Shown here: piece by piece, positions 1 to 64,000 of the stretch
Layout of the letters: every line of letters starts with the position of its first letter
How positions within the stretch are numbered: position 1 is the first letter of the stretch
IMG/VR virus record: IMGVR_UViG_3300045016_000151
Location: 82,078 to 146,077 of that record
DNA: 64,000 bases
Origin: a virus
Lineage: Duplodnaviria > Heunggongvirae > Uroviricota > Caudoviricetes
Reading direction: 5' to 3' (one strand)
Program-made: the position numbers and the translations under genes
The notes under the pieces: model-generated
What the model was told of the DNA's origin: nothing
Seen by the model: only the letters and a program-made list of their open reading frames with translations
Database searches by the model: none

Positions 1-108
1 TTAGCGGCGTGTGTAATATCGGCAAATAATTTTCCGCTTTTGGTGTACTTAACATAGTGTTAATATTTGAAATTGTATCCTGTATTAATTGTAATTGTTC
101 TTGCATAT

Positions 109-1461
109 TTAATCCTCTGTGAATTTATTTTCTATTCCCAACGCATCTAGTAAATTGGTAGATAATGCGTTTTGATCTATCATTGATGCATAAGATGGAT
201 TTTGAGTAAGTGCCAAATTAATAACATTTTTTATCAAAGTCATAAATCGTTTGCTAACAGGGATAGGAGTTTGTTCTAAAACCGCCGCAGCTGGAATGTA
301 TCCAAGTCTTACACCATCATCAGTGGCAGCAATTTCATAAGCATTCCACAACGAGCTTGTGCCAACATATGCGTCTCCCGCAATCCACTTCGGATCCAAA
401 GCTCCGCCAACAAAAGGATCTTGCAATAATAATGTTGTCTGTAAGGTTGTCTTATAAGCATCTTTTAAATAATAAATATTTGCATACTGCGCAGTAGTAA
501 ATTGTGTTATATATTCATCTGGTATAGGCATATCGGGTACTAATCCTGACGTGGTGGGGTCATCATAAAATAACGTCCAATATGCTTTACTTTGAGTATA
601 CGGATATTCATCAAATGATGGTACCGAATCAAACAAACCGCTTGTTCTTATGTAATATCCTCCAGAGGCAGAAATATAAAAATCTGTGACGCTGATCTTT
701 CCCCTATAGTCAACCAAATAATAATTTTCCAATGATTCAACCCCTGAATAATGTAAGTCACGTACCATACGATCATCGCCTGCACCAATAACTACTGTTT
801 CATATACTGACGGAAAATTTTCAGTAATAAGATTATTAAAACTCTGTTCGCTGGCAAGACTTCGGTTCATTACGGCGTTTATTAATCTTTCGGCATATTC
901 AGTATTTGTCTCTGCTAATATCCCGGCGGCAAACGCTACTGGGTTCGTTATCTGCGACGGTTCAATAGCAAAATCAGTTGATGTAATAGAATTTGGATCA
1001 AGTGGTGTTCCCAATGTGTCATATGTAGCTACTACGGGAATCAATCCAGTGGAATATAAGGGGAATCGCCATAAATTGGCATTCATGGTTCCTTCAGATA
1101 TAGTAAATGTTTTTGTCGTTGCATATATACGACTATCCAATGCAGTAAAAGTTGTACCAATTGGGATCGATATGTTTTGTGCGATATCATAAAACATTTC
1201 TACATAACCAGTGGATGGAATCGCTTGTCTGCGGTAAACTAAAAAATTACTGCCGATAGCATCTAGTTCGTCGGGGTTGATCTTCTCTGGGTCTTTCAAT
1301 CCCAAATTATCTAATAAATATTTTAATTGAGTAAGTACCGGGTCCATCATGGCCGCAGCTGGATTCACAAATAATTCAGACAGTGGAGAATTATCTGATA
1401 CATCTAGATTTGGCAGTTTAGCTTTTAAAATTATTTTTATGTATTCTCTTGTTGTTAACAT
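109..1461 (-). CDS. baseplate J-like / wedge protein
   Basis: 450 aa; N-terminal pattern (LD.IG.NF.V.R..A..STG.V, IP.GT.F, E.N.EY..RL) typical of baseplate J; tail-module context. Confidence 0.6.
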   Translation of the reverse strand: MLTTREYIKIILKAKLPNLDVSDNSPLSELFVNPAAAMMDPVLTQLKYLLDNLGLKDPEKINPDELDAIGSNFLVYRRQAIPSTGYVEMFYDIAQNISIPIGTTFTALDSRIYATTKTFTISEGTMNANLWRFPLYSTGLIPVVATYDTLGTPLDPNSITSTDFAIEPSQITNPVAFAAGILAETNTEYAERLINAVMNRSLASEQSFNNLITENFPSVYETVVIGAGDDRMVRDLHYSGVESLENYYLVDYRGKISVTDFYISASGGYYIRTSGLFDSVPSFDEYPYTQSKAYWTLFYDDPTTSGLVPDMPIPDEYITQFTTAQYANIYYLKDAYKTTLQTTLLLQDPFVGGALDPKWIAGDAYVGTSSLWNAYEIAATDDGVRLGYIPAAAVLEQTPIPVSKRFMTLIKNVINLALTQNPSYASMIDQNALSTNLLDALGIENKFTED

Positions 1462-1462
1462 A

Positions 1463-1963
1463 TTACACCGTTAATATATATTCTTCATTACTTTCTGTTA
1501 CCACAATGACCTCAACCAGCACTGTTGTACTATCTGTTGGATCTAAATAGATATCACTTAATTGTAAATCTACTAGTAGTTGATTAGCTGCTAATGTTTG
1601 ACCGGCTTGTGCTTCTAATATTTGTTTTTTTACCGATGCTAACGCTGATGTCACTCGAACATGTAGTTCTAATGTATCAGAAGTATTTTGGACTTTTATC
1701 TGCGTAATTAAAGAGCCCATACCAGGATTAAATAAGCTTTCCCCAAAAGTCGTAAGTAGTGCAAGAGTTATTTTATCTAATAAAACTTGCACACCAGTAG
1801 ATTTTTTCGGTGCCGCACCAAAAGTCAACGAAATTTCACCTGTATTTTCATCGACACTGACTATGGACATACTTACACCTTTGGTCGAGGTTGGTAAATT
1901 CTCAGTTAATTCAAAAGTTAGTCCAGTGTCAGATGATTTAAAAATTTCATTATATGCACTCAT
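1463..1963 (-). CDS. gp25/W-like baseplate wedge protein
   Basis: LLT..GE..FNP.MGS motif; directly upstream of J-like gene; start at MSAYNE overlaps upstream stop. Confidence 0.55.
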   Translation of the reverse strand: MSAYNEIFKSSDTGLTFELTENLPTSTKGVSMSIVSVDENTGEISLTFGAAPKKSTGVQVLLDKITLALLTTFGESLFNPGMGSLITQIKVQNTSDTLELHVRVTSALASVKKQILEAQAGQTLAANQLLVDLQLSDIYLDPTDSTTVLVEVIVVTESNEEYILTV

Positions 1964-3867
1964 AAAGCCAGCCCCATAAAAAAGTCTGATGTTGCGTCGC
2001 CAGTTCCTTCCCACCAAGGCGCGGTATCTGGCGGTTTGTTTTCGTCAGCCTTGGCTGTTTGTTCAACTTGTTTACCTTGAATCTTCGCTTCTTCGTCAAC
2101 TTTAGCATTTGTTAGCCCAGATTTATTATTAGCATGATTACAATCACCAGTTATTTTTTTAAATAGATTGTTTACATTATTTATTGCACCGGACGCCGTT
2201 TCAATCATAGCCGTTGCAACGCTACTTAATGTATTTGCCAGATTAGCAGTTTGGCCGGATACCAAACCAGTTACTAACGCGGCGCCAAATGGACTTTGCT
2301 GTGCTAATTGTGATAATGCTTTTGTAACCGCAGAAACCAGCGGATTATTTAATATATTTAATTGTTTTAACAAAGACAATAGATATGTATCTTCGGCGAT
2401 AGCGCGTAACAATAATGCCCGCACTTCAGTAAATAACACAACAGCTCTACGTAATACTGCTTTATTTAACGGTGCAGTGACAGCGAATCCTGTAATAACT
2501 AATGAGAGCTTTAACAAGCTATCTATAGCTTCCTCATCATACTTTTGATACGCAGTGGAATTTAAATATGTTTGTATTTTTTCTATTATATAGAAATCAC
2601 TGGCCACCGCGTTAAAAGCTTCGCCCGCTTCGGTTTGTTGTGCTAATAATTGTTTTGCACCTTCTAATTTAGTAACTGTCCATGCTTTAAATAAAACTGG
2701 TTTGGCAATGGCGTTTGTTAGTGTTCCTGCCGCAGCACTATCTCCTACTTCTTTCAGATGTTTTGCAACACTAGCTTCTACTTCTTCGATTATTGACTTG
2801 GCTGGACTCAAAGAATACCATAGTACTTTAGCAGAAGTCTTTAGTGTTGACCAATTGAGCGTCCAATTTTTAATTAATTCCACCTGCTTTTTTATTACAG
2901 CGTGAGTGGCAACCAATCCCTTATTTGTATCGATCCAAGATAAAGTTTGCAAAAATGAATTTTCTTTCGGTATATCTTTACTCCATTGTGTTTTTAACGT
3001 GTTGTATTGTTGTTGTCGTTGTATTAATATTGTATTGCGGTCTTTTGCAACGCCGGGGATGGACTTCCCAAATGTTAAATCGATACCTTTTATTTCAACA
3101 CCAAGGATACTTGCGCCAGAGGTTATGATTGCTAATTGTGTTAGATGCCAAATATATGCTTCAGCCAGCATTATATGCTCAGCAACTACACCTTCTAATA
3201 TAACATCTTTAAAGGCCTGTCCGACACTTTTCTTTTTTGTAAGTATATCGTTAAAAAACTTTTGTCCTAATTTGCGTGATCGATCCCCGGTTATAATTCC
3301 AATAGCTACGTCGATATTATAAATTACTTGCCTCAGTAATGATGTATTAAAACGTGGTTTTTCTGAAGATAAACTTTTTTGTATTACGTTTAAATCCTCC
3401 AATGCTTTTTTGATAAAGGGATAAGCGTATTTTAATTGAGTGTTAACTGATTTTATATATGGTTTTGATAATCTTCGTAATATATTTAATGCGCCGTCCG
3501 TATGATATAATATTTCATTTAGTGATAATAATCGTAATGCGACCTGCCTTTTCAGGGAATCCAAGGTCATCCCAAAAGAGACTGATTCGGCTTCCGCGGA
3601 TAGATTCAAAATAGAAACTAGGCCGGCCAAAGCACTAGATGCAAATGCGCCTAATTTTTCTTGTGCGGCTTCTTGCATTTGTGTCACAGCGGTTTGTATA
3701 CCTGCGGAAGTTAATCCTCCGATAGTATCAGATAATCCCGATATAATTGAATCCAGTGCAGGTATTCCAGTGCCAGCAAATGCACCTGCAACACTAGCTT
3801 CCTTTGAGGCTTTTACTTTCTTTAATATATCCTCCGAAGTAGTCGGAGGGCACACAAATGATGCCAT
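1960..3867 (-). CDS. hypothetical virion-associated protein (635 aa, helical)
   Basis: Long ORF coupled to neighbours in tail module; function not recognised. Confidence 0.6.
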   Translation of the reverse strand: MASFVCPPTTSEDILKKVKASKEASVAGAFAGTGIPALDSIISGLSDTIGGLTSAGIQTAVTQMQEAAQEKLGAFASSALAGLVSILNLSAEAESVSFGMTLDSLKRQVALRLLSLNEILYHTDGALNILRRLSKPYIKSVNTQLKYAYPFIKKALEDLNVIQKSLSSEKPRFNTSLLRQVIYNIDVAIGIITGDRSRKLGQKFFNDILTKKKSVGQAFKDVILEGVVAEHIMLAEAYIWHLTQLAIITSGASILGVEIKGIDLTFGKSIPGVAKDRNTILIQRQQQYNTLKTQWSKDIPKENSFLQTLSWIDTNKGLVATHAVIKKQVELIKNWTLNWSTLKTSAKVLWYSLSPAKSIIEEVEASVAKHLKEVGDSAAAGTLTNAIAKPVLFKAWTVTKLEGAKQLLAQQTEAGEAFNAVASDFYIIEKIQTYLNSTAYQKYDEEAIDSLLKLSLVITGFAVTAPLNKAVLRRAVVLFTEVRALLLRAIAEDTYLLSLLKQLNILNNPLVSAVTKALSQLAQQSPFGAALVTGLVSGQTANLANTLSSVATAMIETASGAINNVNNLFKKITGDCNHANNKSGLTNAKVDEEAKIQGKQVEQTAKADENKPPDTAPWWEGTGDATSDFFMGLAL

Positions 3868-4577
3868 TACATACTTTCCTTAACACGTTGTGCTATTCTT
3901 TTGCTTATTGTTCTAATCTCTTCTTCAGTTTTATGTAACTTACGTGATATTTGTTGTAAGTTTAACTTCGGGGCCCCACCTATTCCAAACCAATACTCTA
4001 TGACTTTTTGTTCTTCGGGGGTACTACTCCAATATACAAATTCTACGAGGTCTCTACTTGAATCTGTCATATTCAATTGACTATCAAAGAACGCCTCTTC
4101 CTTACCTTGTATGACGTTTAAGTCGGCGCGTAATTCAGCCTGCATACGTTCTACTTCTGCAGGCGACCACTGTAGTTCATCGGCCAGTTCTATTACTGTT
4201 GGCTCACGATTTAGTGATTCGGTTAAGTTGGCCTTTATATTTTTAAATTTACTTATGGCTATACCTCGGTTTTCGGGTATTTTTCCAACGTTTTGATACT
4301 CAAGCACATATCTATGTAAATGCTTTAACTCATGACCAACATGCGTATTTAATTGCGTACCCATCGTCGGCTTAAAGGTGCTAAACGCCTTTAAAGCCAA
4401 AATACGTGCCTGGCTTTCAATTGCGGGTCTAGGTAACGGCGCACCAGTATATTTATTTACATATGATTGTAAAAATGGATCCATTGAACGCAACAACTGA
4501 TTGGCGAATTGAGGATCACCTGTATGCTTCCATCGCTTCCAAATTGCTATCTCGTTTTGTTTTAAATTATTACTCAT
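3867..4577 (-). CDS. phage RNA polymerase sigma-factor-like protein
   Basis: Region-2-like segment (AF..F.P..G..L.THV), region-3 (L.REPT..ELA..L) and C-terminal HTH (L.QIS.KL). Confidence 0.7.
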   Translation of the reverse strand: MSNNLKQNEIAIWKRWKHTGDPQFANQLLRSMDPFLQSYVNKYTGAPLPRPAIESQARILALKAFSTFKPTMGTQLNTHVGHELKHLHRYVLEYQNVGKIPENRGIAISKFKNIKANLTESLNREPTVIELADELQWSPAEVERMQAELRADLNVIQGKEEAFFDSQLNMTDSSRDLVEFVYWSSTPEEQKVIEYWFGIGGAPKLNLQQISRKLHKTEEEIRTISKRIAQRVKESM

Positions 4578-5538
4578 TTTTTAGTGCTTTTCTATATTCA
4601 TTCAAATATGCAGAATATGCTGCATCCCGGTCTTTCTTCAACTTATCTAGTTTATCATCTGTCATACCTGTTCCTGCTTCGATGCCTATCGCTGCCTCGC
4701 GCTTTTCAGTAATTAGTTTAGCTTCGGCTTCCGTTACCTGAGCAACTAAATCATTGTATATCTTTAATAAATTATTCAAAGTTGTTTTTAAAGTCTTCGA
4801 TGTTGCTATTCCTGGAGTATACTGATTACGAACATAAGCGTTATAAAAGTTTTCTTCCATTACAGCCCAAGTCATTTGAAACTGTACCAAATACTGATTA
4901 TTGGTATCTCTAGTTAATTGTAATTGTACCGGATAACCAATAATTGATGACCGTTCAAAAAACAAGCCTGCTATATTATTCTGTTCCACTAGTTTTGTAC
5001 CGCGCAACTGCTCATCGTAAAACATTTGAAATGAGGTAGACCAACGATACTGATCGCGAGTACGCAAAGAAAACATTCTGTCGACATCGGCCAAGCCCAA
5101 TTCGACCGCCATTAATTCACCGTATATGTTGTCATTTGTATAACTTGAGTCTAATGCCTCAATAAGCATACCTTGAATTGTATATACCTTAGTACGCTCG
5201 CCGAAGAAAAATAATTTCGATTCTCGAAATGTCTCAATTATTTGAAATCGCTCCAATTTAGGTTTTGTTATACTTTGCAGAAAGAAATTTTTAGTCATAT
5301 ATTTAATACGACGATCAGTAGCATTAAATATTGATATAACTGCCGGTTGTTTTATCTCCGATAAATTTATTGTATGAGATTTTTCATTTTGTTCTGTTGA
5401 AATCGTTAAAGCATCGTCTGCATCTGGAGTAACCTGACTTTTTTCGGGTACAGTCATTATACTATTAAGTGAACCACCGGTAGCAGTAACTTTTGAATAA
5501 GTATTACTAATTACCGCAGGTATATAAAATAATGGCAT
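4570..5538 (-). CDS. putative tail/baseplate structural protein
   Basis: 322 aa ORF in tail operon. Confidence 0.5.
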   Translation of the reverse strand: MPLFYIPAVISNTYSKVTATGGSLNSIMTVPEKSQVTPDADDALTISTEQNEKSHTINLSEIKQPAVISIFNATDRRIKYMTKNFFLQSITKPKLERFQIIETFRESKLFFFGERTKVYTIQGMLIEALDSSYTNDNIYGELMAVELGLADVDRMFSLRTRDQYRWSTSFQMFYDEQLRGTKLVEQNNIAGLFFERSSIIGYPVQLQLTRDTNNQYLVQFQMTWAVMEENFYNAYVRNQYTPGIATSKTLKTTLNNLLKIYNDLVAQVTEAEAKLITEKREAAIGIEAGTGMTDDKLDKLKKDRDAAYSAYLNEYRKALKNE

Positions 5539-7910
5539 TATTCTAATCCTTTCCAAACAGCTACGGCCGGGTTTGTAGCTTTAAAAATATTTAATATCAT
5601 GTTTTGTCGTTCTCGTATAAAAGGTCTAGGAGAATCCATGTCAACTTGCCCTACGAAGTAAGGTTTTCCTGCGGAGTCACATAGTGATCTAGCGGTTAGT
5701 TTATCTACTGCATTTGATAATCCAGACATTAATTCTTTTAACGTAGCTAATCGTCGATATGTCAAATCATCTGTGAACTTTTTTAGGGTCGCCGTATCTT
5801 TTATAACATTGTATTTTTCTTGTAATTTTGCGGCGCATTTACTTGTAGAAAGTGGATCTATATCTTCGCCCCTAGCGTTTAATTGTAAATTATTAACACA
5901 ATAATCATAAACTGAACTATCTGAGCGTCCAGTCAAATACACGTATAACCTTCCACCAACTTCTTTAACATTAAATTCAGATAATGTCGGTGGCAATATG
6001 TCTTTATATGGATCAAGGAAATCGGCGTAACTTTCTGTCGGTAGAGATGTATCAACACAAGATACGTGTGATAAATTTATATTTTGTACTGCTTCTCCTT
6101 GCGCACTGATATTTATAATATTTGTAGTAATTACACCAGTGAGTGGACCAAAGTCTTTTAACAATAATAACGATTGTGCACCACACACTCGATATGGCGA
6201 AAAAGTAACACGCAAAGCAGCGGTTCTGCCTATACGACGCTTCTCTACGTAAATAGTTTCAGCAAGTTGCATTTTATAATTCATTAATGCTTCAGAACCA
6301 TTACCCATATTCATGCGATCAAATAATTTTTTATCTGTATCTATCTTTTCGAAATTTTTATCAGAAGAAATTGCTGCAGGAGATTCAACTTCGGTAGATA
6401 ACGAATCTTTTACCGCATTCAATAGGAATGCTTGTTCTAAAGCGCTATCATCTTTTTCCACCAATGACACGACACCACGCATTGCCTCTTCATTGGTGTA
6501 TTTTAATATATCAATAACATCTTTATTTAATACGGCATTATCATTAGATATAGTTTTATTTTGTGACAAAGTTTTAATTTGCTCATTTTCAGTGCTCGCT
6601 AATCCAATAGTTTTCTGGTTTTTAAAAGATTTTATATATTTGTCAAATGTATCCACAACCCAACGTTCGGATTCTTCAGATTTCACGGCGCCTTCTCGCA
6701 ACGCTTTTCTTGAAGACGCAGTTAACTTTGAAAGTTTATTTATTACATCACTGACCAGTATTTTTGCTGGCACAATAATAGCCAACATAGCATTTATAAT
6801 GATGTTGCCGCTTTCGTCTTTGGTTGGAATTGTATTGGAAGTATAAATCAATCTAGTTGGTTCATTTCTCCAAGAACGATTCATTTGTATTGTTTCGACG
6901 TCATCATCGAAAAATACATTATTGGATATGGGCGCCAACAGATTACATTCTGGTGCAACAATAACTTTAGACAAAGTTAATTCAGCAATGTCGCTTAAAG
7001 CATCGATTGTTAGAACCGGCGCCGCAAATTCCTGAAAAGTATATTTAAACGGCTCTAAAATTTTTCGGATAGCTGATGAAACAGGCATTGATCCTGAACT
7101 TGCGATACCACGTATACGTTCTTTTAGATATGCTAGCACGGCAGTACTCTTTGCAAGATTTTCCATAGTGCCAGACCCGATATAATTTATCATTGAATCA
7201 AATAATAAACTTTGCATCAAGCCATTTAAAAACGGGCCATACTTAAACAAAAAGTGATTTATAACTAGTGCAATTCTTGCACGCAATTTTGTACCGCGGT
7301 GAAATTTAAAATCCGGCCCCTCCGGCGGATTATTTTTCCAATATGCTTTTAAACCTGCCATTAATTTATTACGACTATTTGTCGAGCCTAAAACTTGTTC
7401 ATAATCTTTTATAGTTTTGTCGTCTTTGGTTGTATCCATAAAGTTCACAAGACTAAGTAATAGTGAAGGAAACTTACTATAATATATCCCCTTTCCATCT
7501 GCCCCAGTATTAGTAAAATAATTTATACCGAGCATAACGGATTCAGCTGCCGTTGGGATAGTAGCATCTATCGGTACTATCGGATTTGTATCCCAATTAC
7601 CTGTAAATCCAGTAAATGTTAACTGCACTTCGGATGAGGTCGCTGTACGATTCAGCCCGTTATCAGTGTATTCACCAAAAAATATAACCACTTCTTCATA
7701 TACAGGTATTCCATCTTTATAACTTTTAATTTCTTCCAAGGTTATAACACAAATAGTCTTCGGTAAAATATTAAAGATATTTTTTATAGGAACCACATTT
7801 ATGATAGCGGTTGGTGGTGTTCCGATTTGTTCGATTATATGTATATTTGAAAAATCAATTTCTACATTTTCAAGATATACATGACATTTTATTTTTGATG
7901 CTGATAGCAT
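5538..7910 (-). CDS. putative baseplate hub / tail protein (790 aa)
   Basis: Follows tape measure gene; beta-rich N-terminus as in hub proteins. Confidence 0.45.
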   Translation of the reverse strand: MLSASKIKCHVYLENVEIDFSNIHIIEQIGTPPTAIINVVPIKNIFNILPKTICVITLEEIKSYKDGIPVYEEVVIFFGEYTDNGLNRTATSSEVQLTFTGFTGNWDTNPIVPIDATIPTAAESVMLGINYFTNTGADGKGIYYSKFPSLLLSLVNFMDTTKDDKTIKDYEQVLGSTNSRNKLMAGLKAYWKNNPPEGPDFKFHRGTKLRARIALVINHFLFKYGPFLNGLMQSLLFDSMINYIGSGTMENLAKSTAVLAYLKERIRGIASSGSMPVSSAIRKILEPFKYTFQEFAAPVLTIDALSDIAELTLSKVIVAPECNLLAPISNNVFFDDDVETIQMNRSWRNEPTRLIYTSNTIPTKDESGNIIINAMLAIIVPAKILVSDVINKLSKLTASSRKALREGAVKSEESERWVVDTFDKYIKSFKNQKTIGLASTENEQIKTLSQNKTISNDNAVLNKDVIDILKYTNEEAMRGVVSLVEKDDSALEQAFLLNAVKDSLSTEVESPAAISSDKNFEKIDTDKKLFDRMNMGNGSEALMNYKMQLAETIYVEKRRIGRTAALRVTFSPYRVCGAQSLLLLKDFGPLTGVITTNIINISAQGEAVQNINLSHVSCVDTSLPTESYADFLDPYKDILPPTLSEFNVKEVGGRLYVYLTGRSDSSVYDYCVNNLQLNARGEDIDPLSTSKCAAKLQEKYNVIKDTATLKKFTDDLTYRRLATLKELMSGLSNAVDKLTARSLCDSAGKPYFVGQVDMDSPRPFIRERQNMILNIFKATNPAVAVWKGLE

Positions 7911-7919
7911 ATATCCTCG

Positions 7920-10691
7920 TTACCAATGTACTTTAACATTTATATAACCAGTGGCTTGATCAGCAGCTTTTTTCAGCGTAGCTGTGTTTGTAATAATTTC
8001 TTTCAATGCCGCTGCCTGCGCAGCGTTACTTTGTGCTTGCATCGTTGCTTCAGGACTTAGTCCTCCAGTCATACCTATTGCGCCGAACTGTTTCATTTGT
8101 TTTGCTATTAGATCCAGTTGGTCATTTACCTTTTTTTGATCTTTCAGCTGATCGTCTACTTTTGCTTTCTCGGCACTAATTCCTGATTCTTGTAATAGAT
8201 CACTGGTTTGAGAATTGAAAGTATCGGCACCAGTACCTCGTCCGATAAGCTCGGCGGCGCCACGAGCGACCACAGCGCCAGCGCGGTTTAATGTGGCTGT
8301 CAGCCATTTATTTGCTCGAAATGTCTTACTAACTTCAACACGCGATGCAATATCTTCACGTTCTAGCCCCCATTCATCTAGCCCCCGCGCTATTCCTCGT
8401 AAAAAAGAAACTTGCGGGCCTGCTAATATATCACTTACTGTTTGCTCTTCTTGTGCCGCAGTAGTTTTGTTATACAATTGTGTTATTCTAGTTGCTTCCC
8501 CCTTAGTCATCCCGGGTTTAGCAAAATCTTTTATATTTGACACCAACTTTTCATTTATAAGAAGTTGCATTTTTTCTTGTGTCATTGGCTCGGCAAGTCG
8601 TTCTTGCAGCGTCTTCTCCGCCGCCGTGGTTTTTGAATCAACTTGACGTAATTTATTTAAATTTCGATTTATAAAATATTCTCGTGCAAGAGTTGTTTGT
8701 TTGTCATTTGCGTCAGACACACTTTCAAGTATATTTTTTCGTTCATTTTCAGAAGCATATATTAAGTCGACCACCGCTTTTTCAGATCCAAGAACTTTTT
8801 GTAAATCATCGAAACGTTCGTGATCTATTCCAGTGAACAGGGCGTTTATAGCAGAAGTGCGTGTACGTGTTATATAATCAGGCTCTCTCAATGTTGCGTT
8901 ACCAAGTACTTTTTCAGCGTATTGTTCTAATCCTCGCAAAGCCGTAGGTAATCCTAGAAAGTTTCCTGTAGCAGCCATTGTATTACTAATGACATTTGTA
9001 AAACGATCAGACATCTGGGCAAGTGTCGATGGAGCCATATCAACCGCTGTTTGATAGCCGGTATTACGTAGTTTAGCTATATTAACCGTTGCACCTCCTG
9101 TAGCCATTCGATATGATGATTCGGCATCTGGTAACGACACCCCTAGTGTTGTCTGCGCAAATCCCATAAAATTTTCCATTGTAGGATTTATATTTAACAT
9201 CTTCATAACTGATGCTATATCTAATCCGCGCATAGCCGCAAGGACTGTGGGATTTTCATTACTGATTAATTTACCCATACGACCCTGCATTCCCAATATG
9301 CCTTCGATTCCCCCGGCACTAAGATTTGCAACTGCGGTACCAATCGCTTCTTGTGGACTCATACCAACGGTACCCATTAATCCGCCCGATGTCATACCCG
9401 CAGCAAAACGAGTAAAGCCATTCATACTATTAGCCCATTCGTATCCCATACGAGTTGTATTTAATGTATATTGTTGTATTCCACCATACTGTTGTATTAG
9501 TTCCATCGGAACGGTGCCTGCTTCGACAAATGATTTAGTACGTAATAATGCATCCATTCCTCCCGCAAACGCTGACCCTAAATTTATCCCGGTACCACGT
9601 ACCATCTCCGCAGCTTGTTGTGCAAATGACATAAATTCTTTTGGTGTATAACCAGCAGCATATGCCATTGTAGCTGTACCTATTGCTGAATTACCGGTTA
9701 TAGGTCGTCCATACATTTGCATGGTATTCATATACTGTAAAGCGTCTTCTTCAGTAAGACGTAATATCTGCATTACTTTGCGATGATTCTCAATCATATC
9801 TTTTGCACGAGTTCGATATTCTTCTGCTGATCTTACAGTATCGAACCCACCAATAGCGGTATATTCCTGCATTACACGTTGTACATCAGTATTTGTAACA
9901 CCATATCCAACCAATGCCTCGCTTCTTGCTACAGTTGATAAATCCTGGCCAATCTGTAAAGCTTGCTGTCTTGTGAATCTTCCAGCAAATGTACGCCAAG
10001 AAGTATTATATGCAAAATCACGGATTGCGCTTGCTTGTTCGTAATCTCGTAATATGGTAGTTCCTGCGACATCATATGCCATATCACCTACCATACCTCC
10101 GAGTACAGTTCCAATAACACTTCCAAAAGGTATTGGAGTTAGGCTTCCTGCTATACCACCAAGCATTGAACCGCCTATTCCAAATGTTAACCTGCCTGAT
10201 TGATTAGCAAATTCATAGCCTGCGCGTCGTCGGAACTCTCCTGGCGTAAGTGACATTGATGGGTCATATCCCAAACCAATAACATTGGCGGTTAAGTTTT
10301 GAAAAACACCGCGGTTATGAAATGACGGTATTGGCGCACCTTGTGCAGATGCAAACATGGGTACATCAACCTGTGATAAATAAGATGTCATTACATCGTT
10401 ATTAAATTTCTGAAATCCAAGACGCATGGATTGCATTGCACGATGTACATCGTTCTGCGCATTCTGTGCCGCGCTTATTGTATTATTTATATCTTGCCCT
10501 AGCGATATTTGTGCATTTGCCAGCGCTTGCTGCATTGGGAAAGCAAAAGCTGCGGGTTGTGTTGAAGGAGTAATTGTATTAAATACTTGCGCACCGAGGG
10601 CCTGGTCGATTTGTGCGCGTACCTGTTGTAGTTGAGAAGCTAAATCACTTGTGTCTATTTTTAGTCTATATTCAAGATCTTGATCTGCCAT
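7920..10691 (-). CDS. tape measure protein
   Basis: 923 aa Ala/Gly/Met-rich helical protein directly downstream of a frameshifting chaperone pair. Confidence 0.65.
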   Translation of the reverse strand: MADQDLEYRLKIDTSDLASQLQQVRAQIDQALGAQVFNTITPSTQPAAFAFPMQQALANAQISLGQDINNTISAAQNAQNDVHRAMQSMRLGFQKFNNDVMTSYLSQVDVPMFASAQGAPIPSFHNRGVFQNLTANVIGLGYDPSMSLTPGEFRRRAGYEFANQSGRLTFGIGGSMLGGIAGSLTPIPFGSVIGTVLGGMVGDMAYDVAGTTILRDYEQASAIRDFAYNTSWRTFAGRFTRQQALQIGQDLSTVARSEALVGYGVTNTDVQRVMQEYTAIGGFDTVRSAEEYRTRAKDMIENHRKVMQILRLTEEDALQYMNTMQMYGRPITGNSAIGTATMAYAAGYTPKEFMSFAQQAAEMVRGTGINLGSAFAGGMDALLRTKSFVEAGTVPMELIQQYGGIQQYTLNTTRMGYEWANSMNGFTRFAAGMTSGGLMGTVGMSPQEAIGTAVANLSAGGIEGILGMQGRMGKLISNENPTVLAAMRGLDIASVMKMLNINPTMENFMGFAQTTLGVSLPDAESSYRMATGGATVNIAKLRNTGYQTAVDMAPSTLAQMSDRFTNVISNTMAATGNFLGLPTALRGLEQYAEKVLGNATLREPDYITRTRTSAINALFTGIDHERFDDLQKVLGSEKAVVDLIYASENERKNILESVSDANDKQTTLAREYFINRNLNKLRQVDSKTTAAEKTLQERLAEPMTQEKMQLLINEKLVSNIKDFAKPGMTKGEATRITQLYNKTTAAQEEQTVSDILAGPQVSFLRGIARGLDEWGLEREDIASRVEVSKTFRANKWLTATLNRAGAVVARGAAELIGRGTGADTFNSQTSDLLQESGISAEKAKVDDQLKDQKKVNDQLDLIAKQMKQFGAIGMTGGLSPEATMQAQSNAAQAAALKEIITNTATLKKAADQATGYINVKVHW

Positions 10692-11028
10692 TGCGTTTTA
10701 CATAGTTTTTAGGAAACTTCTTTTCAAGCGCGGATAATTTTTTTATTTTATCTTCAAATTCCTGCTTGGGTAACTTCGTTTTTTGGTATCGTTCGGGAAA
10801 TGTCAGCTCATCCAAGTGTTGTTGTATCTCATTTAGATTTTTTACTTCAGCCGCATTTTCACGATCTACTATTGCCGCATATTTTTGCAGCGAACTATGT
10901 ATATACGCTAATAGATCTTGTCGTTGTAATTCATTTAACAGTACATATTCCCGTACTGATCCTTTGCCCCCAGGATTTATACCTTTGATGTAGAGTTGGA
11001 GTCTGCGCCTGTTCCTGGGGTCGTAGTA
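10672..11028 (-). CDS. -1 frameshift extension of tail assembly chaperone (GT-like; not in ORF track)
   Basis: 118-codon open -1 frame with no ATG, entered via A-AAT-TTT (11034-11028); ends overlapping the TMP start. Confidence 0.75.
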   Translation of the reverse strand, partial: YYDPRNRRRLQLYIKGINPGGKGSVREYVLLNELQRQDLLAYIHSSLQKYAAIVDRENAAEVKNLNEIQQHLDELTFPERYQKTKLPKQEFEDKIKKLSALEKKFPKNYVKRNGRSRS

Positions 11029-11417
11029 AAATTTTCCTGTAATGTCTCCGGGGTAATTAATTGCTTCAATTCTTTTTCGAATTTAGTTTGCACTTGTATC
11101 ATTTCATCGATAACTGCAGTAGGGCGGTTTTTTACAAACTCCAATGCTACTGCTGTACTGTCGAAGACGGTCTTTTTATCCTTTGTTTCATAAGCTTTTA
11201 ATACCTGTGCCAACGTTTGAATCGCAAAAGAATGCAAAACATACACCGAAGCACCTTCAGCCGGTATAGCTTGTTCAATTGCCAGCTGTGTTCCACCTAC
11301 TAATGAGGCGATAGTTATCTTGGCTAAACCGCGAATTATTTCTTCGGTAGTAGTTGTTTGACCGTTTATAACAAGATCTTCTAACCACTTTTGTTGTTTT
11401 TCTGTTAATTGTGTCAT
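10977..11417 (-). CDS. tail assembly chaperone (G-like)
   Basis: 146 aa upstream of TMP; slippery heptamer near 3' end; AGGAG SD. Confidence 0.7.
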   Translation of the reverse strand: MTQLTEKQQKWLEDLVINGQTTTTEEIIRGLAKITIASLVGGTQLAIEQAIPAEGASVYVLHSFAIQTLAQVLKAYETKDKKTVFDSTAVALEFVKNRPTAVIDEMIQVQTKFEKELKQLITPETLQENFTTTPGTGADSNSTSKV

Positions 11418-11436
11418 GTATTCTCCTTATGATATG

Positions 11437-11465
11437 ATTATACTGTTTTTTATAATCAAATGCAA
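11437..11465 (-). promoter_or_regulatory. sigma70-type promoter for tail operon
   Basis: TTGCAT-17 nt-TATAAT on minus strand. Confidence 0.65.
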
Positions 11466-11486
11466 GACTATTATGGTATAAGATTA

Positions 11487-11515
11487 TTGAGTTTCAGGTG
11501 TTTTATTATTATAAT
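11487..11515 (+). promoter_or_regulatory. sigma70-type promoter for helicase operon
   Basis: TTGAGT-17 nt-TATAAT. Confidence 0.65.
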
Positions 11516-11530
11516 TAATGAAAAGAATTG

Positions 11531-13850
11531 ATGAATGTAAATATAAGTGGTGAATTAACCATAACCGATTACACAGAAGACGAGGCACACCAGATAAAAG
11601 CGAGCCTTGTGACCGAAAATCCAACCTGGGTAACGGCTATGAGTATGAACAAAAGTCTGTGGGGGATCGAACCAAAGCTTCGATTTTACACAGAAGCAAA
11701 CAATACAATAACCGCCCCCGTTGGTTTCCTTTCGTCATTGAAGATAATAAATCCTAATTTACAGATTGATGATAATCGCTATTATAGCAAAACTCCTATA
11801 CAAATAGAATTTACCGGGGAGTTACGAGATTATCAAAAAACTGCAGTAGATGTATTAAGTAATACAACAAACGGGGTTTTATGCTCTATCACGGCTTCAG
11901 GAAAAACCGTTATAGCCTGTGCGTTACTTGCAAAACTAAAACAACCTACATTGATACTGGTAGATACTATAGAACTTGCGCATCAATTTATTGCGCGATT
12001 AAAACAGTTCACCTCAGTAAAGAATATAGGAAAAATCGGCGCGGGCGAAAGAAAAATAAAACCAATAACTGTAGGGCTATTACAAAGCGTAAAAAAAATT
12101 GATCAATCAGAATTAAATAAATTCGGAATGATAATATGCGATGAGGTATTGACAAGGTCCACATATTACGTATAATAACTTATGAAAAATAAAATTAAGA
12201 TATTATATAAAAGTGGGTTGTCGGCTTATCAAATAATGCAAAAACTACACATTGCTTCAAAAGAATTAGTATACAATGTTATACATGAAGAAAAATTAAC
12301 TAGGGACTACGAAGAATGCAGACACCCTGGTTTGAATAGTCGTTATTTTAAAAATATAGATACAGAAGAAAAAGCGTATATACTTGGATTAATATTCGCC
12401 GACGGTTGTGTTAGAAAAAATCGCCCAGGCATGACCTTAGCACTACATCCGAATGATCTGTACATGTTGCGACGGATTAAAGATATTTTAGGAACCAAGG
12501 CAAAGATTCAAATATCAAAACAACCTTTAGCGGTGTATTATATAAATAATAAACAAATGAGATTAGACGTCATAGCTAAAGGGTGCTTGCCACAAAAATC
12601 TCTACGAGGTGGAAAACCCAAAAATATTCCTATAAAATACACACATCATTTTATTAGGGGTATATTTGATGGTGATGGTTCGATATATATAAGAAAAGTT
12701 CCTCATCTTAGATACTGTTTTGACATATCTGGCAATATCGATGTTGTTTCTTGGTGCCATAAAAGATTAAAACTTTATACTAAGATAACAAAACACCGCT
12801 CAATATTTAGATTAGAGACGACTAATTTAATTGAAGTTGTTAGAATATTTAATTATTTATATAAAGACAGTACAATTTTTCTAAAGAGAAAAAAAGCATT
12901 ATTTGAAAAAGCTTGTGCCGCACTTGATCGTAAGATCAAAGGTGTAAATCAAGGAAAAACGGTAAAAACCCGTGATGGGCAATACCGTGCTAAACGCAAG
13001 GATAGCAAACAGGCCCTGCGCAGTGTAGAGCATAGGAATTGAATAAATATAATATTCCCAAGAGTCCTTGACATCCTTATAGGATGAAAATATATGCCGA
13101 GCTACAAAGTAATTTGTAGAAATTGAGATAACAACCTCAATGATAACAAAATGACACATCGTACCAGCAAAAACATACGCTGAAGTTATTTCAAAGATAC
13201 CAGCAAAATATAAATATGGATTATCAGCCACACCAGAACGAGCTGATGGTCTTACTAAAGTAATATTCTGGTTAACCGGCCCATTGGTACATCAGGTTCC
13301 AGATGCCGCTGTTGCAGATAGAATTGTAAAACCTGTATATGAGTATATAAAAACTTCATATACGTATCCATTATTTGATACGTCAGAATATGGTATCATG
13401 ATAACGGATATGGGTACTAATGACATAAGAAATAAATTAATAGTTGACACCGTAAATAAATATAAAACACAACAATGTGTTCTATTGTGTCATAGACAAG
13501 AACATGCTCAGAGACTGGGTGCGTTACTACCGGACTCCGTAGTTTTATTATCCAGTGTAAAGAAAAAAGATCGCGCCGCTATTATGCAGCAACTTGAAAG
13601 CGGTAAAAAGCGTATTGTTGTTACTACCTGGCAATTGTTTCATAAAGGCATCGATCTGAAGGAGCTTGAGATCTTATTTATATGCGCACCAACACGAAGT
13701 AAAGTGTGGTTAAAACAAAGCGCCGGCAGACTAATGCGAGTTTCAAATAAGATAAAAAAGAATCCAGTCATTATTGATTTTGCGGATGTAAATATAGATT
13801 TACTAAAATTCCAATGGTATGCAAGAAAGAGAGTATTTACACAACTATGA
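11531..13850 (+). CDS. SF2 DExH helicase (UvsW/XPB-like), exons 11531-12147 and 13154-13850
   Basis: Motif I (TASGKT), QSV, DEVH rebuilt by splicing (gat gag gt|a cac), SATPER, KGIDL, QSAGRLMR; joined length 437 aa. Confidence 0.85.
12149..12176 (+). promoter_or_regulatory. intron-internal consensus promoter for the endonuclease
   Basis: TTGACA-16 nt-TATAAT; ATG starts 6 nt after the -10 box. Confidence 0.6.
12182..13042 (+). CDS. LAGLIDADG homing endonuclease (double motif)
   Basis: YILGLIFADGCV and FIRGIFDGDGSI motifs. Confidence 0.9.
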   Translation: MKNKIKILYKSGLSAYQIMQKLHIASKELVYNVIHEEKLTRDYEECRHPGLNSRYFKNIDTEEKAYILGLIFADGCVRKNRPGMTLALHPNDLYMLRRIKDILGTKAKIQISKQPLAVYYINNKQMRLDVIAKGCLPQKSLRGGKPKNIPIKYTHHFIRGIFDGDGSIYIRKVPHLRYCFDISGNIDVVSWCHKRLKLYTKITKHRSIFRLETTNLIEVVRIFNYLYKDSTIFLKRKKALFEKACAALDRKIKGVNQGKTVKTRDGQYRAKRKDSKQALRSVEHRN

Positions 13851-14062
13851 TTATGACCAAGTACAGACGCAATTTTACAACATGCAAAATAATATTGAAA
13901 CCAGAAGAATCACACTGTTTATTAATATATATTCTTTACTTTCTTGGAATAAAAATTACTACTATAAAAGAAACATATAACACGTTATTGGACGCTGAAA
14001 ATGCGTATGATTATTTATGTAAATATCATGAAAGGTTAAAATATGGTTGTGTCGATAAATAA
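13847..14062 (+). CDS. hypothetical protein
   Basis: ATGA-coupled to helicase stop. Confidence 0.55.
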   Translation: MIMTKYRRNFTTCKIILKPEESHCLLIYILYFLGIKITTIKETYNTLLDAENAYDYLCKYHERLKYGCVDK

Positions 14063-14486
14063 AGCAGATAACGAGGCACAATTGCGGATATTACGAACAC
14101 CAGCTACTCGTGGTGAAGTGGGCCCAGCGGCCTTGTTGGCAGTAGATTTAATAGACACCGCTAAGAACTATGAAATATGTATGGGGCTGGCAAGTAATCA
14201 AATCTGGACAAAAGAAAATGAGCCCATACCGCATGTATTTGTAGTAAATATTTCTGATAATTGGAAAGTATTTATAAATGCAACGGCAAAAAGATCGGGT
14301 AAATACTTCTCGTTTGAAGAAGGATGTATGTCAAAACCCGGGTATAAGAAAAGATGTATTCGTCGAGAAATCGTTACCGTATCATATATGGATGAGGAAG
14401 GTACTCCACACGTTGATAAATTTGTCGGTATGCCGGCAATTATTATACAACATGAGTTGGATCATATGACCGGAAAATTAATTTAA
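14043..14486 (+). CDS. def: peptide deformylase
   Basis: GLASNQI, EGCMS and QHELDH motifs. Confidence 0.9.
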   Translation: MVVSINKADNEAQLRILRTPATRGEVGPAALLAVDLIDTAKNYEICMGLASNQIWTKENEPIPHVFVVNISDNWKVFINATAKRSGKYFSFEEGCMSKPGYKKRCIRREIVTVSYMDEEGTPHVDKFVGMPAIIIQHELDHMTGKLI

Positions 14487-14494
14487 GGACTTAA

Positions 14495-14863
14495 ATGACT
14501 GAAATTATAAAAGAAGTATTAAGAAAATATCCGACTGCAAATTTAGCGTCAGAGAGCACTATCGAAGAAATAGCGGATAAGATCGAAGCAAGATTTGACG
14601 AGTTATTACAAGACAAAAGCAATATACCAAAAGCAGTATTTACGCAACAAATGTTATATGTTTTCAAACAGGTGGCGCAACAACTAGAGAATGCAAATCA
14701 ATTAGACGCTATAAAGGTTCTTTATGAGGAACTAGTACAAGTCTGTAAATATTATAATAACGGACAGAATTTATTAGGACTTTCCGAAGCATTGTCGGAA
14801 TTAATAGCCACAGCTGCCGAAGCCACATCAGAACTAGAATCATGCGCTACGAACAAAAGCTAA
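14495..14863 (+). CDS. hypothetical protein
   Basis: AAGGA SD, in operon. Confidence 0.6.
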   Translation: MTEIIKEVLRKYPTANLASESTIEEIADKIEARFDELLQDKSNIPKAVFTQQMLYVFKQVAQQLENANQLDAIKVLYEELVQVCKYYNNGQNLLGLSEALSELIATAAEATSELESCATNKS

Positions 14864-15081
14864 CAAGTGGAATTGTTTTTTATTACGAGATAACCGGCAA
14901 ACAGGTAGATAAGTTGTTTGCCGTTTATTTTAGTTACGGCAGCGTAAAAGATGAGACAGATTTTCAGTTTCACCAAGAATTTTTAAAGCGAGATTCGTTT
15001 AGTAGTATGCAAAGTACTATTGAAGAACTAAAAAAATATTGTACTAATAAAGGATTTAAACATGTCTCTACCAAACACTGA
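14842..15081 (+). CDS. hypothetical protein
   Basis: ORF in operon. Confidence 0.5.
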   Translation: MRYEQKLTSGIVFYYEITGKQVDKLFAVYFSYGSVKDETDFQFHQEFLKRDSFSSMQSTIEELKKYCTNKGFKHVSTKH

Positions 15082-15319
15082 TTATACGCCGCCAGGGTAT
15101 CAGGTCGCTAGAGCGTGTGGCAATTGTTTATATTATAGAAAAGTAACTGTTTCACACGGCACATGTCGACTAGAAACACTAGCTAACCCGACAGCTCCAA
15201 AGCGACCGACGCATCTAATTTGTACTTGTGATGCGCATGTTTTTAAAAATCACAGCGTGACTATACATAGGATACACCATGATTTCAATGCAGCCATTCC
15301 AGATGACAGACAACTATGA
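15062..15319 (+). CDS. small Cys-rich hypothetical protein
   Basis: CGNC...C...C pattern. Confidence 0.55.
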   Translation: MSLPNTDYTPPGYQVARACGNCLYYRKVTVSHGTCRLETLANPTAPKRPTHLICTCDAHVFKNHSVTIHRIHHDFNAAIPDDRQL

Positions 15320-15722
15320 CTGCTTTCAGTTTGCATTCAGAGATAAATTTGATTATGTAGCGAAACAACTCGAGATTGCTACAGCATTGGACTCCAGTAA
15401 AATCTCCGTGCCTTTCTCCGTTGTACATTTAAATAATTTTTGGTTATTCTTACCAAGTACACAGCATGATGATACGCATCATATGATTATTACAAATGTA
15501 GTTTCATCGCTCGCACATGTATTTTTATCAAGAATACGTATGCGTGTACATTACACAAGACCACAGTCTATCAATGTCATAGGAATTATAGAGGGCCATA
15601 TTGGATTGAATTCACGACGATTATTTAATTCTATAAGTATGCAACCAGATATGTTTATGAAAGCACCGACATATGAAACTATGCGAGAAGACTTAAGAAC
15701 CGGTTTATGGATAACAACTTAA
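15279..15722 (+). CDS. hypothetical protein
   Basis: ORF in operon; start uncertain. Confidence 0.5.
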   Translation: MISMQPFQMTDNYDCFQFAFRDKFDYVAKQLEIATALDSSKISVPFSVVHLNNFWLFLPSTQHDDTHHMIITNVVSSLAHVFLSRIRMRVHYTRPQSINVIGIIEGHIGLNSRRLFNSISMQPDMFMKAPTYETMREDLRTGLWITT

Positions 15723-16774
15723 TCTTTGCTATTGAAAAACTAGGGGCCACGATCTACTTATTTGGTGAATGTGTTTGGGCAACAGCATTAAAAATAAAAG
15801 TGCAGTATTATAAGTTAGCTATAATTGGAGTAACCCGCGAACAGGTAATTCCATTGTTAGATAACTATACATTGCACAGAACAAAACCAACACTGCAGAT
15901 AAGTGACGGTGACACAACATATGAATTGTATTTTTTGAATAGTATAGATAGTGTACCATTTGATCCTATATCGATAAACAATGCTATTCTCAGTCTGGAT
16001 GGCAAGGTATTTCGCGCCGATGATTTAAAGAATAAACTCATTCGTGCCAATACCTCCACATTTCTCGATTACCCCGAAGAGTTATTACGGATATGTCGCA
16101 TTGCTGCGCAAACCTCTTTTGCCGTAGATGTCCCAACGTGGGTAACAATGTACGAACATTCACGATTGATCAAGAATGTAGTAAAGAGCAACCCAGCATA
16201 TATTGGAAAACAATTGCAACAAATAATTATGTCAAAAAATCCGGGGCATGGTTTTCGTTTGATGTTAGAGACCAACGTACTACAATATATTTTTCCAGAG
16301 TTAGCACGTTGTAACAATATTCGTCAAACACGTCGGGGCGAAGGCATCAATGTATTTGAACACATATTGTTGGCTATAAATGCGGCAGCACTTGAAGAAG
16401 AAATCAGATGGACTATGTTATTTCATGATATGGCAAAACCAACTACTATGGATATTACTTCCGATGGTAAAATGCATTTTTTCAAACACGAATTTGTAGG
16501 CGCCGAGCTCGCTGTAACATACATGACAAAATATAAATTACCGCCGTCTCTAATACAAACTGTAAAGATATTAATAGAGAATCATATGTTTGACGCGGAC
16601 CCGAAGTTAACCGTAAAGGGCGTGCGTCGTCTAATTAAAAGAGTCGGCAAAGAAAACATATATCAACTTATAAAAGTGCGAGAAGCGGATAGACGTGGTA
16701 CCATGGTTCCACCGTCAAATGATAAGATAGAATTGTTAAAAACCAAAATCGAAAAAGAATTATCAAATGTTTAA
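15707..16774 (+). CDS. CCA-adding-enzyme-like protein with degenerate NTase head and intact HD domain
   Basis: Overall layout of class II NTases; GGxVRD/DxD replaced by GECVWA/YYK; HD motifs FHDMAKP, HEFVGA, NHM, EAD intact. Confidence 0.7.
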   Translation: MDNNLIFAIEKLGATIYLFGECVWATALKIKVQYYKLAIIGVTREQVIPLLDNYTLHRTKPTLQISDGDTTYELYFLNSIDSVPFDPISINNAILSLDGKVFRADDLKNKLIRANTSTFLDYPEELLRICRIAAQTSFAVDVPTWVTMYEHSRLIKNVVKSNPAYIGKQLQQIIMSKNPGHGFRLMLETNVLQYIFPELARCNNIRQTRRGEGINVFEHILLAINAAALEEEIRWTMLFHDMAKPTTMDITSDGKMHFFKHEFVGAELAVTYMTKYKLPPSLIQTVKILIENHMFDADPKLTVKGVRRLIKRVGKENIYQLIKVREADRRGTMVPPSNDKIELLKTKIEKELSNV

Positions 16775-17189
16775 CACCTATATCATAATTATTGTTACAA
16801 CGTTAATTATTGCCTTAATTTATACGGCATTCTTTTACAGGGTGCAATATTTAAAGATATATCGACAAAAGAAAGCATCAGAAGTCCGCCTGGGACAAAT
16901 AGCCGAACATTTGGTTCCGTATCTGAAACATTTTCAATATGATCCAAAAAGAGCTCATTTTTTAGGGATGCCTGTAGATTATATTGTATTTGACGATAAT
17001 GCAATAATATTTTTAGAAATTAAAACTGGAGCGTCAGGACTAAATCGTACACAACGCAACATAAAAAAATTAATTGATGATGGTAAGGTTAGATGGGAAG
17101 AATTACGATTAACTTCGAATTCTATGTATCCTAAAGACGACCAAAAACATAGCTTTGACTTATTAAAAAGAGCAGGAGTAGAATTATAA
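16767..17189 (+). CDS. Holliday-junction-resolvase-like PD-(D/E)xK endonuclease with N-terminal TM helix
   Basis: GQIAEHL.PY...FLG.PVDYIVF....FLEIKTG...QR.IK. Confidence 0.75.
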   Translation: MFNTYIIIIVTTLIIALIYTAFFYRVQYLKIYRQKKASEVRLGQIAEHLVPYLKHFQYDPKRAHFLGMPVDYIVFDDNAIIFLEIKTGASGLNRTQRNIKKLIDDGKVRWEELRLTSNSMYPKDDQKHSFDLLKRAGVEL

Positions 17190-17196
17190 GTTTAAT

Positions 17197-17225
17197 TTGC
17201 TTTTAATACACAAATTTAGTATATT
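17197..17225 (+). promoter_or_regulatory. sigma70-type promoter, probably leaderless transcript
   Basis: TTGCTT-17 nt-TATATT; ATG at 17232. Confidence 0.55.
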
Positions 17226-17231
17226 TAAGCA

Positions 17232-17525
17232 ATGACAGACTTTAGTAAATACTTCGACAAATATATAGTTTTAGTGACAAACTACACCACATCTCCCCAA
17301 GAATTAAAATCATTAAAAAGCGAACAATACGATATAAAAATAGTTAAATATAACGATAAGTATGTATGCGTACGCAGTTTGAAAGAAGATGATTTGCGGG
17401 ATGAAGACTATGTTATTTGGCTGCAAACAATGTGGCAAATCGAAGAAGACATAACACTTTTCTTGAGGAATAGCAAAGAATGGATCGAAAAAGATCTAGT
17501 CAGAACATCACAAAAACAGCCTTAA
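17232..17525 (+). CDS. hypothetical protein
   Basis: ORF just after promoter. Confidence 0.6.
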   Translation: MTDFSKYFDKYIVLVTNYTTSPQELKSLKSEQYDIKIVKYNDKYVCVRSLKEDDLRDEDYVIWLQTMWQIEEDITLFLRNSKEWIEKDLVRTSQKQP

Positions 17526-17920
17526 AACCATACACACGCCTAAAACGCAAATATCATTCAGTCCAGGTACAAACTTTTTTGATAATGGTAACCACGGAAA
17601 ACGTCGAATCAGACGCAAATAAAAAATTTGATCATACCGGCTTTACATTAAAAGTTGTTGAAAGAGGTATCGATAATTACTATGGTGTGCGCACACAAGA
17701 ATTATCGTATACCAAAAGCGGTCATGTTGCATATCCGATTTTCACTGATTTTTCACGAACTACCGTTCTTGATACATTGCGTACACTAGGAAATACACCG
17801 TCTCCTGTAATACACCGCTTGATACGAATAGGATTAAGCGCCAGGCAAATAGGTCAAATACGAAGATGGCATATTTCCGACTGGCGGGTATTACCCGTAA
17901 AAATACATTTTAGTAAATAG
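17480..17920 (+). CDS. hypothetical protein
   Basis: 146 aa ORF. Confidence 0.5.
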   Translation: MDRKRSSQNITKTALKPYTRLKRKYHSVQVQTFLIMVTTENVESDANKKFDHTGFTLKVVERGIDNYYGVRTQELSYTKSGHVAYPIFTDFSRTTVLDTLRTLGNTPSPVIHRLIRIGLSARQIGQIRRWHISDWRVLPVKIHFSK

Positions 17921-17929
17921 GATTAAGTA

Positions 17930-18679
17930 ATGAAAATATTACCTGTGGGTTCCTCGAGTTCCGGGAACTGCACATTAATTTATAACGATAATACACGCAT
18001 CTTAATCGATTGCGGTATATCGGCAAAAAGGGTTTTTGAGAAAACAGGGCACAAGGAATTCAGCGCCCTGTTTATTTCTCACGAACATAGCGATCATATT
18101 GTTGGCGCAGGCCCTGTTGGGCGTAAAACCAAAGTTCCTATATATATTCATGAAGCTGTTTTCAAAGCAAAAGAAACAGATTTAAATGATTGTGAAATCA
18201 AATATATAAATGAGACATCTGTACTGCAAATTAAATCTTTGATAGTTAAACCTTTTTCAACAAAACACGACGCAAAGTTTGCACTGGGTTTTATAATTGA
18301 AGAGCCCGCTACAAATACGTTTCTCTGCTATTTAACCGATACTGGCAGCATCAGCAAAACTATGCGAGAACGTACAAAACATTGTAACGCCTTTTTCATC
18401 GAATGCGATTATGACGATGAATTATTGGCAACTTACGACGGATACGACCAATTATTAAAGGATCGTATTAGCTCCAACTTTGGTCACCTTAGTACATCAC
18501 AGGCTTTAGAATTTTTATCTGAGTTTGATTTGACTAAGACAAAGGGAATAGTTATTGGTCATATAAGTCCAAGGACTAATTCGCCCGAAAAAGTTAAGGA
18601 GCATTTTATGAAGAAATTTGCAACACTTGAAAATAAATTTCATATTGCTCCATTTGATGCCCCCTTAGAATTGACATGA
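17930..18679 (+). CDS. MBL-fold metallo-hydrolase/nuclease (YycJ/PhnP-like)
   Basis: GSSSSGN, IDCG, SHEHSDH, TDTG, GHLS, GHIS motifs. Confidence 0.85.
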   Translation: MKILPVGSSSSGNCTLIYNDNTRILIDCGISAKRVFEKTGHKEFSALFISHEHSDHIVGAGPVGRKTKVPIYIHEAVFKAKETDLNDCEIKYINETSVLQIKSLIVKPFSTKHDAKFALGFIIEEPATNTFLCYLTDTGSISKTMRERTKHCNAFFIECDYDDELLATYDGYDQLLKDRISSNFGHLSTSQALEFLSEFDLTKTKGIVIGHISPRTNSPEKVKEHFMKKFATLENKFHIAPFDAPLELT

Positions 18680-19005
18680 TATATAAAACATTCTTTAAAT
18701 CGGTTTATTCACTTGGGCAACATTCCGACGACTACAAAAAGTTGATTGGCAAACGTGTCGGCAAAGTATACGAATATACATCATCGTCAGACACCATTAT
18801 TGTGCATCTTGGCAATACCTATCTTCATATAGCAGTTGGTAAAGATGTTCAGGCGCCGGTATTAAAGAACTTAATAAGCGTTGCATTAACCCACAAGAAA
18901 CCAGTGAAGTTGGAATTCTGTGAAAACTTGCAGAACCTTCAGATGGTGGATCAGGTAGTTTTAAAAATAAATGAGTATTTAGGATTTCAAGATATTTTAA
19001 TATAA
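18676..19005 (+). CDS. hypothetical protein
   Basis: ATGA-coupled ORF. Confidence 0.55.
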   Translation: MIYKTFFKSVYSLGQHSDDYKKLIGKRVGKVYEYTSSSDTIIVHLGNTYLHIAVGKDVQAPVLKNLISVALTHKKPVKLEFCENLQNLQMVDQVVLKINEYLGFQDILI

Positions 19006-19012
19006 GGTATAA

Positions 19013-19681
19013 ATGGTTTTTCAAAAAGATACAACTGTTTTTAATAAACAATTAGCCTTCGACATCGAAACCATCCCTACGCGGGATGTTGTGCCCGATG
19101 AACTAGAAGAACTGATAACACGTAAGATAGAAAGGGCACAGAAGTCAAATCCACTGCTCAATGTTACAAGCGAACGCCGTAAAATTATGGCTACTGATCC
19201 TTTGTTAGGACAAATTATTTGTATAGGTATGTATTACTCTACAAGTGACACAAAAGTGGCACTCACCGATTCTTCTGAAAAAGTTATTTTAGAAAAATTT
19301 TGGAAAGCAATTAGTGTATTTAATGGTGTTTTCGTTGGGTTTAACTCAGTTAGATTCGATGTCCCCTTTATTATTAGACGAAGTATGTTACATAGGATAA
19401 TACCTACGAATTCGTCTTTTCTGCAATATACACGCTTTGATCCATTTCCTCCTCATTTTGATGTAATGCTTCAATTGTCTGGACGAGACGGATTTTTAAG
19501 TTTAAAAAATGCATGCGCGGCATTCGGTATTCCATCACCAAAAAACGGCAAGATACACGCAGAAAATGTCGAACAAGCATATAATGAAGGAAAAATAAAA
19601 GAGATCGCCGAGTATTGTTTAGGCGATGTTGTGGCTACTCACAAGTTATACGAAATTATAATCGATTATATAGTAAAATAA
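19013..19681 (+). CDS. PolB-like 3'-5' exonuclease (RNase H fold)
   Basis: FDIET, GFNSVRFDVPF and YCLGDV exonuclease motifs. Confidence 0.85.
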   Translation: MVFQKDTTVFNKQLAFDIETIPTRDVVPDELEELITRKIERAQKSNPLLNVTSERRKIMATDPLLGQIICIGMYYSTSDTKVALTDSSEKVILEKFWKAISVFNGVFVGFNSVRFDVPFIIRRSMLHRIIPTNSSFLQYTRFDPFPPHFDVMLQLSGRDGFLSLKNACAAFGIPSPKNGKIHAENVEQAYNEGKIKEIAEYCLGDVVATHKLYEIIIDYIVK

Positions 19682-19684
19682 TTA

Positions 19685-20885
19685 ATGAGCTTATTTAAAA
19701 AACCAACTAAAGACGATAGACGGTTAAAGATGTATGTATTCGGCGAAAGCGGTGTTGGGAAAACGCTAACTTCGCTATACTTTCCATCTCCTGCCGTAGT
19801 CGACATCGAAGGTGGCACACATTTTTATGTCGACAAATTTGAAATGACGCGATTACTTACAACGGATATAGATGAAATAAATCGAGCCGTCGATGAGTTA
19901 ATCGAAGATCCCACAGGAATAAAAACATTTGTTTTGGACAGTATGACCGCATACTGGGACTTGTTGCAAGACAAACACCTAAAACGTCTAAGGGTGAAAA
20001 AGGCAAAGCCTGATTATACATTTCAACCGATGGATTATCGGTTGCTTCAGGCTGATTTAAAATCCTTTATAAACAAGTTGTTAGCATTAGATCTTAATAT
20101 CATTGTAACAGCTAAATCAAAAAATGAATATTCTGCAGAGAGCAGTGAATTCATGAAAATAATTGGTAAAAAACCAGACGGTCCAAAGGAAGTACCGTTG
20201 ACATGAAAAGAAAATATACTGGTCCAATTCGTTTTTAAAATAAATATGTTTATCTTGAAATTACAGATAAAAACACGAATATTGGATAAAATAGCGGCCT
20301 ATGTAGAGAAATCTTATAGGAAAATCGGGAATAACGGAGAAACTCCTTAACCAGTAAGGACAATTCCGTAGCGGAAACGCTCGAACGACTGACAACCGAC
20401 TTCAAGTATGAAGATGATACAGTCTGCTCTATAGATATATATAAAACTATAGCTAACACATGGATTTATTTGACATAGTCCTTGAACTTATGTTTGGTCC
20501 AAATGATACCAGAATAGCAAAAGTTATAAAAGATCGTACTAACACATTACCAAAAGAGTTTGAATACACATATCAAGAGTTAACGAAGTACTTGGATATG
20601 AAAGAACTAGAGCGTGAACCTGTTGCACTCCGTGCGGTACAACGCTTGAATCAAGTTTCTAACCGTACCGTTGCTATAACACTAGATGGTCAAACCGTGA
20701 TGACCGGCGGTATAACAGTAGAAACTTTCACAAAACTTCGTGACATTATTCCACATTTTGAGGAACGGGAATTAAAAGATAAATTACAGGAGGACTATTA
20801 TGTTGGTTCTCTACTCGATCTGAAAGAAGACGAGGCAAAGCAGTTCCTTACTGATCTACAAGCAAAACTAGGTATTAATAATTAA
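19685..20885 (+). CDS. AAA_24/Sak4-like ATPase, exons 19685-20198 and 20464-20885
   Basis: GESGVGKT, DIEGG, VLDS; splicing restores P-Y-L-F-D-I-V (ccg t|at tta); 311 aa. Confidence 0.8.
20199..20463 (+). mobile_element. ORF-less group I intron (265 nt)
   Basis: U|...G| junctions; IGS GCGG pairs exon CCGU; P4 AACGGA/TCCGT; P7 GACTG/CAGTC. Confidence 0.85.
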
Positions 20886-21307
20886 TGAGCTATAACTTAC
20901 GCGATGTTAAGGGATCGAGTTTTGATCCTATTCCAGAAGGCCGTTATAACCTAACGGTGGATAAAGCAGAGTTAACAACTGCAAAAGATAGTGGTAATCC
21001 TATGATCAAAGCGACTTTGAAGATTCTCGATGGAGACTTTAAAGGTCGTTTAGTATGGGATAATTTTGTATTAACAGATAAATCCCTGTGGAAGTTAAAG
21101 GGAATTCTAGAAGCAATTGGTAGTAATATTGCTGAATCTGTAAATGCTACTGAACAAGATATAGCCAATGCATTACAAGGTGCAAAGGTGAATGCTTGGT
21201 TAGAAATTCGTATTGGTCCAAACGATCAAACATCAAATACAGTAAAAAACTACGCCAAAATAACCGAAGAAACGGTTGCAAGCAAAAAGAACAGTCTTTT
21301 AGCTTAA
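20885..21307 (+). CDS. DUF669-family ssDNA-binding-like protein
   Basis: FDPIPEGRY, S.NPMIK....I..G...GR.VWDN pattern, next to Sak4-like ATPase. Confidence 0.75.
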   Translation: MSYNLRDVKGSSFDPIPEGRYNLTVDKAELTTAKDSGNPMIKATLKILDGDFKGRLVWDNFVLTDKSLWKLKGILEAIGSNIAESVNATEQDIANALQGAKVNAWLEIRIGPNDQTSNTVKNYAKITEETVASKKNSLLA

Positions 21308-21317
21308 TAGCTTTATT

Positions 21318-21345
21318 GGCCTCGGTAAATATCGAGGCCTTCATG
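21318..21345 (+). terminator. possible intrinsic terminator
   Basis: GGCCTCG-8 nt-CGAGGCC hairpin, weak U tail. Confidence 0.4.
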
Positions 21346-21349
21346 TATT

Positions 21350-22072
21350 ATGGATAAATTCATACAAAGAGCTTTAACACGTTCACAAATAAATGAGATA
21401 CTACAATTTTTGTCGTATCATTTAGGGTATACGCCGCCGCAAAAGTTTACTATAATTTTTGCTAAGACTCCAGAACAATTCGCAAAGTTGCATGGAACAG
21501 AGCCGGGCCAAACGACGGTAGAGGAAATAAATTCAGCTGTACCTACGTTACCGGCAATATTTGATCATGGAACGAATACGGCGGTATTTCAAGGATTTTC
21601 TTACGTTCAAGGTCTTGCGGTACCGCATTTCATAATACCTATGGCCACAATCTTACATGAATGTATACACTTTTACCAGTATTCCGCCGGAAATTTTGGG
21701 TCGTGGCAAACAATGTACGAAGGAACCAGCGAAATATTGGCTTGCTTCTTTGCCGATGATTACCAGTTCGATTACAAGAACGAAGTCATATATAGCTTTA
21801 ACTTGGCAATGATCATCAACGATAATAATTTCTGGGAAGCAATGAACTGGATAAAACGCTACACTGTTCATAGTGATAAAAATGGATTCGTAGCACGTAG
21901 TATTTTACAGACACCCACATTTGCAAAATTTAGACCGACTAATTTGATGCGGTGGTTAGATGCTAATACGTTACATAAGATTAAAAACGAAGAGATACGA
22001 AATTTATTTACAAAGTACAATCTTTCGTATATTAAAAAACAATTACATAAGAATCGTCAACTAATTTCATGA
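21350..22072 (+). CDS. putative zinc metallopeptidase
   Basis: LHECIH (HExxH) followed by YEG..E. Confidence 0.5.
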   Translation: MDKFIQRALTRSQINEILQFLSYHLGYTPPQKFTIIFAKTPEQFAKLHGTEPGQTTVEEINSAVPTLPAIFDHGTNTAVFQGFSYVQGLAVPHFIIPMATILHECIHFYQYSAGNFGSWQTMYEGTSEILACFFADDYQFDYKNEVIYSFNLAMIINDNNFWEAMNWIKRYTVHSDKNGFVARSILQTPTFAKFRPTNLMRWLDANTLHKIKNEEIRNLFTKYNLSYIKKQLHKNRQLIS

Positions 22073-22078
22073 GGTAAT

Positions 22079-22315
22079 ATGAAGCTCACGATGCCATGCC
22101 CGGGCGGATGTAACGGTACAGGAAAAATAAAAGCATTACGAAGACGATGTGGTACATGTCACGCAGAGGGAGAGATCACTCTGACAAAATATCATAAAAT
22201 ACTAGGTAATTATACAGAACTTAGGAATGTATTAGCTTTTGAAGAATTCCTGGCTGATCAAAAACGAAAAAAGCATGAAATTTCAGTACAAGATAAACGG
22301 CAACCACAGGGGTAG
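22079..22315 (+). CDS. DnaJ-type zinc-finger small protein
   Basis: CPGGCNGTG and CGTCHAEG repeats. Confidence 0.55.
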   Translation: MKLTMPCPGGCNGTGKIKALRRRCGTCHAEGEITLTKYHKILGNYTELRNVLAFEEFLADQKRKKHEISVQDKRQPQG

Positions 22316-22934
22316 CCGTGATACAAAGGATAGTGCGATAAGAGCAGCCCGAAAAGCTGCTCTTTCCATTTCAGACAGAGGTATAATTCATGTAGAGGTA
22401 GTAGACGAAGCTTCTGAAAATGTCATACATAGAGACATGGTTTTAGATGAAAATATAAAATCATTAGAAACAGATGATTTAGCTTCGATCGGCATGATAG
22501 TACCTGGAACATACAAAATAAATAACGACATCAAACCAAAAGCTGCAGAAAAATTATTTAAGATTGGTGACTATACAAAGTTAAATAATGAACTGTATAA
22601 AATAATATCAGTATCGGAATCCTGCGCTCGCGCGCAACCGGTATTAAAGAAAAAAGTAAAAATAAAAGATAAACTTACAGATAAAGAACGAGAGTTCTCC
22701 ATAACTCGCCGTGCTGTATCATTAGCTCCTTCAGCAACAAATGTTTTAACTACGGAAGAAGTAGAAAAAGAATTAAAAAGAATAAAGGAATTAGAAAATG
22801 GAAATAGTAACACAAATAGTGGAGTCGATCGAAGCAATAGTAAACTCATTGCACAGCCAAAAGGAAAAAATTCTGGAACTGGTGGACACAGGAGTAAAAA
22901 TAGCAGAAAAAATAAAGTCCGAGGAAAAAGATGA
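22275..22934 (+). CDS. hypothetical protein
   Basis: Lys-rich ORF. Confidence 0.5.
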   Translation: MKFQYKINGNHRGSRDTKDSAIRAARKAALSISDRGIIHVEVVDEASENVIHRDMVLDENIKSLETDDLASIGMIVPGTYKINNDIKPKAAEKLFKIGDYTKLNNELYKIISVSESCARAQPVLKKKVKIKDKLTDKEREFSITRRAVSLAPSATNVLTTEEVEKELKRIKELENGNSNTNSGVDRSNSKLIAQPKGKNSGTGGHRSKNSRKNKVRGKR

Positions 22935-23110
22935 ACGACTTACTGATCCAAATTAAAGTTATAGAGGACGCCGCTGACTTTGTCACTAATCCTAATACAC
23001 AAAAGAAACTCTTGGATATATTATATAAAATATTCCAAGATAGAGGAATCGTAGTATCAATCGATGTCAATGAATCAACTAGAGAAGAGGATACAACAAG
23101 CCAATCTTAA
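22931..23110 (+). CDS. hypothetical protein (59 aa; not in track)
   Basis: ATGA-coupled, GAGG upstream, fills gap before recU. Confidence 0.4.
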   Translation: MNDLLIQIKVIEDAADFVTNPNTQKKLLDILYKIFQDRGIVVSIDVNESTREEDTTSQS

Positions 23111-23576
23111 GTACCGCAAAAATAAAGTTGCGGTAATCAATAAGGTTGAAGTTCCTATTCTCCTTACCAACCAAGGGCTCATACCAAAACAAAGTACAGT
23201 AGATTTCACAGGTATTTATAAAAGATCAATGAAAGAACATAATAAGTACTCTTCCATTGATTATGACGAAATCGTTGTAGGGCAAGGTATAGCCTTTGAT
23301 GCAAAAGAAACGTTAAGTAAAACTTCGTTTCCTCTAAATAATATTAAACAGCATCAATTAATATTTTTGGAGTATTTTGAAGACTGTGGAGGAACAGCCT
23401 TTTTTCTGATACATTTTAAGAAACTACATGTCGATCATGCGTTTGTCACGCCACTTGCTTTTGTCAAAAAATATTGGTATGATGAATCCTCACGCCGAAG
23501 CCTTCCTTATGCTGAATTCGACCAGAAATGGCTTACGGAAATCGATAATTATTTAAAGTATTTTAATGACATTTGA
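23070..23576 (+). CDS. recU: RecU Holliday junction resolvase
   Basis: STVDF.G, FDAKET, FPL.NIK.HQ motifs. Confidence 0.85.
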   Translation: MNQLEKRIQQANLKYRKNKVAVINKVEVPILLTNQGLIPKQSTVDFTGIYKRSMKEHNKYSSIDYDEIVVGQGIAFDAKETLSKTSFPLNNIKQHQLIFLEYFEDCGGTAFFLIHFKKLHVDHAFVTPLAFVKKYWYDESSRRSLPYAEFDQKWLTEIDNYLKYFNDI

Positions 23577-23850
23577 CACTTTTAACAATGAATGTTTAGG
23601 TATTGTTATACAAGATTGGCCACACATGTCTATTGGTATGTTTATGGCTATAGATGTAGAATGGGGAAAATTATCTCCGATTCCAACAACTAATCCACTA
23701 TCGAAAGAATGGGCCTGTGTTGATTCCGATCTTTATATACGCTTAGACAAAATAAAATTAATTAAACATATAAAATATGCAGAAAAACTCAAACAAGAAA
23801 CAAAAAGTATCTTCGACGATAACAGTCCCGGTAAAAGTGCTATCGGATAA
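23566..23850 (+). CDS. hypothetical protein
   Basis: ORF in operon. Confidence 0.5.
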   Translation: MTFDTFNNECLGIVIQDWPHMSIGMFMAIDVEWGKLSPIPTTNPLSKEWACVDSDLYIRLDKIKLIKHIKYAEKLKQETKSIFDDNSPGKSAIG

Positions 23851-24241
23851 AGCTATATTACCAACTAAAACACATGATACAGACGCATGCTACGATTTGT
23901 ATTCTGTAAAGCAAATCAGACTAGCTGCGAATGGCTTTGATGCCGTTCAGACTGGGATCGCGTTCAATATTCCAAAAGGATATTTTGGCAAAATATATGA
24001 ACGCAGTGGAGTATCGTTACAACGTCCTATAACAGTGAAAGCTGGGGTTATAGATGCTGGATACACCGGTGAAGTAAAGGTGATCGTACACAATCACGGT
24101 GATTATCCAGAAATGATCGATGCTGGTACAAAATTGGCGCAAATTGCGTTTCATGCGGTACCTGACATCGAATTAGTTAAGGTAGATGAATTTAAAATCA
24201 CCGCACGTGGTGATAAAGGATTTGGTAGCAGCGATCAATGA
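23777..24241 (+). CDS. dut: trimeric dUTPase
   Basis: DLYS, RSG, GVIDAGYTGE, RGDKGFGSS. Confidence 0.92.
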   Translation: MQKNSNKKQKVSSTITVPVKVLSDKAILPTKTHDTDACYDLYSVKQIRLAANGFDAVQTGIAFNIPKGYFGKIYERSGVSLQRPITVKAGVIDAGYTGEVKVIVHNHGDYPEMIDAGTKLAQIAFHAVPDIELVKVDEFKITARGDKGFGSSDQ

Positions 24242-26361
24242 ATTATTTAGAGGAATTATCCAATTTTATTTTTACGAGCAAATATGCTCGTTACAATGAA
24301 AAAGCTGGTCGTAGAGAGTCTTGGGAAGAGGCTATAAAACGACTTGAATCCATGCACAAAAAACACTATTCATTTCTATCTGATGAAGATAAAAAAGAAA
24401 TCGAATGGGCTTTTGACCTTGTGCGTGTAAAACGTGTAGTACCGTCAATGAGATCAATACAATTTGGTGGCAAAGCGATTGAAGCACATCAATCACGTAT
24501 TTTCAATTGTGCTTGTCGCCATGTTGATTCTCTTCGTGCGTTTTCGGAGATATTTTATTTGTTATTATGTGGTAATGGCGTAGGAATTGGTTTATCAAAT
24601 ATGTTTCTTAGCCGATTACCTAATTTAGTAACTGAAAAAGACAAAACAGGCACAATCATTACTTACGCAGTAGAAGATACCATCGAAGGATGGGCCGACA
24701 GTTTAGAAGCGTTGTTGAACTGTTATTTTAAAAATACTGCATACACAGGTAGAAAGATTGTGTTTGATTACAGTAAAATACGTTCTGCCGGCACTCCGTT
24801 AAAAACGGGTGGTGGCCGTGCTCCCGGATATAGAGGTCTAAAGAATGCTCATAAAAAAATAAAACTTTTATTAGACCATATTATCGAGGATTTGCATCAA
24901 TTAAATTTAAAATCTATCAATGCATATGATATATTAATGCATGTAGCCGACGCAGTAATAAGTGGAGGTATTCGTCGAAGTGCTACGTTAGTATTATTCG
25001 ATAAAAACGATATTGATATGATAAATGCAAAAGCATTCTTTACTGTACATAAAAAAGGTCGTTTTGAGCTAAACGCGAAAACAAATAAACACGAAGGTTA
25101 TGTAATACTAGAAGATCCTGCATACCCAGGCAAACAAAAAATCGAGGTAGAACTAGATGACTGGGCTTTATCTGATTTGCAACAGAATCAACGTATAAGT
25201 TGGTTTGATGTTTATAAACATAGAGCAAGAAGTAATAATAGTGTTTTGTTACTTCGAGACCAGTTAACTTCAGAAGAGTTTAAAGAAATATTCGAACGAA
25301 CAAAAAATTTCGGTGAACCCGGGTTTATATTTGGTAACCATCCATGGATGAGTACTAATCCATGTGCAGAGATCGGCTTTATTCCGGTAACTGATGATGG
25401 TGTTTGTGGCGTACAATTTTGTAATTTAACTTCCATTAATGGTGCAGAAATACATACACTAGATGATTATTTAACTTGTGTAAAAGCTGCCACAATCATT
25501 GGGACACTACAGGCCGGCTACACATATTTTCCTTATTTATCACCGGCCGCAAAAAAACTAACTGAAGATGAAGCATTGCTGGGTGTATCAATGACCGGTA
25601 TGATGGATAATCCTCAAATATTATTGAATCCTGCGTATCAAAAACAAGCTGCGCAATTAGCAGTTGCAACAAATAAAGTGTGGGCAGAGAAACTTTATAT
25701 AAAACAAGCTGCCCGCGTGACGTGTATAAAACCAGAAGGAACCGCAAGTTTAGTATTGGGAAGTGCGTCTGGTATACATGCACATCATGCAAAAAAATAT
25801 TTTCGACGGGTGCAAGTAAATAAACTTGATCCGGTATATATGCACTTCAAAATCGCAAATCCGCACATGAGCGAAGAGTCGGTTTGGAGCGCAAATAAAA
25901 CAGACGATGTAATCACCTTTCCTATAGAGGTTCCGGAAGGGGCGATAGTAAAAAAAGATCTAGATGCCATAGCGCATTTAGACCTCATTAAATCAACACA
26001 ACAAAACTGGGTATTACCAGGAACCAGTGTTGCTAATAGAAAAAATGTTACGCATAACGTATCATGTACAGTCATAGTAAAAGCTGATGAATGGGACAAG
26101 GTGCGTGAGTATTTATTTAATAACAAAAATAATTTCGCCGCTGTAGCATTGTTGGCACAAACAGGTGATAAAGATTTCAAACAACCGCCACTTGAAGCTG
26201 TGATAACAGAGCAAGATAAACAATTGTGGGATACTATTATAACTTCGTTCAAATCTGTAAATTACAAGACACTAAAAGAAGAAGAGGATAGTACTACATT
26301 ACAGCAAGAATTAGTATGCGCAGGCGGACAATGTGAATTACCAATTTTAAGTAACGGATGA
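24238..26361 (+). CDS. nrdJ: class II (B12-dependent) ribonucleotide reductase
   Basis: TNPCAEI, FCNL, KPEGT..L, C-terminal CAGGQC; monomeric type. Confidence 0.9.
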   Translation: MNYLEELSNFIFTSKYARYNEKAGRRESWEEAIKRLESMHKKHYSFLSDEDKKEIEWAFDLVRVKRVVPSMRSIQFGGKAIEAHQSRIFNCACRHVDSLRAFSEIFYLLLCGNGVGIGLSNMFLSRLPNLVTEKDKTGTIITYAVEDTIEGWADSLEALLNCYFKNTAYTGRKIVFDYSKIRSAGTPLKTGGGRAPGYRGLKNAHKKIKLLLDHIIEDLHQLNLKSINAYDILMHVADAVISGGIRRSATLVLFDKNDIDMINAKAFFTVHKKGRFELNAKTNKHEGYVILEDPAYPGKQKIEVELDDWALSDLQQNQRISWFDVYKHRARSNNSVLLLRDQLTSEEFKEIFERTKNFGEPGFIFGNHPWMSTNPCAEIGFIPVTDDGVCGVQFCNLTSINGAEIHTLDDYLTCVKAATIIGTLQAGYTYFPYLSPAAKKLTEDEALLGVSMTGMMDNPQILLNPAYQKQAAQLAVATNKVWAEKLYIKQAARVTCIKPEGTASLVLGSASGIHAHHAKKYFRRVQVNKLDPVYMHFKIANPHMSEESVWSANKTDDVITFPIEVPEGAIVKKDLDAIAHLDLIKSTQQNWVLPGTSVANRKNVTHNVSCTVIVKADEWDKVREYLFNNKNNFAAVALLAQTGDKDFKQPPLEAVITEQDKQLWDTIITSFKSVNYKTLKEEEDSTTLQQELVCAGGQCELPILSNG

Positions 26362-26364
26362 TTA

Positions 26365-26637
26365 GTGAGATATGAATGTGTACGGGATGATATTCCTGTA
26401 AAATGGCATGAATTGGATTTACTACCCGGATTAAATAACGAGTGGATACTAATTCAGTCAAACGGTATCGTAGATCCTTCTAAAACAGAATTAATTAGGA
26501 ACCAACCGGCTGCCGAGTTTCGTGGAACCTTTGAACAAGCTAATATAGAATTAGAAAAACGTATAAAAACGCTTGAGCAGCTAGGTTACGTTAAAGTCGA
26601 AAAAAAGACGGATGATACAGAATTATTACAACCTTAA
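26365..26637 (+). CDS. hypothetical protein
   Basis: ORF in operon. Confidence 0.5.
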   Translation: MRYECVRDDIPVKWHELDLLPGLNNEWILIQSNGIVDPSKTELIRNQPAAEFRGTFEQANIELEKRIKTLEQLGYVKVEKKTDDTELLQP

Positions 26638-26953
26638 AATAGGTTGTCCATTAAAAAAAGTAACAATTGAAAACCTAGAAATACGCCGCCCTATGGGGCG
26701 AAATAAGTTATATCTTAAAGTAACTGATGGGCAGCGCTCATTCACTGTAAACGAAATATGGTGTAAAGATGATAACAAACCTACACAAGGCTTATGGATG
26801 GATTTTGACCAAGACGGTCAAATTTTTGCTACAAGCGACTTGGCTCGATTACTTGCTTCTTTGGATATTAGTTCAATTGGCGAATTAATCGGCAAAGTTA
26901 TAACAGTGAAACCAAAAAATAATGGATTTCTTTGTGTAAAAATAGGTGCCTGA
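26612..26953 (+). CDS. hypothetical protein
   Basis: ORF in operon. Confidence 0.55.
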   Translation: MIQNYYNLKIGCPLKKVTIENLEIRRPMGRNKLYLKVTDGQRSFTVNEIWCKDDNKPTQGLWMDFDQDGQIFATSDLARLLASLDISSIGELIGKVITVKPKNNGFLCVKIGA

Positions 26954-26974
26954 CAACAGGCACCACCAAAAAAA

Positions 26975-27256
26975 ATGACTATACAAAAAGCTATTACGTT
27001 GATTCCCGATGAAGAGTTGAGAAAAATGTTTTATACCTTTCTTGACAAACATAAACTTCTTGATCATGAAGTAATTACTTGTTACCAAAACATGGGCGGG
27101 ATTATATATATTGAACCATTTACTGCAATCGTTAAAAATAATCGTACAACACTTTCGCCTGTTCCATCATATCATGTATCCGGAGGATACCATGGGCCGA
27201 ATCAGGAGTTAATGTGTTTATATGGTTTGATGTCGATTTTGCTTGACACTAAATAA
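26975..27256 (+). CDS. hypothetical protein
   Basis: ORF after hairpin at 26945-26964. Confidence 0.5.
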   Translation: MTIQKAITLIPDEELRKMFYTFLDKHKLLDHEVITCYQNMGGIIYIEPFTAIVKNNRTTLSPVPSYHVSGGYHGPNQELMCLYGLMSILLDTK

Positions 27257-27271
27257 AAAATTACGTATATT
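27243..27271 (+). promoter_or_regulatory. sigma70-type promoter at start of RNA island
   Basis: TTGACA-17 nt-TATATT; ATG of 44-aa ORF at 27277. Confidence 0.65.
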
Positions 27272-27414
27272 AATACATGCAATTCTTCGAACAAAAATAT
27301 CGCACATTTATTGTAGGACTTGATAACCCATCTGTCATGCCCTGTGGGTGGTATTTATGTTCACCATCCAGACCCCATCTATGGGGCGTACTGACAAGGT
27401 CCGTGAACTAAACC

Positions 27415-27487
27415 GCCGCTATCATCTAGTGGCCCAGGATATAAGATTCTCAATCTTAATACACGAGTTCGAATCTCGTTAGCGGTA
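27415..27487 (+). tRNA. tRNA-Glu(CTC)
   Basis: Full cloverleaf. Confidence 0.85.
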
Positions 27488-27492
27488 CAAAA

Positions 27493-27759
27493 ATTACAAG
27501 AGAACCCGTTACACCACGGTGAGGAACTTCAGCTCATACAAAGAAGCGAGTGGGAGAAGAATGTGACCAAGATATACTGAGGAAGTTTGTGGCTATCTTT
27601 CCGAACGTAATTCAAAGCCATCACATTATTCGTTCGCACCACCAGCAAGTATGCAACTCAAACAGACCCAGGACGGCACGCTTCTTGTCTAATAACGGTC
27701 GGGTAGAGGCCAATAGAGAAATGACGGGATAAAACAAAAAGCTGGGTAAGCTCGGTAAT
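27493..27759 (+). ncRNA. rnpB: compact RNase P RNA candidate
   Basis: GAGGAACTTCAGCT (27521-34) pairs AGCTGGGT (27740-47) as P4 with bulged U; P2 CCCGTTA/TGACGGG; AGAGAAAT and AACAAAAA in CR-IV/V positions; P15 loop with GGGTAG. Confidence 0.75.
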
Positions 27760-27763
27760 AAAT

Positions 27764-27836
27764 GGCGCTATCGTCTAGTTGGTTAGGACACGACTCTTTC
27801 AAGGTCAAAAGGCCGGTTCAATCCCGGCTAGCGCTA
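27764..27836 (+). tRNA. tRNA-Glu(TTC)
   Basis: Full cloverleaf. Confidence 0.85.
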
Positions 27837-27839
27837 CTA

Positions 27840-28055
27840 ATGAAACAGAAAGAACCGAATTTCATAGCTCCGAAGTTTAAATGTACTTGCGGACAAAAAT
27901 TAAAAGCAACAGACCCCGAAGCATTCTTTAATACTGCATATACATATATTTATAAATGTCCGGTTTGTGGAATAAAGTGGATAGTAACCTGCGAAGAATC
28001 TGGAAATGATTATGAAAATGGTATTAATCTTTTGACAGGTGTTATAGAAGAATAA
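27840..28055 (+). CDS. zinc-ribbon small protein
   Basis: CTCG and CPVCG; ATG 3 nt after tRNA. Confidence 0.6.
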   Translation: MKQKEPNFIAPKFKCTCGQKLKATDPEAFFNTAYTYIYKCPVCGIKWIVTCEESGNDYENGINLLTGVIEE

Positions 28056-28060
28056 TATTA

Positions 28061-28357
28061 ATGTATTTACAAGATGAAGAACTTCAAAAATGGATTTCAC
28101 AAAAAACAGGGCTTGCTTTTGACTCAATAAGTGAAATCGATTTATTACAAATTATACATAAAAAACATTGGAATTGCTATGTAAGTACGATAGGATATGC
28201 CAGCGAGGCGCGGGTTGATGTTGCACATCTTTATTCTTTATTAATGGATCCTAGACAATATTATTATCGTATTTTAACCTGTACGGGCGTACAAATTTGT
28301 CATTATAATAAATTATTTCCATGTTTGGTACATGGTGCAATTGGGGCGTTAGTGTAA
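28061..28357 (+). CDS. hypothetical protein; stop inside tRNA-Asp
   Basis: ORF. Confidence 0.5.
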   Translation: MYLQDEELQKWISQKTGLAFDSISEIDLLQIIHKKHWNCYVSTIGYASEARVDVAHLYSLLMDPRQYYYRILTCTGVQICHYNKLFPCLVHGAIGALV

Positions 28358-28416
28358 TTGGTTAACACGCCTGCCTGTCACGCAGAAGAGTACGGATTCG
28401 AGTTCCGTACGCCCCG
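28343..28416 (+). tRNA. tRNA-Asp(GTC)
   Basis: Full cloverleaf. Confidence 0.9.
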
Positions 28417-28417
28417 C

Positions 28418-28651
28418 ATGAAACACAACAGAGACAAAGATGAATTAAAGGTTTTAAAACGTAAAAGAGTTTGGGATAGATTTAAGTGGTGGTATAATAA
28501 TCAAACGAATAGGTTGTTTAAAAATCATTGGTTGAAAGATAGTTGTAGTATGTGTAAATATGAACAAGCTATCAAATATCGCGAACATACTATACAACGC
28601 AGAAAAGATAAAAAAGTCATTAATGAACAATTAAATGACATGGAGACATAG
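28418..28651 (+). CDS. basic hypothetical protein; stop inside tRNA-Phe
   Basis: ATG 1 nt after tRNA-Asp. Confidence 0.5.
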   Translation: MKHNRDKDELKVLKRKRVWDRFKWWYNNQTNRLFKNHWLKDSCSMCKYEQAIKYREHTIQRRKDKKVINEQLNDMET

Positions 28652-28715
28652 CTCAGTCGGTAGAGCTCTAGGCTGAAGACCTGGGTATGCACTGGTTCGA
28701 TTCCGGTTGTCTCCA
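28642..28715 (+). tRNA. tRNA-Phe(GAA)
   Basis: Full cloverleaf. Confidence 0.9.
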
Positions 28716-28722
28716 CAATAAA

Positions 28723-28797
28723 CGACGCGTAGCTAAATTGGTGACGGCAGCCGCCTTATACACGGAAGATATGTGGGTTCAAGTCCTACCGCGTCGA
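28723..28797 (+). tRNA. tRNA-Ile(TAT)
   Basis: Cloverleaf; anticodon stem with two mismatches. Confidence 0.7.
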
Positions 28798-28815
28798 CTA
28801 AAAAATACAATAAAT

Positions 28816-28887
28816 TCAGCAGTAACTCAACGGTAGAGTGCCTGGCTGTTAACCAGGATGTTGAAGGTTCGAGCCCTTCCTGCTGAG
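28816..28887 (+). tRNA. tRNA-Asn(GTT)
   Basis: Full cloverleaf. Confidence 0.9.
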
Positions 28888-28890
28888 CTA

Positions 28891-29022
28891 GCGGGTCGAT
28901 AGATGTTAGTTATCGGTTAAAGCATATATCTCAAAAATATAACACTCTAGGTTCAAGTCCTAGCGCGTATGAAAATACGTAGTAGCTAAATTAAAAACAC
29001 TGACGTCGCTTAAATTACCCGC
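28891..29022 (+). ncRNA. YrlA-type Y RNA candidate 1
   Basis: Terminal helix GCGGGT(C)GAT/ATTACCCGC with bulged C; T arm, then closed acceptor-like hairpin (GAAA loop), then degenerate D loop. Confidence 0.6.
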
Positions 29023-29027
29023 GATAT

Positions 29028-29110
29028 GTATCTGTTGAGCAACTGGCTGGCTCGCCTGACTGTAGATCAGGTCCCCTTTGGGCGTGGGGGTTCGAATCCC
29101 TCCAGATACA
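29028..29110 (+). tRNA. tRNA-Tyr(GTA)
   Basis: Class II cloverleaf. Confidence 0.9.
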
Positions 29111-29112
29111 CT

Positions 29113-29187
29113 GTGGCCGTAGGACAATTGGCTTAGTCCGACAGGTTGTGGCCCTGTACGTTATGGGTTCGAATCCCATCGGTCACC
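29113..29187 (+). tRNA. tRNA-His(GTG), no encoded G-1
   Basis: Cloverleaf, C73; base -1 is T. Confidence 0.9.
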
Positions 29188-29244
29188 TACATTCCCCTTG
29201 TGTCCCTGAAGAAATTCAAACCTTGGGTAGAAAGGAAAAACATC

Positions 29245-29911
29245 ATGAGTAACATTTTATTGGAATTACAAGCTGGCGAGGGTGGAGCGGATGCAAAACT
29301 CCTCGTCGAGGATCAATTAAGTATTTATTTAAAAGTCGCGTATAAACACGGACTTTGAGGCAATTCCAATATATGTTAGTGATGGGTTTGCTTCAGTTCA
29401 GGTTATCGGACAAAGAGCAAAGGAATTATTTGAAAACGAGGGTGGTGCGCACCAATGGCACAGAGTTCCTCCTACAGAAAACCGAGGACGAACACATACC
29501 TCTGTTGTAACAGTTGCAGTGTTGGATCTTATAGAACTTCCCGAGGTCAGTATAAATTTTAATGACGTTGAAGTTACAACCACTAAAGGAAGCGGTCCTG
29601 GAGGACAGAATCGTAATAAAGTTGAAACAGTTGTTGTATTAAAACATAAATCAGGGTTAACTGTTCGTTGCGGTTCCGAAAGATCCCAGTACCAAAACAA
29701 ACAACTTGCTTTTGAAATATTATATTCTAAGTTACAACGTATCGCTAAATATAATCATCAAAAACAAGCGGCCCAAAATAAACGATTGCAGATGGGGTCG
29801 GGACATCGAGCAGAAAAAATTCGTACTTATATGGTAAAACATAATTTATGGATTGACCATAGAACAAACGAGCGACGCGATCTGAAAGCGTGGATAAAGG
29901 GTAAATGGTAA
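29245..29911 (+). CDS. truncated class I release factor homologue (GGQ, PxT) with +1 frameshift at CTT-TGA
   Basis: LELQAGEGG; +1 frame continues EGGAHQWHRVPPTENRGRTHTS, GPGGQNRNK, SERSQYQNK, EKIRTY; about 221 aa. Confidence 0.85.
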
Positions 29912-30166
29912 TAGCATAGACATAATGACAGACATTATATCTACGTTACGATCTTTGAAAATAGAGTACCAAATATGTTTGAATCAATGTTGCGCATGGT
30001 TTGCCCAGCAATATACATTGTCGTAAAAGGTACAAAGCTATAATAGCTACTCGTGCATACGCATAAAAATATAATTAATGGACTGCGGCTTTAATTGAAG
30101 TATTTTATGCCTGGAAATGAAACGTTCCATTAAGAGTAACCGCAGAGTCACAGCTATTATAGTTAT

Positions 30167-30241
30167 GGGAGATTAGCTCAGCTGGTTTAGAGCGTCGGTC
30201 CTACAAACCGAAGGTCCACGGTTCGATCCCGTGATCTCCCA
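30167..30241 (+). tRNA. tRNA-Val(TAC), C33
   Basis: Cloverleaf, loop CC-TAC-AA. Confidence 0.9.
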
Positions 30242-30246
30242 CACAT

Positions 30247-30729
30247 ATGGAAAAGACAGACAATACAATCACTGTCGATATGCGCAAACATTTTAGCAGG
30301 CGTCTTCGAGAGGCTGCTAATAAAAAACTTGCTTCCATAAAGCAAGAGTACGGCGATCTCGACAAACACATGTACGATTATAAGGATGAACGGGACACGG
30401 CTGCTTTATTACCATTAATCCTAAGCAAAGAAATTACGGTTGCGGATATAGATATATCCAAACTAATCAATCCTTTAAAAGAAGCCATAGATGAAATTTA
30501 TTCTCCAAGTATCGATATCCTCGATCTTTTCGGTTCCACGGCATCGGCAAAAATAAGTAAACAAGGAAAGCAGTTACTACTTAAACATAAGGCGGCATTA
30601 GCTGAATGTGCAAAACGTGAAAATGCCGTCGAGAAGGAAATAGCCCGTATTGAGGATAAATTATTTTTTGGTGGAAGCGGAAAATCATTATTAAAGCTTC
30701 TAAAAGAGTTCATTGCAAAAAAGTTTTAA
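30247..30729 (+). CDS. hypothetical protein
   Basis: ATG 5 nt after tRNA-Val. Confidence 0.65.
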   Translation: MEKTDNTITVDMRKHFSRRLREAANKKLASIKQEYGDLDKHMYDYKDERDTAALLPLILSKEITVADIDISKLINPLKEAIDEIYSPSIDILDLFGSTASAKISKQGKQLLLKHKAALAECAKRENAVEKEIARIEDKLFFGGSGKSLLKLLKEFIAKKF

Positions 30730-30763
30730 ATAACAACCGACAACATCATTGATGTTGTCTTAC

Positions 30764-30837
30764 CGGAGTGTAGCGTAGTTGGCTAACGCACATGCCCTGG
30801 GCGCATGGGATCGCTGGTTCGAGTCCAGTCACTCCGA
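30764..30837 (+). tRNA. tRNA-Pro(TGG), C33
   Basis: Cloverleaf, loop CC-TGG-GC; preceded by perfect hairpin 30739-30759. Confidence 0.85.
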
Positions 30838-30877
30838 CACTATAAATAACTAATGTTAAACAATTTCTTGGTTTAAT

Positions 30878-31720
30878 TTGACAACTTATAAGAAAACCGT
30901 TCATGATTTAGAAAGACGTTTTAAGGTAGCAGAAATTTTTATATCTACATTAAATGCACATAGGTATCATGTCACAAAAGAATTAATTCCGTCGTTATTA
31001 GAGGTTGGAACTTATTTTGAATATTATGGAACAGTTTTGGGACATACATTATTGTTAGGAATATTTCGACACATTAGTGGAGCAGCTACGTATGATGTAG
31101 AATCAGGTGAGGATAATTTTCAATTTAGTCAGGCTAATTTTTTAAGAACGTGTGTTTTTGCAGCTAGATGTTTATACAGGTCAGATCAAAAAATAAATTA
31201 CAGGTACGAAATTCCCGGTATTCCGGAAACTTACTTCTGTCAAACAATTCATTGTTATTCTATAGCAGATATAATAAAGGCGATTGATGATAATCATGCA
31301 TTTAGACGACCACTTTCAGCGGCTGCAAATAAACGTGGTCTTTACACATTAGAAGATCGAAAACGTGTTGCACCTGAATGGTTTGATAAGCATCCTCACG
31401 AAGAATCCGTAATTTTAGCGAAAGAAAAATATGTAAAGACCAAGATGCTTATTATTACTGATACACCAAAAAAAATTATATCAGCACCAGAACTTCTTAT
31501 GGATGCCGAATTATGTGATTCGCTGGAAAGAATATATCCAGATCTTGAATTAATATTAAAATTCACAGGTATTGAATCCCCATTCATACGAAAAGGATTT
31601 GATGCTAAAAAAAGTGAGGACGGAAAATTAATAATCGCTAGCGGAGAAGGATATTTCAATTTTCATGCTGATGAAATGATTCGTGCATTAGTCCAATTAA
31701 AAGAACAGGGGCTGTTTTAA
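30878..31720 (+). CDS. hypothetical protein (280 aa)
   Basis: Long ORF, TTG start. Confidence 0.65.
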   Translation: MTTYKKTVHDLERRFKVAEIFISTLNAHRYHVTKELIPSLLEVGTYFEYYGTVLGHTLLLGIFRHISGAATYDVESGEDNFQFSQANFLRTCVFAARCLYRSDQKINYRYEIPGIPETYFCQTIHCYSIADIIKAIDDNHAFRRPLSAAANKRGLYTLEDRKRVAPEWFDKHPHEESVILAKEKYVKTKMLIITDTPKKIISAPELLMDAELCDSLERIYPDLELILKFTGIESPFIRKGFDAKKSEDGKLIIASGEGYFNFHADEMIRALVQLKEQGLF

Positions 31721-31727
31721 AATTAAA

Positions 31728-31802
31728 CGGAATATGGGCCAATTGGTAGGCCACCAGTTTCGGGAACTGGACATCGTGTGGGTTCAAGCCCCACTATTCC
31801 GA
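31728..31802 (+). tRNA. tRNA-Pro(CGG)
   Basis: Cloverleaf. Confidence 0.85.
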
Positions 31803-31805
31803 CAA

Positions 31806-32018
31806 ATGCCAAAACAATACAAGATATTGACAAGCCGAGGTATACATTTATCGTTTAGAAAAGGCATACTTGCGGGAAATAGGAAATTAAAAATTTACGG
31901 AACATTAGATTGTTATAGCGGCAAACGTATGAAAAAAAAGAATCGAGTATTTTTTCTTACAGAACTAGATGCATTACAATGTAGTTATCGCCCCTGTAAA
32001 ATTTGTATGTATAAATGA
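31806..32018 (+). CDS. Ada metal-binding-domain small protein
   Basis: C.SGKR....NRVFF.....A....YRPC..C. Confidence 0.7.
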   Translation: MPKQYKILTSRGIHLSFRKGILAGNRKLKIYGTLDCYSGKRMKKKNRVFFLTELDALQCSYRPCKICMYK

Positions 32019-32224
32019 ATTATTATAAACAAGTAAAAATACAATATGATGATGGTGCATTTGAAATATGTTGGATACCTGAAGAATTTGCACACAAGCA
32101 TCGCCGAATTATAGTAGATGATAAATATGCTAGAGTATTAATAATCTATATGGACATTCGTTTGACTGAAGATCTTATTGAAATAAATCAAAAATTTCCG
32201 TTACGGAAAGCAACCGATATATGA
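32015..32224 (+). CDS. hypothetical protein
   Basis: ATGA-coupled. Confidence 0.5.
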   Translation: MNYYKQVKIQYDDGAFEICWIPEEFAHKHRRIIVDDKYARVLIIYMDIRLTEDLIEINQKFPLRKATDI

Positions 32225-32829
32225 AACAATATCCAGAAATTCCTAAAGATGTGCCATCTTTTAATGCACACGTGTTCGATAAAATAGATGGTAGTAACTT
32301 ACGTTTTGAATACAGCAAAAAACGTGGTTGGTTTAAATTCGGTACGCGCACAAGATTATTTGACCAATCAGATGACGTATTTGGATCAGCAGTTCCTTTA
32401 TTTCACGAAACGTTGTTATTCCCGCTTACCCAAATTATGATTGATAACCGATTTGAACATGCGGTAGTGTTTGCAGAATTTGCTGGGAAAAGAAGTTTTG
32501 CTGGACAACATGAAAAAGATGATGTGAAGACACTGACGGTGTTTGATGTGGCCTTAGATAAAAAAGGATTCGTATCTCCTAAGATGTTCATAAAATTATT
32601 TGACGGTAAAGTACTGATACCAAAATATCTTGGATATTATCGCTGGAATAAAGAATTTACCACTAAGATCTATTATAATGAAATAGAAGGAATCACTTTT
32701 GAAGGAGTCGTCGGCAAAGATGGGGAGGGGACGCACTACAATATGGCAAAAGCTAAGACATTGCAGTGGTTAAATAAAGTACATGCTTTATATTCAGATA
32801 ATCTAGCAGATAAGATAATAAATAGTTAA
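32221..32829 (+). CDS. ATP-dependent RNA ligase (Rnl2-like adenylyltransferase domain)
   Basis: Motif I KIDGSN, FAEF, VFDV, EGVV, K.K. Confidence 0.7.
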   Translation: MKQYPEIPKDVPSFNAHVFDKIDGSNLRFEYSKKRGWFKFGTRTRLFDQSDDVFGSAVPLFHETLLFPLTQIMIDNRFEHAVVFAEFAGKRSFAGQHEKDDVKTLTVFDVALDKKGFVSPKMFIKLFDGKVLIPKYLGYYRWNKEFTTKIYYNEIEGITFEGVVGKDGEGTHYNMAKAKTLQWLNKVHALYSDNLADKIINS

Positions 32830-33389
32830 TGGAACAACTAATCTGCGGTAAAAACCATAAGAAGATCGGGGTAACTCCTTCGATCGTACTAATTAATCCT
32901 AAATATCCAAGAAACGTTGGCGCAATAATACGTGCTGCATCTTGTTTTGGTATAGCCCAGGTTTGGTACACCGGCAATCGTGTATCAATGACACCAACAA
33001 AAGATTATCGTTTACCAAGAGAAGAACGGATGAAGGGTTATAAAGAAGTTACACTCACACAATTTGATTATCCGTTTGATATGTTTGAAAAAGCAATTCC
33101 TATTGCAATTGAAGTGCGAGAAAACTCTGAAAACTTATTAGACTTTGAACATCCATATAATGCAGTGTATGTTTTTGGTCCAGAAGATGGTGGTATTGAA
33201 CGAGTACATATGCAACACTGCCATCGAATTGTCACTATACCCACGAAACATTGCACAAACTTGGCAGCGGCTGTTTATCTTACTTTATATGATAGATATG
33301 CCAAACGAGTACGTGCAGGAAAAGATCAAATATTCAATATAGGAAAAAATGAACAACGAGGTTATGAAGAAGGGGCTGAATTTGGATGA
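32829..33389 (+). CDS. SpoU/TrmH-family RNA methyltransferase
   Basis: NPKYPRNVGAIIR, VFGPEDGGI, TNLAAAV SPOUT motifs. Confidence 0.85.
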   Translation: MEQLICGKNHKKIGVTPSIVLINPKYPRNVGAIIRAASCFGIAQVWYTGNRVSMTPTKDYRLPREERMKGYKEVTLTQFDYPFDMFEKAIPIAIEVRENSENLLDFEHPYNAVYVFGPEDGGIERVHMQHCHRIVTIPTKHCTNLAAAVYLTLYDRYAKRVRAGKDQIFNIGKNEQRGYEEGAEFG

Positions 33390-33871
33390 TACCAAAAGAA
33401 ATTGAATATAAATTTTTGTTCTTTGATGAGAATGTTGTGCTTCCACAGCTGGCTCAAGCTAGTAAATCAATAAAATTAATGCAGGGTTATACAATAGATG
33501 GGATTAGGTTTACTCAACGAGTACATGAAGATAATACAAAAGATTATAAAATAAATTATAAATTAGGAATGGGTGTAGTTCGGGACGAAGCACAATGTCA
33601 AATAGATGAAAATGTGTTTATTGCAATTTGGCCCTTAACAATTGGTCGACGTGTTTACAAAACACGTTATCACTTTCCACTGGAATCTGGTCTTATATTA
33701 GAATTAGATGTATATCAACATTCGAGGAAATGGCCATTGATCACTGGAGAAATAGAGTTTGCTACGGAAGAGGAAGCAGATAATTACTCAGACACTGAAT
33801 TGGGGCGCTTCGGCAGTTTTTTATATGTAACTGGCGACTCTGAGTATCTGAATATAAACTTAGCCTGTTAA
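33386..33871 (+). CDS. CYTH-domain protein
   Basis: EIEYK, KTRY, ELDVY, EIEF. Confidence 0.8.
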   Translation: MIPKEIEYKFLFFDENVVLPQLAQASKSIKLMQGYTIDGIRFTQRVHEDNTKDYKINYKLGMGVVRDEAQCQIDENVFIAIWPLTIGRRVYKTRYHFPLESGLILELDVYQHSRKWPLITGEIEFATEEEADNYSDTELGRFGSFLYVTGDSEYLNINLAC

Positions 33872-33879
33872 TAAATTAT

Positions 33880-33953
33880 GCTCTCGTACATCAATTGGAC
33901 AGAGCTGCGCCTTCTAAGCGTGAGCGTTGCGAGTTCGAGTCTCGCCGAGAGTA
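33880..33953 (+). tRNA. tRNA-Arg(TCT)
   Basis: Cloverleaf. Confidence 0.85.
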
Positions 33954-33996
33954 CAAGATGCCCCTTAGCGTATTTTCATTCATAAGGAGAAAATAT

Positions 33997-34449
33997 ATGC
34001 TACCTATTTTAAAAAGAGACTTTGCCTCTGATATAGAATATTGGCTTAATGATATTAGAAAAGCCTTTGAGGAGGCAGCAAATTTGGAACTATGTTTTGA
34101 ACCTATTGGTCGAGCATTTCCAAAAGTAAACATTTCCGAAACAGACAAGGAATTTGTCATAGAAGCGGCTTTGCCTGGTTATGGAAAAGATCAAATTAAA
34201 TTAGAAGTTACAAATGATAAAGGAAGAAAGTTTCTTACTGTAAAAGGTGAGAAATCTGGGAAGGCTTCTAAGAAAGATACACGTTATCTTGCTCAAGAAG
34301 TACATTTTTCCTCGTTTCATCGTTCCTGGGCGCTTCCAGCCGATGTAGATGTAGATGCCATCAAAACTAATATGGATAGTGGAGTTCTTACTATCGAACT
34401 TCCAAAAACAAGTCCAAGCATCGACAAAAAAGAAATAACTATTAGCTAA
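33997..34449 (+). CDS. Hsp20 small heat-shock protein
   Basis: P.VNI.ET, LPG, F.RS..LP..VD, GVLTI.LPK. Confidence 0.9.
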   Translation: MLPILKRDFASDIEYWLNDIRKAFEEAANLELCFEPIGRAFPKVNISETDKEFVIEAALPGYGKDQIKLEVTNDKGRKFLTVKGEKSGKASKKDTRYLAQEVHFSSFHRSWALPADVDVDAIKTNMDSGVLTIELPKTSPSIDKKEITIS

Positions 34450-34472
34450 CTACGCTCAAGGGGCATCACTTT

Positions 34473-35084
34473 ATGACAATACATATAATTGGTGATATAC
34501 ATGGATTATACACAGAAATATATTTGCCTATGATCAAGAAGATTGATGGACCTTCAATTCAATTAGGCGATATGGCCCATGGATTCCCAAATACATTTTT
34601 ACCTGAGTTGCCGTCTCAACATAAATTTATCCGCGGTAATCATGATAATCCAGAACTATGTAAAACACATCCTAATTATCTTGGAGAATTTGGATATATC
34701 GAAGAATGGGATATATTCTATCTAGGGGGTGGTTGGTCGACAGATTGGGACAGTAGAATTCCTGGTGTATCTTGGTGGTATGATGAGGAACTGTCAATGC
34801 GACAATGTTATGAAGCCTTAAAATTATACGAGGTGTCAAAACCACGAATAGTGCTTTCACATGATTGTCCGGAAATAGCAAAGATAAGTATGCTGATATA
34901 TTTATACGGAAAACATGCGTATAATCAACCTTCCAGAACAAATCAATTATTGCAAGCCATGTTTGAACTTCATAATCCATCTTATTGGTGTTTCGGTCAT
35001 TTCCATCATACACGAAAATTTATAATTCACAAAACTGCCTTTCAGTGTTTAGGAAAGGCACAATACACAACAATAGAGGTTTAA
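34473..35084 (+). CDS. calcineurin-like metallophosphoesterase
   Basis: GDIHG, LGD, RGNHD, SHDCP, FGHFH. Confidence 0.85.
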   Translation: MTIHIIGDIHGLYTEIYLPMIKKIDGPSIQLGDMAHGFPNTFLPELPSQHKFIRGNHDNPELCKTHPNYLGEFGYIEEWDIFYLGGGWSTDWDSRIPGVSWWYDEELSMRQCYEALKLYEVSKPRIVLSHDCPEIAKISMLIYLYGKHAYNQPSRTNQLLQAMFELHNPSYWCFGHFHHTRKFIIHKTAFQCLGKAQYTTIEV

Positions 35085-35086
35085 CA

Positions 35087-35803
35087 ATGCACGAACTAGT
35101 AAAAAAGGCACGAAGCTTTGCAGAGAAACGACATGCAGGACATAAATATGGTACATTGCCAGTGGATATTATAGTACATCTTGATAACGTTTATCATGTT
35201 TTAATGGAATTTGGCGAAACCGACCCATCGATGTTAGCGGCAGGATTCTTACATGATATATTAGAAGACACAAAAACTTCGCAAGAGGAACTGCAAGAAG
35301 AATTTGGTATGATAACTACTGCATTGGTTTTAGCGGTTACTGATGGAGAAGGTAAGAATCGTAAGGAACGCAAAGAAGCAATGTACAATAAAACGGCGGG
35401 TCATTTGCGATTCACACGTTTAAAATTAGCTGACCGTATAGCAAACATGCGGTATTCCAAGGCTGAAAAGTCTCCGCAGCTGACAATGTATATGAAGGAG
35501 TATCCAGAATTTAAAGCTCGCTTATTCTTTGCGAACGATGGTAACGAAAAAATGTGGGAAACATTAGACGCTTTAATGAAAAGTGTGATTCCACGGACAT
35601 TCAAATTGAGTCGTGAAAAAGATGTTAGCGGTGTTTCTGGAAAAGGTATAGTAGGAGAAGGAGTTATATTTACAAACGGTAAATGCGTAGTAACATGGTA
35701 TGGAAAAATAGCATCAGTCACTGTTTATAACACATTCGAGGATTGTGAGCAAATACATGGACACGAAGGAGCAACAAAATTTGTATTCGATAACAAGTTT
35801 TAA
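35087..35803 (+). CDS. HD-domain (p)ppGpp-hydrolase-like protein with extra C-terminal domain
   Basis: H...K.G..P...H, AGFLHDILEDT, KLADRIAN; then DVSGVSG.G.V.EGV domain. Confidence 0.75.
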   Translation: MHELVKKARSFAEKRHAGHKYGTLPVDIIVHLDNVYHVLMEFGETDPSMLAAGFLHDILEDTKTSQEELQEEFGMITTALVLAVTDGEGKNRKERKEAMYNKTAGHLRFTRLKLADRIANMRYSKAEKSPQLTMYMKEYPEFKARLFFANDGNEKMWETLDALMKSVIPRTFKLSREKDVSGVSGKGIVGEGVIFTNGKCVVTWYGKIASVTVYNTFEDCEQIHGHEGATKFVFDNKF

Positions 35804-36233
35804 GGACGAGTGGGAATTCTTATCAAATTTCTATCCAGCCCCCATCACATATGATGGCGCTGAATATCCTACGGTTGAACATGCTTTTCAGGCGGCCAAA
35901 ACATTGAATCCTGCGCAGCGCGAAGAAATTCGAGTTGCACCGACTCCGGGTAAAGCAAAACAGTTAGGACGAATAGTTGATCGTCGTCCTGATTGGGAAC
36001 TTATAAAACAAACTGTTATGGCCCAGTTGTTGGCGGCCAAGTTCACTAATTACCCCGAATTACGAAAAAAGTTAATAGCGACGGGTAATCTTTTTCTTGA
36101 AGAAGGTAATACTTGGCATGATAATTACTGGGGAGCATGTACGTGTGATTACTGCAAAACTCAATACAAGTATAATATTCTGGGTACGTTATTAATGACA
36201 ACTAGAGTATTTTTGCAATTGGATTTGGCATGA
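35757..36233 (+). CDS. NADAR (YbiA/DUF1768) family protein
   Basis: FLSNFY, TVEH.FQAAK, AK.LGR, KF, D.YWG, N.LG.LLM. Confidence 0.88.
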   Translation: MDTKEQQNLYSITSFKDEWEFLSNFYPAPITYDGAEYPTVEHAFQAAKTLNPAQREEIRVAPTPGKAKQLGRIVDRRPDWELIKQTVMAQLLAAKFTNYPELRKKLIATGNLFLEEGNTWHDNYWGACTCDYCKTQYKYNILGTLLMTTRVFLQLDLA

Positions 36234-36255
36234 AAGGATTGTGAATAATATTAAA

Positions 36256-36329
36256 CGGCATCTAGCTCAACTGGTTAGAGCATTGGTCTGATAAGCCAAA
36301 GGTTCTGGGTTCAACCCCCAGGGTGCCGA
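36256..36329 (+). tRNA. tRNA-Ile(GAT)
   Basis: Cloverleaf. Confidence 0.9.
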
Positions 36330-36331
36330 CG

Positions 36332-36550
36332 ATGAAAGCAAAAATCACATGGAGTATGGACGTTTATAAAGATCTCGACAAATTTGTAGACAGGTCCGCA
36401 AAAAATATTACGGACGAAATAGACAAAGCCTTTGTTAACATAATTACACGAGAATATTACAAAACAAATCCATTAGTATTTAAATTAAGTTACAGAACAA
36501 CCTCTTTACAAGAATTCTTGAAAAGCAGCACTCGTAGCAAAACTGGATAA
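36332..36550 (+). CDS. hypothetical protein; stop inside tRNA-Lys
   Basis: ATG 2 nt after tRNA-Ile. Confidence 0.5.
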   Translation: MKAKITWSMDVYKDLDKFVDRSAKNITDEIDKAFVNIITREYYKTNPLVFKLSYRTTSLQEFLKSSTRSKTG

Positions 36551-36601
36551 TGCAGCGGACTTTTAATCCGTTAGGTGGAGGTTCGAGTCCTCTCGGGTGC
36601 A
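36528..36601 (+). tRNA. tRNA-Lys(TTT)
   Basis: Cloverleaf. Confidence 0.9.
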
Positions 36602-36610
36602 CAAATTATT

Positions 36611-36736
36611 ACGGCGACAAAGGAGCGAGATAGAGTGCCGAAGGTCTGAAGTGGGTGAAAGGTAACGCAAGCAGACTGCTCAAAGCTCATAAGGGATAAT
36701 GACTTTCACTACCCCCGATCCATATTTGAGCGCCGT
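36611..36736 (+). ncRNA. unclassified structured RNA candidate
   Basis: ACGGCG/CGCCGT closing stem; GTCTG/CAGAC; GCTCA/TGAGC; loop-loop GTGAAAG/CTTTCAC. Confidence 0.5.
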
Positions 36737-36751
36737 AATAAATTATAAATT

Positions 36752-36994
36752 ATGCTAGAACAATATAAACAAGAGGTGCGCAAGTATTTAACTTGGTGCT
36801 ATAATTTAAAAGTTTCATATGGCTGGAATCCAGCATCAAAACTTGAATTCGATCAGTTCGAATTAAGTCCAAGAGATTATTTAATACTCCTTGAAAAAAA
36901 TGCTTATCTAAAAGGTATGGAAGCATTATTGAATCTTAATAACATAGATATTAAAAAAATATATGCAGAAGTAGAATTATCCGGGGGATGGTGA
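36752..36994 (+). CDS. hypothetical protein; stop inside tRNA-Leu
   Basis: ORF. Confidence 0.5.
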   Translation: MLEQYKQEVRKYLTWCYNLKVSYGWNPASKLEFDQFELSPRDYLILLEKNAYLKGMEALLNLNNIDIKKIYAEVELSGGW

Positions 36995-37062
36995 AATTGG
37001 CAGCCACATGGTCCTTAAAAGGCCACGCGAACAGCATGAGGGTTCGAATCCCTCTCTCCCGA
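36982..37062 (+). tRNA. tRNA-Leu(TAA)
   Basis: Class II cloverleaf. Confidence 0.9.
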
Positions 37063-37125
37063 CTATTAGGAGTTGCACAATAAGTGCACCTAATGCAACA
37101 AAACAACATAAAGGATCAAAGCAAC

Positions 37126-37332
37126 ATGGAACAAGGCACAGTCAAGTGGTTCAATAATGCCAAAGGTTATGGTTTCATAACCCGTGCCACCGGTGAAGAT
37201 GTTTTTGTACATTACAAGGCAATCACGGGTGATGGTTATAAATCACTAAAAGACGGCGAAGCGGTTAATTTCGACGTCGAGCAAGGAGAGAAAGGTCTCC
37301 AAGCGAAAAATGTTACAAAAGCAACTTCGTAA
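37126..37332 (+). CDS. cspA: cold-shock protein
   Basis: [27 protein letters not shown]. Confidence 0.95.
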
Positions 37333-37356
37333 CGACTGGTGGGAGTAATCCCACCT

Positions 37357-37437
37357 CGTCTCTTGGTGGAATTGGTAGACACAACGCGTCCAGAACGCGT
37401 CGCGAATAGCATGAGAGTTCGAGTCTCTCAGAGACGA
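37357..37437 (+). tRNA. tRNA-Leu(CAG), C33
   Basis: Class II cloverleaf, loop TC-CAG-AA; hairpin 37338-37355 directly upstream. Confidence 0.85.
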
Positions 37438-37439
37438 CT

Positions 37440-37883
37440 ATGGAATGGTCTAAATATTTTTTTGATTTAGTAACTGTTATTAAAACAAAGTCCAAGGATC
37501 CCTCTACAAAGGTTGGATGTGTTATAGTTGGGCCGTATAATGAAATTATATCTACGGGTTTTAATGGTATTCCTAGATTAGTAAATGAATCTCCAGAACG
37601 ATTCGAACGCCCGGCTAAGTATATGTACACAGAACACGCCGAAAGGAATGCAATTTACTTAGCAGCACGTCGTGGCGTATCTCTAGATGGTGCACGTATT
37701 TACTTAAGTTGGTATCCATGTGCAGAATGTGCCAGAGCTATAATTCAATCAGGTATCTGTGAAGTTTATATCGATAATACACGATGTGAAGATAACCCCG
37801 AAGCTAACGAGCGTTGGGGCGAAAATTTTAAAGCGGCGTTAATAATGTTGAATGAAGCAAAAATACCGATTTATGTTATATAG
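37440..37883 (+). CDS. dCMP deaminase
   Basis: SKDPSTKVG, HAERNA, PCAEC. Confidence 0.92.
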   Translation: MEWSKYFFDLVTVIKTKSKDPSTKVGCVIVGPYNEIISTGFNGIPRLVNESPERFERPAKYMYTEHAERNAIYLAARRGVSLDGARIYLSWYPCAECARAIIQSGICEVYIDNTRCEDNPEANERWGENFKAALIMLNEAKIPIYVI

Positions 37884-37889
37884 TGTTAA

Positions 37890-37969
37890 GGCCTTGTGGT
37901 GAAACTGGCAGACACAACAGATTCAAGATCTGTCGCGAAAGCATAAGAGTTCGAGTCTCTTCAAGGTCA
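37890..37969 (+). tRNA. tRNA-Leu(CAA)
   Basis: Class II cloverleaf. Confidence 0.9.
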
Positions 37970-37971
37970 CT

Positions 37972-38157
37972 ATGAAACAAATAAATCTAAAACCAAAATG
38001 GTTAAATAAGTATTCGCAAACTCCTTTACATAAAAAACTCTATGGCGAAGAAAAACAATATGACCATATGATAATTTGTAGTGCAGACCGTCGAAAACCA
38101 ATAGGGTGTGATCTCTGTATATGTCTAAAATTTTTAAGAAAGGATGTAAAATGTTAG
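37972..38157 (+). CDS. hypothetical protein
   Basis: ATG 2 nt after tRNA. Confidence 0.5.
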   Translation: MKQINLKPKWLNKYSQTPLHKKLYGEEKQYDHMIICSADRRKPIGCDLCICLKFLRKDVKC

Positions 38158-38286
38158 AACTATTACAATTCATTATGTCAGATTTTTGGATATGGTTAGG
38201 TACTTGTTTATTAATATTAGCTATAGGTGTTGCTATAAATAATATAATTGTCGGTTTTAAAGGCAAATGTGTAAATTGGAATTTCT

Positions 38287-38366
38287 AGCCTCTTGGCGTA
38301 ATTGGCAGCCGCGTACGGCTTAGGACCGTATTCTTCGGAGTAAGGGTTCGAGTCCCTTAGAGGCTA
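38287..38366 (+). tRNA. tRNA-Leu(TAG)
   Basis: Class II cloverleaf. Confidence 0.9.
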
Positions 38367-38370
38367 CACT

Positions 38371-38853
38371 ATGAAAAAAATAAAAAATATATGGCCAGAG
38401 ACTAAAGGCATGTCCTGGCGAGGTAAATTATATGAATGGTGGTACTGGTTTATTGCTTGGAGACACCCCCATAATATACTGATTTTAAATCGACCACCAA
38501 CATGGTGCGATAAGGACGAACTTATTCGTTTAGCAGTATTTGAATATCTCGTACGTTTCATTGAGGATGAGTTTGCAATGAATCGTGTTGATTGGGACAG
38601 TGATCCAAAACATCAAGAAGCTGCAAAGGCTTTATTAAAAGCATATAAATGGATAAAAGAGGAACGTCCCAAAGCAGTAGAAAAATACGAGACATTACTA
38701 CACAATGTTTTTGGCAGTATTTCGTGGGAGGAACTAGATAAAATAAGCAAAAAAGATGCAGAATCTGTGCATAAAGCAGAAAGATTTTATGAAGCTAAAG
38801 ACCAAGAAATTTTACATTTAATAATTCAATATCGATCTTACATGTGGACATAA
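38371..38853 (+). CDS. hypothetical protein
   Basis: ATG 4 nt after tRNA. Confidence 0.65.
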   Translation: MKKIKNIWPETKGMSWRGKLYEWWYWFIAWRHPHNILILNRPPTWCDKDELIRLAVFEYLVRFIEDEFAMNRVDWDSDPKHQEAAKALLKAYKWIKEERPKAVEKYETLLHNVFGSISWEELDKISKKDAESVHKAERFYEAKDQEILHLIIQYRSYMWT

Positions 38854-39008
38854 TATGAACCAATCAATAGATACCTACGGATGTTTTGATATGGATTTTA
38901 ATTCACTCGAAATATCTAATAAACAAATTATAACCGGTGTGATAATCGGCGTGACACTTTTAGGGTTAGGTATATTCCTTTATTATAAGTCACACAAATG
39001 AATATATG

Positions 39009-39080
39009 GCCGGAGTAACTCAGCGGTAGAGTACCTGCATGGTAAGCAGGAGGTCATGGGTTCAAGTCCCATCTCTGGCT
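39009..39080 (+). tRNA. tRNA-Thr(GGT)
   Basis: Cloverleaf, loop AT-GGT-AA. Confidence 0.88.
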
Positions 39081-39143
39081 CATGAAAAAAATAAGTTTCA
39101 TATATACCAACTAATTCCAATCATATAGTAATAAGGAAATCTA

Positions 39144-39347
39144 ATGATACGTGTTGATTTACGTTTACCTGCTGGTAATGGCAGAGCTGTACTACATCAG
39201 TGTTTGCTTCCTGATACATGGGCGGTATTAGGTAAATTTATTGATATAGAACTTGGTGGAGAAGTTAGGCATGTTGAAATATATAATATACATCAAGCCC
39301 TAGAAAAGTTTAAAGATAATAATGGAATATTAATTCCAGATAATTAA
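39144..39347 (+). CDS. hypothetical protein
   Basis: AAGGA SD. Confidence 0.55.
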   Translation: MIRVDLRLPAGNGRAVLHQCLLPDTWAVLGKFIDIELGGEVRHVEIYNIHQALEKFKDNNGILIPDN

Positions 39348-39420
39348 GCATCCGTAACTTAATTGGTAGAGTGCCGGTCTCTTAAACCGGAAGTTACAGG
39401 TTCAAGTCCTGTCGGATGCA
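39348..39420 (+). tRNA. tRNA-Lys(CTT)
   Basis: Cloverleaf. Confidence 0.9.
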
Positions 39421-39461
39421 CCTAACTCACAATTTTCAAAAAATATAAAAGGAATAACTCA

Positions 39462-40337
39462 GTGGAAAATCAACAAGATGCGTTGTTAGATACTTCTAAC
39501 ACGTCATTGATTAACATGGCCGATACCAGACCTATAGCTTTTTGGGCCGATAACAAAAAGAACGAATTCTTAAAAACGTTTAAAGAACGTGTTGAAGTGG
39601 CAGCGTGGTTATTGGAACATACAGCGCACGTAATTATAGATAAAGCGATTGATCGCAAATTTATAAGTAACAAACATACAAGAAATATACAATGTGTGAG
39701 TGCAGTTATTACTAATAGTAACTGCGGTTCTTTGCACGGTAGAAATTGGGATGAGTTACAAAAAATTGCCGAAGAACGTGCCAATACCGTGCTAAAAAAA
39801 CTACCGATCTTAAAAAATGCCATTAAAGTAGTTGATGCAGAAACATTCAAACTATTGGAGCAATATGATAGAGATCAAAAATCCCTACAAGAAAAGAAAG
39901 ATACGTTGGATGAATTGTCTGGTACAATAGATATGAATGAGCTAGATCAAAACATGACAATCGGTGCTTTCAGAAAATATGTCAAAAAGATCGAAGCTGA
40001 TCGTGCTTCATTATTGGCTCAGCTTTCACGGGAAGGACGTGCTTTGCAAGAATTAGATGTTACTATTTCTAAACGACTATATGCAGGTATTCCTGGAATA
40101 TCGGAAGCTATCATTAAAGTTATAAATCAACATTATGAACGTATCACTGCGTTGCAGGCTATGACACGGCGTGTGGAAGAGCAAGTGAAATTCGGTGACA
40201 GTGCACAAGCTCTAGAATTATTAAAGCATTTTGAAAAAGATGAGGCAATAGTTTCCGATACAGTACAGGCGGAGTTTGACGAGGCGTTGAAGAAATTAGC
40301 GTTGTATAAAAAACCTAAAACAAAAGGTAAAAAATGA
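39462..40337 (+). CDS. coiled-coil hypothetical protein
   Basis: 291 aa, AAGGA SD. Confidence 0.7.
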   Translation: MENQQDALLDTSNTSLINMADTRPIAFWADNKKNEFLKTFKERVEVAAWLLEHTAHVIIDKAIDRKFISNKHTRNIQCVSAVITNSNCGSLHGRNWDELQKIAEERANTVLKKLPILKNAIKVVDAETFKLLEQYDRDQKSLQEKKDTLDELSGTIDMNELDQNMTIGAFRKYVKKIEADRASLLAQLSREGRALQELDVTISKRLYAGIPGISEAIIKVINQHYERITALQAMTRRVEEQVKFGDSAQALELLKHFEKDEAIVSDTVQAEFDEALKKLALYKKPKTKGKK

Positions 40338-40567
40338 CTTATTGTTTGGATAATGATAAATTCACTGACTGCTATAAGTCCATGGTGCGCCCCACGGGAT
40401 ACGAACACCACAACTTCGACGCTCCTTTTCATATCACACACAAGGGTAATGTAAAAGCTTTCATACGTGGCACCACCGTAGACAGTGATGGTGAAGTGTG
40501 TAAGAGTAATGCCATTATTGAGCATAATTGGTTATATAATACACAAATAATAAGGATAAAAATATGA
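40334..40567 (+). CDS. hypothetical protein
   Basis: ATGA-coupled. Confidence 0.5.
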   Translation: MTYCLDNDKFTDCYKSMVRPTGYEHHNFDAPFHITHKGNVKAFIRGTTVDSDGEVCKSNAIIEHNWLYNTQIIRIKI

Positions 40568-41961
40568 ACTACGGGTTATACACAGATATGTATCAACTTG
40601 TTATGGCACAAGGATATTTCCAGATGAGCCGCCATAATGACCGAGCCACGTATGATTATTTTTATCGACGTAACCCATACGGCGGCGGTTATGCATTATT
40701 TGCCGGATTAAGTGAGTTGTTAGATATCTTAAAGAATTGGAAATTTACCGAAGAAGATACAACGTATTTATTTCATCAAGGAATTTTTCACGCAGGCTTT
40801 TTGAGTTATTTACGTGACTTTCAATTCAAAGGCGATATCTATTCTGTGCGTGAGGGCGAAGTTGTTTTTCCAAATGAACCTATACTGCGAATTGAAGGTG
40901 GTTGGCTAGAGTGTCAATTATTAGAAACTCTGTTGCTCAACATTATCAACTTCAGTACATTGATCGCAACTAAAGCAGCACGTATAAAACAAGTTGTAAA
41001 CGAACGACCTATAATTGATATGGGATTACGACGTGCACAGGGGTTGGGAGGTATTTTGGCGAGTAAAGCCGCTATTATTGGTGGTGCAACTTCAACTTCT
41101 AATGTTTATGCCGCAAAGAAATACGATCTCTTAGCGGTAGGTACAATGGCTCATGCCTGGATACTTGGTTTTGAAAACGAGTTAACTGCATTTCGTGCGT
41201 TTGCTAAAGAATATCCGCACAACACAGTGTTGCTAGTTGATACTTATGATACATTAAAAAGTGGTGTGCCGAATGCAATAATCGTAGCTAAAGAACTTGA
41301 AGCCAACGGATGTAAATTACATGGTATCCGATTAGATAGCGGCGACTTTGCGTACCTAAGCAAAAAAGCAAGAAATCTTCTTGATGAGGCCAATTTGTCT
41401 TATGTAAAAATAGTTGCATCTAATCAATTAGATGAATATGTAATTCGTAGTCTAGAAGAACAGGACGCTCCTATTGATATTTATGGTGTAGGCACAAATT
41501 TAATTATCGGTGCTGGCGCTGGAGCTCATGATGGTGTATATAAACTATCATCGATTCAAGGACAGCCGAAAATGAAATTTTCAGATAATCCTGAAAAAGC
41601 TACATTACCCGGACCAAAAGATCTGTATCGTTATTATAATAACGACGGCACTTTTTATGGCGACGGTATTACTTGCGCAGGAATGCCTCCACCGAAGAAG
41701 TTGTATGATCCTGTTTATCCAGATAGATTATCAGATGTTGGAGATCTAAAAAACGAAGCGCTTTTAATAAAGTGCGTGGAAAATGGAAAGGTTGTAATAA
41801 CTAATCCTATCGTACGTACATCAAGACTTTATGCGGAAAGTCGTCTGCAGAGCTTAGGAAAAGAATTCACTAGATTTGAAAACCCACATATCTATAAAGT
41901 AGGTGTAAGTGATATATTACTTAAGCATAAAACAGATATGATTGCCGCACTTAGAAAATAA
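40564..41961 (+). CDS. pncB: nicotinate phosphoribosyltransferase
   Basis: TDMYQL.M, GLRRAQG, GTMAH, VDTYDTLKSG, GIRLDSGD, GVGT. Confidence 0.92.
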   Translation: MNYGLYTDMYQLVMAQGYFQMSRHNDRATYDYFYRRNPYGGGYALFAGLSELLDILKNWKFTEEDTTYLFHQGIFHAGFLSYLRDFQFKGDIYSVREGEVVFPNEPILRIEGGWLECQLLETLLLNIINFSTLIATKAARIKQVVNERPIIDMGLRRAQGLGGILASKAAIIGGATSTSNVYAAKKYDLLAVGTMAHAWILGFENELTAFRAFAKEYPHNTVLLVDTYDTLKSGVPNAIIVAKELEANGCKLHGIRLDSGDFAYLSKKARNLLDEANLSYVKIVASNQLDEYVIRSLEEQDAPIDIYGVGTNLIIGAGAGAHDGVYKLSSIQGQPKMKFSDNPEKATLPGPKDLYRYYNNDGTFYGDGITCAGMPPPKKLYDPVYPDRLSDVGDLKNEALLIKCVENGKVVITNPIVRTSRLYAESRLQSLGKEFTRFENPHIYKVGVSDILLKHKTDMIAALRK

Positions 41962-41964
41962 ATT

Positions 41965-42193
41965 TTACGAGCCGAAGTATATCGTTATCAAAGAACTGTG
42001 TGTCGTAGGTCCGAATCCTACTCTCTCCACCCTGAAAGATAGTTGGTCCCTTTTGTTGAATGATTAAATTCATTTTATGGTATAGGACATGACAATATAA
42101 AAGAAGCCTCCTATAACTATCTTTCTGGTTGGGAGAGATAGCTCAGTCGGTAGAGCAACAGTATAAAGATGGTATATGACCATTTGCTCGTAA
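41965..42193 (+). ncRNA. YrlA-type Y RNA candidate 2 / circularly permuted tRNA-Phe-like gene
   Basis: tRNA 3' half (41995-42029) precedes 5' half (42132-42162); acceptor GGAGAGA/TCTCTCC; terminal helix TTACGAGC(C)GAA/TTTGCTCGTAA with bulged C. Confidence 0.75.
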
Positions 42194-42301
42194 TTTAATT
42201 TTATTATGGCTCATTCTCTAAGGTAAGCTGTAACGAGCACGCTTCAGCCATAGATAGCTATCTATGTTAAATCAAAGCACGCATATGGAATGAGTTATTT
42301 C

Positions 42302-42373
42302 AGGGCGTTCGGTTAATTGGTAAACCAACGGTCTCCAAAACCGTGACTACGGGTTCAAGTCCTGTACGCCCTG
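42302..42373 (+). tRNA. tRNA-Trp(CCA)
   Basis: Cloverleaf. Confidence 0.9.
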
Positions 42374-42537
42374 CTATGAAATATCACTTATATGAAGAAA
42401 AAACTGTGTGTTGTGGAACAACAGTCATACGGAAATTAAGTGCCAACATTTGTTGTAATTGTCGTAAAATTTTAACTCTTTCAGATACTTATATTACTTT
42501 AGCAGTACGTAAATTCACATTAACAAAAAGAAAAGAT

Positions 42538-42610
42538 GTCAAGTTGGCCGAGTGGTTAAGGCATAGGTCTGCAAAACCTATATGCGTCGGTTCGAATCCG
42601 ACACTTGACT
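42538..42610 (+). tRNA. tRNA-Cys(GCA)
   Basis: Cloverleaf. Confidence 0.9.
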
Positions 42611-42638
42611 CATGTAAAACTAATTAGGACATGATTTT

Positions 42639-43739
42639 ATGGGACGAAAAACTATTAGCCGACTGCAAGAAAAAATGCGTAGGCTAGCTTCATTCGATAA
42701 CACGCTAAAAACATATAAATCGGTCAAACCAGCAAAAAGTAAAAAACTCACTGGTGAAGAAGTATATAAATTGATGCCAGCTTTGACAAATTATTCGAAA
42801 TTTTTCATAAATAATCTTTCTTTATGGAAATGTCCATCATATAATACAGATCGGCAGAAAACCAGTCTCATACGATTTTTGCTTTTTAAATATCCGGTAC
42901 ATGATATGTTTATCAATGCTTTCTTAACTACCCCAAAAGAAATAAATACGTTCGTTCAAGAACTATTCTATTGGGCGATAGATCTCGGCCAAGGGCGCTC
43001 TATAAAAGATCGAGTGAAGGGAATATTTACGGCAAAAGAGCTGCATTGGTTTTTAAACGGGCCTAAAAATAACGTGTTCTACAACAGTTGGTATGCAAAA
43101 TGTAGGGCGCGTCATTGGCCTACTAATCTAATTAATTCGTTTGCCAACCGGTTAGGTCCATTTCCTATACATGATTGGAAAGAAGTTGCTTATTGGGACA
43201 AAATAATACAATTCTTTACAAACTATTTGGAAGAGTTGGACTCGGATATGTTATCTGAACTGTTGGATTTTATAAAATATGCCCATGACTACGAAAATTT
43301 TCAAATTGAGGGACGTACATTATCGTCCCTTATACGATTTTCTAATCGTTGGCATATGGGTCGTAGATTAACCGGCAAGTCAATTATTGAAGGCACATGG
43401 ATGCCAATGAATATCCCGACATGGGAATATTATGATAAGGTCACGAAGATACATTGGAAGATTCATCAGTTATTGACCGGAAAAGATCTTGCATATGAAA
43501 GTAAGATACAACACCATTGTGTATGGTCGTATTCTCAGGCATGCGTGCGTGGACAAAGCAGAATATTCACTTTGCATAGTATCGATGGGATAGGCGACGA
43601 ACGAAAGCATCTTACCATAGAAGTGTCTCCACAAGATAAAATGGTCAGACAGGTCCGTGGAAAATTAAACCGTAGGGCGACCAACGGAGAAAGAAATATT
43701 TTGTACAAATGGATTGATCAGTATAAACTAATTTATTAA
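42639..43739 (+). CDS. PcfJ-domain protein
   Basis: L.YESKIQHHCV.SY...C..G.SRIFTL...TIEV......QVRGK.N. Confidence 0.75.
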   Translation: MGRKTISRLQEKMRRLASFDNTLKTYKSVKPAKSKKLTGEEVYKLMPALTNYSKFFINNLSLWKCPSYNTDRQKTSLIRFLLFKYPVHDMFINAFLTTPKEINTFVQELFYWAIDLGQGRSIKDRVKGIFTAKELHWFLNGPKNNVFYNSWYAKCRARHWPTNLINSFANRLGPFPIHDWKEVAYWDKIIQFFTNYLEELDSDMLSELLDFIKYAHDYENFQIEGRTLSSLIRFSNRWHMGRRLTGKSIIEGTWMPMNIPTWEYYDKVTKIHWKIHQLLTGKDLAYESKIQHHCVWSYSQACVRGQSRIFTLHSIDGIGDERKHLTIEVSPQDKMVRQVRGKLNRRATNGERNILYKWIDQYKLIY

Positions 43740-43746
43740 GGATAAA

Positions 43747-44337
43747 ATGAAACCTACTGAAATAATTGTTGTAATCGATCGCTCGGGATCGATGTCTGGA
43801 TTTGTGGCTGACACAATAGGTGGTTATAACACATTTATTGATGAGCAGAAAAAACTCCCTGGCGATGCAAAAATAACTACTGTTTTATTTGACACTGAAT
43901 ATGATGTATTTGAAGATGGTGTAGAATTGCAAAAAGCTGTACCACTTTCACGTATATCTTATGTGCCAAGAGGCAATACTGCATTGTTAGATGCCATTGG
44001 TGATGCCGTGAAACGCGTTGAGGATCGTCAAGCAAAACTTCCGGACGATCAAAAAACTGATCACGTGATTATGGTAATCATAACCGATGGGCAAGAAAAC
44101 TCAAGCGTGAGGTTTTCGAAAGATCAAATTAAAGATATCATTACGGCAAAAACAGCGCTTGGATGGAAATTCGATTTCTTCTCAGCAAATATGGATGCTA
44201 TAAATGATGCTACACGTTCATATGGATTTGATAGCAAAAACGTATTGTGTTTTGCAGCAAACACAGATGGTTTTCAGAAGAGTTATAAGTCAATGAATAT
44301 CTCTACAAGTAATTATCGTTTGGACAAAGATTCATAA
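43747..44337 (+). CDS. von Willebrand factor A domain protein
   Basis: DRSGSM MIDAS, TALLDAIG, ITDGQEN. Confidence 0.85.
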   Translation: MKPTEIIVVIDRSGSMSGFVADTIGGYNTFIDEQKKLPGDAKITTVLFDTEYDVFEDGVELQKAVPLSRISYVPRGNTALLDAIGDAVKRVEDRQAKLPDDQKTDHVIMVIITDGQENSSVRFSKDQIKDIITAKTALGWKFDFFSANMDAINDATRSYGFDSKNVLCFAANTDGFQKSYKSMNISTSNYRLDKDS

Positions 44338-44346
44338 TGTCCAAAT

Positions 44347-44420
44347 GCGGGTATCGCCTAGTCGGTATGGCACCACGCTTCCAACGTGGAATAAGGCCGG
44401 TTCGAGACCGGTTACCCGCT
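44347..44420 (+). tRNA. tRNA-Gly(TCC)
   Basis: Cloverleaf. Confidence 0.88.
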
Positions 44421-44422
44421 CT

Positions 44423-44674
44423 ATGGAAACAATAAAAAAAGCATTGCAGCAGCCATGCAAACGATGTAATGAGGTTAAACTTGCATATATTTCGGCAAGA
44501 TGTAAAGACATGTGTTTCTTTATTACGTATCAAGACTCTTACGAAACTGTAAACGAGTTTAGTAGTTTTGAAAGTTACCCACCAAGGGATGTAGGTTTAA
44601 TGGGGGATGGTGATAACGTAACATTTATTTATTGTCTAAATTGTGGACAAATACAAGGACAATTTCCAGTATGA
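44423..44674 (+). CDS. zinc-finger hypothetical protein
   Basis: CKRC...C.D.C...CLNCGQIQG.FP; ATG 2 nt after tRNA. Confidence 0.6.
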   Translation: METIKKALQQPCKRCNEVKLAYISARCKDMCFFITYQDSYETVNEFSSFESYPPRDVGLMGDGDNVTFIYCLNCGQIQGQFPV

Positions 44675-44907
44675 CCTACACAATATATTTAAATTGGTGG
44701 TATGGTTCCCAGGAAGAGGAATCAGTGTTAAATCGCAGCGGTTATCCCGTACGCACAGAATTCCAGACTGACGAAGATCCATTCGAGATTGCGAGAAAAT
44801 TATATGCAAACAATGTGACTGTTGTTATACATAAAGTACAAGAATTATATCATGGGTCGAAATATGTAATTTCGGTATGTGATGATTCTAGACCAGGACA
44901 AAGATGA
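44671..44907 (+). CDS. hypothetical protein
   Basis: ATGA-coupled. Confidence 0.5.
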   Translation: MTYTIYLNWWYGSQEEESVLNRSGYPVRTEFQTDEDPFEIARKLYANNVTVVIHKVQELYHGSKYVISVCDDSRPGQR

Positions 44908-45131
44908 GATCCATCGTTTTTCATTTTCCAACTGAATTACCATATAATGCAATCAGATATGAATTAAAATGTGATTGGGGTTTGTATTACAAATGTCGCA
45001 CACAACAAGAATTTGAACAATTAGATCCGCACCTGATAATACAAGAAGGTTGTTTGATTCAGGCAATAGGTATTGATGATAATGTTATTGCAAACTGGCA
45101 CTATGAGAAGAACAAATGGATAAAAAATTAG
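44904..45131 (+). CDS. hypothetical protein
   Basis: ATGA-coupled. Confidence 0.5.
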   Translation: MRSIVFHFPTELPYNAIRYELKCDWGLYYKCRTQQEFEQLDPHLIIQEGCLIQAIGIDDNVIANWHYEKNKWIKN

Positions 45132-45562
45132 AATTTGTTTGTTATTTTCGGTATACAAAATGGTATTTTATCAGTTTAGGACTTCATTTGAGTTTAAAAC
45201 CATTTAATATTGAAATACATTTACCTGCAGGATTTATACGTATAGGAGTGGAAGAACGATATCCAACAGCACCGATAAATTGGCAAGAATGTGATAAAAA
45301 GTGTTTTGGAAAAAGAATAACATATTCTCTAAACGAAAAAGAACTAGTTACTAAACTACACGCGTTTATTCTTGTGCAAGATTCTCTGTCTTCAATAAAG
45401 GACGCGCGAAAACGTCATAGCGATGCTATGGAACTATTGCATAGATATAAAATGCTAGAACGGGAATATTTACAAAATAAATATTCTGTGCCCAATGAGT
45501 TAATAACTGCAAAGAACTTTTTACTTAGAGACGAACTAGGAGTACAAATTTGTCAAACTTAA
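45116..45562 (+). CDS. hypothetical protein
   Basis: ORF in operon. Confidence 0.55.
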   Translation: MDKKLEFVCYFRYTKWYFISLGLHLSLKPFNIEIHLPAGFIRIGVEERYPTAPINWQECDKKCFGKRITYSLNEKELVTKLHAFILVQDSLSSIKDARKRHSDAMELLHRYKMLEREYLQNKYSVPNELITAKNFLLRDELGVQICQT

Positions 45563-46053
45563 AAGACGATATCGATTTACCATTGGTAAAAACCATTGCT
45601 TATTTAAACTTATTAGGTATCAAAACACTTTGGTCGTGTTGCGGATATAATTATCCTGAACAACCTGCGCATAAGGCGCACCAAATCGGTCAAATAAATA
45701 TTTCAATGGAATTTTCTGATAAGGCGGCCTCAGTCGGTATTTATATTTTACAACTTAATTATGAATGGGCTTTAAAATGTCAATTAGTGAATCCTGCTCC
45801 ATTACGAGCATATATTATATATAGTGACATTAAAAGATTTCATCCTAATTGGGATGAAAACTCCGTACATTATCATGAGCATCCTTCACAGATGATTAAT
45901 GGGTTGGAAAAGCGTTTGTATAAACTAAAGGATCAATTTATGGATGAAGTAGTATTAACTGATACAAACCACGCATCAAAACAAGCAAATCCCTATTGGG
46001 CTTATCCAGGGAGTGATCCATGGGTTATACGAAAAAATGATTTTATTTGTTGA
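45550..46053 (+). CDS. hypothetical protein
   Basis: I.T..SCCG.. motif seen in phage proteins. Confidence 0.55.
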   Translation: MSNLKDDIDLPLVKTIAYLNLLGIKTLWSCCGYNYPEQPAHKAHQIGQINISMEFSDKAASVGIYILQLNYEWALKCQLVNPAPLRAYIIYSDIKRFHPNWDENSVHYHEHPSQMINGLEKRLYKLKDQFMDEVVLTDTNHASKQANPYWAYPGSDPWVIRKNDFIC

Positions 46054-46384
46054 TGATGAAAAACAACCGGAGTGGTTTGATTTAAACCGCACCAATATTC
46101 ATGTAGCCACAACATTTGAAGATGCGTTGAAATTAATTCAGAAAAATGTATATGACATTATTTACATGGATCATGATCTTGGAGATAGTTGTCATGATGG
46201 TTCTCATTTAATAACCGAATATGGCAAAGCAGGTAAGTCAATACAAAAAGTTTGTTGTATTTCGTGGAATCCACTTGGAGTAGAACGAATACGACTTGCT
46301 TGTAAAGATTTTAATATACCTTTCGAATCACATGGTATGCGTATATTTGATTTGTTTCCAGTTATAGATGGACAATCTCACTAA
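46037..46384 (+). CDS. cyclic-phosphate-processing receiver-like domain protein
   Basis: LFVDDEK.P, ALKLI, IYMDHDLG, S.NP.G..RI. Confidence 0.7.
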   Translation: MILFVDDEKQPEWFDLNRTNIHVATTFEDALKLIQKNVYDIIYMDHDLGDSCHDGSHLITEYGKAGKSIQKVCCISWNPLGVERIRLACKDFNIPFESHGMRIFDLFPVIDGQSH

Positions 46385-46413
46385 ATTTTCAACTTTTATA
46401 AAGGATCACATAT

Positions 46414-46770
46414 ATGAAAACATATTTTAATAAGATCAAATTATTTAAAAGTAATTCTGACAGCCCGGAAAAAATATTAAAAGAAGTAACTGAATTTGCA
46501 GCTACTCAAAATATTTCGGCACATAGCTTAGGTGTGGAATATGTAGAACCCCTTGATCAACTAATTATCAGTTTGGGATACAGAGAAGAAGACGATCCCA
46601 CATCGATAGAAATAATTCAACATACTATCGGAAATATATCAACCAACAGTTTGGCTGAGCTGGAGAGTAACTTTAAAAAGATACTTGATACTTTTGAAAA
46701 ACCTATCTGTCATGAATTTTTCGTAAATAACGCTTTCGATCTTATCGGAATCTTTATGATAGAAAAGTAA
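46414..46770 (+). CDS. hypothetical protein
   Basis: AAGGA SD. Confidence 0.6.
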   Translation: MKTYFNKIKLFKSNSDSPEKILKEVTEFAATQNISAHSLGVEYVEPLDQLIISLGYREEDDPTSIEIIQHTIGNISTNSLAELESNFKKILDTFEKPICHEFFVNNAFDLIGIFMIEK

Positions 46771-46777
46771 TAATTAG

Positions 46778-46851
46778 GCGGTTGTCGCATAGAGGCCTAG
46801 TGCGTCTGCTTGCCATGCAGAATCTCGTGGGTTCGAATCCCATCAACCGCT
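46778..46851 (+). tRNA. tRNA-Gly(GCC)
   Basis: Cloverleaf. Confidence 0.88.
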
Positions 46852-46853
46852 CT

Positions 46854-47312
46854 ATGGTTCAAATAATATATGTATTTCTCGCAGCATTTGTGCTCGGCTT
46901 TTTATATTCATATTATATACGACGCACAGCACATGCGCAAACTTTAAAAAAACAACTACAAGCGGCAAGCTCCGGTTCAGTATTATATTTGCTTGGCGCG
47001 GTAATTGTTATATCATATGTAAGTGACCCTTGGCTATTAATTCCCGCCTGTGTGGGGGATTGGCTAGGATCCCTACTACAACTAAGGATCGATATGAATA
47101 AAGAACAATACGAAGAAAACTTAAGACGAATCCAAAAACAACATTTGGAAAATATTCAAAAACATACACATTGGCAGCCATGCATGCACGACCAATGTAC
47201 AGAATGTCATGGTACTGGTATGAAACTAGATGGGACTCCCTGTGTACACGGTATAAGTTGCCCATGCCCAAAATGTAGTCCACGATGTAACACCTCCACC
47301 CTCGTAACTTAA
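46854..47312 (+). CDS. membrane protein with C-terminal Cys-rich domain; stop inside tRNA-Arg
   Basis: Hydrophobic helices then CTECHGTG..CPCPKC. Confidence 0.55.
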   Translation: MVQIIYVFLAAFVLGFLYSYYIRRTAHAQTLKKQLQAASSGSVLYLLGAVIVISYVSDPWLLIPACVGDWLGSLLQLRIDMNKEQYEENLRRIQKQHLENIQKHTHWQPCMHDQCTECHGTGMKLDGTPCVHGISCPCPKCSPRCNTSTLVT

Positions 47313-47372
47313 ATGGAATAGAGTCAGTCCCTCCTAAGGACTTGTGTGTGGGTTCGACTCCCATCGAGGGTA
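47298..47372 (+). tRNA. tRNA-Arg(CCT)
   Basis: Cloverleaf. Confidence 0.88.
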
Positions 47373-47375
47373 CAT

Positions 47376-47449
47376 GCTCCTATAGCTCAATTGGATAGAG
47401 CGCTTCGCTACGAACGAAGAGGTTGTAGGTTCAAGTCCTATTAGGAGTA
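47376..47449 (+). tRNA. tRNA-Arg(ACG)
   Basis: Cloverleaf. Confidence 0.9.
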
Positions 47450-47451
47450 CT

Positions 47452-48015
47452 ATGATAGCACAATTACTATTTCAAATACTACAGTTTATAGCTATTTCAC
47501 TTTTTGACTTGTGGCAAATGGCTAAAAAAGAATTATTATATTGGGAAGCAATAATGGATACATTACCGTTTTTACCTCCCGACGTTGAAGAAGATACATT
47601 AATACTAAAAAACACTGCATCAGAGAATATATCTGTGGGCCAATTTATATTTTGGTTTGCTGAAGTCGCATTAATGTTAATATTCTGGAGTGGTTATACA
47701 TTTGTATCGCTTGTAATGTTTCTATGTACGGTATTTTTATTCTATGCGGGGGTTGAAGACTTAATGTTCTTTTTGTTTTCTCGTTGGATAAAATTACCGG
47801 AAAGTTGGTGGCGCTCTCGAGAAGTTATTCACATTCTAGGATTTCGTTTACCAAAATATATGCCTTGGTTACCAAGAACGCGCCAAATCGGAAAGTTAAA
47901 AATACCTAGTTATTGGATGAAATTTTTCGGCGGAGAGGTTGGTGATACCGTTGAATTATATAAAGGTGGAATTATTGCTTGGATATTAGTTATTGCTATA
48001 ATAAGTTTGGTATAA
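47452..48015 (+). CDS. membrane protein
   Basis: Several hydrophobic segments; ATG 2 nt after tRNA. Confidence 0.6.
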   Translation: MIAQLLFQILQFIAISLFDLWQMAKKELLYWEAIMDTLPFLPPDVEEDTLILKNTASENISVGQFIFWFAEVALMLIFWSGYTFVSLVMFLCTVFLFYAGVEDLMFFLFSRWIKLPESWWRSREVIHILGFRLPKYMPWLPRTRQIGKLKIPSYWMKFFGGEVGDTVELYKGGIIAWILVIAIISLV

Positions 48016-48024
48016 GATAATTAT

Positions 48025-48098
48025 ACCCCTATAGTCTAATTGGATAAAACGTCGCGCTTCGGACGCGAATAGTGCGGGTTCGAGTCCTGCTGGGGGTA
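48025..48098 (+). tRNA. tRNA-Arg(TCG)
   Basis: Cloverleaf. Confidence 0.88.
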
Positions 48099-48099
48099 C

Positions 48100-48456
48100 A
48101 TGTTTAAGGCATATGAACAAATAGAATTAGCAGTTATTACTACCGCTGCTATAAAAAAATTATTCTTTGACGATTACTCAACTCTCACTTTCACAATCAA
48201 ACCTATGGAACAACATATAACAGATATAGAAAATTTTATACACAATGCTACAACAGACAAATGTGTAGAATTGTTAAGGACGTTGTCCAAAGATATAGAA
48301 CTTGCTATTAAACCGGACGCCATACATGTTAAACTGAGGGCGTTGGCGCTAGAAATGGATTTAGAAGATTACCGAAAATTATTATTAACACAGTTACTCA
48401 ATTCAATGGCCGCCGTAAAAAGCAAATTACATACTAATTTGGGAATTAAAGAATGA
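48100..48456 (+). CDS. hypothetical protein
   Basis: ATG 1 nt after tRNA. Confidence 0.6.
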   Translation: MFKAYEQIELAVITTAAIKKLFFDDYSTLTFTIKPMEQHITDIENFIHNATTDKCVELLRTLSKDIELAIKPDAIHVKLRALALEMDLEDYRKLLLTQLLNSMAAVKSKLHTNLGIKE

Positions 48457-48635
48457 GAAAAATAACAGTAGAAAAAGCAGATAATACCAGACATTGTCAT
48501 AAATGTCAAGCAAAGATAATAAAAAATGAAAAATTTGTACTTTGCACTAATGATGCTTATATACCTGTTTATTGTAATATTTGTTCAATTTGTATGACAA
48601 ATCTAACTAATAAGGTGCTCGGATTAAAAAATTAA
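48453..48635 (+). CDS. small Cys-rich protein
   Basis: CHKC...CNICSIC. Confidence 0.5.
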   Translation: MRKITVEKADNTRHCHKCQAKIIKNEKFVLCTNDAYIPVYCNICSICMTNLTNKVLGLKN

Positions 48636-48637
48636 CT

Positions 48638-49852
48638 TTGTACCAAAAAAGCAAAACAGGAAAAATTAAAGTATTAGAATTCTGGACTGTAAAAGAAAAA
48701 TTCTATACTCGTTGGGGGCAATTAAACGGTAAACAGCAAGAAACTGTGAAGGTATGTGTGGGAATGAATATCGGTAAAGCTAATGAAACTACACCTGCAG
48801 AGCAGGCATTGGCAGAGATGGAAGCCAAGATCGTAATTAAGAAAAAAGAAGGTTACGATACAAAGATGCCTTCAGTTACCTCATCAATAGTGCAAACTGT
48901 TATTGATCTGGATAATATACCAGAAGCATTTTGTCCTAATAAACCTATATCTAAAACACCACAATCAATTATTGATGGTAAAAATACGTATGGACAAAGA
49001 AAATTCGATGGGCATTGCTTATTCTTGGTTAAAGGCAAAACTACCGAAAAAGTATTTTCACGTCGTATGGAAGATCGTACAGACGTATTAATACAGTTAC
49101 CGCCTATAAAAAAATTATTGGCTATACTACCAAGTGAAACGTTTTTATTAACCGAATTTATATATTATAACAACACAACAAAACGTGAATCGCCTAGACA
49201 TGTAGCGCAGGTTGTTCGTAAAGATGATGCTGCGGAGGCTATATCGCGTTATAACGAGTTATCAAAAGATGGACAATTCAACTGTATCCCCTTCGATGTC
49301 CTATTCTTCAAAGGAGATTTTGTCGGAAATAGAGAATATACTAAACGATTCGAATTACTCAAATCTATCAATATCAACGTGCCCCCCATATACACAGATT
49401 GGAAGGAGCTACTTCAATTTGCCGAAGAAGAAAATTGGGAGGGTTTTGTCCTTCGTGTGCCAGGTGAGAAATCATATATCTCTTATACAATGGATGGAGA
49501 AGCACATCGAGCGGGAAGTTATAAATACAAATTTCTCAAAACTGATGACTTTTTTGTCACAGAATGGCTTAAGGGAAAATCCGGAAAACACGCCAATTTT
49601 TATGCGAAGTTTGCTGTGGCACAATACGACTCCAAAGGCACCATTATCGATCGTGGATATGTCGGCCCTGGTAAACTAACTCACGATGAACTAGCACAAC
49701 TTACAAAGGATCTAAATTCTGGTAAAGTAAAAAAGAACTTTGTAATCGAAGCTGAATATCAGGATATTCAAGATTCTGGAAAATTACAGTTTGGAATAAT
49801 TCAGCGACTACGACCAGATAAAATACACACAGAATGCGTGGTTGAAGAATGA
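48638..49852 (+). CDS. ATP-dependent DNA ligase with N-terminal WGR-like domain
   Basis: TRWGQLNGK, KFDG motif I, FDVL, EGFVLR, YKYKF, C-terminal OB fold. Confidence 0.8.
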   Translation: MYQKSKTGKIKVLEFWTVKEKFYTRWGQLNGKQQETVKVCVGMNIGKANETTPAEQALAEMEAKIVIKKKEGYDTKMPSVTSSIVQTVIDLDNIPEAFCPNKPISKTPQSIIDGKNTYGQRKFDGHCLFLVKGKTTEKVFSRRMEDRTDVLIQLPPIKKLLAILPSETFLLTEFIYYNNTTKRESPRHVAQVVRKDDAAEAISRYNELSKDGQFNCIPFDVLFFKGDFVGNREYTKRFELLKSININVPPIYTDWKELLQFAEEENWEGFVLRVPGEKSYISYTMDGEAHRAGSYKYKFLKTDDFFVTEWLKGKSGKHANFYAKFAVAQYDSKGTIIDRGYVGPGKLTHDELAQLTKDLNSGKVKKNFVIEAEYQDIQDSGKLQFGIIQRLRPDKIHTECVVEE

Positions 49853-50012
49853 ATGGAAAACGAGCTAAGGCTTTGCGTAAGAAAGCCTATAAAATAACAA
49901 AAGATGCGCCTTGGGTAGAATATTACGATAAAAAATCAGTTCCATTAGTAATGAAACCCACTTGCACAAGAAAAGTGTATCAACTATTGAAAGCCAAATA
50001 ATTGGCTTTCTT

Positions 50013-50099
50013 GGAGAGTGTCCGGTTTGGTCGAGGAACCAATCTTGAAAATTGCGCGCGGCATTATGTCCGTCTGGGGTTCGAATCCCTAACTCTCCG
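50013..50099 (+). tRNA. tRNA-Ser(TGA)
   Basis: Class II cloverleaf; hairpin 49990-50010 upstream. Confidence 0.85.
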
Positions 50100-50103
50100 C
50101 ATA

Positions 50104-50192
50104 GGAAAGTCTGACCTCATTGGTGCGGGGCCTGGTCTCGAAAACCAGTAGGCGTGTAGTGCGCCATAGGAGTTCGAATCTCCTACTTTCCG
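50104..50192 (+). tRNA. tRNA-Ser(CGA)
   Basis: Class II cloverleaf. Confidence 0.85.
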
Positions 50193-50193
50193 C

Positions 50194-50508
50194 ATGAGAC
50201 AATATCTTATTATAAAAACTAAAACAAATGGTATAGTGGCAATAGTAGCCTCGGAAAATAATGTATTACGTGTAGTATTTGCATATACTAATAATTTAAG
50301 AATTGCGTTGGAAGAGACTATTAAACATGGTCTACATAAAAGAAGATTCGTCACGAAAACTAAATTGATAACTATTAATGCATCACCAAAAGACGCCGAC
50401 TTTTTGAAAAAGCTAAAACAATATTTAATATTGTCGTTTGATTATGACGTAAAATTAATGGAGATAAAAAATGAACATATACAGCATGACGACAGAAAAC
50501 ATGACTGA
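50194..50508 (+). CDS. hypothetical protein
   Basis: ATG 1 nt after tRNA. Confidence 0.55.
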   Translation: MRQYLIIKTKTNGIVAIVASENNVLRVVFAYTNNLRIALEETIKHGLHKRRFVTKTKLITINASPKDADFLKKLKQYLILSFDYDVKLMEIKNEHIQHDDRKHD

Positions 50509-50716
50509 GTTTGCAAACCAAGTAAAGGAAGTGCTTGTTAACAATCTATTAGAAAATAAAGTTATAACTAAAGAACAACATGCACTCGTATCAGAAGATT
50601 ATTGTGTAGTAGTTACACCTAAAGACATATTAGGACGAGTTTTTGATAAAGTACGAAATCGGAAAGATACAGAAAAGCTACTAATAACTGTTTTAAAAGG
50701 ACAGCATGTAAAATGA
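50471..50716 (+). CDS. hypothetical protein
   Basis: GGAG SD. Confidence 0.55.
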   Translation: MNIYSMTTENMTEFANQVKEVLVNNLLENKVITKEQHALVSEDYCVVVTPKDILGRVFDKVRNRKDTEKLLITVLKGQHVK

Positions 50717-50925
50717 GTACATTGTTGGCTACATTTCATAAACCAATAAATTGTCGGGCGATAAATCCAAAATTCCAGGACGAAGAATCTGCAAAAGTGA
50801 TTGCAATACAAACAGAAACGGGCACCGACAAAAATGGTACATTAAATATTTATACTTCATATTTAGTAGTATTTCATAATATGAATTTGTGGATGGATAG
50901 CATAGAAGTTAAACTGCAACCTTAA
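50713..50925 (+). CDS. hypothetical protein
   Basis: ATGA-coupled. Confidence 0.5.
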   Translation: MSTLLATFHKPINCRAINPKFQDEESAKVIAIQTETGTDKNGTLNIYTSYLVVFHNMNLWMDSIEVKLQP

Positions 50926-50932
50926 AATAAAA

Positions 50933-51014
50933 GCGCAAATGGTGGAACTGGCAGACACACCATCTTGAGGGGGTGGCGGAGAAATCCATAAGGGTTCGAG
51001 TCCCTTTTTGCGCA
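50933..51014 (+). tRNA. tRNA-Leu(GAG)
   Basis: Class II cloverleaf. Confidence 0.88.
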
Positions 51015-51043
51015 CAATCATAAACTAAATAAAAAGGTATATT

Positions 51044-51583
51044 ATGGAAAGCAAAAGATTGTTATTTCAACGTGAAATAGAAACATCTATCAACGATATT
51101 CGGGATTACAGTGATTTTATATTTGCAGTTGGTTTGGATATAAAGGAACTCACACCAGAGGTGTTGAAACTAGATATTATACCAACAATGATAATTTCAA
51201 CATCCGCGTTTAACGCATTGGCCAAAATGAATATCCCAAAAGATTTTCTGGATAAATTAAAACAGGCTTCAATGTATACTTGTCCTTGGACTGAAAATAC
51301 GTATTTCGGTACATTACCGATAGCAGTGGCAACATTTAATAAAAACAATTATAAAGACTTATTAACGGATTATCAATTAGACACCGAATTTCATCTCAGT
51401 ATGAATGGCGGCGATGTTAAGAAATTACTTATTCCAAACCTTGTAGAATTATCATTTATAGGGCATGGTTATACGTCTGCAACACTTCCCAGCGATGGTT
51501 CCCATACACTAGTACTTTGTACGATTGAATTACCTAATAAAGATTTTGCTATCTGTTTAACTTATGCATGGCACAACAAATGA
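51044..51583 (+). CDS. hypothetical protein
   Basis: AAGG SD. Confidence 0.65.
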   Translation: MESKRLLFQREIETSINDIRDYSDFIFAVGLDIKELTPEVLKLDIIPTMIISTSAFNALAKMNIPKDFLDKLKQASMYTCPWTENTYFGTLPIAVATFNKNNYKDLLTDYQLDTEFHLSMNGGDVKKLLIPNLVELSFIGHGYTSATLPSDGSHTLVLCTIELPNKDFAICLTYAWHNK

Positions 51584-52281
51584 TCAGAATATTTCAAGTT
51601 GGTGGTAGTGTTAGAGATTTAATATTACGCGTTAAGTCAAAAGATATTGATTATGCAGTAGTAGCAGTTTCTTGGGAAGAAATGAGAAATTATATTCTTG
51701 CCAAAGGCAAAATATATCTCGAGACCCCAGAATACTTCACTATCCGTGCTCATATAGATGGTTTTGGTGATGCTGATTTTGTGTTATGTCGAAAGGATGG
51801 TAACTATTCAGACGGTCGTAGACCTGATACTGTTGAGTTGGGCACATTGTATGACGATCTAGCCAGACGTGATTTCACAATGAATGCTATTGCGATCGAC
51901 ATGCAAGATCCAAAGCGTCCTTTTATTGACCCGCATGGTGGGTTGATTGACATACAAAATAATCTCATTAAATGTGTTGGTAAGCCCGAAGATCGCTTCA
52001 ATGAAGATGCTTTACGCATGCTACGCGCGTTAAGATTTGCCGTAACCAAAAAAATGCAGATCGACTTATCAGTAGAAGCATGTTTTGGTAATCGTGAGTT
52101 ATTAAACAAATTGAATAATCGTATTTCTTGGGAACGTAAAAAAGACGAATTGTTTAAAATGTTCAAAACAAGTACAACACGAACTTTTGAATTGTTTGAT
52201 CGATACCCATCAATGCGCGACGTATTACTTTCTGATGACAAACCTTTGTGGCTTGAACCAACTTTACGAGCACGCCCATGA
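51580..52281 (+). CDS. short tRNA nucleotidyltransferase (CCA/poly(A) polymerase family)
   Basis: VGGSVRD, DID, DLARRDFTMNA, EDALRMLRALRF; no HD domain. Confidence 0.88.
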   Translation: MIRIFQVGGSVRDLILRVKSKDIDYAVVAVSWEEMRNYILAKGKIYLETPEYFTIRAHIDGFGDADFVLCRKDGNYSDGRRPDTVELGTLYDDLARRDFTMNAIAIDMQDPKRPFIDPHGGLIDIQNNLIKCVGKPEDRFNEDALRMLRALRFAVTKKMQIDLSVEACFGNRELLNKLNNRISWERKKDELFKMFKTSTTRTFELFDRYPSMRDVLLSDDKPLWLEPTLRARP

Positions 52282-52844
52282 AACTAGGAATATTTGGTGG
52301 CAGTTTTGATCCGCCGCACGCTGGACATTTATGGTTGTGTAGAAGTGCTCAGGAATTATATCATTTGGATAGTATAGCTATGGTGCCTAATGCGCTTTCT
52401 CCATTAAAGGATCATAAACATACAGAAGCTCATCATATAGTCGCTATGACACGATTAACGGCGTTCGAATGCGAAAGTACTTATTGTGATACAACAGAGA
52501 TTTGCCGTGATAAGGTATCATATACTATAGACACTGTAAAATTATTTAAAGATCATTATCCAGAAGATGATTTATATTTGCTGTTAGGTGGTGATTCATT
52601 ATTAGATTTTTACCGTTGGAAGGACCCTAATGAACTTGTAGAGATTATCGGGCACGAACATATTTTAGTGGCTGAACGAAGTACTGCACCTCTGATGGCA
52701 CATAAGTTTCGGTCGCTACCTATGCCCTACATACAAGTGAGTTCAACGGATATTCGTAATCGAATAAAAAATCATTTGACAATAAAAGGATTAGTAGTTG
52801 ATTCGGTGCGTGAATATATAATCGAACGTAAGCTGTATCTATAA
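52278..52844 (+). CDS. nadD: nicotinate-nucleotide adenylyltransferase
   Basis: GGSFDPPHAGH, SPLK, SYTIDT, LLGGD, W, SST.IR. Confidence 0.92.
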   Translation: MKLGIFGGSFDPPHAGHLWLCRSAQELYHLDSIAMVPNALSPLKDHKHTEAHHIVAMTRLTAFECESTYCDTTEICRDKVSYTIDTVKLFKDHYPEDDLYLLLGGDSLLDFYRWKDPNELVEIIGHEHILVAERSTAPLMAHKFRSLPMPYIQVSSTDIRNRIKNHLTIKGLVVDSVREYIIERKLYL

Positions 52845-52848
52845 TTAT

Positions 52849-52922
52849 AGAGCTATCGTACAATTGGTTTAGTACACAAGACTTTGGATCTTGGAATCGG
52901 AGTTCGAATCTCTGTAGCTCTG
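52849..52922 (+). tRNA. tRNA-Gln(TTG)
   Basis: Cloverleaf. Confidence 0.88.
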
Positions 52923-52929
52923 CATTTTT

Positions 52930-53002
52930 TGGGATGTAGTTCAATTGGTGGAACGTCAGTCTCTGGAACTGAATGATAAAGGTTCGAGTCCTTTCATCCC
53001 AG
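52930..53002 (+). tRNA. tRNA-Gln(CTG)
   Basis: Cloverleaf. Confidence 0.88.
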
Positions 53003-53005
53003 CGT

Positions 53006-53293
53006 ATGAAACAAATTTTATATTATGAAATGGACTACATGGAATTTGATAAATTAGTTAATAAACATATTCCAGCGTTTAAAGGTGATTACGAATTTGT
53101 GGCCTGTCATGAAGCAAATAATTATGCAGCATATACTTTTAATGTTGAAATGCCTAAAGATGACAAGTCATATTTAGATATTGAGCGTAAAATCCTATTA
53201 GGAGAAGATCGATATACGCGTTATATATTAATGTATTTGGTAAAACTCGGTGTACTGGCGCCAGGAAATTATTTAATAAACGTATTTTGGTAA
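53006..53293 (+). CDS. hypothetical protein
   Basis: ATG 3 nt after tRNA. Confidence 0.55.
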   Translation: MKQILYYEMDYMEFDKLVNKHIPAFKGDYEFVACHEANNYAAYTFNVEMPKDDKSYLDIERKILLGEDRYTRYILMYLVKLGVLAPGNYLINVFW

Positions 53294-53295
53294 TT

Positions 53296-53370
53296 GCAAA
53301 AGATCGTCTAATATGAATAAGACAGCGGAGTACATCCGCTAAATAGTAGATTCAAAACCTACCTTTTGCT
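53296..53370 (+). pseudogene. degenerate tRNA-like element
   Basis: Acceptor GCAAAAG/CTTTTGC, D and T arms present; anticodon arm AGCGGA-GTACA-TCCGCT lacks a U33 loop. Confidence 0.6.
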
Positions 53371-53372
53371 TC

Positions 53373-53546
53373 ATGTATAATTTTAAACGTGGTGATAAGG
53401 TTGTAGATATATTAGACGGTCAGAAAGGCATTGTTATGCGTTATGCTTCTGAAGACCGTGATAATTATACTTATGTACAAGTAAGATGGGAAAATGGTGA
53501 TACAACAATAATAAGAGAAATGGAATTAGTATATGATAAACACTAA
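53373..53546 (+). CDS. small SH3-like hypothetical protein (57 aa; not in track)
   Basis: FKRGDKV....G..G.V...V.V.W; ATG 2 nt after tRNA-like element. Confidence 0.55.
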   Translation: MYNFKRGDKVVDILDGQKGIVMRYASEDRDNYTYVQVRWENGDTTIIREMELVYDKH

Positions 53547-53820
53547 ACAATCCTGCGGCGAAGCAAAGGCTACAAACATAATGGAAGGTAGTTTGTATAA
53601 ACTGCAGACATTACAAGATGAAACACAGGCAATAATTAACACGATCGCAGAAAAAACCGAGTCAATTCGGCAACAATTGCCGAAGGAAGCTATATTGGAT
53701 ATGGGATGCAATAAAGGTATAAATACTTCAAAAATACAAAATATACTACAAGATCGTATTAGTCAACAAGATCTTATCGTAAAATTATTGCAGGAATTAC
53801 TTTCAGAGTTAATTATATAA
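53533..53820 (+). CDS. coiled-coil hypothetical protein
   Basis: ORF. Confidence 0.5.
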   Translation: MINTKQSCGEAKATNIMEGSLYKLQTLQDETQAIINTIAEKTESIRQQLPKEAILDMGCNKGINTSKIQNILQDRISQQDLIVKLLQELLSELII

Positions 53821-53826
53821 TACAAT

Positions 53827-54049
53827 ACATAGAATACGAGTATAGACGAACTGGAAAATTTCTCGTAGCGTAGAGTCACTCCATAACGCCCAGATATACA
53901 CGGAATCTGGGGTCGCGGTCAAAGCCCTAAATGCAATGCATACCTGAGTCCAGTTAGGCTGTAATTAGATAATGGTTATAATTACAATTGACAGGCCAAT
54001 AGGGAGGAGAAAACCTTTTCACGGTGACATCGGAAATCCGTGACTATGT
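53827..54049 (+). ncRNA. unclassified pseudoknotted RNA candidate (about 220 nt)
   Basis: ACATAG/CTATGT ends; TACGAG/CTCGTA; AACTGGA/TCCAGTT; CCCAGAT/ATCTGGG; TGTAATTA/TAATTACA; TCACGG/CCGTGA. Confidence 0.55.
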
Positions 54050-54051
54050 GT

Positions 54052-54123
54052 GCCGGCTTAGCTCAGCGGTAGAGCAGGGCACCTGTAATGCTCAGGTCGG
54101 GGGTTCAAATCCCTCAGTCGGCT
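54052..54123 (+). tRNA. tRNA-Thr(TGT), C33
   Basis: Cloverleaf, loop CC-TGT-AA. Confidence 0.88.
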
Positions 54124-54145
54124 CAGAAAAATATACAATTGTATA

Positions 54146-54218
54146 GCCAGCTTAGCTCAATTGGTGGAGCAGTGCTTTCGTAAAGCAAAGGTCAAGAGTT
54201 CGACTCTCTTAGTTGGCT
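54146..54218 (+). tRNA. tRNA-Thr(CGT)
   Basis: Cloverleaf. Confidence 0.88.
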
Positions 54219-54222
54219 CGTT

Positions 54223-54555
54223 ATGAAATTCCACATACCAAAAGAAAACATACCTTATCGTATTATGCGAGATATTGAAATAGAATTAGTGGGTCTTGAT
54301 AGTGATAGTCGAAAGAAAATGCAGACGCGTGGATTTCAAGAGACATTTCACACTGATCCTTTTTACTTACATGCGAAAGATATAATAAAAATCACTACTT
54401 GGAGCAATAAACAGGAATATGTGAAGATTCGTATATTATCCTCTAGTGATAAACTATATGAAAAATTATGTGGATATGTTCGAGATCCTTCGAATGATCC
54501 AAGTTCAACATTTGACTTTTTAAATGATGTTGAAATAGAAGAAATTCCGGTATAA
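54223..54555 (+). CDS. hypothetical protein
   Basis: ATG 4 nt after tRNA. Confidence 0.6.
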   Translation: MKFHIPKENIPYRIMRDIEIELVGLDSDSRKKMQTRGFQETFHTDPFYLHAKDIIKITTWSNKQEYVKIRILSSSDKLYEKLCGYVRDPSNDPSSTFDFLNDVEIEEIPV

Positions 54556-54585
54556 GATTATGTGGCAGAGGCGACTCTACCGCAC

Positions 54586-54614
54586 TTGCGTTTAATGTAT
54601 TAATTTAGTATATT
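54586..54614 (+). promoter_or_regulatory. sigma70-type promoter for tmRNA
   Basis: TTGCGT-17 nt-TATATT; tmRNA G1 lies 6 nt downstream. Confidence 0.6.
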
Positions 54615-55120
54615 AATTTGGGCTCGACAGGAATCGATTGAATGAGATGTAGTATAAATGCATAGCGTCAGTGAACCGATGACGTAAAATCCGTTTAAAC
54701 AATAAGTGCAGAAGAAAAATCTGACATGACTTTTGAACAGGCTTTGGCACTAGTCGAAGTACCTGTAGCCGTAATGGCCTAATCGCTGACAAGAGAACTC
54801 GATAGCAAGGCCCCAATTGCTATGAGTGCGATAAACGGGGATGTAGGCCACTTGTCCGAATACAAGTAAGTCCTAAGTATGTAGTTGTAGCAGACGACCG
54901 ACTAAAAATACAACTAACTATGTGAATGAATTTTTATTAAATCCATGCAAGACCGGGGTTCGACTTAGTATTAGGTCGCTTATATAGAAATATATATGAC
55001 AAAAGAAAGCTCAAACGGCGAAACCCCTGCTAATAGCGAGGTAACACCGTCGGGTATGTAAAGAAATTTAACAGCTCGCTATCGACTTATAGAACTCTAA
55101 AGTATAAAAACTATGAGTTA

Positions 55121-55543
55121 CTAGGATAGTTGGAAAAATTCTTTTTCAAATTGTTTTTTTCGTCGTATTTGTTCTTTGGTGTATTTACCGTTGCGAACAG
55201 TCAATTTAGCATAATATCTTATAATGAATTTCATCCGACGTGATTTCTTTGGATGTCTAATATAAGGCAATAATTTATGCATTACGTCTATTGCATCAGC
55301 ACGAGTTATTTTCCAACTATATGCAATCATGTAATTTCGCTTTTGACGGCCATGATTACAAATAATTCCGCCAAAATATCGTTGTAACGGTAATAAAATT
55401 TCTAAACACGTATTAGCTACAGATAACACAGGTGATCTGTACTCTCCGGAGTGATTATGTGTTAATGTAACTGAACCCTCACCATCGACGATGCCGGCGG
55501 TCCAACTATAAATGCTTTCTATCTTCGTAGTCTTTTTGGACAT
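55121..55543 (-). CDS. single-motif LAGLIDADG homing endonuclease, antisense within intron
   Basis: WTAGIVDGEGSV motif; AGGAG SD before MSKK. Confidence 0.88.
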   Translation of the reverse strand: MSKKTTKIESIYSWTAGIVDGEGSVTLTHNHSGEYRSPVLSVANTCLEILLPLQRYFGGIICNHGRQKRNYMIAYSWKITRADAIDVMHKLLPYIRHPKKSRRMKFIIRYYAKLTVRNGKYTKEQIRRKKQFEKEFFQLS

Positions 55544-55567
55544 GGTAATCTTTTCTCCTATATCCAA

Positions 55568-55596
55568 AATATACTAAAAGATAAGGGAATAGTCAA
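55568..55596 (-). promoter_or_regulatory. antisense promoter for intron endonuclease
   Basis: TTGACT-17 nt-TATATT on minus strand; -35 box overlaps P7 3' strand. Confidence 0.6.
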
Positions 55597-55709
55597 GTCT
55601 AAAATGAAAATTTTAGAGTTACTGCCCCGCGAGTCCACCAAGGAGGTTTCTTTTCGTAGTACGTTATACTTCCTCCGTTCAAAATAAATAAAGGAAAACG
55701 TACCAAGAC

Positions 55710-55784
55710 TGCGGGGTACGTTGGAAATGGTCCCCACGAGAGTCTCATAAGCTCTGCATGCAGGTTCAAGTCCTGTCCCCGCTA
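55710..55784 (+). tRNA. tRNA-Met/Ile2(CAT), atypical D arm
   Basis: Acceptor TGCGGGG/CCCCGCT (1:72 mismatch), CT-CAT-AA loop, good T arm; weak D stem. Confidence 0.65.
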
Positions 55785-55787
55785 CAA

Positions 55788-55895
55788 ATCGGCCGGATCG
55801 AGATTGTTATCATAGATTCGACTTCTATTTCTCCCGCCAAGAAAAAATTTGGGAGAAAGCGCAATGGACGCACTCAGTCTCACAACATTGCCGAT
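55788..55895 (+). ncRNA. YrlA-type Y RNA candidate 3 (108 nt)
   Basis: ATCGGC(C)GG/TTGCCGAT bulged-C helix; T arm, acceptor TTCTCCC-GCCA...GGGAGAA, D arm in permuted order. Confidence 0.75.
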
Positions 55896-56178
55896 CTATT
55901 TTTAAGGAAAATAAATGACTGCGTTATTCGTTATTTTCACTATAATTGTTTCAGTGCTTATTGATCTGGCTGTTCAAGCACATCGTAAACATAAATCATT
56001 AAAAACAAAGCCAGAGATTTATTTACATGATCCAACACTCACTATGTGTGATGGCGGACAATTAAAGGAACAAGATATGAAATAGGGCTATATCAATACC
56101 TCGTAAACTCACCAGTTTATAATATTAATAACCGCGACAATAAGTCGCTATATATTTTTACTAAAACTGGAGTTTACA

Positions 56179-56529
56179 ATGACAAAAGAACAATACAATC
56201 AACTAAAATCCGAGCTTAAAATCTTAGCTCAATTTCTTCATTACGACAACTATAATTCACGTGCCTACCAATCACAAAATGCCGGTGGCAAAAAGAAACC
56301 AAAAGAAATACCAGAACAATTAGAAAAGCAATTTAAGGAATTAAATATAAGTCCTTGGAGAGCTCACTATGAGTATAGACATAAACACATATTTATGTCT
56401 TTACAACGTGGTAAAAAACGTGAACAAATCGAAAGACCAAGACAAGGTAACGAACCCGATGAAAATTACATCAAAAAACTTGTGGAGCAGTATGAAACAG
56501 TTGAACAGACTGTATGTGTTAGTGCGTGA
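56179..56529 (+). CDS. hypothetical protein
   Basis: GGAG SD; overlaps the PTH2-like gene. Confidence 0.65.
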   Translation: MTKEQYNQLKSELKILAQFLHYDNYNSRAYQSQNAGGKKKPKEIPEQLEKQFKELNISPWRAHYEYRHKHIFMSLQRGKKREQIERPRQGNEPDENYIKKLVEQYETVEQTVCVSA

Positions 56530-56791
56530 AGACTTAAATCTTACATACGCTGGAGTTCAAGCTGGACATGCAGTAGCAAAATTTATGTTAGAATTCCCAG
56601 GTATATGGTGTAATACTACACTTATATATTTGCGGATAAAGAATGAGGATAAGCTTATAGAATGGCGTGACAAATTAATTGTCAGAGGTATTCCGTATGC
56701 TTTATTTAGAGAACCTGATTTAATGAATCAGGCAACTGCCGTCGCTGTATTGAGCGATGGTAATATATTTAAAAATGTAAAATTATTGTGA
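56492..56791 (+). CDS. PTH2-like peptidyl-tRNA hydrolase homologue
   Basis: LYVLVR.DL....AGVQAGHA, F.EPD....TAVA. Confidence 0.65.
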   Translation: MKQLNRLYVLVREDLNLTYAGVQAGHAVAKFMLEFPGIWCNTTLIYLRIKNEDKLIEWRDKLIVRGIPYALFREPDLMNQATAVAVLSDGNIFKNVKLL

Positions 56792-57079
56792 CAGTAAAAA
56801 ATGAAACTATGCAGTTAAAACCACCAAATGGGCCGGGGATCCATAGCCTCGTTAACCTCCTTTGGGCTGGCGTGTTGCCCATTAACCTTATTGGTTAGCT
56901 ATGAACAATCATAGTACTGTTCGCCAGAACTGCATTCCAGAATGATTTAGGTTAATTGCGAAAGCCCCTGGAACAGGGGAGTCCTACGCATACTTACCCG
57001 TCGTAGGTGAGCCTGTCTAATTATGGGTTAGACCCAGGGTCGATCCAAAAGGTAAGCTCGATCGAAATTAACTATTGTC
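56790..57079 (+). ncRNA. unclassified ornate RNA candidate (about 290 nt)
   Basis: At least nine helices including crossing pairs and a CTTACC/GGTAAG kissing loop. Confidence 0.6.
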
Positions 57080-57150
57080 TGCGTGGCCGAGAACGAAATA
57101 AGCACTAGTCTCTAAAACTAGTTACACGGGGTCGTTCCCCGTCGCAGACA
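57077..57150 (+). tRNA. amber-anticodon tRNA (CTA) with non-canonical D/T loops
   Basis: GTCTGCG/CGCAGAC; CTAGT-CTCTAAA-ACTAG; T loop GTCGTTC; no GG in D loop. Confidence 0.75.
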
Positions 57151-57155
57151 CTTAT

Positions 57156-57483
57156 TCCTCTGTGGTGAAATGAAAAGAGATGTATATTTGTTACGTATTA
57201 ATATACATTACTAAGTCACTAGATTGAATTAGTAGGTGACAGCATCGAGTTACCAGTATAGACTGTTCTTTATGGTCAAGTTCAGAGCAAGTGTATTGGA
57301 AGAATAACTAGGATGAAGCGATTAAACCAATTGTCATGCGACGAACGTTTAGTTGCGTAGCGGCTGAATATTCAATTGAAAATTAGAATGGGATCTTTAC
57401 TACTCCCTGTCGAACGCTTACAAACGGAACTGACTGTCAGTAGACTAAAAGTAATGCTGCAGGTTTGAGTCCTGCCAGAGGGA
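57156..57483 (+). ncRNA. expanded/interrupted tRNA-like RNA (328 nt)
   Basis: Acceptor TCCTCTG/CAGAGGG, T arm GCAGG/CCTGC, CATTACT/AGTAATG helix enclosing about 237 nt of structured insert. Confidence 0.65.
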
Positions 57484-57654
57484 TAAATTTTTATCCGGAC
57501 GGCGTATTATTCTCTCGACGCCTAATAAATATGGGGAGATTATCAGTCCTGTCATAAACAATTCCGCTCAATGAGCACCGGAGCCATTTGATAGGACTTT
57601 TGCATTATATATGGCTCCGCCACGATTACAAAAAACTTTATATCAGGAGATATA

Positions 57655-58323
57655 ATGAATGTACTAAAGAAGGCGCTATCCCCGTTCTGGAATTTTGCTC
57701 CAGATTCTGGGCAAGAAACCCCTTCTGCTGATGAGCAGCTGGCCACGCCCGAAAAAATGGCAACGCCCGCACAAAAAAGTATTAAGCCTGGACGTCAGAC
57801 AGTTGATGAAGAAATTCTGCAACAAATAGTTGCAGATGTTGATAAAGCAACGCCATCAGTCCTGTCGGATTTTTATGGTCTTGTCGAGTCATTATCGGAA
57901 GCTATTGCCGATGAGTCTGCTAGATTTAAATCTGCTTTTATTGCTTTGCAAAAACAAGGAAAAGCAAGTGTAGAAATTTTATTAAATGCTATTACCGCAA
58001 AATTCAGTGCTGTAGATGCGGCATCGGAGCAATTTGATGCTGAATTGTCCGAATCGCAAAAAGGTATTGATACAAAAAGACATCAAGCGGCAAAGATCGA
58101 TGATACCATTGCAGAATTAAATGATCAAATCGAGAAGCTAAAAGTACAAGCTAATGATTTATTGGTTGGTGCCGCACAAGAGGAGCAACAATTGTCTGCG
58201 CAAAAAGATGTATTTACTGCTACGCTCGATTCGGTACGTACTGCAATTAGAGAGCAAGAAACAAAAATAAAAACATATCTAGCAACACAAACAACTTCAA
58301 CGCAAAAGAGAAAGGCACGTTAA
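57655..58323 (+). CDS. coiled-coil protein
   Basis: AGGAG SD; first gene of ABC/OmpA operon. Confidence 0.7.
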   Translation: MNVLKKALSPFWNFAPDSGQETPSADEQLATPEKMATPAQKSIKPGRQTVDEEILQQIVADVDKATPSVLSDFYGLVESLSEAIADESARFKSAFIALQKQGKASVEILLNAITAKFSAVDAASEQFDAELSESQKGIDTKRHQAAKIDDTIAELNDQIEKLKVQANDLLVGAAQEEQQLSAQKDVFTATLDSVRTAIREQETKIKTYLATQTTSTQKRKAR

Positions 58324-59366
58324 TGACACCAGGATTATCTGATGGTCTCGCGAAGTCATTCTGGCAACGCAAAGAGGGCACATTTGGTATGATTGTCGCA
58401 GTAGCATTAGCGGCGGCAGCTTTATACGGACTAAATCTAGCATTACCATTTATTATTGGTTTGTTAGAAAATACATTAACGGCAGCGTTTCTTTTTATGA
58501 CTGTAGTTATTGTAGGTACGATCTTAACAAGTAAGCGATTTTGGACCTTATTTTTTGGTTCATTTAAACTTATTATGCGTTGGGTCACTGGGATTTTCAT
58601 TACTATTGATCCGATCGGTATATTAAAAAATTATGTAGATAAATTAGCTGATAAACTTGTCTTAATTGAAAAACAAATAAAGAATCTCCGAGGTCAGATG
58701 GGGCAATTAAAAGTCACCATTGACACCAACGAGAGAGATCGTCAGCGGTCTATTTCGATGGCAAAGGCGGCAAAAACTTCTGGTAAAAAAGCGGCATTAG
58801 TATTAAATGCACGTAGTGCTGGAAGGTTGAAAGAATCAAACATCACGTTACAGCAGCTCTACACAAAGCTGGAGAGTTTGATGCGTATGTTGAACAAGAT
58901 GCGAGAAGTCTCTGAATTTATGTATGAAGACATCAAACAAAATGTAGATACTCTCGAGCGACAAACCGCGGCAGTAACCACTGGTCACAAAGCCATGACT
59001 GCGGCAATGTCCTTTATTCGCGATGCATCTGATGATAAAAAGCTATATGATCAAACAGTTGAAAATCTACTCAATGATTATGGGCAGAAACTTGGAGAAA
59101 TCGATCAATTCATGGAAGTTGCAACTCCATTTATTGAGGGTGTTGATCTAGCTAATATGGCCTTTGAAGCAGACACATTAAAGGAACTTGAATTATGGGA
59201 AAGCAAAGTAGATAGTTTGTTGCTAGGCGACACAAAAGCATTACTTGTCGGTAATGAAGAACTCGCTCCTTTGTTAAACGAATTACCCTCGGCGCAACAA
59301 GTGCCAATAGAATCAAAATCACAATCAACCACAACATCCAAATATTTACGAAAGAATCGATCATGA
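58323..59366 (+). CDS. membrane-anchored PspA-like coiled-coil protein
   Basis: N-terminal TM helices then long heptad region. Confidence 0.6.
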   Translation: MTPGLSDGLAKSFWQRKEGTFGMIVAVALAAAALYGLNLALPFIIGLLENTLTAAFLFMTVVIVGTILTSKRFWTLFFGSFKLIMRWVTGIFITIDPIGILKNYVDKLADKLVLIEKQIKNLRGQMGQLKVTIDTNERDRQRSISMAKAAKTSGKKAALVLNARSAGRLKESNITLQQLYTKLESLMRMLNKMREVSEFMYEDIKQNVDTLERQTAAVTTGHKAMTAAMSFIRDASDDKKLYDQTVENLLNDYGQKLGEIDQFMEVATPFIEGVDLANMAFEADTLKELELWESKVDSLLLGDTKALLVGNEELAPLLNELPSAQQVPIESKSQSTTTSKYLRKNRS

Positions 59367-61153
59367 ACGAAGGAACCGGAATACGCCCAGCCGGAAGGCT
59401 GCTTATTATTATGGCAATAGTTGGAACATTATTCTATTTGTTATTTTTTGGACCTCTTAACCAATATATTCCCGGCAAAGAACCCGCCAAGGCAGTTGTA
59501 GCAAAAAGGGTAAATCTGGGAAATATTGCAAATACAAAAAGTATTGCAGCGGAACTTCCGCTTCCGTCGGCAGACCCAGCACCTGCTACAAACACAACTT
59601 TCAAGTATGAAATAATGGCCTGGAATTCACAGTTTTCTCTGATGCTTGCCAATGGTGGTATTGTTACCACATCGGGGTCGCTTATGGAAAAGTACGGGGT
59701 TAATATTACACTAGAGCGACAAGATGATTGTGAAAAAATGAAGGCAGACCTAGTGGCATTTGCAACTGAGCTCAAAGACGGAAATCCATATCCATCAGAA
59801 AAACCTGCATTTGTTGCTGTAATGGGAGATGGTGCTGCACAATTTATAGCCGCACTCAATCCAGTACTAGAAAAACTCGGCACTGAATATCGTGCTAAAG
59901 TCATAGGTTCAGCCGGTTATTCTTATGGTGAAGATAAATTGATGGGGCCACCGGAGTGGAAAAAGAATCCTGGGTCTATGCGCGGTTGTGTCATATCCGG
60001 TTATCTACGAGATGGCGACTGGAATATTGCAATGAAATATACTGGTGACAACGGCATTCCAAATAATCCTGATGAAACCACTTACGATCCTAATGCTGTA
60101 AATTGGGTTGCTGCTAATGACTTTTTAGATGCGCCAGCTAAATTAATTGCGGGATATGAAGAAGATCGTCCAGTAGTTATTAATGGCAAGAAAACTGGAA
60201 AAACACAACGTATCAAAGTTCAAGGTACAGTTACTTGGACTCCTGGTGATGTGAATGTCGTCGAACAATGCGACCAAGATATCATAAATATCGTAAGCAC
60301 ACGTGAATATGCGGGGCAAATGCCAAATGCTATTATTGGGATCGATGTGTGGTGCAAAGACAATCGTAAAATGGTTGAAGGAATGCTTCGAGCTATTGGC
60401 GAAGCCGGAGATCAAATAAAAAGATACGATGCCGCAAAACAACGCGCAGCAGAAATCTCGGCCAGTGTATATAAGGAGAAGGATGCTGAATACTGGTTAC
60501 GATATCATGATGGTACAGAAGAACTAAATAAACACGGTTCAGTAGTGCAATTAGGCGGTTCAAAACCAAACAATATTGCAGATATGGTACTTTTGTTTGG
60601 TCCTTCGGGATTATTTAAATCTACCTACGTCGCATTTGGTAATGTTGTAATTCAGCAATATCCAAAACTTGTACCAAGCGTACCAGCGCCAGAAATCGCT
60701 ATCGATGGTTCGTATGTATTAGCTGTTGCAAAAGAAACCAACACAAATACCTCTACGGCAGATCGTTTTACGTTCAAAAAGGGAAGTACCTTAAAAGAAG
60801 TTGTCGGCAAACGTAAATATAGTATTCAATTCGAAATCGGTAGATCAGCTATACGTGCAGGCCAAGAGAACACTCTCGAAGCATTAAAAGATGAGCTTGC
60901 GGTCAGCTTGTCATTGAAAGCTGTAATTCATGGACATACTGATAATACTGGTACTCCTGAAGGAAATATGCGTTTATCGGCAGATCGCGCACAAGCTGTA
61001 CAGTATTGGCTTGAAGGGAAATACCAAGATTTATTCCCGGAAGGTCGATTAAATATTGTTGCACACGGTCAAACCCGGCCAGTGGCTGACAATGATACAG
61101 AGACAGGACGTGCCAAAAACAGACGTGTCGAAATAGTAACTGGCACAGAGTAA
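59363..61153 (+). CDS. ABC substrate-binding protein (NMT1/SsuA-like) fused to OmpA C-terminal domain
   Basis: TM anchor; periplasmic binding fold; GHTDNTG, N..LS..RA, NRRVEI. Confidence 0.8.
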   Translation: MNEGTGIRPAGRLLIIMAIVGTLFYLLFFGPLNQYIPGKEPAKAVVAKRVNLGNIANTKSIAAELPLPSADPAPATNTTFKYEIMAWNSQFSLMLANGGIVTTSGSLMEKYGVNITLERQDDCEKMKADLVAFATELKDGNPYPSEKPAFVAVMGDGAAQFIAALNPVLEKLGTEYRAKVIGSAGYSYGEDKLMGPPEWKKNPGSMRGCVISGYLRDGDWNIAMKYTGDNGIPNNPDETTYDPNAVNWVAANDFLDAPAKLIAGYEEDRPVVINGKKTGKTQRIKVQGTVTWTPGDVNVVEQCDQDIINIVSTREYAGQMPNAIIGIDVWCKDNRKMVEGMLRAIGEAGDQIKRYDAAKQRAAEISASVYKEKDAEYWLRYHDGTEELNKHGSVVQLGGSKPNNIADMVLLFGPSGLFKSTYVAFGNVVIQQYPKLVPSVPAPEIAIDGSYVLAVAKETNTNTSTADRFTFKKGSTLKEVVGKRKYSIQFEIGRSAIRAGQENTLEALKDELAVSLSLKAVIHGHTDNTGTPEGNMRLSADRAQAVQYWLEGKYQDLFPEGRLNIVAHGQTRPVADNDTETGRAKNRRVEIVTGTE

Positions 61154-61175
61154 TTCACAAGTAATCAAAAATTTC

Positions 61176-61206
61176 GGGCAACCGTCAGTAATCCTGGCGG
61201 TTGCTC
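61176..61206 (+). other. intergenic stem-loop after substrate-binding gene
   Basis: GGGCAACCGTCAG-TAATC-CTGGCGGTTGCTC. Confidence 0.5.
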
Positions 61207-61222
61207 TAATTCAAGGAATAAA

Positions 61223-62008
61223 ATGAACCTTACATTGGAAATGTTTTCACCAAACAAGGTTATGTCCAAATCAATTATGACTTCTATGGCAGCAATTCAA
61301 CTTGCCATAGCTGTTGCAGTATGGTGGATTTGGCCCTCATACGTGGTTCCTAAACCATTAGAAGTTTTAGCTAGCTTTAGCAAGATATGGTACAATGGTT
61401 TCGGGCAAGAACTTATCACAAGTTTTATTTTATGTTTGCAAGCGATAGGTATTACATTGATCGTTTCATTAGGATTGACATATGCAACAGTAATGCCTTT
61501 TTTCAGACCTATAGCAATGTTTGTGACAAAAGGTCGTTTTTTAGGACTAGTTGGTTTTACATTTTTATTTACGTTAATCGCTAGTGGTGGGCACCAACTT
61601 AAATTGATGTTGGAAGTATTTGGTATGTCCGTGTTTTTCGTCACTTCAATGATGGCGGTTATAGAAGCAATTCCAAAAAGTGAGTTCGACTATGCACGTA
61701 CATTACAAATGAACGAATGGCGCGCAGTATTTGAAATCATTGTTTTGGGGCGCGCTAGCGATGCAATCGAGGTATTACAACAAAACTTTGCTATGGGATG
61801 GATGATGCTTACTATGGTTGAAGGAGTTGCTAGATCCGAGGGCGGTGTAGGTAAATTTTTACTTGATAGTAACAAACATTTTGAATTAGCAGATATTTTT
61901 GCTATTCAAATAACTATCTTTGTATTAGGTTTATTTATTGATTATGCTATCGGTGCTCTAAATAAAACTATTTGTCCATACGCATTTATTACGAGGGAAA
62001 GAACATGA
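61223..62008 (+). CDS. ABC transporter permease (NitT/TauT family)
   Basis: Multiple TM helices; ARTL EAA-like loop; W.MLT.VE. Confidence 0.8.
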   Translation: MNLTLEMFSPNKVMSKSIMTSMAAIQLAIAVAVWWIWPSYVVPKPLEVLASFSKIWYNGFGQELITSFILCLQAIGITLIVSLGLTYATVMPFFRPIAMFVTKGRFLGLVGFTFLFTLIASGGHQLKLMLEVFGMSVFFVTSMMAVIEAIPKSEFDYARTLQMNEWRAVFEIIVLGRASDAIEVLQQNFAMGWMMLTMVEGVARSEGGVGKFLLDSNKHFELADIFAIQITIFVLGLFIDYAIGALNKTICPYAFITRERT

Positions 62009-62799
62009 AACGGATAACAAAAGAAACTTTGCTTCGTATAGAAAACGTTTCTTTAACATACGGCAATCGACAGATTCTCAAAAATGTAAACGGCGAAATT
62101 AAAAATAACGTCGGACATGGGCAAGTTGTAGGATTATTGGGCCCATCAGGAATAGGCAAAACTCAACTATTTCGTATACTATCTGGTCTGCAGAAGCCCA
62201 CGACAGGAACAGTTCGTATCACTGAGAAAAATATAGAAGTAACCCCCGGCAGTGTTGGCGTCGTAGCTCAGAACTATCCTCTCTTCGCACATCGCACAGT
62301 TATTTCCAATTTACTGTTGGCTGGGCGAAATAGAAAGGATACTCCTGAAAAAGCACGTATATTTCTGGAGCGGTTTGATTTAAAAGCACAGACACATTTA
62401 TACCCATCACAGTTATCTGGAGGACAGCGGCAACGAATAGCCATCATACAACAATTACTATGTAGCGAACATTTTTTATTGATGGATGAACCCTTTTCTG
62501 GACTTGATCCTTTAATGATAGATGAAATCTGTACATTAATAACCGAAGTCGCAAACCTACATGAATTAAATACCATTATAGTAATCACACACGATCATCG
62601 GGCAGCTATTAAAGTCTCCGATATTCTGTGGTTAATGGGGCGCGATCGTGATGAAAACAACAAAGCAATACCAGGAGCTTATATTAAACATACTTATGAT
62701 CTTGTAGAAAATGGGTTGGCCTGGCAAACAGATTTATCATCTTCGCCAGTATTCACGTCATTTGCGAAGATGATAAAAGAACAATTTAAAACACTTTAA
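62005..62799 (+). CDS. ABC transporter ATP-binding protein
   Basis: GPSGIGKT, LSGGQRQR, LLMDEPFSGLD, ITHD. Confidence 0.92.
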   Translation: MKRITKETLLRIENVSLTYGNRQILKNVNGEIKNNVGHGQVVGLLGPSGIGKTQLFRILSGLQKPTTGTVRITEKNIEVTPGSVGVVAQNYPLFAHRTVISNLLLAGRNRKDTPEKARIFLERFDLKAQTHLYPSQLSGGQRQRIAIIQQLLCSEHFLLMDEPFSGLDPLMIDEICTLITEVANLHELNTIIVITHDHRAAIKVSDILWLMGRDRDENNKAIPGAYIKHTYDLVENGLAWQTDLSSSPVFTSFAKMIKEQFKTL

Positions 62800-62835
62800 T
62801 AAATAGCGAACAATAATCATTATATAAGGAACAAT

Positions 62836-63474
62836 ATGAAACGCATATTTATTTTTTTATTTTTATTGTTATTTATATCTATCGGACAAGCGCAATTTAA
62901 TTCTGGTGCTTGTTTCAAATCACAGTATGTAATAAAAGGTATACAGCTGTGTGCAACACCTACAATTGGAGGCTATCTTGAATATTCTACCAAAAACTTT
63001 ATCGCCAATATTACCGCAGATGCAAGTATATCTGAACGCTTCTCCGAAAATACTGTTACATTCGCTTGGAGTTTGGTCAATGACGGGTCAATTTGGCTTT
63101 GCGACTATTACTATCCGTATCCCGCCAATAAATATGGGAACTTTGCCAATAAAAATCTGGGCGCACATTTTATTGAAATCGGAGGAAGGTACAATTATGC
63201 GGGGTTTGAATTTATGGCGACAGGTAATGTTTACAACGACACTACACACAGCAAATACTTACAAATCAACCGAATTATCCGATTACCTGCCGAATCCGGC
63301 CAATTATCCTTCTTTATAGGTGCCGCCATAGGAAAAGCCTTTTTCTATAATACTGAAAAAGGATTGCATGTTATAAATGTTGGAATGAGCCATCAATATA
63401 AAAAACTTGTTGTTACATATTATGTTAATCCAACTGCCGAAGAAAGCAGTGTTATTGTTACTTACAATCTATAG
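62836..63474 (+). CDS. exported protein, putative outer-membrane beta-barrel
   Basis: Signal peptide; alternating beta strands; C-terminal V.V.YNL. Confidence 0.55.
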   Translation: MKRIFIFLFLLLFISIGQAQFNSGACFKSQYVIKGIQLCATPTIGGYLEYSTKNFIANITADASISERFSENTVTFAWSLVNDGSIWLCDYYYPYPANKYGNFANKNLGAHFIEIGGRYNYAGFEFMATGNVYNDTTHSKYLQINRIIRLPAESGQLSFFIGAAIGKAFFYNTEKGLHVINVGMSHQYKKLVVTYYVNPTAEESSVIVTYNL

Positions 63475-63488
63475 TTTATATATTTATT

Positions 63489-63570
63489 AGAGGTATGTGG
63501 GTAACTGGGCATCCCAGCAGAATCATAATCTGCCGCGAAAGCCTTGAGGGTTCAAGTCCCTCTACCTCTA
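63489..63570 (+). tRNA. CAT-anticodon tRNA with Leu-type long variable arm
   Basis: AGAGGTA/TACCTCT; GCAGA-ATCATAA-TCTGC; variable arm CGCGAAAGC. Confidence 0.8.
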
Positions 63571-63586
63571 CGAAAGGAGAAATCAT

Positions 63587-64000
63587 ATGTCAATAATGGA
63601 CAAAATTTTAGTATTAAAGTTAAATAGATCTTGGATGCCCGTAGGATTTTCTACGATCGCTAAGGCTGTTGTAGATTTATGTGCTGACATAAACTGTTAT
63701 GCACTTGACATTCAATATGAACTTGTTGAAGGTCAACCAGATCTCGATAAGCCTATAAGTATGAATCCTGTTACATGGGATAATTGGATACAATTACCCG
63801 TACGACCATGGGACATACCACTGCATTCACCAAGTATTACTGTGCGGGCACCAACGGTTCTTATAGCAAGACATTTTGACGCCATGCCTATTATTGCATA
63901 TGGTACTTATCCTACCACACGTCAGATCCAAGAACGAGATGAATTTACTGATCAATACACCGGAAGGAAACTCGCTCCCGCTGAGATGTCGATAGATCAT
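63587..64000 (+). CDS. HNH-endonuclease-family protein (runs off window)
   Basis: VL.LN..W.P, I.ERD.FTDQYTG...SIDH; AAGGAG SD. Confidence 0.7.
   Translation, partial: MSIMDKILVLKLNRSWMPVGFSTIAKAVVDLCADINCYALDIQYELVEGQPDLDKPISMNPVTWDNWIQLPVRPWDIPLHSPSITVRAPTVLIARHFDAMPIIAYGTYPTTRQIQERDEFTDQYTGRKLAPAEMSIDH

Follow-up and report, generated by a model that had tools for sequence, protein, structure and literature searches.

How can a homing endonuclease gene carried by an intron of a structural RNA be expressed without harm to the host RNA? The question is open, and work on it comes mostly from slime moulds and phage T4. It is raised by the window analyzed here, a 64-kb (64,000-nucleotide) stretch of a 215 kb phage record with 35 tRNA genes, in which a group I intron interrupts the tmRNA gene (54620-55640) and carries a LAGLIDADG endonuclease gene on the opposite strand. 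Since the gene lies on that strand, it needs a transcript of its own. We put the probability at roughly 75% that this is, taken as a whole, a mobile intron whose antisense gene is driven by a promoter derived from the ribozyme's catalytic core.

The match of the locus to the Rfam tmRNA model (RF00023, E 1.2e-12) stops within the T loop. In silico excision of the intron gave a whole tmRNA by ARAGORN, with the junction TTCGACT-CCCCG; by ARAGORN and RF00023 the spliced form has an alanine acceptor stem with G3.U70, a T arm, CCA, a resume signal and a tag open reading frame (ORF). The tag peptide is unusually long at 24 amino acids and ends in VMA, and that of a relative (L001) has 31 amino acids and the same ending. 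Upstream of the gene is a putative promoter whose -10 box and preceding G are identical to those of a promoter class found elsewhere in the phage genome; transcription from it would begin at about the mature 5' end of the tmRNA (~54620). Among related loci, five tmRNA genes appear to be permuted and intron-split at once (L003, L174, L176, L179, L183), and in another a Pistol ribozyme (L013, 2875-2942) lies close to the tmRNA gene.

Table. Features of the interrupted tmRNA gene and of the antisense endonuclease gene, in coordinates of the window.
Feature	Position	Strand	Remarks
Putative tmRNA promoter	54586..54614	+	TTGCGT-17-TATATT; candidate from sequence reading
tmRNA exon 1	54620..54965	+	acceptor 5' strand, tag ORF 54708-54782, T-stem 5' strand, whole T loop; RF00023, ARAGORN
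P1	54961..54978	+	54961-67/54972-78, 7/7 pairs; U54965.G54974 at 5' splice site
Group I intron	54966..55624	+	659 nt, T-loop site 8; terminal G at 55624
P3 5' strand	55004..55010	+	7/7 pairs with 55514-55520
P4-P6 domain	55015..55080	+	P4 = 55015-20/55045-50
P7 5' strand	55082..55087	+	U, bulged C, GACU; guanosine-binding site
P7.1 and P7.2 5' strand	55088..55134	+	P7.2 5' strand 55126-55134; overlaps final codons of endonuclease
P7.2 3' strand and P3 3' strand	55501..55520	+	55501-09 and 55514-20; 9/9 and 7/7 pairs; register fixed by relatives
P8 hairpin	55521..55582	+	fold; reverse strand carries -10, predicted start site, RBS, ATG
P9.0 and P9	55596..55623	+	P9.0 55596-97/55622-23, covariation; P9 55598-55617, GAAA loop, fold
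tmRNA exon 2	55625..55640	+	T-stem 3' strand, acceptor 3' strand with G3.U70, CCA
Candidate -35 box TTGACT	55596..55591	-	reverse of P7 3' strand (55591-95) and first P9.0 base (55596)
Candidate -10 box TATATT	55573..55568	-	17 nt from -35
Candidate RBS AGGAG	55559..55555	-	11 nt ahead of ATG 55543
LAGLIDADG endonuclease gene	55543..55121	-	single motif, 140 aa, intact; TAG then TAA

The intron follows the seventh base of the T loop, which by our reading of the numbering in PMC11915505 is site 8. Site 7 with a C at -1 was ruled out as exon 2 lacks an initial U. Site 7 is the common one and site 8 was reported only for Saprospiraceae (PMC11915505), unlike the phage case here. A related intron (L320) is also at site 8 while that of its sister (L319) is at site 7, suggesting a local one-base slide, so that site 8 may have arisen in this way and not through a new invasion.

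The intron has the parts of a group I ribozyme: U.G in P1, a terminal G, a P3/P7 pseudoknot core with a guanosine-binding site, P4-P6, P8, P9.0 and P9. Across 23 related introns the P3 pairing holds in 144 of 161 cells, as against 100 with shuffled partners. P7 covaries, with the end pair U-A where the bulged base is C and G-C where it is A, as does P9.0 (AG/CU, AC/GU, GU/AC). A profile built from 34 gene-less tmRNA introns matches 54974-55136 (E 3e-22) and 55573-55624 (E 0.028). Gene-less relatives match the Rfam group I model RF00028 at E 7e-5 to 4e-3, under the gathering score, and a search of the window itself with RF00028 gave no match. Together with the spliced form recovered by ARAGORN, the core pairing and the profile bear out the sequence-only reading, which had placed a group I intron in the T loop with this junction. 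Given this structure, the plus-strand RNA would self-splice at the T loop to complete the tmRNA. An initial assignment of the P3 3' strand to 55548-56 and of P8 to 55557-87 was discarded once relatives had fixed the register. The P7.2 5' strand has a second partner inside the endonuclease gene, as 55309-55320 is a perfect 12-bp complement of 55126-55137 that arises from a second YSW using the same codons; this possible alternative P7.2 was set aside for 55501-09, the homologous position. In one relative (L176, ~2280-2800, minus strand) a second set of group I-like core motifs lies directly upstream of the tmRNA intron.

The encoded protein has one LAGLIDADG helix with an acidic residue in an alpha-beta-beta-alpha-beta-beta-alpha fold. 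It scores under the cut-off of Pfam LAGLIDADG_1 (E 7e-4), has the invariant family residues D20, G21, E22 and G23, and is modeled with a pLDDT of 95 in the fold of I-CreI, I-MsoI and I-CvuI (TM ~0.7). It shares the single motif with these homodimeric endonucleases and differs in its low identity to them (15-21%), its conserved C-terminal RNGKY part and in being associated with tmRNA and not with rRNA. PHROG labels it "HNH endonuclease", a name at odds with both motif and fold that was dropped. The protein has 2558 relatives, and the same protein is found on 15 contigs; a single-protein viral search gave no result, and the matches of a GTDB pattern scan were mostly due to chance.

At most high-scoring loci, a tmRNA gene either contains or adjoins the family member. 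Four arrangements occur: antisense within the intron, sense within it, outside an intron-bearing tmRNA gene, or beside an intronless one. Intron endonucleases had been taken to be usually sense-oriented; this fails for the tmRNA-intron family, where about 15 of the intron-borne genes sampled are antisense and 7 sense, in a sample biased by the query. Two antisense members (L125, L143) group with sense ones (L129-L154) in the protein tree (support 94/84), so gene orientation flipped at least once. Six free-standing members (L005, L015, L094, L095, L115, L018) adjoin intronless tmRNA genes. Several of these tmRNA genes have an altered T arm, in line with a need of the host allele to withstand cleavage. 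The family's genomic ties to tmRNA genes make T-arm DNA the likeliest target, at a pseudo-palindrome around TCGA, and a homodimer would cut this DNA in intronless tmRNA genes, leading to homing.

The endonuclease gene was indeed found on the opposite strand as first described, and its position, given then as between P3 and P7, can be refined to the P7.2 loop, between the 5' strand of P7 and the 3' strand of P3. Some 365 nt of it are loop sequence with no structural role. The first 43 nt are shared with P8, P3 and P7.2, the last 14 nt with P7.2 and P7.1, and codons 8-15 encode on the other strand the 3' strands of P7.2 and P3. Most antisense relatives have as their start codon a triplet that reads CAU on the ribozyme strand, at the foot of P7.2. 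The phage intron has at that position a UAU paired with AUA, and its ATG is higher up, inside P8. Of two relatives that look like intermediates toward the upper ATG, one has both ATGs in frame (L322) and the other has the upper ATG out of frame (L309). The reverse-strand layout of P8 is the same in L320 and L309.

The TTGACT and TATATT hexamers 17 nt apart, the AGGAG and the ATG are all where the sequence-only reading had them, except that the -35 box, which it equated with a P7 strand, takes five bases from P7 and its sixth from P9.0. The candidate is of sigma70 type in that the hexamers are 17 nt apart, lie upstream of the start codon and are kept with the gene, though the consensus may not be that of the host. 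Transcription is predicted to start near 55561, and translation would proceed via AGGAG-N11-ATG; the corresponding spacing is 9 nt in L319 and 12 nt in L320. In computed folds, the AUG has an unpaired probability of 0.77 in an RNA starting at 55561 and 0.01 in RNAs starting at 55565 or upstream, so that the AUG of longer read-through RNAs would be buried in the reverse P8 hairpin, with the caveat that every P8 hairpin has a mirror image. This fold offers a lead in its resemblance to the hairpin that conceals the translation start of T4 I-TevI (PMC3073962).

Taken alone, a match of this kind is at chance level: 60 sites were found in 19 kb as against 72 expected, and nine of the 60 have at least 10 of 12 matches. 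The comparison among introns makes the match to a promoter significant as a sequence pattern. An xxGACT hexamer, mostly TGGACT, is present in all introns of the set whatever their cargo, and the -35 is thus a by-product of the ribozyme. P8, home of the -10, varies freely among introns. Under our main rule for a -10 (A at position 2, T at position 6, at least 4 of 6 matches), 10 of 14 introns with an antisense gene have one at 16-18 nt, eight of them at exactly 17 and no other spacing from P7 more than three times. The rate is 6/59 in gene-less introns, 6/20 in GC-matched gene-less introns (p=0.035) and 0/7 in introns with sense genes. When P8 was shuffled, 1.5 such boxes were expected among the 14, and none of 5000 shuffles reached 10. 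The introns are related and their trees are weak at depth, so these p-values are too small; the signal is found in about six or seven lineages and missing from three. A graded, weighted scoring of -10 boxes was secondary to the plain rule. A further antisense intron (L333) is the eleventh with a -10, and two of the six gene-less introns that have one (L228, L332) lost by recent deletion a gene that their siblings still carry. The four antisense introns with no -10 at 16-18 nt are L004, L016, L143 and L322, the last having an extended -10 further on. The proposal that one sequence serves as both core and promoter thus stands with good comparative support, in the form that the ribozyme yields the -35 and that the -10 in P8 tracks the gene.

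It is unlikely that the -35 match is incidental and P7 uninvolved, with the gene transcribed by way of just the -10, a promoter particular to the phage, or read-through entering from the right. The ubiquity of xxGACT and the chance-level match of the promoter alone would fit such a scenario, as would the extended -10 of L322 at a different distance and the lack of one at 16-18 nt in L016. In most antisense introns, too, the -35 has only the TGGACT form (4/6). However, an incidental -35 does not account for the clustering of the -10 at exactly 17 nt from P7, and the phage's own -10 has no TG extension. The TTGACT form is found in five antisense introns and in no others, albeit in two lineages only, and L319 and L320 have TTGACT-17-TATAAT in the same position. 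The free-standing sister of the phage gene (L001; tree support 99/92) lies outside any intron, behind an intronless tmRNA, and shares an N-terminal extension with it. Its P7 is broken (TAGTC to CAGTC), yet TTGACT-17-TATAAT is kept, and its upstream DNA resembles that of the phage beyond the hexamers (4/2000 shuffles), which may reflect descent or promoter consensus. The phage itself has a promoter class of the form TTGAC(A/T)-16 nt-G-TATA(A/T)T; ten TTGACN-17-TANANT sites occur in its genome, eight with a G before the -10. Four of the ten, the endonuclease site among them, have AGGAG within 20 nt, as against 0.07 expected. The favored account is that the core read backwards, through P7 and P9.0, supplies a -35-like hexamer to which selection would have added and then kept a -10, giving a putative promoter of sigma70 type, in the class that the phage probably uses elsewhere.

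The sequence-only reading had also supposed that antisense transcription could damp tmRNA splicing. Interference is physically possible, as two convergent candidate promoters of one class lie about 950 nt apart, the tmRNA one being the weaker, and no intrinsic terminator was found on the minus strand from the stop codon to 54500. The endonuclease mRNA must, moreover, pair with the 3' strand of P3 and the 5' strand of P8, and the hazard of such interference is discussed for the antisense genes of Didymium (PMC9548176). It is nonetheless quite improbable that selection has made the antisense transcript a regulator of tmRNA splicing or transcription. Most related introns lack both the gene and the -10, and the -10 is absent from 53 of 59 gene-less and 7 of 7 sense introns; as it tracks the gene rather than the intron, we read an antisense effect as a cost and find the proposed function unsupported, though sequence alone cannot separate the two. 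Least credible is a silent, relic endonuclease gene whose promoter and frame are held by RNA-structure constraint only. Clear deleted remnants do exist among relatives (L181, L228, L332), and the -10 persists in the latter two. The phage gene, however, is an open 140-codon frame with all family-invariant residues and a confident fold, shared by 15 contigs, and most of it lies in a loop free of structural constraint. "Remnant" was dropped as a general label for gene-less introns with ATG..CAT ends, as those bases double as the P7.2 helix. Under the preferred core-derived promoter, any antisense effect on splicing would be a side cost and not its purpose.

Both tmRNA introns with LAGLIDADG genes (PMC11915505) and antisense intron genes with internal promoters (in Didymium) are already known; what is new is the test of a P7 strand doubling as the endonuclease promoter. 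Nawrocki, Petrov and Williams (2025; PMC11915505) found a LAGLIDADG gene in the P7.1 region in 19 of 23 founding cases and 36 of 883 overall. The phage intron is like theirs in being a T-loop group I intron of <700 nt with a U.G at -1, a terminal G and a gene in the P7.1 region; PMC11915505 makes no statement of gene orientation or promoters, and some of its 19 may be antisense. According to the accessible text of PMC3073962 and PMC9548176, the Didymium rDNA introns with I-DirII and I-DsqI likewise place a gene opposite the ribozyme strand in a structural-RNA host, express it from its own internal promoter and face interference as a recognized problem. Those genes differ in being eukaryotic, of the His-Cys family, under a Pol II promoter and inserted peripherally (P9 for I-DsqI), and that text describes no overlap of promoter and catalytic core. 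The gene-core overlap of the phage is the "core creep" of PMC3073962, which describes ORF ends overlapping core helices and start and stop codons recruited within the ribozyme, as for I-TevI in the T4 td intron. I-TevI, however, is a sense GIY-YIG gene in P6, whereas the phage overlap is on the opposite strand and would include promoter, RBS and start codon. No report of a promoter overlapping P7 was found in the openly accessible literature searched.

A broader reading, which we favor with some reserve, is that throughout a widespread tmRNA-intron lineage the core, on its reverse strand, comes equipped as an expression cassette, with a -35 from P7/P9.0, a Shine-Dalgarno-like sequence at the P3/P8 junction and a start codon at the base of P7.2, so that only the -10 in P8 must evolve. 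The same bases would be at once part of a catalytic RNA, promoter DNA and, in the phage's lineage, codons, and the promoter could leave the intron with the gene. This would be a bacterial-type answer to the expression problem, with DNA, RNA and protein constraints on the same bases, and is testable in E. coli. It further hints at a reason for the recurrent antisense insertion at P7.2 and at a route from intronic to free-standing tmRNA-linked endonucleases.

A 140-amino acid ORF near the tmRNA gene (56369-56791) is labeled "hydrolase" by PHROG; its motif resembles that of peptidyl-tRNA hydrolase 2, suggesting a ribosome-rescue cluster. Given a tRNA with a CTA anticodon at 57077-57151, a possible amber suppressor, recoding of TAG was considered and dropped, with no clear sign of it (of the genome's 151 long ORFs, only 8 end in TAG); in the endonuclease gene a TAA directly after the TAG would stop translation in any case. 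Within the tRNA array, 51568-52844 holds a CCA-adding/poly(A) polymerase head-domain gene and a cytidylyltransferase-like gene.

Follow-up and report, generated by a model that had tools for sequence, protein, structure and literature searches.

A probable Ro60-partner Y RNA of the YrlA type with an encoded CCA in the tRNA array of a 215-kb phage

The locus and its genomic surroundings

The element described here occupies positions 55788–55895 (plus strand; 108 nt, with predicted ends) of the window, the 64,000-nucleotide stretch of phage DNA analysed, to which positions refer unless a contig handle precedes them. The phage record comprises 215,016 bases and carries 38 tRNA genes, an intron-split tmRNA and a tRNA nucleotidyltransferase gene of the CCA-adding family (51568–52281, plus strand; PF01743; phrog_2244, E 4e-44), the product of which is only 237 aa long. 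The element lies on the same strand as the tRNA array, just upstream of the ribosome-binding site of a 56-codon ORF. It is preceded by an atypical CAT-anticodon tRNA (55710–55785, plus strand), which was missed by ARAGORN, scores 18.7 bits with the Rfam tRNA model, below the cut-off, and has its discriminator at 55784, three bases before the element. This tRNA is the probable co-transcript whose 3' processing would free the 5' end of the element. Its U1/U72 mismatch is initiator-like, but the three G-C pairs in the anticodon stem are missing. A stretch about 90 nt upstream of it complements its leader and acceptor 5' strand over some 11 bp (55622–55717); this pairing wins in the predicted fold and may be a switch or an intron-related pairing.

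Farther upstream, the tmRNA (54618–55640) has a T loop split by an intron-like insert and a CCA-bearing 3' end near 55485, and an ORF that carries the PHROGs label HNH endonuclease (55121–55567) is found on the opposite strand within the tmRNA region. Upstream of the tmRNA, a copy of the phage's recurring GGTATAAGA motif (54549–54557) is the nearest promoter candidate for the unit containing the element; a scan for sigma-70 promoters and terminators gave chance-level results only. Downstream, 600 nt from the element, lies the gene for a 99-aa protein (56492–56791; hydrolase in PHROGs) with a Q-GHA motif, which we take to resemble that of type 2 peptidyl-tRNA hydrolases. It is followed by a tRNA with a CTA anticodon of the amber suppressor type and an odd T loop (57077–57151; labelled Pyl by ARAGORN) and by a probable tRNA (57157–57486) in which a structured insert of some 250 nt interrupts the region near the anticodon and both halves of which were seen by eye.

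Structure of the element

The minimum free energy structure of the element is a permuted cloverleaf of −29.1 kcal/mol. Its energy advantage over shuffled sequences is modest (z −2.1; 7 of 200 shuffles were equally good), and pair probabilities are mostly 0.7–1.0 in all five helices (terminal, upper, T, acceptor and D), with 0.47–0.65 for outer pairs. An earlier note on this DNA had listed the same five helices at the same positions, and the minimum free energy fold agrees with that list.

The two ends of the RNA pair in a terminal helix (55788–55793 with 55890–55895) that forms part of the predicted Ro60-binding helix. The 5' strand of the latter (55788–55798) has a bulged C at 55794 and the sequence GCCGGAT, a variant of GNCGAAN; the GCCGGA variant is frequent in RNAs adjoining viral Ro60 genes. 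Compared with the consensus GNCGAAN(0-1)G, GCCGGATCG deviates in its spacing and at the first A. The 3' strand (55888–55895) is a tail found also in the Y RNAs that precede the phage's Ro60 gene, where it likewise closes the structure. The two G-U pairs past the bulged C have a probability of only about 0.01 in the folding model, and the bulged helix described in the earlier note therefore stands by homology, not by predicted energy. Above it, a 7-bp upper stem (55800–55806 with 55875–55881; pair probability about 0.8 for the 5' strand) takes the place of the anticodon stem, and is followed by TTATC (55807–55811), which corresponds to the conserved YUAY motif of YrlA and constitutes the entire variable loop.

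The T arm (55812–55828) consists of 5 bp and a 7-nt loop, its closing pair being A-U rather than G53-C61. It runs directly into the 7-nt acceptor 3' strand (55829–55835), a discriminator G (55836) and an encoded CCA (55837–55839). An A-rich linker of 11 nt (55840–55850), which would serve as the 3' trailer of one half and the 5' leader of the other and whose last base is a U at −1, leads to the acceptor 5' strand (55851–55857), which forms seven Watson-Crick pairs with 55829–55835. A G73-U−1 pairing is also possible (probability 0.59 in the folding model). A cut by RNase P is predicted 5' of G 55851, by analogy with published work on Mycobacterium smegmatis YrlA and on bacterial RNase P (PMC4201824; PMC11143913). 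The acceptor is followed by a D arm (55858–55871) with a 1-nt connector, a 3-bp stem (55859–55861/55869–55871) and a 7-nt loop in which GG is kept; the GCG/CGC stem proposed earlier is where it was placed, but the arm is non-canonical.

The tRNA core is degenerate. Bases required for the elbow can be read in place (GG in the D loop; U54, U55, C56 and A58 in the T loop), but a single base replaces U8-A9 between acceptor and D arm, the D loop is two bases short, positions 15 and 48 are A and C with no Levitt pair, and A53-U61 stands where all 25 training RNAs have G-C, even though the search demanded a T stem and not that pair. The D- and T-stem sequences conserved in YrlA are not kept either. 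Since U8, the Levitt pair and G53-C61, all conserved in YrlA (10.1101/312249), are gone, the L shape of the element may be weak. U8 is likewise missing in other members of the subtype without a variable arm, so part of this drift is a trait of the subtype. In these Y RNAs (L007, L225, L226, L241, L244, L257, L284 and others) a T-stem mismatch at 50:64 or 51:63 is frequent and a GC-rich hairpin often replaces the D arm; the element instead has a perfect T stem.

Assignment to the YrlA-type Y RNAs

The phage encodes its own Ro60 (G000:21897–23558), full length and on the same strand as the element, which matches Deinococcus radiodurans Rsr with E 1e-119 and vertebrate Ro60 with 1e-106 and keeps the GWSH-D-LRL-H stretch and the D-S-S metal motif. 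The gene is 116 kb from the element, or about 99 kb the other way if the genome is circular; published YrlAs lie within 4 kb of a Ro60 gene. RNAs directly upstream of the phage Ro60 gene share the head and tail of the element, the head taking the form G-Y-C-G-R, 8–10 bases, TTATC. Two sister Y RNAs lie on the plus strand of the window: one (41967–42191) has a long acceptor insert and ACC, not CCA, and the other (28891–29022) has an acceptor closed by a tetraloop and, like the element, begins 3 nt after a tRNA.

Inspection of 80 viral Ro60 loci revealed dozens of RNAs with the same head and a tRNA-like body. Their common structure covaries, with 96.7% of cells paired and 19 of 21 pairs changed on both sides (none of 500 shuffles was as high, and slid controls gave 38–47% paired), figures that are biased in favour of the structure because the set was picked by a structural scan. 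In the relatives the terminal helix is 100% paired, with both strands changing. With the element included, a MAFFT alignment was not good enough for counting pairs outside the T stem, and pairs were therefore counted by an anchored script.

A covariance model (R1) was built from 25 RNAs, none from this phage, although two of them had been found by a pattern derived from the element; a second model (R2) was rebuilt without those two from 21 RNAs, all reached via the Ro60 neighbourhoods of other viruses. R1 matches 55788–55895 end to end as the best hit in the whole genome (35 bits, E ~5e-5). With R2, the element is the top match in the window and is covered at full length (model positions 1–128; 35.3 bits, E ~1e-5). 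Most relatives score 42–93 bits with the same model, against 35 for the element, and the Rfam YrlA model (RF02553; gathering cut-off 69 bits) gives no match at the element up to E 10. These scores indicate that the element is a divergent copy, and the lack of an RF02553 match means that it is not filed under RF02553 itself. An exact-word scan of viral contigs and blastn against annotated phages found no sequence homologue, only the upstream tRNA being matched. A search for the orthologous locus in related phages through the neighbouring proteins yielded nothing beyond the same phage and loci that were distant and unrelated, the copies in Logan being identical. A related 215-kb phage with a 73% identical Ro60 (P0005) exists.

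The element shares with the YrlA family of RF02553 (Salmonella YrlA, PDB 6CU1, and mycobacteriophage YrlAs) its architecture, size, YUAY, T loop and D-loop GG, and carries a variant of the 5' Ro60 motif; it differs in the absent Rfam score, in D- and T-stem sequences that depart from the conserved ones, and in missing U8 as well as the Levitt pair. Its acceptor has 7 bp, in contrast to the closed 6-bp acceptor of Salmonella YrlA. A close parallel in layout, M. smegmatis YrlA (Chen et al. 2014, PMC4201824; Wang et al. 2018, 10.1101/312249), likewise has the T arm before the D arm, a Ro60 stem where a tRNA would have its anticodon arm, and a 7-bp acceptor. However, that RNA is 147 nt long rather than 108, its gene adjoins rsr whereas the element is 116 kb away in a tRNA array, and the element has no variable arm and a degenerate D arm.

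The YrlA reading put forward in the earlier note thus gains from the presence of Ro60 in the genome and from full-length matches to independent models. The element is very probably a Ro60-binding YrlA-type Y RNA and the partner of the phage's own Ro60; binding is what membership of the family would predict, and fold and motif come from sequence and covariation. We classify it as a YrlA-type Y RNA that lacks a variable arm, the permuted order of YUAY, T arm, acceptor and D arm being present. Taken by itself, the locus is an unremarkable representative of a known kind. It also illustrates that many phage Y RNAs escape Rfam and that phage Y RNAs need not adjoin Ro60.

Part of this setting is known from Thermus phage phiLo, which, like the phage studied here, encodes Ro60 alongside phage Y RNAs (Yrl1/Yrl2; PMC12135203). 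For PNPase, Y RNAs act as a tether or gate of Ro60, and in phiLo the Ro60 and Y RNAs bind host PNPase and damp its activity (PMC12135203). The phiLo Y RNAs bind Ro60 and recruit PNPase (PMC12135203); a difference is that in the present phage several Y RNAs are dispersed among tRNA genes. The portion of the phiLo report consulted describes neither RNase P processing nor a CCA end (PMC12135203).

Rarity and recurrence of the encoded CCA

The element contains the sole canonical TTCRA-loop T arm in the 215-kb genome with an acceptor partner within 45 nt downstream, and the combination of T arm and acceptor is expected 0.05 times per simulated genome. The earlier note had described it as the only tRNA-like element besides tmRNA with an encoded CCA, and the survey bears this out: CCA is encoded in 0 of the 38 ARAGORN tRNAs and at the 3' end of the tmRNA. 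C74 follows the discriminator in 38 of 38 tRNAs, a count that the end calling of ARAGORN may favour, and in none does it run on to CCA.

An unselected scan of viral sequences for heads followed immediately by a T arm, with the acceptor end left free, listed at least 48 distinct sequences, at least 26 of which were classed as permuted RNAs by script and by eye. Among the matches listed, RCCA directly follows the acceptor in 5 of 16 with a 7-bp acceptor (L007, L008, L241, L284 and L330) and in 0 of 10 without one, an enrichment with a binomial P of 1e-5 to 1e-7. Two of the five, L007 and L008, had first been found by an RCCA pattern and were recovered in the unselected scan; excluding both leaves 3 of 14 among the matches listed. 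Two further distinct RCCA examples, selected for RCCA, adjoin Ro60 in alphaproteobacterial genomes. RCCA is rarer, yet present (L157, L175), in the variable-arm RNAs near viral Ro60 genes. Across nine RCC-bearing examples, in which the purine at 73 was partly a selection criterion, all seven acceptor pairs vary and covary, and position −1 is always a pyrimidine. The 3-nt linkers of two RCCA relatives may be too tight for RNase P.

Recovery of the subtype from a DNA pattern with no protein prior leads back to Ro60, which was found within the locus in 25 of 40 loci among the matches listed. Three further records carry Ro60 35–130 kb from the subtype pattern (distant copies in G007, G009 and G010), so that other phages, too, have such RNAs far from Ro60. 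Two of these, G009 and G010, are large phages in which Y RNA head motifs form several clusters 35–130 kb from a single Ro60 gene.

Other viral Ro60 genes have unpermuted Y RNAs nearby, with the normal tRNA order and the Ro60 helix as a hairpin replacing the anticodon arm (L062:2808–3232, L101:2742–3035, L162, L167, L184, L195, L212, L214, L236, L254, L264 and L279, many with a 3' NCCA). A 3' NCCA is encoded in 8 of 15 unpermuted viral Y RNAs of this class, and their topology equals that of the element's predicted cut product at the acceptor end. This class supports the value of a free CCA end, without saying for what. Together, the RCCA subtype and the unpermuted CCA class indicate that an open acceptor end may have been selected repeatedly.

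It is new that RCCA recurs as an encoded feature of the subtype lacking a variable arm, that the element sits in a tRNA array far removed from Ro60 and that the processing enzymes may be encoded by the phage; the kind of RNA was already known, as was the cut-and-CCA form, published for M. smegmatis YrlA. A literature search found no paper describing an RCCA subtype without a variable arm; a 2020 review (PMC10870794), outside the coverage of that search, may mention it.

A model for maturation and function

The job of the tRNA-like module in YrlA is an open question in the literature (PMC4201824; 10.1101/312249). For M. smegmatis YrlA, whose acceptor also has 7 bp, cleavage by RNase P occurs both in vivo and in vitro and is followed by trimming and formation of a CCA end (PMC4201824; 10.1101/312249); opening plus CCA had been seen in this one species and was judged exceptional. 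There CA is added enzymatically, whereas the element encodes GCCA in full. Bacterial RNase P measures the 12-bp stack of acceptor plus T stem, and the GGU of its L15 pairs with the RCC of the substrate (PMC11143913). Judged from its sequence, the element presents the features of such a substrate: a 7-bp acceptor on a 5-bp T stem, G+1, a pyrimidine at −1, a 3' RCC and an unpaired leader. Production of the acceptor as a closed loop for opening by RNase P/Z is likewise a feature of the permuted tRNA genes of algae and archaea, as summarised in 10.1101/312249; according to that account these tRNAs are ligated at the anticodon arm and decode, while the element has a variant Ro60 motif and no anticodon. 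The possibility that the element itself is a permuted decoding tRNA was ruled out, as it lacks an anticodon.

These observations lead us to propose the following model. The element would be co-transcribed with the tRNA array, as its position suggests, and released when the preceding tRNA is processed. Its two ends would then pair into the helix that, by analogy with the family, is bound and protected by Ro60. The body would present a tRNA elbow and the 12-bp acceptor-plus-T stack to the host RNase P, or to a small RNase P RNA of the phage, whose L15 GGU would pair with the encoded GCC; cleavage would fall 5' of G 55851, as shown for M. smegmatis YrlA. Exonucleases would presumably remove the A-rich trailer as far as CCA. 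What remains would be an uncharged tRNA look-alike in two pieces, held by Ro60; with a predicted −31.9 kcal/mol, these pieces should remain base-paired to each other. For Ro60, this product could serve as a tether to, or a gate for, host enzymes of RNA decay or repair, PNPase among them, and its CCA end would confer the stability of a mature tRNA, in analogy with the D. radiodurans RYPER and with phage phiLo. The encoding of CCA has a reason in this scheme: as long as the acceptor loop is closed there is no free 3' end to which CCA could be added. If the element is a Ro60-binding Y RNA, its opening in vivo to a CCA end is likely; the whole account, from Ro60-partner Y RNA through opening by RNase P to a CCA-ended two-piece RNA that tethers or gates Ro60, we regard as moderately likely.

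The phage may supply the ribozyme itself, since an RNase P-like RNA (27493–27759, plus strand), which has no match in Rfam but in which P1, P2, a bulged P4, P15 and P16 can be traced by eye, keeps GGU at the L15 position (27701–27705). The earlier note had proposed cleavage at 55839/55851; in the model a single cut 5' of 55851 suffices, and the end at 55839 would be expected from exonucleolytic trimming, as in M. smegmatis. More broadly, a recurring subtype in viruses and some Alphaproteobacteria seems to encode an RNase P anchor, and another class seems to obtain a free CCA through the normal order. Opening is not general, since 11 of the 16 relatives with a 7-bp acceptor among the matches listed are without RCCA.

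Alternative readings and the question of charging

The element could instead function as a closed Ro60-bound Y RNA that stays uncut like Salmonella YrlA, its 7-bp acceptor and GCCA being leftovers of tandem tRNAs or mere loop sequence. Most YrlAs and most viral relatives do have a closed acceptor, an origin from dimeric tRNAs is the published model, the weak D arm may spoil recognition by RNase P, and six of the seven acceptor pairs are identical to those of the phage's tRNA-Val(TAC). However, a recent tRNA leftover sits poorly with 38 phage tRNA genes of which none encodes CCA, and with D and T arms far drifted from any tRNA beside seven Watson-Crick pairs and a GCCA that are exact; moreover, RCCA recurs on unrelated acceptor sequences, which may themselves reflect independent recent origins from host tRNA pairs with an encoded CCA. 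An uncut RNA is on this evidence unlikely. A decaying, redundant copy with no current job would account for the loss of U8, the Levitt pair and G53-C61, for the low model score and for the failure to find an orthologue in the related phages searched, in a phage with at least seven Y RNA candidates. Yet pairing is complete in the terminal, upper, acceptor and T helices, the swapped A53-U61 included, and the absence of U8 in other members of the subtype makes drift partly a shared trait; decay is thus very improbable. That the structure arose by chance in AT-rich spacer or in debris between tRNA genes is barely credible: the modest folding z (−2.1) and the lack of an Rfam match could be read this way, but the expectation of 0.05 per genome for T arm and acceptor alone and the end-to-end match to the independent model R2 effectively refute it. 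A metagenome pattern scan, swamped by chance matches and used mainly as a negative control, shows what chance yields, since some 115 chance matches of a looser pattern mostly have 0–3 T-stem pairs.

A different role for the opened RNA would be as an aminoacylated species, or mainly as a CCA-bearing decoy drawing host enzymes that attack tRNA ends. Synthetases that ignore the anticodon require G3:U70 (Ala), A73 (Leu) or a long variable arm (Ser) (PMC9976931). The element has G3-C70, G73 and a 5-nt variable loop, with neither an anticodon nor the G−1/C73 of histidine tRNA; alanine-type charging was ruled out by G3-C70. The acceptor part of bacterial serine identity is present (G73, C72, G2-C71 and purine4-pyrimidine69), but only that part, and serine identity depends mainly on the long variable arm (PMC9976931), here reduced to 5 nt. 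A relative with G3:U70 (L008), the unpermuted Y RNAs of viruses that possess a genuine 3' NCCA and the large tRNA and RNA-repair kit of the phage speak for charging or a decoy; against them, the RCCA-bearing relatives share no acceptor identity set, and no evidence names a target enzyme. This reading is quite improbable. The two-piece, CCA-bearing product suggested in the earlier note is plausible, given the M. smegmatis precedent (PMC4201824) and the enrichment of RCCA in relatives, but its description as potentially chargeable is poorly supported: the element has G3-C70, G73, a 5-nt variable loop and no anticodon, and its RCCA-bearing relatives have no acceptor identity in common. The decoy role suggested in the same note is speculative.

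A more speculative combination, to which we likewise give little credence, is a self-contained line in which the phage's mini RNase P RNA would open the Y RNA at RCCA and Ro60 would present an anticodon-less, CCA-ended decoy that absorbs defence enzymes targeting tRNA ends. The decoy would perhaps be weakly serylated, and the unpermuted viral Y RNAs with a 3' CCA would perhaps be a second route to the same particle. Within the set, judging by its sequence, the best candidate for charging is the RNA of L008 (1993–2092, minus strand), an RCCA relative that combines the G1-C72, G2-C71, G3:U70 and G4-C69 of the alanine signature with G73.

What the first reader, a model, noticed from the sequence alone, without database searches (positions are those of the whole stretch)
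56790..57079. Ornate 290-nt RNA with a pseudoknot and kissing loops, abutting the amber tRNA
Seen: ATGCAGTT/AACTGCAT (56809/56928); ATGGG/CCCAT crossing CTGGCG/CGCCAG; CTATGA/TCATAG; GTTAATT/AATTAAC (56951/57066); CCCCTG/CAGGGG; GTCTAA/TTAGAC; and two hairpins (CCTACG/CGTAGG and TCGATC/GATCGA) whose loops CTTACC and GGTAAG are complementary. It is GC-richer than its flanks and has no ORF. A possible end pairing GACAGT/ATTGTC would sequester the first bases of the suppressor tRNA. Inference: an undescribed large ncRNA or ribozyme, possibly gating suppressor maturation.
Basis: seen in the sequence. Interest (0 to 1): 0.72.

Follow-up and report, generated by a model that had tools for sequence, protein, structure and literature searches.

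The report
Two orphan phage RNAs, one mobile
The "290-base RNA" beside a lake phage's amber-suppressor tRNA is really two separate ~125-base folded RNAs. The first belongs to an uncatalogued, tightly knotted RNA family that also occurs in an unrelated phage with no tRNA nearby, so it is unlikely to be a switch for the tRNA, and what it does is untested.

Summary
The helices are real: 12 compatible helices of at least 6 bp against a mean of 5.1 in shuffles (0/300). The element lies in the tRNA array of a 215-kb lake phage that uses the standard code. It is not one RNA but two stem-closed units.

D1 (56809-56935) has homologues in one relative (L015), in an unrelated GC-rich phage with no tRNA nearby (L112), and probably a reduced one (L027). 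They give 7 compensated pairs, fixed linker lengths and an invariant core.

D2 (56950-57073, the kissing loops) has no homologue, and a rival fold of similar energy exists.

Gating of the tRNA is not supported. The end pairing has p~0.001 against 0.93-0.999 for the acceptor stem, and 8 of 10 related lineages have the amber tRNA without D1.

There is no Rfam hit, and HDV/theta, hammerhead, group II and GOLLD/ROOL features fail. Best reading: two independent small RNAs released from the tRNA-region transcript, like T4 RNAC/RNAD. D1 as a new ribozyme: about 15%. The scan noted the same sequence before in a near-identical genome, without follow-up.

The parts
56492..56791 (+). Pth2-like peptidyl-tRNA hydrolase gene, the fixed left border of the slot
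   Evidence: Pfam PTH2 E 0.0018, below the cut-off; PHROG hydrolase E 5e-10; syntenic in relatives
56809..56935 (+). D1: stem-closed pseudoknotted RNA, member of an uncatalogued family
   Evidence: Homologues L015:5801-5895, L112:2327-2421(-), probable L027:2856-2920
56809..56816 (+). D1 closing stem P1, 5' strand (pairs 56928-56935)
   Evidence: 4 of 7 pairs compensated across 3 sequences
56824..56827 (+).
   Evidence: CCAA/TTGG in the window and L015, GGAA/TTCC in L112 in a hand segmentation; the model-fitted alignment shows one swap, one gap and one broken cell; absent in L027
56828..56833 (+). D1 helix P2, 5' strand (pairs 56877-56882)
   Evidence: 2 of 6 pairs compensated, three pair types at the outer pair
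56834..56851 (+). D1 hairpin P3 (5 bp, variable loop)
   Evidence: G-C/G-U shifts in three sequences; two A-U pairs in L027
56867..56875 (+). D1 pseudoknot strand (pairs 56919-56927); invariant core with U.U, G.U and U.G pairs
   Evidence: Invariant in window, L015 and L112; one double change and three changes to WC pairs in L027
56883..56915 (+). Two hairpins inserted in D1; dispensable
   Evidence: Absent from all three homologues
56936..56939 (+). Discriminator-like base plus CCA directly after the D1 closing stem
   Evidence: Seen in sequence; not kept in homologues; most tRNA genes of this phage lack an encoded CCA
56950..57073 (+). D2: stem-closed multi-way junction with possible kissing loops (56993-56998 with 57051-57056); orphan, two competing folds
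57077..57150 (+). tRNA with CUA (amber) anticodon and degenerate D and T loops
   Evidence: ARAGORN, Rfam 43.6 bits; acceptor stem probability 0.93-0.999

Best explanation
The interval holds two independent small structured RNA genes, D1 and D2. They sit in a fast-turnover cargo slot between the Pth2-like gene and the amber tRNA of a jumbo-phage tRNA array. SHOWN: two stem-closed units spaced like tandem tRNAs (14 nt and 3 nt); D1 is a conserved, separable, probably horizontally spread family with a chained pseudoknot fold; the slot's contents differ from lineage to lineage. INFERRED: both are co-transcribed with the array and cut out by the ordinary tRNA-processing route. RNase P cleavage at the tRNA 5' end would free the 3' end of D2, and the 7-9 bp closing stems would serve as acceptor-like ends that are trimmed to and resist nucleases. 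They would then accumulate as stable RNAs acting in trans. For D1, the invariant non-canonical core and fixed linkers most likely form a rigid binding surface for a host or phage protein or small ligand, as a decoy or aptamer-like effector during infection. It does not control the tRNA.
For: D1 occurs without D2 in L015, L027 and L112. There are 7 pairs with double changes, 0/500 column shuffles reach this and slid controls give 0-2; RNAalifold independently recovers P1, P2 and P3. Linkers of 10, 3, 1 and 3 nt are identical in window, L015 and L112. G-U pairs indicate the + strand. Other lineages carry unrelated stem-closed RNAs in the same slot or almost nothing (13-35 nt). No sigma-70-like promoter lies on the + strand before D1, and only 17 nt separate it from the upstream stop. 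The phage encodes a CCA-adding-type enzyme (PolyA_pol). [quoted passage not shown] RNase P processes non-tRNA substrates including phage RNAs (PMC11143913).
Against: Only three confident D1 sequences, so there is no real covariation statistic. D1 has no T-arm, so RNase P recognition of its own 5' end is unproven. L027 lacks P1 and Pa. In L112 D1 lies directly before a ribosome-binding site, which also fits a cis role. No binding partner is identified. D2 has no comparative support.
Confidence: 0.55

Rival explanations
1. D1 is a new class of small self-cleaving (or otherwise catalytic) ribozyme that cuts the polycistronic transcript, for example upstream of a tRNA or between phage genes.
For: Compact core of about 70 nt, crossing helices, strict linker lengths and invariant non-WC nucleotides. 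These are the criteria used to pick ribozyme candidates (PMC10085705). It occurs in unlike phage contexts. tRNA-associated ribozymes exist in phages (theta, PMC10879173).
Against: No known ribozyme family or core matches. In PMC10085705 none of ten non-hammerhead motifs chosen on such criteria cleaved. A closing stem around the whole motif would hold internal cleavage products together. L027 replaces the invariant wobble core with WC pairs.
Confidence: 0.15
2. D1 is an anti-ribosome-binding-site RNA: its loops display CAU and a copy of the 16S anti-Shine-Dalgarno tail and pair with translation starts.
For: The window and L015 share invariant CATAGC and ACCTCCTTT blocks, a mirror of SD plus start codon. 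The L112 loops are also pyrimidine-rich. Similar motifs were noted in other phage tRNA spacers (unchecked earlier findings).
Against: L112 and L027 have neither CAT nor the anti-SD. Part of the motif is paired in helix Pa. The best-conserved bases lie elsewhere.
Confidence: 0.12
3. D1 is a cis-acting element (ligand-sensing aptamer, or nuclease-blocking or processing structure) for the downstream gene or tRNA.
For: It abuts the tRNA in L015 and L027 and lies about 10 nt before an SD in L112. Pseudoknotted aptamer-like architecture.
Against: The downstream partners are unrelated (a tRNA, D2, an unknown ORF). There is no shared expression platform. D2 separates it from the tRNA in the window.
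Confidence: 0.1
4. One reading: one 290-nt RNA whose ends pair and mask the amber tRNA's 5' end, gating suppression.
For: Adjacency; the end pairing appears when the 290 nt are folded without the tRNA. Engineered riboswitches can control RNase P processing through the leader (PMC8925977 abstract).
Against: Pairing probability about 0.001 with the tRNA present. The arms are not conserved in relatives. The amber tRNA is present without D1 in 8 of 10 other lineages and without D2 in all 10. The genome is not TAG-recoded.
Confidence: 0.03
5. D2 is a bistable switch, or an oligomer-forming RNA whose two complementary loops kiss between molecules.
For: Two mutually exclusive folds of its 3' half lie within about 2-3 kcal/mol once the kiss is added. 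Intermolecular kissing loops build GOLLD and ROOL cages (bioRxiv 10.1101/2024.12.08.627333).
Against: Single sequence; the energy model does not treat kissing properly; it is far smaller than GOLLD or ROOL.
Confidence: 0.15

Closest known systems
Phage T4 RNAC and RNAD (small RNAs of the T4 tRNA region; PMC3014915, PMC9697503)
   Same: A pair of small non-tRNA RNAs of unknown role inside a phage tRNA cluster; similar size (about 120-140 nt, size from my own knowledge).
   Different: No sequence similarity to any INPHARED phage. D1 has a chained pseudoknot and also occurs away from tRNAs. T4 RNAs are shown to be expressed; these are not.
Theta (minimal HDV-like) ribozymes (Kienbeck et al. 2024, PMC10879173)
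   Same: Pseudoknotted RNA beside a phage tRNA, often a suppressor tRNA.
   Different: Theta lies 3' of the tRNA and has the nested HDV fold with a catalytic C in J4/2. D1 lies 5', has a different strand order and gives no HDV-descriptor hit. This phage is not recoded.
GOLLD and ROOL large ornate RNAs (bioRxiv 10.1101/2024.12.08.627333)
   Same: Phage RNAs near tRNA islands with pseudoknots and kissing loops, function unknown.
   Different: Much larger (GOLLD often over 800 nt); no Rfam match; here two ~125-nt units that separate in evolution.
Group II intron domain 5 / group I intron P3-P7 core
   Same: 57009-57041 looks like a D5 hairpin (AGC, 2-nt bulge); the D1 strand order resembles P3-P7 with an optional P8-like hairpin.
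   Different: Only 3 bp lie between the triad and the bulge (5 in group II, own knowledge), with G opposite the triad G and no domains 1-4. No group I core sequence or G-site; no Rfam hit.
C-rich anti-SD small RNAs (cuckoo family, RsaE/RoxS; from own knowledge and earlier scan notes)
   Same: An exposed CCUCC-type motif in two of four D1 copies.
   Different: The motif is not conserved in L112 or L027; the scaffold is a pseudoknot rather than simple hairpin repeats.

Membership tests
Theta / HDV-like ribozyme | Nested double pseudoknot P1-P2-P3-P1.1 with catalytic C in J4/2 | tested here: not met
   Descriptor search: 0 hits on both strands of the 290 nt, in L015, in L112 and 3' of the tRNA; no Rfam hit
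Theta / HDV-like ribozyme | Cleavage site at the tRNA 3' end | tested here: not met
   Element lies 5' of the tRNA
Hammerhead / twister / twister-sister / pistol / hatchet / glmS | Match to family covariance model or core motif | tested here: not met
   No Rfam match at E<=10 in the window or E<=2 in homologue loci; no CUGANGA
Any self-cleaving ribozyme | Site-specific self-cleavage | not testable with these tools
   Needs an in vitro assay
GOLLD / ROOL | Rfam model match and length of several hundred nt | tested here: not met
   units are about 125 nt
GOLLD / ROOL | Location near phage tRNA islands | tested here: met
   35 tRNAs in the window; not diagnostic
Group II intron / derived ribozyme | D5 with catalytic triad 5 bp from a 2-nt bulge, preceded by domains 1-4 | tested here: not met
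   3 bp spacing and a G.G mismatch at the triad (structure); no Rfam hit
T4 RNAC/RNAD-type stable RNAs | Small non-tRNA gene inside a phage tRNA cluster | tested here: met
T4 RNAC/RNAD-type stable RNAs | Sequence homology to rnaC or rnaD | tested here: not met
   No blastn match among 50,697 phage records
T4 RNAC/RNAD-type stable RNAs | Accumulates as a discrete processed RNA | not testable with these tools
   Needs RNA from infected cells or a matched metatranscriptome
Top-half tRNA mimics / YrlA | Acceptor stem plus T-arm | tested here: not met
   Closing stems are present but there is no T-arm in D1 or D2; no YrlA or tRNA match
C-rich anti-SD sRNAs | Conserved single-stranded CCUCC motif | tested here: inconclusive
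   Present in window and L015, absent in L112 and L027

The most novel reading that the evidence does not exclude
D1 is the first member of a new class of small catalytic (self-cleaving or processing) RNA with a chained double-pseudoknot fold, spread horizontally among unrelated phages.
Probability: 0.15. Interest if true: 0.88.

Novelty: new variant of a known kind. Interest (0 to 1): 0.55.

Why it matters
D1 is a compact RNA family absent from Rfam. Its core is identical between an AT-rich jumbo phage and an unrelated GC-rich phage, which points to a selected three-dimensional function. It is small enough to test at once: three natural variants of 95-130 nt can be transcribed and assayed for cleavage, probed and crystallised. 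New ribozyme or aptamer classes are rare. Even a negative result would give a tractable, comparatively supported example of the orphan small RNAs of phage tRNA clusters, an open question since T4 RNAC and RNAD. The slot before the amber tRNA also appears to be a hot spot for swapping structured-RNA cargo.

Tried and rejected
Rfam at gathering and E<=10: nothing but tRNAs.

blastn against INPHARED phages and PLSDB plasmids with the element, D2, and the L015 and L112 copies: only chance-level hits. Three were opened and lack the second pseudoknot strand or a model match.

Pattern scans: kissing-hairpin pattern in viral contigs, 13 hits, none with the D2 architecture. D1 patterns in viral, metagenome and genome contigs gave none or only chance hits, except the one that found L112 (its other hit, L111, is a chance match inside a coding gene). 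The core pattern was not found in 401 genomes of one bacterial phylum. No second copy in the phage's own genome.

Model R1 was built with a mis-registered structure and was discarded; R2 and R3 are correct.

Sequencing runs: no RNA holder listed, which says nothing on expression. DNA contigs showed one variant in the element (56964 G>T, outside the named helices), uninformative.

Minus-strand 9-codon ORF with a strong SD: present in the window and L015 only, rejected as the conserved feature.

A Pyl-type reading of the amber tRNA was not pursued; orthologues in relatives are canonical.

L052:8879-8972 has a superficially similar crossing arrangement but no model match, so it is not counted as a homologue.

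No paper naming the core motif was found. The supplement of the 10,000-viral-RNA catalogue (PMC10690425) is not held, so prior listing there cannot be excluded.

Full report
SETTING. The window is part of a 215,016-bp, 37% GC phage contig with a terminal overlap and 38 detected tRNA genes. All runs holding the DNA are lake-water metagenomes. TAG ends 19 of 237 ORFs of at least 100 codons and mostly has short in-frame run-on, so the code is standard. The flagged 290 nt fill the gap between a Pth2-like gene (stop 56789-56791) and a tRNA with a CUA anticodon at 57077-57150.

OBSERVATION. Twelve mutually compatible WC helices of at least 6 bp were found, against a mean of 5.1 in dinucleotide shuffles (0/300), and each half passes on paired bases on its own. 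GC is 45.5% against 33.7% upstream. Rfam has no match at E<=10. The proposed end pairing is the one part that fails: folded with the tRNA it has probability about 0.001, while the acceptor stem has 0.93-0.999.

TWO UNITS, NOT ONE. Homologues of the flanking proteins gave ten other lineages with the order Pth2-like gene, variable slot, amber tRNA. The slot is 13 to 918 nt long. Its cargo differs among lineages, often as stem-closed ~100-150-nt folds unrelated by blastn. Only the 5' half (D1, 56809-56935) recurs. L015 carries a 95-nt copy that lacks the two hairpins at 56883-56915 and abuts the tRNA directly, with five compensated pairs. L027 carries a reduced 65-nt core in the same slot. Its model score is weak (E 0.2-0.7), but the required pairings arise in only 6 of 20,000 shuffles of that slot. 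A pattern built from these three found L112, a 31-kb GC-rich phage contig with helicase and DUF932 genes and no tRNA in the 10.6-kb locus examined. There D1 sits between a stop codon and the next ribosome-binding site and scores 30.3 bits (E 2e-4) on a model not trained on it. It also has a 9-bp closing stem and an exact 10-nt core match that were not in the pattern. No homologue of the 3' half (D2, 56950-57073) was found anywhere.

D1 FOLD. Segmenting the copies gives this order: closing stem P1; strand a (56824-27); strand b (56828-33); hairpin P3; a 10-nt linker; a' (56862-65); 3 nt; strand d (56869-75); 1 nt; b' (56877-82); an optional insert; ACU; d' (56919-25); 3 nt; P1'. Helix a/a' crosses b/b', which crosses d/d', making a chained double pseudoknot. 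On the model-fitted alignment of three copies, 7 pairs show double changes, 0 of 500 column shuffles reach this, and slid controls give 0-2 (related sequences can exceed such shuffles, so this is support, not a p-value). RNAalifold recovers P1, P2 and P3 unaided. In L027 it is rebuilt as nine WC pairs with one double change, which agrees with it but is not significant. Helix a/a' rests on one sequence (two swaps by hand, one in the fitted alignment) and is the least certain. Fixed linkers and invariant non-canonical pairs between phages of very different GC content are what a ribozyme or ligand-binding fold looks like (inference).

D2. An alternative long hairpin that absorbs both 3' hairpins is 8 kcal/mol more stable in the nested model, and the kiss returns about 5.7. 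The fold of the 3' half is therefore undecided. A group II domain-5 resemblance noted earlier fails on triad-to-bulge spacing and context.

MECHANISM. The units are spaced 14 and 3 nt apart, within the 1-21 nt range between tandem tRNAs here. No + strand sigma-70-like promoter precedes D1 (the phage may use its own promoter type). D1's stem is followed by a single base and CCA, though homologues do not keep this. I infer co-transcription and release as two stable RNAs by tRNA-processing nucleases, acting in trans, with D1 binding a protein or ligand through its rigid core (0.55). Self-cleavage (0.15), SD masking (0.12) and a cis role (0.10) remain open. tRNA gating is very unlikely (0.03). None of the processing or function steps is shown.

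COMPARISON. [quoted passage not shown] It is not a theta ribozyme (PMC10879173), not GOLLD or ROOL, and not any Rfam family. One curiosity: nine bases of the invariant d' region (CUGUUCGCC) equal a conserved stretch of bacterial 23S rRNA, which from my own knowledge is the A-loop, helix 92. By rough arithmetic a 9-mer from the core matches somewhere in rRNA about 5% of the time, so I give it little weight.

VERDICT. Real, undescribed in Rfam, and better supported than most orphan RNAs because D1 has covarying homologues in unlike phages. The scan recorded the same sequence once before in a near-identical genome (e1-5372025, first-reader note only), and other orphan RNAs before amber tRNAs in another lake phage. 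Interest 0.55.

Noticed in passing
window 57156-57483: About 330-nt element with tRNA-like ends (7-bp acceptor, T-arm) and a long structured insert, 6 nt after the amber tRNA; no Rfam hit. L018:5308-5590 has a similar layout with a different insert.
   Followed up: partly
window 57490-57650; same place in L015, L016, L017, L018, L025, L052, L054, L056, L057, L118: A conserved structured leader (recurring TCCTGTC/GACRGGA and GGAGC/GCTCC stems) precedes the coiled-coil, OmpA and ABC-transporter operon in nearly all relatives. No Rfam hit; candidate riboswitch or regulatory RNA with many homologues already in hand.
   Followed up: no
L015:5301-5795: Three further stem-closed structured RNAs in tandem upstream of the D1 homologue; no Rfam hit.
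   Followed up: partly
L052:8879-9080; L017:5312-5460; L025:1300-1437; L020:5340-5540: Lineage-specific structured RNA cargo in the slot before the amber tRNA. L052 has two units, the first with crossing helices; L025 folds with z -3.96.
   Followed up: partly
window 57077-57150: This phage's amber tRNA has degenerate D and T loops, whereas orthologues in most relatives are canonical; it may be decaying or repurposed.
   Followed up: partly
genome G000 40196-41473 (outside the window): A 425-codon ORF ends in TAG followed by 317 open in-frame codons, by far the longest run-on after a TAG in the genome; candidate target of amber read-through.
   Followed up: no
window 55710-55785: tRNA-Met(CAT)-like gene missed by ARAGORN; weak Rfam hit, syntenic with tRNA-Met in relatives.
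   Followed up: partly
window 55118-55567 (-): LAGLIDADG-like ORF on the opposite strand at the position where relatives have an uninterrupted tmRNA.
   Followed up: no
L027:2015-2123: YrlA-like RNA (47 bits, below the gathering score) next to tRNA-Met.
   Followed up: no
L113:4001-4382: A GC-rich Acidobacteriota MAG contig also has a Pth2-like gene followed 13 nt later by a CUA-anticodon tRNA, so this pairing extends beyond the phage clade.
   Followed up: partly
L112:2428-2730 (-): The gene upstream of the L112 D1 copy has motifs resembling an M15-type zinc peptidase by eye; no Pfam or PHROG hit.
   Followed up: partly

Follow-up and report, generated by a model that had tools for sequence, protein, structure and literature searches.

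A 328-nt RNA with a leucine tRNA frame and a predicted doubly knotted core in the tRNA island of a phage

The window, a stretch of 64,000 nt (positions 82,078 to 146,077 of the virus record IMGVR_UViG_3300045016_000151), comes from a phage genome of 215 kb that uses the standard code. Stop-codon recoding of the genome was considered and rejected, since code 11 fits and TAG terminates 8 of 158 long ORFs. The tRNA island in the window comprises 35 tRNA genes, and the 36 kb that it spans consist wholly of tRNA genes. A genuine, intron-split tmRNA at 54620, a PTH2-like gene, a nucleotidyltransferase and an RNA ligase were also found in the window. The intron of this tmRNA (54620-55640) splits the T loop and carries a LAGLIDADG-like ORF on its other strand; the tmRNAs of relatives are uninterrupted. 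A further gene of the phage, at G000:C1:21990-22928 near a lone tRNA-Ala, codes for a Ro60/TROVE protein (E 3e-36). Neither RtcB nor a class Ia synthetase was found in the genome.

Eight related loci were reached via neighbouring proteins. The region 56179-57150 holds a 116-aa uncharacterised gene, which is usually followed by the PTH2-like gene. In all seven distant phages reached through the 116-aa gene (L047-L053) it is followed by a tRNA with an amber anticodon, and such a tRNA also follows it in the window although the genome is not recoded. The stretch preceding the amber tRNA (56790-57076) is devoid of ORFs, and in this slot relatives have non-coding sequences of their own, 200-290 nt in length. 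Another RNA, about 135 nt long (57494-57628 in the window), lies downstream of the amber tRNA slot and is kept in 8/8 related loci, with double changes at 10 of 14 consensus pairs. It has a likely H-type pseudoknot at its 5' end, its last stem ends in CCGCCA, and the window copy is without Rfam match.

The RNA studied here is located between the amber tRNA and the 135-nt RNA, at 57156-57483 on the plus strand. No ORF of at least 50 aa overlaps this region, neither ARAGORN nor Rfam calls a tRNA on it, and no Rfam match was obtained up to E 10. Its features are given below; those marked 'by comparison' were assigned with the help of two further copies, L204 and L013.

57077-57150, plus strand: tRNA with amber anticodon, a separate gene 5 nt upstream of the 328-nt RNA
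57152-57162, plus strand: acceptor 5' strand; 57156-62 correspond to tRNA positions 1-7, and 57152-55 may add four pairs
57163-57173, plus strand: U8 and G9, D stem 5' strand (57165-67), A15 (57170), G18 and A19 (57172-73)
57179-57209, plus strand: hairpin of 10 bp inserted in the D loop, window copy only
57217-57219, plus strand: D stem 3' strand; U11-A24 here, C-G in L204 and L013
57222-57377, plus strand: domain I, closed by helix P1 (57222-29/57370-77) at the anticodon-arm position (by comparison)
57231-57368, plus strand: motif of loop-E (bulged-G) type, AGUA (57231-34) opposite GAA (57366-68), stacked on P1
57253-57299, plus strand: hairpin P3/P3b, the apical loop of which holds the pseudoknot 1 5' strand (57274-82) (by comparison)
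57318-57356, plus strand: hairpin P4, variable in sequence
57390-57407, plus strand: hairpin P5; loop positions 4-8 (57397-401) form the pseudoknot 2 5' strand
57428-57435, plus strand: pseudoknot 1 3' strand (by comparison)
57450-57454, plus strand: pseudoknot 2 3' strand (by comparison)
57455-57475, plus strand: variable-loop-like UGCU ending in U48, then the T arm with U56 in its loop (by comparison)
57476-57486, plus strand: acceptor 3' strand with discriminator A73 at 57483; CCA is not encoded

The tRNA frame of the RNA is real, with an acceptor, a leucine-type D arm and a T arm. As stated in the original prediction, the acceptor and the T arm are intact: the former pairs 57156-62 with 57476-82 (7 bp, extendable to 11) and is followed by A73, and the latter is located at 57459-75. 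The first 17 nt resemble the phage's own leucine tRNAs, and the leucine-type start at 57163-57173 was assigned by comparison with these tRNAs, L204 and L013. A15 and U48 are retained in all three copies, while the elbow pair 19-56 covaries (A19/U56 in the window copy and L204, G19/C56 in L013). Compared to tRNA-Leu (RF00005), the leucine-type D arm, A15-U48 and the elbow pair are thus present; the anticodon arm and the long variable arm are absent and the core stands in their place. The hairpin noticed in the D region, described earlier as 9 bp long, was confirmed with 10 bp and a pairing probability of 0.96. L204 and L013 have ordinary D loops without this hairpin and, given the ordinary leucine D arm of L204, it is a private insertion of the window copy. 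A73 is found in two of the three copies. In L204 the acceptor is disrupted, with only 5 bp plus a 12-bp extension, so it is probably not charging that is conserved. This suggests that processing and shape, rather than charging, are under selection.

L204 (JGI contig, positions 1515-1805) carries its copy between a tmRNA and a tRNA-Met. It is 55% identical to the window copy (nhmmer E 4e-6), and the alignment of the interior scored above all 1000 shuffles (p<0.001), which indicates a true homologue at the sequence level. In L013 (8233-8514), a leucine-framed RNA of 282 nt occupies the same slot as the window RNA and has the same architecture; no significant sequence similarity to the window copy was detected. 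A descriptor consisting of the P1 helix, the AGUA/GAA loop E and flanking GAAR, with gap limits that were loosened once L013 was in view, matched at only four places in 6.4 Mb: the three copies (window, L204 and L013) and L161, a chance site. Based on this specificity of the descriptor, loosened post hoc as it was, L013 is treated as a distant member of the family. Both L204 and L013 belong to the same uncultured phage family as the window phage.

Further searches did not extend the family. The two-sequence model R1 did not detect L013, and it gave no match among 25 viral records and another 23 loci. No homologue in isolated phages or plasmids was found by blastn, and none was obtained with five DNA patterns in viral contigs and two in genome contigs, where the matches turned out to be ordinary tRNAs, intron tRNAs or chance sites. 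The distribution is patchy, as the RNA was not seen in the examined stretches of five other relatives, and its position varies between genomes. No published description of this RNA family was found in the literature, which was covered incompletely. A leucine-framed RNA of 226 nt at L052:9841-10066, with encoded CCA and an insert that is unrelated and yields no splice solution, was considered as a relative and rejected, as it has no sign of the core seen in the window copy.

The core follows the D arm in the order P1, linker and P5, with P1 enclosing the hairpins P3 and P4 and a purine-rich linker between P1 and P5. P1 is canonical at 8/8 pairs across the three copies and shows double changes at five positions. 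The AGUA/GAA motif, which we take to be loop E from its established consensus, has an identical register in 3/3 copies. P3 (7/7), P3b (4/4) and P5 (3/3) are likewise canonical throughout. Pseudoknot 1 pairs the P3 apical loop with a strand located 20-23 nt before the T arm; it is canonical at 5/5 pairs in the three copies, three of them with double changes, and three further invariant pairs are shared with L204. Pseudoknot 2 starts at the fourth base of the P5 loop and its partner strand ends 3-4 nt before the T stem; all four pairs are Watson-Crick in the three copies, with double changes at each of the four positions. In sum, the six core helices are canonical at 31/31 pairs across three distinct sequences, on which the covariation rests and whose three-way register was set by hand, and very few nucleotides are invariant. 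On this comparison, all three copies are predicted to share a long helix at the anticodon-arm position, the loop-E motif and a pair of long-range pseudoknots. Two other pairings were rejected: one between the P5 loop and the 5' strand of the D arm, which suits two copies and fails in L013, and TGACAG/CTGTCA as an anticodon stem, which has two of six pairs broken in L204.

The helices named in the original prediction compare unevenly with this fold; the tRNA frame and some stems stood, and several helices proved to be specific to one copy or to pair in another register. All of them can be found as complementary letters, between which a single sequence does not decide. The long CATC/AGTTA/CCAGTATA stem is present in the predicted fold. 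The letters of GTCAC/GTGAC, of the proposed multiloop AAGCG/CGCTT and of the ACTGA/TCAGT hairpin are indeed complementary, but none of these pairings is conserved, each losing two of five pairs in L204. CATTACT (57206-12) and AGTAATG (57450-56) could form a helix of 7 bp, which is however missing from the predicted ensemble. The CATTACT strand is located within the D-loop insertion found only in the window copy, and AGTAA is the pseudoknot 2 3' strand, the conserved partner of which is the P5 loop (57397-401). The CTA-AA preceding it, likened earlier to the amber tRNA, lies outside any anticodon loop; it belongs to the linker that joins two pseudoknot strands, and L013 lacks it.

Statistical support for a conserved fold is mixed. 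The region 57156-57483 folds more stably than its shuffles (z -3.0), and the two-sequence consensus fold exceeds column shuffles (z -3.9, p 0.004). Considering the two sequences alone, neither the count of double changes (p 0.07) nor the count of long-range helices (p 0.5) is significant, and the pairs predicted from the window copy alone are conserved only at p 0.10. Pseudoknot 2 emerged from an unbiased two-sequence scan and persisted in L013 at a fixed register, for which we estimate a chance fit of about 0.25^4 = 0.004. The case for the fold rests on L013 fitting a register that is fixed by anchors.

The original prediction considered that the insert could be an unrecognised class of intron, or that the RNA could be a second suppressor needing protein-assisted splicing. 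Phage tRNA introns do exist and some of them are unclassified (10.1101/356790). A rule-based test, in which every single excision was scored, replaced ARAGORN scoring, which was too permissive to decide. No canonical tRNA resulted from the window copy, L204 or L013, compared to three and five from two controls, phage tRNA-Leu introns for which the expected UAA tRNA was recovered. Among 561,000 double excisions of the window copy, eight passed the filter as odd products and none of them carries a CUA anticodon, which leaves the proposed suppressor without a product. Moreover, the conserved pseudoknot 2, whose end is 3-4 nt away from the T stem, ties the core to the 3' part of the frame and holds the site that the 3' strand of an anticodon stem would require. 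The RNA ligase gene at 32221, which had been put forward as a splicing factor and could speak for an intron, is real (PF09414 match) but shows no link to the 328-nt RNA.

The covariance models of Rfam give no intron match up to E 10. The group I model RF00028 has no match on the 328-nt RNA; it also missed L189 and the intron of the window's tmRNA, so this null result weighs less. The only look-alike of a group II domain V, P4, was rejected, as it has AGT instead of the AGC triad and its stem layout differs in L204, in agreement with the earlier remark that no domain V is to be found. GACUA as a P7 strand was also rejected, since its partner lacks the G-C pair and GACUA is missing from L013. 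Taken together, the sequence comparison largely refutes the intron reading, and we regard a self- or protein-spliced tRNA, amber suppressor or not, as very unlikely. Of the two controls, L147 (6333-6624) scores 85 bits with RF00028 as a group I intron in tRNA-Leu(UAA); the insertion is displaced toward the anticodon stem and the canonical product is not exactly at a U/G junction. L189 (minus strand, 338 nt) is a tRNA-Leu(UAA) intron at the standard site with U/G junctions, missed by Rfam at E 1.

A second tmRNA was considered as well. The window copy contains a short frame ending in LVA-stop after a resume-like context, but no reading frame is conserved across translations of the three copies, so the RNA is not a second tmRNA. 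The tmRNA assignment was further rejected because of C3-G70 in place of the alanine G3-U70, and because of topology, as the D stem covaries and the closure of P1 is separated from the T arm by about 80 nt. All three loci have a separate, genuine tmRNA. A related reading holds that the RNA enters the ribosome like a tmRNA without message, EF-Tu delivering the charged half and the core contacting a stalled or terminating ribosome. It would fit the tmRNA-like size, A73 in two of three copies and the location of all three copies within about 1.5 kb of a tmRNA, PTH2-like gene or amber tRNA; this proximity says little in an island made up wholly of tRNA genes. Given the missing alanine pair, the intact D stem, the lack of a conserved ORF, the closure of P1 in the middle of the molecule instead of beside the T arm and the disrupted acceptor of L204, we consider ribosome entry unlikely.

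Other readings concern the core. Catalytic and ligand-binding RNAs typically have double pseudoknots, loop-E motifs and purine-rich junctions, and all of these occur in the core, the junctions in conserved form. A new ribozyme or ligand-binding fold acting in cleavage, ligation or sensing, which the tRNA half only delivers, is nevertheless improbable in view of the very few invariant nucleotides and because none of the ribozymes and riboswitches in Rfam matches. Mimicry of tRNAs is known from bacterial Y RNAs, and the phage genome encodes its own Ro60, to which a Y RNA-like ligand could bind. For the window RNA such a role is highly doubtful: there is no match to YrlA (RF02553), the three copies do not share a conserved bulged-C terminal helix, and a separate YrlA-like RNA (L204:2015-2123, 47 bits) is located near the L204 copy. 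A decaying remnant without present function would account for the patchy distribution and the varying position, but hardly for compensatory changes throughout core and elbow at 55% identity or less, and is in our view the least probable of these readings.

Based on the results obtained for frame, core and excision, we conclude that the locus probably encodes a non-coding, unspliced and non-decoding stable RNA of about 330 nt, in which the tRNA half would be a handle and the core would bind protein. The comparison shows that the upper half of a leucine tRNA is retained, with its acceptor, its D and T arms, the elbow and A15-U48, and that a compact core with the loop-E motif and two pseudoknots replaces the anticodon and variable arms. 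The core is predicted to be conserved, knotted, unable to decode and not removable. Of the readings given in the original prediction, that of a tRNA-scaffolded non-coding RNA is supported by the conserved frame and core and by the lack of a splice solution. The comparison of homologues suggested there was made with L204 and L013, which share the architecture and show compensatory changes in the core.

The acceptor-T arm and the elbow are read by RNase P and 3'-processing enzymes, so that the frame would free a stable RNA from the island transcript. In the proposed mechanism, the RNA would be transcribed together with the tRNA island and excised by host tRNA-processing enzymes, with RNase P acting at the 5' end and trimming at the 3' end. 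CCA would be added by a host enzyme or by the phage's nucleotidyltransferase. Being cut out by host tRNA enzymes, the tRNA half would serve as a handle for maturation and stability. The core would be the working part and bind a protein, which is the weakest step. Most likely the partner would be a host factor, of translation or directed against phages, on which the core would act during takeover as decoy or RNP scaffold. It is conceivable, though rather unlikely, that the core is a functional fold of unfamiliar type, which either works as a catalyst or captures with high affinity a host protein involved in translation or defence. In that case, a natural tRNA handle would deliver the core, which would be the first mechanism for stable RNAs of the T4/T5 kind.

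Compared to known RNAs of similar size, the group I introns of tRNA-Leu(UAA) (RF00028; L147 and L189) resemble the window RNA in overall length and leucine frame, but they yield a canonical tRNA on excision and the window RNA family does not. tmRNA (RF00023) is alike in size, tRNA-like top and pseudoknots, and differs in its alanine identity, the lack of a D stem, a conserved tag frame and another topology. The 'enigmatic' tRNA introns of Lak megaphages reside in anticodon-assigned tRNAs, with intron-less alleles for tRNA-Thr (10.1101/356790). Lak phages likewise have oversized tRNA genes with unclassified inserts, whereas no excision of the window RNA restores a tRNA. This serves as a warning for annotation, as not every oversized phage tRNA gene contains an intron.

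The closest likeness is to stable RNAs of T5 and T4, the role of which has, to our knowledge, long been unexplained. RNA1 and RNA2 of T5 are annotated as 'tRNA-like stable RNA with unknown functions' (AY543070). Like the window RNA, they are located within a tRNA island and have an acceptor, a D-region and a T arm, but no anticodon loop. RNA1 even shares the leucine-type D arm, and the frame detector registered it as leucine-framed. At 125-144 nt, they are shorter than the 282-328 nt of the family and match neither the loop-E/P1 descriptor nor model R1. A viable T5 deletion covers the coordinates of RNA1 if its numbering follows AY543070 (10.1101/2024.01.02.573894), which is consistent with an accessory role and with the patchy distribution of the window RNA family. 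T4 species 1 RNA (rnaC), expressed late (PMC9697503), is also a stable RNA in a tRNA cluster, with a T arm, a CCA end and an unassigned function; it differs in its length of 139 nt, the lack of a leucine D arm and the lack of detectable core homology. About ten leucine-framed RNAs of 97-120 nt were found in unrelated phage loci, none with the core.

On sequence grounds, the window RNA appears to be of the same kind as T5 RNA1/RNA2 and T4 species 1 RNA, combining the upper half of a tRNA with a non-decoding insert. As the inserts are not homologous, this is a likeness in kind and not membership in the same family. The family indicates that a tRNA frame can hold some 240 nt of core with conserved tertiary architecture; this speaks for a specific function and against a decayed tRNA. 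Its pseudoknot and elbow pairs lend themselves to precise tests by compensatory mutation, and the RNA is well suited as a target for structural work. With a doubly knotted core that matches no Rfam family, it presumably represents a much larger variant of the T4/T5-type stable RNAs.
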